Positions 1 to 17,284 of a DNA stretch of 17,284 nucleotides are shown here, one piece after another (the stretch's first letter is position 1; each line of letters opens with the position of its first letter). The stretch lies in contig JBAWVI010000005.1 of the NCBI GenBank assembly GCA_037147375.1, positions 1-17,284 on the forward strand, read 5' to 3'. This DNA comes from an archaeon (GTDB taxonomy: Archaea > Iainarchaeota > Iainarchaeia > Iainarchaeales > CSSED10-239). Below the pieces are notes generated by a model. It was not told where the DNA came from, made no database searches, and was given only the letters and a program-made list of their open reading frames with translations. The position numbers and the translations under genes are program-made.

Positions 1-1
1 A

Positions 2-220
2 TATTTCTTTTGCTTGTATTAAATCAAAATCATCTTTTTTATCAACATATATACTTTTTGGATTTATTTCTTTAATCTGTTTTAATAAATCAAGATTATC
101 TTCTGATCTATCATAAGTAATCCCAACAATATTATACTTATTGTTGTATTTTTTAAAGAAATCAATAATAGTTATTGATAACTCTGAATTAGATCCGAGT
201 ATAACTATGTTCTTCTTCAT
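2..220 (-). CDS. N-terminal part of a CDS that continues past the window start; Rossmann-like fold, family undecided (PurN/Fmt formyltransferase-like or Dxr-like N-terminus)
   Basis: ATG at 220-218, open down to position 2 (73 codons): MKKNIVILGSNSELSITIIDFFKKYNNKYNIVGITYDRSEDNLDLLKQIKEINPKSIYVDKKDDFDLIQAKEI. The strand / Gly-Ser loop / helix start is typical of Rossmann N-termini. Absent from the ORF track because it is truncated. TATA-like TTTTAAAG (251-244) lies 23 nt upstream of the ATG, with no SD. Confidence 0.45.
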   Translation of the reverse strand, partial: MKKNIVILGSNSELSITIIDFFKKYNNKYNIVGITYDRSEDNLDLLKQIKEINPKSIYVDKKDDFDLIQAKEI

Positions 221-274
221 AGATATAATAAAAGGAGATTAAGCTTTAAAAGGTATTGTAAACCATAGAGAATG

Positions 275-350
275 AGAAAAAAAATAAAAAAAAGAAAAAA
301 ATATTAAAAAAATAAAATCTGAAATAAATTTAGTTAAACAAATTTATTTC
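275..350 (-). terminator. Hairpin plus oligo-T terminator of micro-ORF unit 1
   Basis: Perfect 10-bp stem, 321-330 GAAATAAATT pairing with 341-350 AATTTATTTC, with a 10-nt loop. The stem covers the TAA stop (344-346). Long minus-strand T runs follow (plus-strand A runs at 275-320). Confidence 0.45.
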
Positions 351-379
351 TTCTTCTTAGCTGCTTTCTTCTTTACCAT
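344..379 (-). CDS. Poly-lysine micro-ORF 1 (11 aa: MVKKKAAKKKK)
   Basis: ATG GTA AAG AAG AAA GCA GCT AAG AAG AAG AAA TAA on the minus strand. Preceded by AGGGGGGAG (396-388), with GGAG 8 nt from the ATG. Its paralog at 639-689 keeps the ATG, the frame and the first 6 codons. Too short for the ORF track. Confidence 0.35.
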   Translation of the reverse strand: MVKKKAAKKKK

Positions 380-466
380 AGTCTTTTCTCCCCCCTTCAA
401 ATCAATAAAAAATTCTGTAAATTCAACAGAAAAATAAAATTATTAATTATATACTAAACAGAAACA

Positions 467-474
467 TATATAAA
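467..474 (-). promoter_or_regulatory. TATA box (TTTATATA) of micro-ORF unit 1
   Basis: Exact match to the archaeal TTTAWATA consensus in minus orientation, 88 nt upstream of the ATG at 379. The flanks are conserved in copy 2. Confidence 0.45.
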
Positions 475-564
475 TGATGTTGTTTATAGTTGTCCAAAAA
501 GTTTAGCACTTGTCCAAGAAATTGTGCGATGATTTTTAATTAAAAAAAGATTAAATTTAAAATG

Positions 565-606
565 AGATAAAACAAAAAAGGAAATAAATCAAAAATGATT
601 TATTTC
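565..606 (-). terminator. Hairpin plus oligo-T terminator of micro-ORF unit 2
   Basis: Perfect 11-bp stem, 581-591 GAAATAAATCA pairing with 596-606 TGATTTATTTC, with a 4-nt loop. On the minus strand it is followed by CTTTTTTGTTTTATCTCATTTT. Confidence 0.5.
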
Positions 607-638
607 ACCCTATTAAGAAAATTTATAAATCCTAGGAC

Positions 639-689
639 TTACTTCTTCTTCTTAACAACTTTTTTAGCTGCTGCTTTCTTCTTAACCAT
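639..689 (-). CDS. Poly-lysine micro-ORF 2 (16 aa: MVKKKAAAKKVVKKKK)
   Basis: ATG GTT AAG AAG AAA GCA GCA GCT AAA AAA GTT GTT AAG AAG AAG AAG TAA on the minus strand. Preceded by AGGGGGAG (703-696), with GGAG 6 nt from the ATG. It differs from copy 1 by a synonymous GTA/GTT change and by exactly 15 nt (5 codons) of length. Confidence 0.35.
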   Translation of the reverse strand: MVKKKAAAKKVVKKKK

Positions 690-773
690 TGTAGTCTCCC
701 CCTTTTTTTTCTCTGTAAAACAAATTTACAGAAGAATAATAATATATTTATTATTTATATAATGTTAGAAACG

Positions 774-781
774 TATATAAA
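774..781 (-). promoter_or_regulatory. TATA box (TTTATATA) of micro-ORF unit 2
   Basis: Same octamer and flanks (CATTTATATA[T/C]GTTTCT on the minus strand) as copy 1, 85 nt upstream of the ATG at 689. Confidence 0.45.
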
Positions 782-1038
782 TGTTTTTAATTTGCTTTTT
801 TTCAAAAAAAATAAATAAAATAGTTGTCCAATATTTCATGAATGTTAATTTAATGTAAGCACAGATAAATAAAGGGAATACAACGCATAGCTAATTACAA
901 CAGTTCACTAAAATAATATTTATGAAAAATATAAAATAAAAAAAAATAAAAGAAATTTGTTTCGTTTCATTAAAAAATAAGTGTCCAAGATTTAATGTAA
1001 TAAAAAAATAAAGAAATATATGGAAATAATTATAACTT

Positions 1039-2547
1039 TTATTCCCATTTACTCATATCATATCCTGCTTCTCTTAATTCTCCTTTTGTAAGTCCGAATA
1101 CTCTTGCTCGGTTAAGAGGTATTCTTGCATCATAAAGCTCTTGAGCACTATAATTAATACTTTTTGCTTTTAGAATTGGCAAATAAAAAGATATATTTTT
1201 TGGTTCTTCATGTTTTAATTTACTTAATATATATTTTGCATCTACTTTATTAAATAATTCATTAGTAATAAGAGCCTTTAATCCAATTGTATTTACAAAC
1301 TCATCTACATTAATTCCATTTATTTCTAAATCACTTAACTTAAATGTTTTTTCATTAAATATTCCAGCCTTTAGTAATTTTTTAAAATTAAATGTATTAT
1401 AAAGTTCTTTTTTGCTTACACCTGCTTCTTCCAAACTTTTCAATCCAAATTGTTCAAGTTCAGTTAATCTTATATCCGAATATTGTTTTTTTGTTTGTTC
1501 AACTAAATATTTAAGTCCAAATTCTTCTTTGAAGGTCTTTATTGGAATATCTCCTTTATGGTGATACAAATATTCAAATGGAGGCTTAATTTCTGCATTA
1601 TAAACTTCAGAAGATAATGCTCTTCTAGAAATTGTTCCATAAGGACCTAAACCTTTTCTAAATGTACCTATTATCATTATATCCTTTAAACTATAACCAT
1701 GATCCATTAGTTCCTTTAAAGTAAATCCCTCTTCTCTAATTAAAACATCTATTGGAAAAGAAGTTACTAATTCATTTACTTTATATATTCCTTCCTTAAC
1801 AAGTTCTTTTATTGGAACTGATTTAGATATAAATTGTCTATCAACCCCATTATCTAATAAATATTTATAACTATATCCTGCTTTTATTACTGCTCTACAA
1901 CTTATATGTGGGTAATATTCACTCCAATAATTTAGATCTCCACCACCGTATTCATGATAACTCTCAGATAGCATCTGTTGTAATGGCATTTCTGCATTTA
2001 ATAATGTCTTAATTGTATTTACTGGTGATTCTTTATAAGATTCTAAAGGTTCTCTAAATTCTTGAGCAACCCTTAATAATATTTGTTTTGAACCTAATAA
2101 CTTATTTATTTCTTTATATTTAAATTCACTTTCAAATAAATTATGTAATCCAATTTTTTTTTCAAAGATTTTATCAAGCCCTTCTTTTAAAAAATGTTCT
2201 TTTAATTTTTGCTTTAACTCATTATATTTTGCAATATGATTTTCTTCTTTAGGTTTAGGAAACTTTTTTATAAAATTAAGAAGCTCTTGTTTAGTAAATA
2301 ATTTATCAATATAATCTATTTTATTATGAGTAAATAAAGATAATGGATTAATTCCCATCTTAATTAGTTGTTCTTTTGAATATTTCTTATTTTGAAGAAT
2401 AGAATCTAATTTACTAATTCCTTCTTTTTGCTTTATAATCTCAAGTCTTTTCTTTGCTAATGCTTGCTCTTTGTCTTTAGTTAATGTTTTTTTAAATCTA
2501 TCAGCTGCTTTTGCAATATCTTTTATCATTGATTTTTTAACTGGCAT
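1039..2547 (-). CDS. Hypothetical 502-aa protein with degenerate ~11-residue tandem repeats (L-x-x-x-G-aromatic/aliphatic-S/T-x-x-E/D-L)
   Basis: Long ATG-initiated ORF. SD-like GAGGGT lies a few nt upstream, and TATA-like CTTTTATAAAG at ~2578-2588. Repeat units by residue number: AVIKAGYSYKY (219), LLDNGVDRQFI (230), LIREEGFTLKE (269), LMDHGYSLKDI (280), LEQFGLKSLEEAGVSKKEL (364), LLKAGIFNEKTF (391), LEINGINVDEF (407), VFGLTKGELREAGYDMSKW (483). I could not recognise a family. Confidence 0.8.
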   Translation of the reverse strand: MPVKKSMIKDIAKAADRFKKTLTKDKEQALAKKRLEIIKQKEGISKLDSILQNKKYSKEQLIKMGINPLSLFTHNKIDYIDKLFTKQELLNFIKKFPKPKEENHIAKYNELKQKLKEHFLKEGLDKIFEKKIGLHNLFESEFKYKEINKLLGSKQILLRVAQEFREPLESYKESPVNTIKTLLNAEMPLQQMLSESYHEYGGGDLNYWSEYYPHISCRAVIKAGYSYKYLLDNGVDRQFISKSVPIKELVKEGIYKVNELVTSFPIDVLIREEGFTLKELMDHGYSLKDIMIIGTFRKGLGPYGTISRRALSSEVYNAEIKPPFEYLYHHKGDIPIKTFKEEFGLKYLVEQTKKQYSDIRLTELEQFGLKSLEEAGVSKKELYNTFNFKKLLKAGIFNEKTFKLSDLEINGINVDEFVNTIGLKALITNELFNKVDAKYILSKLKHEEPKNISFYLPILKAKSINYSAQELYDARIPLNRARVFGLTKGELREAGYDMSKWE

Positions 2548-2663
2548 AATAATACCCTCTTTTCAATTAATTTATTAATCTTTATAAAAGTATTAAACAC
2601 AATTAGATTTATAAACATATCTTGAAGTTAAAAATAATAAAATAAAGAAAAAGGATGAAGATT

Positions 2664-2710
2664 ATAAAAAATAAAAAAAAAAAGAGTTCTTAGATTAAAA
2701 TTAATCTAAG
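2664..2710 (-). terminator. Hairpin plus oligo-T terminator after aEF-2
   Basis: Perfect palindrome CTTAGATTAA-AA-TTAATCTAAG (2689-2710) covering the TAA stop (2701-2703). On the minus strand it is followed by AACTCTTTTTTTTTTTATTTTTT. Confidence 0.5.
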
Positions 2711-4899
2711 AAGAATTCCCAAGTTTTTGGTTCAGGATCTATTCCTTTTCTCTTTCTAATATCCATGATTGTATCTTTCAAGATTGATTTAGGAAGCTTC
2801 TCATATCCTGAATATTCAGCAGTCCATACAGCTCTTCCTTGTGTCTCTCCTCTCATCTCTTGTGAGAAACCAATCATTGACTTAACAGGTATCTTACCAA
2901 CAATAATTGAAAGATCTCCTTCACTCTTGATATCTTCAATCTGTGTTCTTCTACCTGAAAGAACTCTTGAAACAGAACCCATGTAATCTTGTGGAACTGA
3001 TACAGTTAAATTCTGCTTTGGTTCCAAAAGAGTGTAGTCACTTGCAAGAACACCAGCATAGATAGCTCTAGTTATTGCAGGAAGAACCTGAGCAGGTCCT
3101 CTATGTATTGCATCCTCGTGTAATACTGCATCGTTTAGGTTAACAAGAATACCAGAAACTCTTTCTTTAGCAACTGGTCCTTCTCTTAATGCATCTTGGA
3201 ATGCTTCAATAATTAATTCTCTAGTTTCATTTAGGTTCTGTATTCCTTTTGTTCTATTAATTAAAATAGAATTATTGAAAACAGCCCAAATGTTCTTTGA
3301 TTCATCACCAGAGAAACCAATTTCTTGGAGCTTCTTCATGATTTCCATATCCTTGTTCTGTCTAATCTTACAATGAAGCTTTAACTTTCTTAACTTCTCA
3401 AGCATTTCTCCTTCAATAGGTTGTATCTGTATCTTGAACTTATTGTGCTTGGTTGGAGTTTTTCCTTCAATAACAGGTGAACCCTTTTGTATTGTTTCAT
3501 AATAAACAACAATTGGAGGGGAAACTGTTATTGGAATATTATTATCCTTCTCAATCTTGTATTGAGTAATTTCTAAGTGAAGTTCTCCCATTCCTGAAAT
3601 TAAGTGCTCTCCTGTTTCTTGATTTAATTCAGCTCTTATGTTTGGATCTTCTTTAGTAATATTATGAATAACATCAATTAATCTTGGAAGATCTTTTGAA
3701 TTCTTAGCTTCAATTGAAACAGTCATAACAGGTTCAACATCTGATAAGAAATCCTCAAATGGTTCCATCTCTCTATTTGCAAGTGTTTGACCAGTGTAAA
3801 TTTCTTTCATTCCAATTACACAAGCAATATTTCCTGCTTCAACCTCATCTAATATAACTCTTTCAGGTCCTAAGTATATTCCAACTTGTTGAACCTTACC
3901 TTCTTTGTCTGTACCTAATATTTTTAAGTCCATTCCTTTCTTAATTGAACCAGCGTATATTCTACCTGATGCAATATCTCCAGCATGCTTATCAAGAACA
4001 ATATCTGTTACCATCATAGCAACATCAGTGTCTCCCATTTCACAATTTTGCATTGCTTTTCCTTCTGGAGTACTAAGATCTCCTTTCCAAATGATTGGAA
4101 TTCTATATCCTTGAGCAACTTTTGGATTAGGTAAATGATTAATAACCATTTCTAAGAAAACATCTGAGATTGGTATCTTATCAGATAATTCTTTTTGTTG
4201 TTCTTTTTCACAATAATCAATAATATCTGCAAACTTTATATTGTACTTAGTCATTGCAGGAACAGACATTGCCCAATTATGATATCCTGAACCAAAACAA
4301 ACTGATCCATCTTTAATTGAAACTTGCCATTTTTGTTTTAATTCATCTACTGCATATCTTGAAATTAAATTATTAACATCCATTACAACCTTAACGAATT
4401 TTTTTTGCATGTCTTCAGGTGTAACGTGCATTTCTGTAATTAATCTATCAACTTTGTTAATGAAAAGAACAGGTCTAACTCTTTCCTTTAATGCTTGTCT
4501 TAAAACAGTTTCTGTTTGAGGCATAACACCTTCAACAGAATCAATAACTAGAACAGCTCCATCAACAGCTCTCATAGCTCTAATAACGTCTCCAGTGAAA
4601 TCAACGTGACCAGGAGTGTCTATAATATTAATTAAATATTTTTGATCGCCGAGTGCATATGGAACAGAAACGTTAGAAGCATTAATTGTGATTCCTCTTT
4701 CTTGTTCTAAGATATATGAATCCATGAAAACTTGTTCTCCTGCTAAATCTTTTGAGATTAAACCAGCAGTAGCTACAAGATTATCTGTAAGTGTTGACTT
4801 ACCATGATCAATATGTGCAATAATTGCAATATTTCTAATATTTTTTGTATTTGCCATCAACGTTTGTGCAAGTTCTGCAACTTGTTCTTTTCTTCCCAT
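2701..4899 (-). CDS. fusA: Translation elongation factor 2 (aEF-2)
   Basis: 732 aa. GTPase motifs AHIDHGKST (G1), DTPGH (G3) and NKVD (G4). Diphthamide-site motif HEDAIHRG. AGGTGA SD at 4912-4907. Canonical position downstream of rps12/rps7. Confidence 0.97.
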   Translation of the reverse strand: MGRKEQVAELAQTLMANTKNIRNIAIIAHIDHGKSTLTDNLVATAGLISKDLAGEQVFMDSYILEQERGITINASNVSVPYALGDQKYLINIIDTPGHVDFTGDVIRAMRAVDGAVLVIDSVEGVMPQTETVLRQALKERVRPVLFINKVDRLITEMHVTPEDMQKKFVKVVMDVNNLISRYAVDELKQKWQVSIKDGSVCFGSGYHNWAMSVPAMTKYNIKFADIIDYCEKEQQKELSDKIPISDVFLEMVINHLPNPKVAQGYRIPIIWKGDLSTPEGKAMQNCEMGDTDVAMMVTDIVLDKHAGDIASGRIYAGSIKKGMDLKILGTDKEGKVQQVGIYLGPERVILDEVEAGNIACVIGMKEIYTGQTLANREMEPFEDFLSDVEPVMTVSIEAKNSKDLPRLIDVIHNITKEDPNIRAELNQETGEHLISGMGELHLEITQYKIEKDNNIPITVSPPIVVYYETIQKGSPVIEGKTPTKHNKFKIQIQPIEGEMLEKLRKLKLHCKIRQNKDMEIMKKLQEIGFSGDESKNIWAVFNNSILINRTKGIQNLNETRELIIEAFQDALREGPVAKERVSGILVNLNDAVLHEDAIHRGPAQVLPAITRAIYAGVLASDYTLLEPKQNLTVSVPQDYMGSVSRVLSGRRTQIEDIKSEGDLSIIVGKIPVKSMIGFSQEMRGETQGRAVWTAEYSGYEKLPKSILKDTIMDIRKRKGIDPEPKTWEFFLD

Positions 4900-5051
4900 G
4901 TTATTTTCACCTGTATTTTTTAATAATTTTTATGTATTAAATCAATAGTTTTTGCGGATTGCTTAAAGCTATTAATGTACCACTTAAATTCAATATAAAT
5001 TGAAAAGTAGATATATATAATATATAGGGGAATTTATTTAAATACCTTTCC

Positions 5052-5948
5052 TTATAAGGCTTTAGGCTTAATAGGTTTCCTTTCAAAAAGCTTCTTGTTT
5101 CTCTTAATAAATTTAGTCATTTCCTTCTTTGTTTTATTAAGATTTTCTTTAGAATAAGCTTCTGCAATATATTTATCTAACTCTGGCTTAATTAACTTAA
5201 GAATTTCAGTATTACTTTTAATTGAAGGTACCTTATATTGATTAGGAATATATATGGATAAAGGTACTGGTTGAGTAATATAATTTGGTTTTTTTGTAAT
5301 TTTATTCAAACTATTTGTAATTTTATAAATATTTAAAGTTTCAGGATCTATTCCAAGTTTATTTATTCCTACATAAACTGTATTTGAAGTACCGGTTTTA
5401 GTTTTAACTATTAATATTTTTTCTTTACCATTAATATCTGCTTTAATAAATCTAATTGCTTTAGATTTTATAGCTCTTAAAAATCCTTCTAAAGTTAAAG
5501 CACAAGCATCCTGTAGATGATTAGAGATTACCTGTTGAGTAATTAGTCCATTTTTAATTCTAATAATTTCTAAAAATGGATTATATTTTTTTTCAACATA
5601 ATTATAGTATCTTTCAGATTCTAAAAATACAGAAAACTTATCTTGCTTAAGAGTAGACATCTCTTTTAATAGTTTTTTTCTATATTCATCTGGTTTTGAT
5701 AAAACATTATCAAGATGAGCAATAATTTCTTGATTATATATTATTAAATCATCTCTTTCAAAGTGAGATCTACTTGAGATGAATAATTTAAAAAAAGTTG
5801 GAAGATAAGTCTTAAGAAGAGGTTCATACTTTTCTGGATTTTGTGTATAAAAAGATATAGTCTTTAAGCTAGATAAATTATTTGATTTAATTTCATAATT
5901 AAAACTATTTTTCATAGAATTAATTAATTTAATTTTTATGTTTGACAT
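5052..5948 (-). CDS. Hypothetical 298-aa protein; possible winged-helix-like central segment (weak)
   Basis: ATG-initiated ORF with no SD. The segment GLITQQVISNHLQDACALTLEGFLRAIKSKAIRFIKADINGKEKILIVKT looks like helix-turn-helix followed by a beta-hairpin wing. Lys-rich C-terminus. No catalytic motif recognised. Confidence 0.7.
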   Translation of the reverse strand: MSNIKIKLINSMKNSFNYEIKSNNLSSLKTISFYTQNPEKYEPLLKTYLPTFFKLFISSRSHFERDDLIIYNQEIIAHLDNVLSKPDEYRKKLLKEMSTLKQDKFSVFLESERYYNYVEKKYNPFLEIIRIKNGLITQQVISNHLQDACALTLEGFLRAIKSKAIRFIKADINGKEKILIVKTKTGTSNTVYVGINKLGIDPETLNIYKITNSLNKITKKPNYITQPVPLSIYIPNQYKVPSIKSNTEILKLIKPELDKYIAEAYSKENLNKTKKEMTKFIKRNKKLFERKPIKPKAL

Positions 5949-5972
5949 ATAACATCTATCTTCTTGTGATTT

Positions 5973-5980
5973 TATTTAAA
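5973..5980 (-). promoter_or_regulatory. TATA-like box (TTTAAATA) for the 298-aa ORF, leaderless geometry
   Basis: 24 nt separate the box from the ATG at 5948 and there is no SD in between. The box overlaps the 3' end of the upstream 151-aa ORF. Confidence 0.4.
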
Positions 5981-5983
5981 TAC

Positions 5984-6439
5984 CTATTCTTTTCTTACTT
6001 TTGCTTCTATTTTATCAAGATAATCTTTGTACAATTTACTTTTTGGTTTCATTGAATAAAATACTCCTGCATTTAGAATTTCAAGAGTTGCATCTTCACT
6101 TTTTCTAATATCATCTAAGAAAATATTTCTGGATTCTAAATCTCGAAACACTCTTTCAGTTGCTTTTAATCTTAAAGCTAAGGTAATAGGACCAATCCAA
6201 CTCATTCCTGGCATCCACACAAGATGAACTTTATACTTACCCTTAAACTTACGAAAAACTTCATTATAGAATTGGCTTGATTTAGGATATTTCTTATTAA
6301 AGGTAAGATATAACTTATATTTATTATAACGATAAATAGTATTAACTTTATTTTTTAGTGTAGATATCTTTGAAGTAGGTTCTTTTTTAGGCTTGACTTC
6401 TTTTTTAGTAACTTCAAGCAATTTCTTTGGTGCTTTCAT
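5984..6439 (-). CDS. Hypothetical 151-aa basic protein; core shows weak colinear uS10-like motifs (unconfirmed)
   Basis: ATG-initiated ORF. Lys-rich N-terminal ~35 aa, then YKLYLTF (strand), SSQFYNEVFRKF (helix), GPITL (83-87, compare the uS10 hallmark GPIPLP), NIFLDDI (105-111, compare RLIDI/RLVDI), SEDATLEIL (114-122, compare PTEKTVDALM) and AGV (124-126, compare AGVDV). Confidence 0.7.
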   Translation of the reverse strand: MKAPKKLLEVTKKEVKPKKEPTSKISTLKNKVNTIYRYNKYKLYLTFNKKYPKSSQFYNEVFRKFKGKYKVHLVWMPGMSWIGPITLALRLKATERVFRDLESRNIFLDDIRKSEDATLEILNAGVFYSMKPKSKLYKDYLDKIEAKVRKE

Positions 6440-6461
6440 TAGGATATTAAATCTGAAAACA

Positions 6462-6469
6462 TTTATAAA
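6462..6469 (-). promoter_or_regulatory. TATA-like box (TTTATAAA) for the 151-aa ORF, leaderless geometry
   Basis: 22 nt separate the box from the ATG at 6439, with no SD-like GGTG/GGAG in between. Confidence 0.4.
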
Positions 6470-6530
6470 TAGATAGAAAAAGATTATAAAAATAAAAAAA
6501 ATAAGAAAATAAAGAAAATAAATTCTTTAT

Positions 6531-7130
6531 TTATCTAGAACTTTGTGCAATTCTTTCGATTTCATCTCTCTTCTTTACTGCATAACTCTTTTGATCGTTC
6601 TTTGAAGCTAAGATGATTTCTTCTGCAAGTGCTACTGAAAGCTCTTTCTTTACTTTAAATGTTTTTGAGAATGCTGCGAGTGCAAGATTCTTAAGTGCTT
6701 CATCAAGTCTTTTAATTGGAGCTAAATCAACTGCTTGATTTGATACTACTCCACCTCTTTGAAGTCTTACAACATCTTCTCTTGGAGCACTAAATTCAAG
6801 TGCTTTAACAAGAACCTGTATAGGATTTTCCTTAGTTGTTTTGTTAATGTAATCAAATGCTAAATCCACTGATTTAATCATTAAATCCTTTTTACCACAC
6901 CCTTTCTTTCCTCTAATGAACTTACCAGAAAGCTTTTTCTTTCCTTGTCCTGATCTCATAAGCTTATTGATTAATCTTTCAACAACATTAACCTTAGCTT
7001 TTTCAACAGGTGTACTCTTTCTAGCACCATGTGTGTGTGGTATAACCTTTTCTTTCAAACAAAGGTACTTTGCAATACCTAAATCTGCAGAAATTACTTC
7101 TTTTGTTTCCCATTTATTAAAAATTTTCAT
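6531..7130 (-). CDS. rps7: 30S ribosomal protein S7 (uS7)
   Basis: 199 aa, archaeal/eukaryotic-type uS7 (N-terminus MKIFNKWE..., C-terminal ...AVKKRDEIERIA). GGTG SD about 9 nt upstream. Immediately downstream of rps12. Confidence 0.93.
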   Translation of the reverse strand: MKIFNKWETKEVISADLGIAKYLCLKEKVIPHTHGARKSTPVEKAKVNVVERLINKLMRSGQGKKKLSGKFIRGKKGCGKKDLMIKSVDLAFDYINKTTKENPIQVLVKALEFSAPREDVVRLQRGGVVSNQAVDLAPIKRLDEALKNLALAAFSKTFKVKKELSVALAEEIILASKNDQKSYAVKKRDEIERIAQSSR

Positions 7131-7150
7131 AATTTAACACCATTTTATAT

Positions 7151-7181
7151 TTAAAAATAAAAAAGAGATATTTATCTCTTT
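7151..7181 (-). terminator. Hairpin plus oligo-T element between rps12 and rps7 (terminator or attenuator)
   Basis: 8-bp stem, 7162-7169 AAAGAGAT pairing with 7174-7181 ATCTCTTT, with a 4-nt loop. It covers the rps12 TAA stop (7172-7174). On the minus strand it is followed by TTTTTTATTTTT. Confidence 0.4.
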
Positions 7182-7606
7182 GATTTCTCCTTCTTTCCTG
7201 TTCTTAACATTTCAAGGGATTGATCATTAACTTTAATAACCTTGTACTTAACACCCCAAAGATCTCCAACAGGTCCACCTTTACGTCCACCAATTCCTTC
7301 AACAGTTACTTGGTCGTGTATTTCAATGAACTTAATAGCTTTATCCTTTGGTGCAAGTGCTGTTAATTCCTTACCATTCTTAATAAGTTTAACTCTAACA
7401 CATTTTCTAATTCCAGAGTTTGGCTGTCTTGCTGTAATTCCTTTCTTTTCAAGCACAATTCCTTTTCCTTGTGGTGCTCCTTCAAGAAGTCCAGCTTTTT
7501 TATGAACCTTAACACTTCTTTTGTATCTAGGATCTTTCTTATTCCACTTTATTCTGTTTTTAATATTTTTCTTTGCAGCGAATTCGCCGTTTGCTCCTCT
7601 ACTCAT
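7172..7606 (-). CDS. rps12: 30S ribosomal protein S12 (uS12)
   Basis: 144 aa. Diagnostic ...[38 protein letters not shown]... and C-terminal [16 protein letters not shown] upstream. Confidence 0.96.
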
Positions 7607-7634
7607 AATATCTTCACCTTAATCTTTAAAATTT

Positions 7635-7904
7635 CTATTCAATATGTTTTTTACTTTTTCTTATTTTTTCAATTATAGTTTCTTTCCATAATTTTACTGC
7701 GTATTCTAAATTTATTTTTTTTTCTTTAGCTAAATTTTGAATTGCTAAGATTATTCCTGGTGCTCTTTCTTCAGAAGCTTCAATACCTAACTTCTTTAAA
7801 AACATAACATCCAAGGATTCTTTTAATTTTGATTTTTTATTAAATGGACGTATGTTTTCTTTTATTTTTTGTGTTTTTCTTTTAAAGTTAGAGCCTTTGC
7901 CCAT
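7635..7904 (-). CDS. Hypothetical 89-aa basic, predicted helical protein occupying the nusA slot
   Basis: The ATG lies 4 nt after the rpl30e stop, with AGTGAT SD inside the rpl30e 3' end. It ends 28 nt before rps12. No KH-domain pattern is visible apart from an N-terminal GKGS. Confidence 0.7.
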   Translation of the reverse strand: MGKGSNFKRKTQKIKENIRPFNKKSKLKESLDVMFLKKLGIEASEERAPGIILAIQNLAKEKKINLEYAVKLWKETIIEKIRKSKKHIE

Positions 7905-7908
7905 AACA

Positions 7909-8406
7909 TCACTTTTTCTTAATCTTTATGATGCTTTTGAATAACTCATCATCTTGTATTGGTTTTTCTTCTTCTTCTTTTTGTCTAATTTCTTTAGCTT
8001 TCTTTATTTCGTCTTTTTCTTCTTTCTTTTTAACTTTTCCTTCTTTCTTTTCAGTTTTAGCTTTAGTTCTTGCATTTTCCTTAACAACTATAATATCCTT
8101 AGCATCCATTACAGCAAGTATGCTTGATTCACCAACATCTAATACTCCAAGAACAGAAATACTAAAAGGTTTACCACAAACAGAACCAAGTTCAACACCA
8201 GATTCTAAATAAGTAATTACTTTTACTCCAGCAAGCTTACAATAGTGTTCAATTTGCTTCTTTTGAAGTACCTTAACAGTACTTGCAAGAACAACGAGCT
8301 TAGGGTCTCCCACTAATGTTTCTCTAACTATTTCTTTTGTACCATAAAGAACTTTTCCAGTGTCTACTGCAATTCTTAATTGTTGATTAAATTTATTCCA
8401 ATCCAT
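7909..8406 (-). CDS. rpl30e: 50S ribosomal protein L30e (eL30) with a ~60-aa Lys/Glu-rich C-terminal extension
   Basis: The N-terminal ~100 aa match the L30e/L7Ae-fold pattern (LRIAVDTGKVLYGTKE..., PKLVVLAS..., YLESGVELGSVCGKPFSISVLGVLDVGES). Canonical position after rpoA2. The tail is VVKENARTKAKTEKKEGKVKKKEEKDEIKKAKEIRQKEEEEKP... Confidence 0.88.
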   Translation of the reverse strand: MDWNKFNQQLRIAVDTGKVLYGTKEIVRETLVGDPKLVVLASTVKVLQKKQIEHYCKLAGVKVITYLESGVELGSVCGKPFSISVLGVLDVGESSILAVMDAKDIIVVKENARTKAKTEKKEGKVKKKEEKDEIKKAKEIRQKEEEEKPIQDDELFKSIIKIKKK

Positions 8407-8504
8407 ATTATTTCACTTCATTATTTTTATTTTTAATTTTTTTTCCTTTTTTTCTATTTATATATAATATTTATGTTCCTAAATGTTTAAAAAAGAATTT
8501 AAAC

Positions 8505-9659
8505 TTATTCTTCCTCGTTTGCTTGTATCATCTTCTTTAAATTTTTCGGATCAAGTGTTAATTTAACAAGACCAGTTCCTGCTGAAATTGGTTGTCCAAC
8601 TATTAAATTTTCTGTAATTCCTGTAAGTCTTTCAGTTTCATGATAGAATGCAGCTGAAAGTATGTGCTTTACAGTTTCTTCAAATGCAGCTCTTGCAAAT
8701 GGACTTGTTTTTTCTCCAGTTATTCCAGTTCTAACAATACCCTTAACTCTTCCACCGAAGGTCATAAGATCTGCTAAAACAAAAATATGTCTAAGATTAA
8801 TATCAATAGAGTTTGAACTAAATGTACTACTTAATTCATTAACAATTGCTTGTCTTCCTGCTTCAATTCCAAGAACTTTATTAATTTCAACAACATCATT
8901 TGTTATTGATCTAAGTGAATCAACTTCTTCAAACTTTAATATTTCTGATAAATTTGTTCCTCTTGTAATAATTACAAACTCATCTCCAACTTGTGTAACA
9001 ACAACCTTGTCAATGTGCTTAACACCGAAAAGAGGTATACTCTTCCATTTTAAAACTCCTTTTCTAATTGTGTAAAGTGGAGTTGTTGAATCAAATGCAA
9101 AGTTAATTTTCTTCTTATTATCTCCAAATCTTTTTGAAGAATAGATTTCATCAATTTTATCATAAACTAAATCCATGATTGTTTCTTTATTAATTCCTGC
9201 TTCATCAACTTTATCTTCATCTAAAATAAAAGATAAACTTTTATTTTCAAAGTTTTCTTCAAAGTTACCAACATCTTCAACCTTGATATCTACAAGACTG
9301 CTTGCAAATGCTTTTACTTTCTTTTCATTCTTAATAAGTTCAGATTTTAAGTATATTTTCATTGAAGGATACTTAGATGATAAACGTCCATCAACTATTT
9401 CAATAACTCTTTGTATTCCTTGACCTACAGAAACTTCTAAAGATCCAGCATAGTGCTTAGTTCTTAATGTTAACTGAGTTCCAGGTTCACCAATTGATTG
9501 AGCAGCAATAAGTCCTATTGCATCTCCAGGTGTAACTAGTGCATTATTATATCTATTAGATACAATTTCAACTAGTTTTTTCCTTTTTGCATCACTAAAC
9601 TTTTTAGTTTTAGCATACGCTTCAATTCTTTCTAGAACCAATGTAGGTAATTCTCTCAT
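8505..9659 (-). CDS. rpoA2: DNA-directed RNA polymerase subunit A'' (Rpo1C)
   Basis: Contains GDAIGLIAAQSIGEPGTQLTLRTKHYAG and C-terminal ...SPFARAAFEETVKHILSAAF...ENLIVGQPISAGTG. The ORF track starts at a TTG (9668). I prefer the ATG at 9659-9657 (MRELP...), which is preceded by SD-like GTTGAT. Confidence 0.93.
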   Translation of the reverse strand: MRELPTLVLERIEAYAKTKKFSDAKRKKLVEIVSNRYNNALVTPGDAIGLIAAQSIGEPGTQLTLRTKHYAGSLEVSVGQGIQRVIEIVDGRLSSKYPSMKIYLKSELIKNEKKVKAFASSLVDIKVEDVGNFEENFENKSLSFILDEDKVDEAGINKETIMDLVYDKIDEIYSSKRFGDNKKKINFAFDSTTPLYTIRKGVLKWKSIPLFGVKHIDKVVVTQVGDEFVIITRGTNLSEILKFEEVDSLRSITNDVVEINKVLGIEAGRQAIVNELSSTFSSNSIDINLRHIFVLADLMTFGGRVKGIVRTGITGEKTSPFARAAFEETVKHILSAAFYHETERLTGITENLIVGQPISAGTGLVKLTLDPKNLKKMIQANEEE

Positions 9660-9717
9660 AACAATCAACTTTTTTTTATTTTAATTTTTAAATATACTGT
9701 CCAACATTTAATACAAT

Positions 9718-12303
9718 TTACTCATGGAAGAAGTTTATATTCTTTCCAAGATATGCTTTATCTGGTGAAAGTCCATCATCTCCATATAGGAATTGTATAA
9801 CTTGCCCATCTGCAGTTCTTACACTTAAATCATCATTAACAATTAAATCCTTTAATGCATTTGATAATCTTCTGTATAAGTATCCTGAAACCTTTGTTGC
9901 AACACCTGTATCAATTTCTCCTTGACGTCCACCAATTGAGTGTATGAAATACTCTTTTGGTTCCATTCCATTAAAGAAATTGTTCTTTACAAATCCATAA
10001 TCCATTAACGCTTTTGTTCCAACAACATTTGAACTTAAGAATCTATTTGAGAAACCTGCTTTTGGTCTACCTGATCTAACAGTAACAAGACCCCATAAAG
10101 CAACTATGTTAGCAACGTTACCAAGCTTTCCACGAGATCCACCAATACTTGCAATTAATGTTGAGTTATTGTATGCAATCTTAGTTTCACTTGTCATTTC
10201 TTCAAATTTAATTTCAAGAAGTTTATTTGAAATTTCTTCTTTTGTTTCTCCTGCAGCTCTAATCATTTCAAGCTCGAAGGTTTCTGCTAAATTTTTACCA
10301 GGTATTAAAGGTAATGACTTAGTTTCAAATTTCTTAATGATTCCATTTGTAGTTGCAATTAATTTCTTAACTTTTGTATCAATTTCATCTTGCAATGTAT
10401 CTGGTGTTTTATATTCATCAAGAGCAATTGTAAGTCCTTTCTTACTAAGTGTATAGAAAACAAGCTTTGATAAATTATAATAAAACTCAACAGCAACTCT
10501 CTTATCATAATGTCTAACAAGAACATCAATTAAATTTCTAGGAGCATATAGTTTTTCATCAACAACTCCAGAAACAAGGCGTCCTTTTTCAACCTTAAAA
10601 TAACAATCGTACTTATCAACATCTTTTTGAGTAACTTTACCTTTAACCTTTCTTAATACAGTAAACAATTTATTATAATATTCTATATTAAGATCCTTTG
10701 GTAATATTTGAGAAAAGATAAGCTTACCAGAATACTTTGTTCTATCAACATCTGCTGCTGGAAGTTCAGTTATTCCAATTGAATATAACATTTCCATTGC
10801 TTCTTTCTTTGTAAACACAGTATCTTTCTTTGTTAATAAATAACCACCTGAAACAATATCATGATCAGGAACAATGATTGGTGATCCATTTCTAATACTT
10901 AAGATTTGTGAATCAACCATTAATAAATTATTAATTTCTGCAACTGCTGCTTCACTTTGTGGACAATGAAGATTCATTTCATCACCATCGAAATCAGCAT
11001 TGTATGGAGGACAAGCAATTGGATTTAATCTAAATGTTTTACCAGGTAAAACTTTAATCTTATGTCCCATAATTGATGCTCTATGAAGTGTTGGTTGTCT
11101 GTTAAATATAACAACATCTCCATCTCTTAATTTTCTTTTAATTGTTGCTCCATCTTCAAGCCCGTCCATTAATTCTTGCTTGTTTGCAAGATTAATTATT
11201 TTTCTTCTTCCGTTCTTTGTGATAATGTAATCAACAAATCCTTTATCAATTTGTTCCTTACAATATTCTTTATTCCAAGAAGTTACTTTTTCTGGCATTG
11301 TTAAAGTATTTGCAACTTGTTCAGGAACACCAAGTTCATCAATTCTAATATCAGTTGATGGAGTGATTGTTGTTCTTGCACCAGCATTTACTCTTTTACC
11401 AATTAAGTTATATCTAAATCTTCCTTTCTTACCCTTAAGTCTTTGTGCAAGAGTATTAAGTGCTCTTCCAGATCTATGCTTTGCAGGTGGAACACCAGCT
11501 GTATTATTATCAAAATAAGTTGTTATATTGTACTGTAAAAGATCCCAAAGATCTTCAACAATAATTTGTGGTGCACCAGCAACTATATTTTCTTGTAATC
11601 TTGTATTAATTCTAACAATATTAAGTAACATGTGTGTTAAATCTGATTCAGCAGTAATTACGTTTTCAAGTGATAATGAAGGTCTAATTGCTACTGGAGG
11701 AACTGGTAATGTAGTTAATACAAACCATTGTGGTTTAAGTGTTTGTGAATATCCAAACAAGAATAAATCTTTATCTGGAATCTTAATTAACCAATCAGTA
11801 ATATCTGATGGATATAATCTTTCTTGATTATAATAAAAGTTAGTTGGCTTATCAATTGTAACCTTTGGAGTTTCAATTCCACAATGGGGACATTTCTTTT
11901 TATCTCTAACGAGTCCAACAATTTCCTTTGTTGCTTTTTCTGGGTCTGCAGCAAGTGCAAGAAGATCAGTTATGTCTTCTTCAGGAATCATTATTCTTCC
12001 ACATTCTCTACAAGTACATGAAAGAACAGAATAAAGTTTTTCAGAAAATTTAGGATGAATAACAGGTCTAATTAATTCAATGTGCCCAAAGTGACCAGGA
12101 CAATCTCTCATATTCTGTCCACAAGTCTTACATCTAAGTCCAGGAGAAATAACACCAAGATGAAGATCCATTACTCCTCTCTCAATAGGGTAACCATCCT
12201 TATCATATGTTTCAGCTCTTGTAATTTCAACAGCAGACATTTTTCTAACCATATCTGGTGAAAGCACAGAAAACTCAATTGATCTAATTTTTTTTATAGG
12301 CAT
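9718..12303 (-). CDS. rpoA1: DNA-directed RNA polymerase subunit A' (Rpo1N)
   Basis: 861 aa. N-terminal zinc motif CKTCGQNMRDCPGHFGHIEL. Catalytic YNADFDGDEMNLH. NRQPTLHRASIMGH. Confidence 0.97.
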   Translation of the reverse strand: MPIKKIRSIEFSVLSPDMVRKMSAVEITRAETYDKDGYPIERGVMDLHLGVISPGLRCKTCGQNMRDCPGHFGHIELIRPVIHPKFSEKLYSVLSCTCRECGRIMIPEEDITDLLALAADPEKATKEIVGLVRDKKKCPHCGIETPKVTIDKPTNFYYNQERLYPSDITDWLIKIPDKDLFLFGYSQTLKPQWFVLTTLPVPPVAIRPSLSLENVITAESDLTHMLLNIVRINTRLQENIVAGAPQIIVEDLWDLLQYNITTYFDNNTAGVPPAKHRSGRALNTLAQRLKGKKGRFRYNLIGKRVNAGARTTITPSTDIRIDELGVPEQVANTLTMPEKVTSWNKEYCKEQIDKGFVDYIITKNGRRKIINLANKQELMDGLEDGATIKRKLRDGDVVIFNRQPTLHRASIMGHKIKVLPGKTFRLNPIACPPYNADFDGDEMNLHCPQSEAAVAEINNLLMVDSQILSIRNGSPIIVPDHDIVSGGYLLTKKDTVFTKKEAMEMLYSIGITELPAADVDRTKYSGKLIFSQILPKDLNIEYYNKLFTVLRKVKGKVTQKDVDKYDCYFKVEKGRLVSGVVDEKLYAPRNLIDVLVRHYDKRVAVEFYYNLSKLVFYTLSKKGLTIALDEYKTPDTLQDEIDTKVKKLIATTNGIIKKFETKSLPLIPGKNLAETFELEMIRAAGETKEEISNKLLEIKFEEMTSETKIAYNNSTLIASIGGSRGKLGNVANIVALWGLVTVRSGRPKAGFSNRFLSSNVVGTKALMDYGFVKNNFFNGMEPKEYFIHSIGGRQGEIDTGVATKVSGYLYRRLSNALKDLIVNDDLSVRTADGQVIQFLYGDDGLSPDKAYLGKNINFFHE

Positions 12304-12341
12304 ATATAATCATTCTCTTAATTTTCTAACTTTAATAATCT

Positions 12342-14159
12342 TTAATCTATTTTATCTCCAACATTTAACTTAGGGAATACTCCAAGTGCTTTAAGTTCAT
12401 CAAGTAATAACTTGAAACCATAACTAATCTTAACTTGGTGAATATTTCCACCTTTACAGATTGGACAATATAATTTATTTCTAATCTTATCATTGATTGC
12501 AAGAACTCCACAATCTGAACAAATATGAACATCAAGTTGATCAGAATCATCCATTAACTTTTCATGAAGTAACATTGCTGCACCATGTCCAACAAGAGCA
12601 TCTCCTTCCATCTCTCCAAATCTAAGACCTCCACCTTTTTCTTTACCTTCAGTTGGTTGTCTTGTTAATAATTGGATAGATCCTTTATCTCTTGCTTGTA
12701 TTTTATTTGTTACAACGTGGTATAATCTTTTAAATGAAATTGGTCCAACAAAGATTGGCATTTCTATTTTTTCTCCAGTTATTCCATCAAAGAATACTTC
12801 TTTACCATCTTCTCTAAATCCAAGTGATAAAAGAAGTTTTTGAATTGCATCTTTATCTGAATAGAAAGCAGTTCCATCTATTTCCTTTCCAGAAAGAGCT
12901 CCAGCTTTTGCTGCAATTGTTTCAAACATGTGTCCAATTGTCATTCTTGAAGGAATTGAATGTGGATTTAATATAAAATCAGGTTTAATTCCACTTGATG
13001 TAAATGGCATATCTTCTTCATTAATAACTGCACCAACAACACCCTTCTGTCCGTGATGTGAAGAAAACTTATCTCCAACTTGTGGAATCATTGTTGATCT
13101 AACCTTAATCTTACAAAGTTTAACTCCTGCTAAAGTCAATGTTATAAGAACCTTATCAACATGTCCATTTAAGTGCTTTCTAGCTGTTACTGAAGATTCA
13201 CGTCTGTCTTCTGAAACAACACCGAACTCAGATATTTCTTCAACAAATCTTGGAGGGGATGTCATTCCAATTACAACTCCACCTTCAGGAACATATGTTT
13301 CAATATTTGCAATTCCATCTTCGCCTAAATTTTTATAAGCATCGTCTCCTCTAAAACCTATTGTTGTTTCTCCAGGTATTTTGAAATCATCAGCTTGTCC
13401 TGATGGATATCTGTTTTCTTGAGCTGAATATGATCTATAATAAGATGATCTACCAAGTCCTCTTTCAACTGCTCCTTTATTCATGATTAAAGCATCAATC
13501 ATATTATATCCACGATATGGCATGATTGCAACAATTGAATTTTGAATCATTGGTCTTCTATCAATGTTTAACATTTTTTCTGTTCTTGTTGTTACAAGTG
13601 GTTTTTGTGGATAATAAAGAACATGCATTTCTGTATCAAATCTATGCTTGTAATTAACAGCAGGTATTCCAACAGCTTGCTTGAAAATCTTAGCACCGAA
13701 AATAGCTTTTCCAGCCATGTTGTGGTGAGCAAATGGAATCATTGATGTAATTATTGAAAAGATTGCAGTTCCTGAAATTTCAAGATGTGTATGATCAGGA
13801 GTAATGTCTTTATCATCAAGTGCAACATATGCATTTTCTTCTTCTTCAGCATCAAGGTATTCAATTATTCCTTTTTTAACAAGTTCTGGCCATAATACTT
13901 TTTTATTTTTAACGTCTTCTAGAACTTCTTTAGTTAATTTAGATTTACTATTTTCAACAATTATTAATGGTCTTTGTACTCTTCCACCATCTGTGTTAAT
14001 GTACATCTCATTAGTTTCTTCTCTAAAAGCTATGTTTATTTGAGAATCAATCATTCTTGATCTTCTCTTTCCAATTAGCTCTTTTCTTAGCTTAGAAGGG
14101 TTATTGTGGAAACCAACAAGTCCACCATTAACATAAATCTTACATTTTGATTGTGCCAT
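12342..14159 (-). CDS. rpoB1: DNA-directed RNA polymerase subunit B' (Rpo2C, C-terminal part of a split B)
   Basis: 605 aa. GDKFSSHHGQKGV, GGLRFGEMEGDAL, and the C-terminal zinc ribbon CSDCG...CPICKG. Confidence 0.96.
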   Translation of the reverse strand: MAQSKCKIYVNGGLVGFHNNPSKLRKELIGKRRSRMIDSQINIAFREETNEMYINTDGGRVQRPLIIVENSKSKLTKEVLEDVKNKKVLWPELVKKGIIEYLDAEEEENAYVALDDKDITPDHTHLEISGTAIFSIITSMIPFAHHNMAGKAIFGAKIFKQAVGIPAVNYKHRFDTEMHVLYYPQKPLVTTRTEKMLNIDRRPMIQNSIVAIMPYRGYNMIDALIMNKGAVERGLGRSSYYRSYSAQENRYPSGQADDFKIPGETTIGFRGDDAYKNLGEDGIANIETYVPEGGVVIGMTSPPRFVEEISEFGVVSEDRRESSVTARKHLNGHVDKVLITLTLAGVKLCKIKVRSTMIPQVGDKFSSHHGQKGVVGAVINEEDMPFTSSGIKPDFILNPHSIPSRMTIGHMFETIAAKAGALSGKEIDGTAFYSDKDAIQKLLLSLGFREDGKEVFFDGITGEKIEMPIFVGPISFKRLYHVVTNKIQARDKGSIQLLTRQPTEGKEKGGGLRFGEMEGDALVGHGAAMLLHEKLMDDSDQLDVHICSDCGVLAINDKIRNKLYCPICKGGNIHQVKISYGFKLLLDELKALGVFPKLNVGDKID

Positions 14160-14180
14160 AATATTTCACTTTCTTTAAAT

Positions 14181-15635
14181 TTATTTATCAAGTTCTAAAA
14201 CATCTAAATATTCTGAAATTAATTTTGGATTAACATCCATTGTTACTCTTGCCATTAAAGCTAAATTCTTTGATAATCCACAGTTAGGTCCATCAGGAGT
14301 TTCAACAGGACAAAGTCTACCCCAATGAGTTCCATGAACATCACGTGCTTCATATAATTCTCTTTGAGAATCAAGAGTTGATTTAACTTTTCTCATGTTT
14401 GTTAAAGATGCAACATAGTTAACTCTATCCATGAATGCACAAACACCAGTTATTTGTCCAACCCAAGTTCCTGTACTTACTGCAAACTTAATTCTTTCAG
14501 TTATTGCATCAGGTCTAATAATTGTTGTAATATTTAATTTTCTATGTCTAGAAATAGTTCTATCAATTTGGAACTTTAAATCATTTATGAAATGCTTAAA
14601 TGAATATCTGAAAAGATGTTCCATTAACTTACCTGCAACTTCAAGTCTTTTGTTTGCATAATGATCTTTATCAGCTTGTGATCTTAAGTTATATGCTTTT
14701 TCAATAATCTTTGTTGCCATAATAATTAGATAATGAGCTTTTGCAAGTCTATCTTTCTTATTTTGTCCAATATGTGGAAGAAGGAAAGAATCAAGTACTT
14801 CTTGTGCTCTTCTAAGTCTATAATTTTGAGTTTGTGATGGTGCAACTGCTTTACCAATCTTATCAAGTGCATCATTTGTGTTTGTTGATTCTATTTTATC
14901 TAAATTTAATAAAACTTCGTTTCTAATAACTCTTTCATCATCAAATGCGCTTAATATTTCTTCTTGCTTTGTCATTCCAAGTGCGTTTAATAATTCAATT
15001 AAACTTAATTTTCTTGGAGATGATGGGAAAGTTACATAAAGTAAACCTTCAAGATTTCTTTCAATCTTAACTTTACCTTTGAATGCTCCTTTAACTGAAA
15101 TAACTTGTGCTTTGATTAATCCTTCATCTTCGTTAAGTAAGATTCTATCAAGTGCTAATACTTCTTGTGAGATTAATACTTTTTCAGAACCATTAACAAC
15201 AAAGTATCCACCTAAGTCCATTGGATCTTCTCCAACTTCAATTAATTCATCATTTGAAAGTCCAGAGATGTTACAATATTTTGATTTAACCATAATTGGA
15301 ATTTCTCCAACATATGATCTTTTTTCATCAATTAAAACATCTTTTCTATATAATCTAATATCTAAATAAATTGAACCTGAGTAAGTCATGTTTCTGTGTC
15401 TTGCTTCCATTGGTGTAAGTCTAACCTTAGCACTTCTGTCTGCTTCAACAATTTCTGGTCTAGTAACTTCAACATTTGATAAAACAATCTTAACTTCGTT
15501 ATTACATTCAATAACTGATTGTTCTTCAACTATCTCAGGTACTTTTTCCTCAATAAATTGATCAAAAGATTTTAATCTTTGATTTATTGGTCCAGCATAT
15601 TCGTAATATGATTCAACTAAAGCCCATTTATCCAT
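14181..15635 (-). CDS. rpoB2: DNA-directed RNA polymerase subunit B'' (Rpo2N, N-terminal part of a split B)
   Basis: 484 aa. Rpb2 N-terminal pattern (GYFVVNGSEKVLISQE, ...HWGRLCPVETPDGPNCGLSKNLA). Separate ORF ending 21 nt before the rpoB1 ATG. Confidence 0.95.
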   Translation of the reverse strand: MDKWALVESYYEYAGPINQRLKSFDQFIEEKVPEIVEEQSVIECNNEVKIVLSNVEVTRPEIVEADRSAKVRLTPMEARHRNMTYSGSIYLDIRLYRKDVLIDEKRSYVGEIPIMVKSKYCNISGLSNDELIEVGEDPMDLGGYFVVNGSEKVLISQEVLALDRILLNEDEGLIKAQVISVKGAFKGKVKIERNLEGLLYVTFPSSPRKLSLIELLNALGMTKQEEILSAFDDERVIRNEVLLNLDKIESTNTNDALDKIGKAVAPSQTQNYRLRRAQEVLDSFLLPHIGQNKKDRLAKAHYLIIMATKIIEKAYNLRSQADKDHYANKRLEVAGKLMEHLFRYSFKHFINDLKFQIDRTISRHRKLNITTIIRPDAITERIKFAVSTGTWVGQITGVCAFMDRVNYVASLTNMRKVKSTLDSQRELYEARDVHGTHWGRLCPVETPDGPNCGLSKNLALMARVTMDVNPKLISEYLDVLELDK

Positions 15636-15671
15636 TATTTATCACATTTAATTTAAGTTTAATAACTAAGT

Positions 15672-16016
15672 CTATTCATCAACAACTCTTCTATAATAAA
15701 CAGTTTCTCCAACAAGTGGATTAAACCTTTTAATTTTAATAACGTCTCCAACTTTAACTTCCATGTGTCTGATAGCAGGATCAGAAATATAAATGAAAGG
15801 AAGTTTTTCAGGTTCTATTTTTTTCTTTGCAAGTTCAAGAACCTCTTCTTCGTTTAAGACATCATGAGAAGGAACGTAATTATGTTTTATTTCTTCCTTA
15901 AGTCTTCTTTGCCTTCTAGTCTTTCTATAAGATGCAATTTCATCAACATCTTCTTGACCATCTTCTCTTGGTTCTTTAATTTTAATTTTATTTCCTTGAC
16001 CTTTTATTCTGCCCAT
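15672..16016 (-). CDS. rpoH: DNA-directed RNA polymerase subunit H (Rpo5) with a ~44-aa charged N-terminal extension
   Basis: The C-terminal ~70 aa match the RpoH/Rpb5 C-domain pattern: HNYVPSHDVLNEEEV...LPFIYISDPAIRHMEVKVGDVIKIKRFNPLVGETVYYRRVV. First gene of the canonical rpoH-B-A cluster. SD-like GAAGTG upstream. Confidence 0.9.
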   Translation of the reverse strand: MGRIKGQGNKIKIKEPREDGQEDVDEIASYRKTRRQRRLKEEIKHNYVPSHDVLNEEEVLELAKKKIEPEKLPFIYISDPAIRHMEVKVGDVIKIKRFNPLVGETVYYRRVVDE

Positions 16017-16389
16017 GAAGTCAACACTTCCTTTATAGTTTAAATTTAATAATTATAATTATTTAGAGTTATGGCTATACTTTTATGGCTGTCCTTAAAT
16101 GTATTTAAGATTAAATAAAATTGCGTAATGATGGATAATGATAAGTATATTGCCAAAAACAAGAACATAAGATAATTAGAAAGCAAAACATTTAAAAAGA
16201 GTTTGTTTTTATCCCTTGGATTAGGGTTATGTAGCTTTCTATAACCCATTTTTGTTTAAAAAGGTTCTGGTCTCTAGATTTTCTTAAAAATATTTAGAAA
16301 GGGAAAGTAATTTAAAGCTTACTCATAACCTATATTTAGTTTATATTATATAAGTCTATATTTATATTAAAATTAAAGGTGAAAAATAT

Positions 16390-17094
16390 ATGGAAAGAGT
16401 TCCAACTGGTGTTAAAGGATTAGATGAATTAATTCAAGGAGGTGTTCCAAAAGGAGCAACTATTCTTGTTTCTGGAGGTGCAGGTTCTGGTAAAACTATT
16501 TTAGCAACTACTTTTATTTATGAAGGTGCTAAAAAATATGGTGAACCAGGACTACTTGTAACTGTTGAAGATAATCTTAAGAACATTGTATGGAACATGG
16601 AAAACTTTGATTGGGACATTAAATCTTTAGAACAAAAGAATCTAATGAAGATATATAGAATGCACATTGATCCAAGACAACCAATTGAAGCACAAATAGA
16701 TAAGGAACTTGATATTATTACATCAATGGTTAAAGATATTGGAGCAGTAAGATTAACAGTTGATTCAACAACTGCATTTGGTGCATGGATATCTGATCCA
16801 GGTAAGCTTAGAAATCTATTATTTAGATTTACAGATTATTTAAAAGATCTTAATTGTACAACTATGTTAACTGCAGAAACAAATGGTAGAGATTTTTCTG
16901 CATTTGGAGTAGAAGAATTCGTTGTTGATGGTATCTTCATGATGTATTTTATACCACCAAACAGATCACTATTTATTAGAAAATTAAGAGGAACAAAACA
17001 CTCTCAAGCAGTTCATCCTTGTCAAATAACACCAAACGGTGTTGAGATAAATTCAAAGGATGAAGTAATGTGGGCATCAATCAAGCAATATTAA
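16390..17094 (+). CDS. Single-domain KaiC-like RecA-superfamily ATPase
   Basis: 234 aa. VPTGVKGLDELIQGGVPKGATILVSGGAGSGKTILATTFIYEGAKKYGEPGLLVTVED... Walker A GGAGSGKT (29-36), Walker B VRLTVD (121-126), catalytic Glu in VTVED. AGGTGA SD at 16377-16382. Confidence 0.88.
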   Translation: MERVPTGVKGLDELIQGGVPKGATILVSGGAGSGKTILATTFIYEGAKKYGEPGLLVTVEDNLKNIVWNMENFDWDIKSLEQKNLMKIYRMHIDPRQPIEAQIDKELDIITSMVKDIGAVRLTVDSTTAFGAWISDPGKLRNLLFRFTDYLKDLNCTTMLTAETNGRDFSAFGVEEFVVDGIFMMYFIPPNRSLFIRKLRGTKHSQAVHPCQITPNGVEINSKDEVMWASIKQY

Positions 17095-17123
17095 ATTGCT
17101 TGAATATTTTTTCTTTTTTTTTA
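17081..17123 (+). terminator. Intrinsic-terminator-like hairpin plus T tract after the KaiC-like gene
   Basis: 9-bp stem, 17081-17089 TCAAGCAAT pairing with 17095-17103 ATTGCTTGA. The 5-nt loop contains the TAA stop (17092-17094). Followed by ATATTTTTTCTTTTTTTTTATTT. Confidence 0.55.
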
Positions 17124-17264
17124 TTTAGGTCTTGGAGATAAGTGTTTTCTTAATGCAGAAATTCCAAGCTTCTTTTTCTTTAATGGAATCCCACTATCCT
17201 TAATTACTCTTTCAAGTCTCTTCCTAAGTTCCCTATTTTCTTGAATATTATTACCCATATTCAT
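17121..17264 (-). CDS. Possible 47-aa basic small protein (MNMGNNIQENRELRKRLERVIKDSGIPLKKKKLGISALRKHLSPRPK)
   Basis: ATG at 17264-17262 preceded by AAGGAAAAGA, and TAA at 17123-17121. Convergent with the KaiC-like gene. Below the ORF-track length cutoff. No family recognised. Confidence 0.3.
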   Translation of the reverse strand: MNMGNNIQENRELRKRLERVIKDSGIPLKKKKLGISALRKHLSPRPK

Positions 17265-17284
17265 TCTTTTCCTTTATTTTGCCC

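Follow-up and report, generated by a model that had tools for sequence, protein, structure and literature searches.

Paired lysine-rich mini-genes beside EF-2 in an Iainarchaeota archaeon and their probable descent from a longer lysine-repeat gene

The window, by which we mean the whole 17,284 nt stretch of DNA analysed here, comes from an AT-rich DPANN archaeon whose EF-2 is 80% identical to that of Ca. Forterrea (Iainarchaeota), and its gene order is rpoB/A - L30e - NusA - S12 - S7 - EF-2. Adjoining the end of this RNA polymerase / S12 / S7 / EF-2 cluster, in surroundings of housekeeping and nucleotide metabolism, is a pair of paralogous mini-genes on the minus strand. They lie between a DXP-reductoisomerase (DXR)-like gene, whose orthologue in the relative L002 matches PF02670 (E = 2e-13), and EF-2 (or a gene inserted after EF-2). 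The original prediction had said that gene callers would miss the pair; indeed, the source annotation has no gene call in the interval, and none exists at the locus in any of the seven lineages that carry the mini-genes. Every element predicted for the two copies could be re-read on the minus strand at the position given for it (Table 1), and reading the Shine-Dalgarno sequences (SDs) of the neighbouring housekeeping genes confirmed that these are of the GGTGA type. A tRNA/tmRNA scan of the window found none, and Rfam 15 was without a match, both at gathering score over the whole window and at E <= 1 over positions 1-1100.

Table 1. Positions in the window of the elements of both mini-genes and of the adjacent DXR-like gene.
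Feature	Position	Strand	Remarks
DXP-reductoisomerase-like gene	1..251 including promoter; ATG at 220	-	TATA-like TTTTAAAG at 251-244
Copy 1 terminator, stem GAAATAAATTT/AAATTTATTTC and T runs	275..350 (stem 350-321, T runs 317-275)	-	Fold, comparison
Copy 1 ORF MVKKKAAKKKK, 11 aa + TAA	344..379	-	ATG 379, TAA 346-344
Copy 1 SD AGGGGGGAG	388..396	-	8 nt before ATG
Copy 1 5'UTR stem-loop TTCTGT/ACAGAA	413..431	-	Fold and comparison
Copy 1 TATA box TTTATATA	467..474	-	Read from sequence, conserved in alignment
Copy 1 paired TTGGACA boxes	491..517 (517-511 and 497-491)	-	43 and 23 nt upstream of TATA
Copy 2 terminator, stem GAAATAAATC/GATTTATTTC and CTTTTTTGTTTT	569..606 (stem 606-581)	-	Fold and comparison
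Copy 2 ORF MVKKKAAAKKVVKKKK, 16 aa + TAA	639..689	-	ATG 689, TAA 641-639
Copy 2 SD AGGGGGAG	696..703	-	6 nt before ATG
Copy 2 5'UTR stem-loop TCTGTAAA/TTTACAGA	712..732	-	Fold -9.3 kcal/mol, z = -2.9
Copy 2 archaeal TATA box TTTATATA	774..781	-	Preceded by purine-rich BRE-like AAAAACA
Copy 2 TTGGACA box	825..831	-	50 nt upstream of TATA; putative transcription-factor site

Both copies contain the 20-mer ATGGTWAAGAAGAAAGCAGC, whose count in the window is exactly two, with 0.01 expected. The promoter block (A)CATTTATA[TA]A..GTTT is kept in all 21 units compared, with the copy-1 TATA region ATCATTTATATATGTTTC identical in 5/7 lineages. The ATG follows the TATA box at 89-92 nt, a spacing that suggests a transcription start leaving a 5'UTR of ~60 nt. 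Upstream of the TATA box of copy 1, TTGGACA boxes are found at 23 and 43 nt in 7/7 lineages, with L014 and L023 having a third at 63 nt; the period is 20 nt. A single box ~50 nt (49-54) upstream is seen in 6/7 copy-2 units, L023 having TAGGACG in its place, and in 8/8 of the long-gene orthologues described below. TTGGAC[AG] has a density of 1.28/kb between genes and 0.21/kb within them, all intergenic matches being sense-oriented; we regard the boxes as the putative binding site of a regulator. All 14 mini units carry the SD GGGGGAG without variation, in alignment with GGAGGGAG / GGAGGGGAG in the long genes; this G-run SD derives from the long gene's GGAGGGAG SD.

On folding alone, the hairpins beat shuffled sequences by only a modest margin (z = -1.5 to -2.9); the case for them rests on comparative data. 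For the 5'UTR hairpin, both partners change in 3/6 stem pairs, and covariation scores 0.393 versus 0.193 for shuffles, with 0/500 shuffles reaching 0.393. These counts were made on a hand-made alignment of the stem arms, fitted to the structure, because the MAFFT alignment of the 5'UTR was structurally inconsistent. In L002 and L019 the copy-1 stem has an A-U pair in place of G-C, a compensatory change (TTCTAT/ATAGAA), and the copy-2 stem differs from that of L002 by two compensatory pairs (CTGTAAA/TTTACAG to TTGCAAA/TTTGCAA), with a U-G intermediate in L012. The copy-1 loop ranges from 5 to 9 nt among lineages, and variable loop length argues for an RNA stem over a dimeric operator; the hairpin may act in mRNA stability or translational control. 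At the 3' end of copy 1, folding gives a terminator stem of 11-12 bp with the stop codon inside it, which L002, L019, L014 and L025 all retain through wobble or compensatory changes, their loops being different; TTTATTTTTTTAATATTTTTTT, from the same region, is identical across four aligned lineages. The copy-2 terminator stem is identical in sequence in the window, L012, L002, L014, L019, L022, L023 and L026, with variable loops. A scan for sigma-70 promoters and intrinsic terminators, which is uninformative for an archaeon, returned zero terminators owing to the AT-richness of the stems.

Both mini-genes occur together in 7 lineages, in which the DXR-like neighbour shares just 61-78% identity with its L002 counterpart. 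Each copy keeps its TATA box, 5'UTR stem-loop, GGGGGAG SD, ATG and stem-loop/oligo-T terminator throughout, and the spacer DNA flanking the units diverges much faster than the units themselves. Copy 1 has 10-13 codons, its orthologous products being MVKKKAKAKKK, MVKKKAKKKK, MAKAKPKKKKK, MPAKKTDKKKKKK, MAKAKAKPKKKK and MPAKSKAKKKKK. Copy 2 has 16-26 codons, every orthologue being intact and all length differences in frame; products of 16 and 26 aa are found despite 96% EF-2 identity. A further micro-ORF (888-850, MRCIPFIYLCLH) was seemingly conserved in three lineages; it is not retained as a reading frame in L019, L022 or L026 and was rejected as non-coding.

In 8 more distant lineages, the same EF-2/DXR-like slot holds a single gene encoding a 42-79-aa K/A/V/P-repeat protein, whose repeats, KKAPVKKAVV for example, are 5 and 10 residues long. 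The one long form with readable gene calls is called as a gene, without a Pfam family. These long genes share with the mini-genes the promoter block, a TCTG..CAGA hairpin and a GGAGG-type SD, and an nhmmer profile built on the upstream module recovers mini and long forms together (E = 1e-15 to 1e-21). Across 215 kb of sequence the profile matched only the EF-2/DXR-like slot, always in sense, and a dispersed, MITE-like repeat was rejected. The mini-genes are orthologous to the long gene, and this comparison of sequences leads us to read them as duplicated, repeat-contracted descendants of one syntenic lysine-repeat (H1-tail-like) gene.

All 14 mini-ORFs across the 7 lineages are intact, with ATG, SD and frame kept in every unit. 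Together they hold 124 Lys codons. Lys makes up 63% of residues (initial Met excluded), the remainder being A, V, P and T with one D and one S; Arg, Glu and Gly are absent. Individual peptides carry 7 and 9 lysines in the window and 7-15 across the orthologues. The G's within purine-only codons are at position 3 without exception (82/82), with zero AGA, GAA or GGN, so that the ORFs are under coding-phase constraint. Slippage of AAG trinucleotides could help to hold G in phase inside the runs. AAG accounts for 66% of Lys codons in the mini-ORFs versus 38% in the window's genes, whereas the long orthologues lack an AAG bias (29%). The mini-ORFs draw on the same residues (K, A, V, P, T) as the long family. 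Start, frame and stop kept across orthologues, together with a codon-phase-specific pattern, are what is expected of protein-coding sequence and support the predicted translation of both mini-ORFs. The original view of the locus as two paralogous, stand-alone, translated mini-genes is therefore upheld by intact ORFs in 7 lineages, in-frame length changes, locked codon phase and compensatory hairpins.

The family has the composition of an H1-tail-like polycation (>45% Lys, K/A/P/V, short tandem periodicity), which is a functional class and not a homology family. Against PF07382 (HC2) the 79-aa orthologue of Forterrea scored 35.4 bits (E = 1.5e-8), under the 40-bit gathering threshold, and a Pfam search returned no HC2 match for the L005 56-aa or the L002 26-aa protein. 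The best scores of the long orthologues were 33.7 bits (E = 4e-8) for NF038053 and 21.7 bits for NF038052, for which the cut-offs are 80 and 135 bits; the 26-aa orthologue matched neither of these, nor any Pfam family at E <= 1, eL41 (PF05162) included. With the 79-aa protein as query, a database protein search recovered only KKAPAKK-type tails on unrelated bacterial L30, HU and tautomerase proteins, and a PDB sequence search, ribosome chains included, only a low-complexity match to a sigma factor (E = 0.6). None of eight family members had an exact match in a collection of 15 billion proteins. The resemblance to H1-like families is sub-threshold everywhere and compositional, such that it says little on function. 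The literature searched on lysine-rich or H1-like proteins of DPANN and other archaea, or on Forterrea, does not describe this locus.

Several known systems share individual traits with the mini-genes. Bacterial H1-like proteins (Chlamydia Hc2 / PF07382, Burkholderia-type NF038053, AlgP, and the KKAPAKK tails on HU and L30) have similar low-complexity K/A/P/V tandem repeats and very high positive charge, and are the best sub-threshold matches of the long orthologues. However, the present family is archaeal (DPANN), stand-alone and without a folded domain, its product in the window has shrunk to 11 + 16 residues from two separately promoted genes, and its DNA binding is putative. The C-terminal domain of eukaryotic histone H1 and protamine-like sperm basic proteins are disordered Lys/Ala/Pro polycations in which charge density, not sequence, matters, and the window peptides can be likened to these. 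The mini-genes nevertheless lack the globular winged-helix domain and S/TPKK motifs, are far shorter and have no demonstrable homology to them. The tarsal-less/polished-rice gene of Drosophila (11-aa peptides) and bacterial small proteins of <30 aa likewise comprise conserved coding units, of ~11 codons, overlooked by gene callers; tal/pri, however, is eukaryotic and polycistronic with a conserved motif, whereas the window genes are archaeal and monocistronic and conserve composition.

The reading we prefer, with a probability of roughly 0.6, is that the mini-genes are independent units, contracted from the long gene, which make nucleic-acid-binding oligolysine polycations. Each copy would be its own monocistronic archaeal transcription unit, running from TTGGACA box(es) and BRE/TATA through a ~60-nt 5'UTR with stem-loop, a strong SD and an ATG to an ORF of 10-26 codons, nearly all Lys plus Ala, Val, Pro and Thr, and a terminator of stem-loop and oligo-T. 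The ancestor would be a single syntenic gene, which in other Iainarchaeota encodes a 42-79-aa K/A/V/P repeat protein resembling an H1 tail. The oligolysines may be highly expressed, and hence abundant, and may act as diffusible polycations, binding and neutralising nucleic acid, either chromosomal DNA or rRNA/ribosomes; as such they could perform, in minimal form, the job of H1-tail-like proteins. Counting against this reading, a peptide of 10-13 residues that keeps nothing fixed but its richness in Lys is unusual for a functional product, and the fast drift of lengths and sequences fits weak constraint except on composition.

Three roles had been proposed for these units: polybasic microproteins of the eL41 kind, translated leaders and small regulatory RNAs. 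The first is favoured here, albeit not in a specifically eL41-like form, as the origin lies in a lysine-repeat gene. Nonetheless, the peptides could be ribosome-bound microproteins, of the eL41 or tiny bacterial type, lodged in a groove of the rRNA or at a site between the subunits instead of serving as bulk polycations. Like the tiny ribosomal proteins (eL41, 25 aa; bL36, bS22, bTHX) they are very short, highly basic products of independent genes near a ribosomal cluster; they have the strong SD and AAG-rich codons of ribosomal-protein genes, and KKAPAKK-type tails are present on ribosomal protein L30 elsewhere. We consider this unlikely, for the tiny ribosomal proteins are Arg-rich, conserved in sequence and fixed in length, whereas this family spans 10 to 79 aa among relatives and changes from 16 to 26 aa at 96% EF-2 identity, unlike a protein fitted to a fixed rRNA pocket, and the searches of Pfam with the 26-aa orthologue and of PDB gave no support. 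It is improbable, too, that the two units are what is left of a decaying long gene, perhaps still transcribed and translated into functionless peptides. Their clear derivation by repeat contraction and the poor conservation of peptide sequence beyond composition would fit such decay, but both units persist in 7 lineages, with promoter, hairpin, SD, ATG, frame and terminator intact, a narrow length class for each copy, and compensatory substitutions in the 5'UTR stems within this subclade, while the flanking spacer diverges far more quickly. Oligolysines are membrane-active and might instead be exported, either as antimicrobials or as factors by which an episymbiotic DPANN cell interacts with its host. 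The named relative, Ca. Forterrea, is described as a predicted symbiont (PMC5905446), which also speaks for export. Given that the peptides have no signal peptide and no adjacent transporter or maturation gene, and sit in a housekeeping context, we hold export to be very improbable.

The other two proposed roles fare poorly. A small RNA made up of a 5' hairpin, a G run, a purine tract and a 3' hairpin, with the ORF incidental or the RNA of dual function, would account for a short purine-rich core between 5' and 3' stem-loops that are better conserved than the peptides. The phase of G, however, is locked to the ATG frame over separate Lys runs in 14 ORFs, which disfavours a pure small RNA; SD-to-ATG spacing is kept, every length change is in frame, the residue alphabet is that of an obviously coding homologue, and Rfam had no match, making this role quite improbable. 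As translated leaders, the ORFs would let ribosome progress over Lys codons control read-through into the DXR-like gene, and the layout, with a short ORF rich in a single amino acid, then a hairpin and T run, and a gene on the same strand, is that of an attenuator. Yet each unit has its own terminator, copy 2 precedes copy 1 and not a gene, the folds show one stable stem per region without alternative anti-terminator pairing, homologues of up to 79 aa cannot be leaders, and the DXR-like neighbour is unconnected to lysine metabolism. Moreover, the promoter block CAATACCTTTTAAA before the DXR-like gene is kept in four aligned mini-gene lineages, in which its TATA lies 31 nt before the ATG, and the downstream gene of the long-gene orthologues has a similar TATA-like block at a similar distance. 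The closeness of the TATA-like TTTTAAAG to the ATG implies a leaderless or near-leaderless DXR-like mRNA, and with its own conserved promoter this gene does not have the mini-genes as its leader, a role we regard as extremely improbable.

To our knowledge, few stand-alone genes are as small as these mini-genes. They would place the lower size limit for a conserved archaeal gene with a promoter of its own at ~10 codons, and annotation pipelines overlook a whole conserved locus. An H1-tail-like lysine-repeat family would be added to DPANN archaea, whose chromatin and RNA-binding proteins are poorly known. We speculate, tentatively and with more doubt than belief, that the 10-26-residue oligolysines are made from dedicated, strongly expressed monocistronic genes and serve as the bulk nucleic-acid counter-ion or condensing agent of ultra-small DPANN archaea, in a polyamine or histone-tail role, under a lineage-specific TTGGACA-box regulator. 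If true, Archaea would have no smaller independently transcribed protein-coding genes on record, and a natural series from 79 to 10 aa would mark the limit of shrinkage for a charge-only protein. The orthologues of 79, 42, 26, 16 and 10 residues offer material for testing charge-only function, and the promoter, phased TTGGACA boxes and 5'UTR stem-loop an entry point to the expression signals of an uncultured lineage.

The two mini-genes were confirmed as originally predicted, with every claimed element present on the minus strand, and they are paralogous, being alignable across promoter, SD and ORF. The start-codon 20-mer common to both occurs twice in the window against 0.01 expected. Compared with shuffled sequence, each stem taken by itself has only a modest folding advantage (z = -1.5 to -2.9), and therefore function is not provable from the window sequence alone.

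Features of the mini-gene region and its surroundings (window positions unless a locus is named; elements of copies 1 and 2 read from the sequence)
Feature	Sequence	Position	Strand
Copy 1 TATA	TTTATATA	474-467	minus
Copy 1 5'UTR stem	TTCTGT/ACAGAA	431-413	minus
Copy 1 SD	AGGGGGGAG	396-388	minus
Copy 1 ORF	MVKKKAAKKKK	ATG 379 to TAA 346-344	minus
Copy 1 3' stem, stop codon inside	GAAATAAATTT/AAATTTATTTC	350-321	minus
Copy 1 T runs after 3' stem		to about 275	minus
Copy 2 TATA	TTTATATA	781-774	minus
Copy 2 5'UTR stem		732-712	minus
Copy 2 SD	AGGGGGAG	703-696	minus
Copy 2 ORF	MVKKKAAAKKVVKKKK	ATG 689 to TAA 641-639	minus
Copy 2 3' stem	GAAATAAATC/GATTTATTTC	606-581	minus
Copy 2 tract after 3' stem	CTTTTTTGTTTT		minus
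Block upstream of copy-2 TTGGACA box	..TGT.TY.CCTTTATTTAT..	850-888; L012 about 3330-3372; L002 about 2554-2598	minus (window)
TTGGAC[AG] sites (equivalents in L002-L027)	TTGGAC[AG]	982-988, 825-831, 511-517, 491-497, 9698-9704	minus
DXR-like gene		1-220; L002:3241-4389	minus
502-aa gene		1039-2547	minus
298-aa ORF		5052-5948	minus
151-aa ORF		5984-6439	minus
55-aa ORF antisense to copy 2		595-762	plus

Related loci were gathered via EF-2, via the DXR-like (DXP-reductoisomerase-like) protein in metagenomes and via look-ups of DXR-like homologues. The same pair, in the same order, occurs in seven distinct lineages (the window with near-identical L012; L002 = L011; L019 = L020; L026; L014; L022; L023 = L024), with L025 a partial eighth, and the DXR-like neighbour across these shows only 61-78% identity to that of L002. 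Copy 1 encodes 10-13 aa (MVKKKAAKKKK, MVKKKAKAKKK, MVKKKAKKKK, MAKAKPKKKKK, MPAKKTDKKKKKK, MAKAKAKPKKKK, MPAKSKAKKKKK) and copy 2 16-26 aa (MVKKKAAAKKVVKKKK, MVKKKVVKKTVAKKPAKKVVKKKKKK, MVKKKVKAKPKTVKKKKK, MVAKKKPVKKAAPKKKKKK, MVAKKTTKAKTPVKKKKK, MVAKKKPTKAKTPVKKKKK, MVAKKKPTTAKKKKKK). ATG, frame and SD are kept in these lineages, as the proposed search of relatives was meant to score. Conservation in a four-way alignment of mini-gene loci is confined to the region around the TATA, the initially transcribed AT-rich block and the hairpin arms on the promoter side, and to GGGGGAG, the ATG with Lys codons, terminator arms and T runs on the ORF/3' side; spacers and loops are divergent.

The suggestion that a preserved frame reflects constraint on translation held up across these units. 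All 14 mini-ORFs are intact and differ in length only by whole codons, as do the 16- and 26-aa copy-2 ORFs, 30 nt apart, from lineages whose EF-2 proteins are 96% identical. Lys is encoded by AAG in 82/124 codons, every G in purine-only codons (82/82) sits at codon position 3, and AGA, AGG, GAA, GAG and GGN are absent from the 14 mini-ORFs. This phase locking argues for coding, because a non-coding purine tract needs no fixed phase to a distant ATG from one run to the next. The minis and the long homologues are also built from one set of residues (K, A, V, P, T). AAG makes up 66% of Lys codons in the minis, compared with 38% in large genes of the window and some 50% in EF-2/ribosomal-protein genes, a preference that fits high expression or A-run avoidance; the long orthologues lack this bias. 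Gene callers do miss these units: the source contig annotation has no gene in the interval, nor is one called there in the source annotations examined across relatives. The Phe/Leu-rich ORF antisense to copy 2 is put down to the poly-purine coding strand and regarded as an artefact, a mirror that a gene caller might pick over the real lysine ORF.

More distant relatives, eight lineages in all (L003, L004 = Forterrea, L005, L006 = L016, L008, L015, L018 and L027), carry a single gene of 42-79 aa in the same slot after EF-2, encoding K/A/V/P tandem repeats (e.g. MVVKKKAPVKKAVVKKKAPVKK... and MAVKKKVVAKKAPAKK...). Upstream, these long genes share with the mini-genes the promoter block (ACATTTATAAATGTTTA) and the TCTG..CAGA 5'UTR stem-loop, and their SD is of GGAGGGAG type. 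A nucleotide profile of this upstream module matched all mini and long units (E = 1e-15 to 1e-21), with no further match within 215 kb of compared sequence, and a dispersed repeat was rejected on this result. By their common slot, promoter block, stem-loop and profile match, the mini-genes are duplicated, repeat-contracted members of the long K-repeat family. Copy 1 looks like copy 2 after loss of what lies between its final Lys codons and the terminator stem, a deletion that would have left the stop codon within GAAATAAAT.

The long orthologues matched histone-H1-like families best, with no score reaching its cut-off: PF07382 HC2 (35.4 bits, cut-off 40), NF038053 (33.7, cut-off 80) and NF038052 (21.7, cut-off 135). 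The likeness lies in composition and repeat type, and supports a product that works like an H1 tail, not family membership. Lysine-rich H1-like proteins are known from bacteria and eukaryotes; our literature search turned up neither an account of a DPANN family of this kind nor one of its shrinkage to conserved genes of 10-26 codons. Among 5.8 billion proteins, KKAPAKK tails were found on L30, HU, tautomerases and others, and a PDB search gave no relative. None of eight exact family sequences was present in a 15-billion-protein collection, and the sole long gene with readable calls (L027; a 78-aa JGI product) has no Pfam family; therefore, the family is essentially unannotated.

The 5'UTR stem was found in all units. 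In hand-aligned arms, both-sided changes affect 3/6 pairs (C-G to U-A; G-C to A-U; an inner pair U-A, C-G or A-U, with U-G in L012 as intermediate). Paired cells make up 95% of the alignment and covariation scores 0.393, with shuffles at 0.193 (0/500 reach the observed score), figures somewhat inflated since the arm alignment was fitted to the structure; slid registers all scored far lower. The loop varies from 3 to 9 nt, which favours an RNA stem over a palindromic operator. The TATA-to-ATG distance of about 80-100 nt implies, at usual archaeal TATA-to-start spacing, a 5'UTR of ~50-65 nt with the stem ~10 nt from its 5' end; at a guess, the stem serves mRNA stabilisation or translational control. 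Terminator stems likewise keep their arms and vary in loop, and the copy-1-type stem of L025 carries two compensatory pairs.

Intergenic sequence has a six-fold excess of TTGGAC[AG] (wider consensus about cATTAAATnTTGGACAnTTATTTTTT) over genic sequence (1.28/kb vs 0.21/kb), and the intergenic hits are in sense orientation without exception. Boxes lie 23 and 43 nt before the copy-1 TATA in 7/7 lineages, two of which add a third box at 63 nt; one lies ~50 nt before the copy-2 TATA in 6/7 units (TAGGACG in L023) and before long genes in 8/8. These fixed positions, in a helical phase of 20 nt, point to a putative transcription-factor site, probably that of a lineage-specific regulator. A copy after the EF-2 stop is seen in nearly every lineage and, in L006, L016 and L018, makes up the 5' side of the hairpin GACACT..AGTGTC; another lies between rpoA' and rpoA''. 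A further conserved block, ~45 nt upstream of the copy-2 box, can be read as a hydrophobic ORF of 12-14 codons in three lineages (MRCIPFIYLCLH, MVRCTSFIYLHLQ, MGVVCISFIYGCLQ), but this ORF is not preserved in L019, L022 or L026; L003 and L008 have a similar block, CTCCTTRATTTA.

The organism is a DPANN Iainarchaeota (Diapherotrites) by its EF-2, which is 96% identical to that of an uncultured-archaeon MAG and 78-80% to those of Ca. Forterrea multitransposorum and other 'Iainarchaeum' MAGs. The window has a GC content of 21-35%. The minus strand carries all of its large genes: those for RNA polymerase B, A' and A'' and for L30e, an ORF of NusA size, S12 and S7, then two unknowns, EF-2 and the 502-aa gene; next come both mini-genes and the DXR-like gene starting at 220. 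The unknowns, of 298 and 151 aa, interrupt an otherwise canonical archaeal S12-S7-EF-2 cluster and match no significant Pfam family, giving only a weak NYN-ribonuclease-like match (E = 0.006); L022 has other genes in this gap, including a PEP-utilising enzyme. The 502-aa protein has a weak 'decapeptide repeat' match (PF25296, 46 bits). The closest relatives, L012 and L002, lack its gene here and have the mini-genes immediately after EF-2, and L026 has a different 333-aa gene without Pfam match at this place; thus the EF-2 3' flank seems a hotspot of strain-specific insertions. The DXR-like gene, next to the lysine gene in every lineage, is divergent (PF02670, E = 2e-13; the C-terminal domain is only weakly matched). 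Its promoter, TTTTAAAG, lies 31 nt ahead of the ATG, which points to a leaderless mRNA. Because a MEP-pathway enzyme is unexpected in archaea, the protein may act on another substrate. On its 3' side are D-aminoacyl-tRNA deacylase and then a dNK/thymidylate kinase, SHMT, thymidylate synthase, DHFR and dCTP deaminase block.

Taken together, we favour, at a probability of about 0.6, oligolysine polycation genes: the units would be highly expressed and monocistronic, and their peptides, in two stable length classes represented by the two copies, would be diffusible polycations acting on nucleic acids. That they are real translated genes from the K-repeat family is, taken alone, highly probable. 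The same short peptides could instead be ribosome-bound microproteins, which we consider unlikely, and decaying remnants, to be weighed beside 14 intact ORFs, are a somewhat poorer prospect. A small RNA would have the covarying 5'UTR stem to its credit; with the locked G phase counting for coding, we hold it to be improbable. We give still less credence to an exported peptide, and least of all to a leader or attenuator. The pair is real, conserved, unannotated and unusual in size, and its predicted function may plausibly be 'just' charge.
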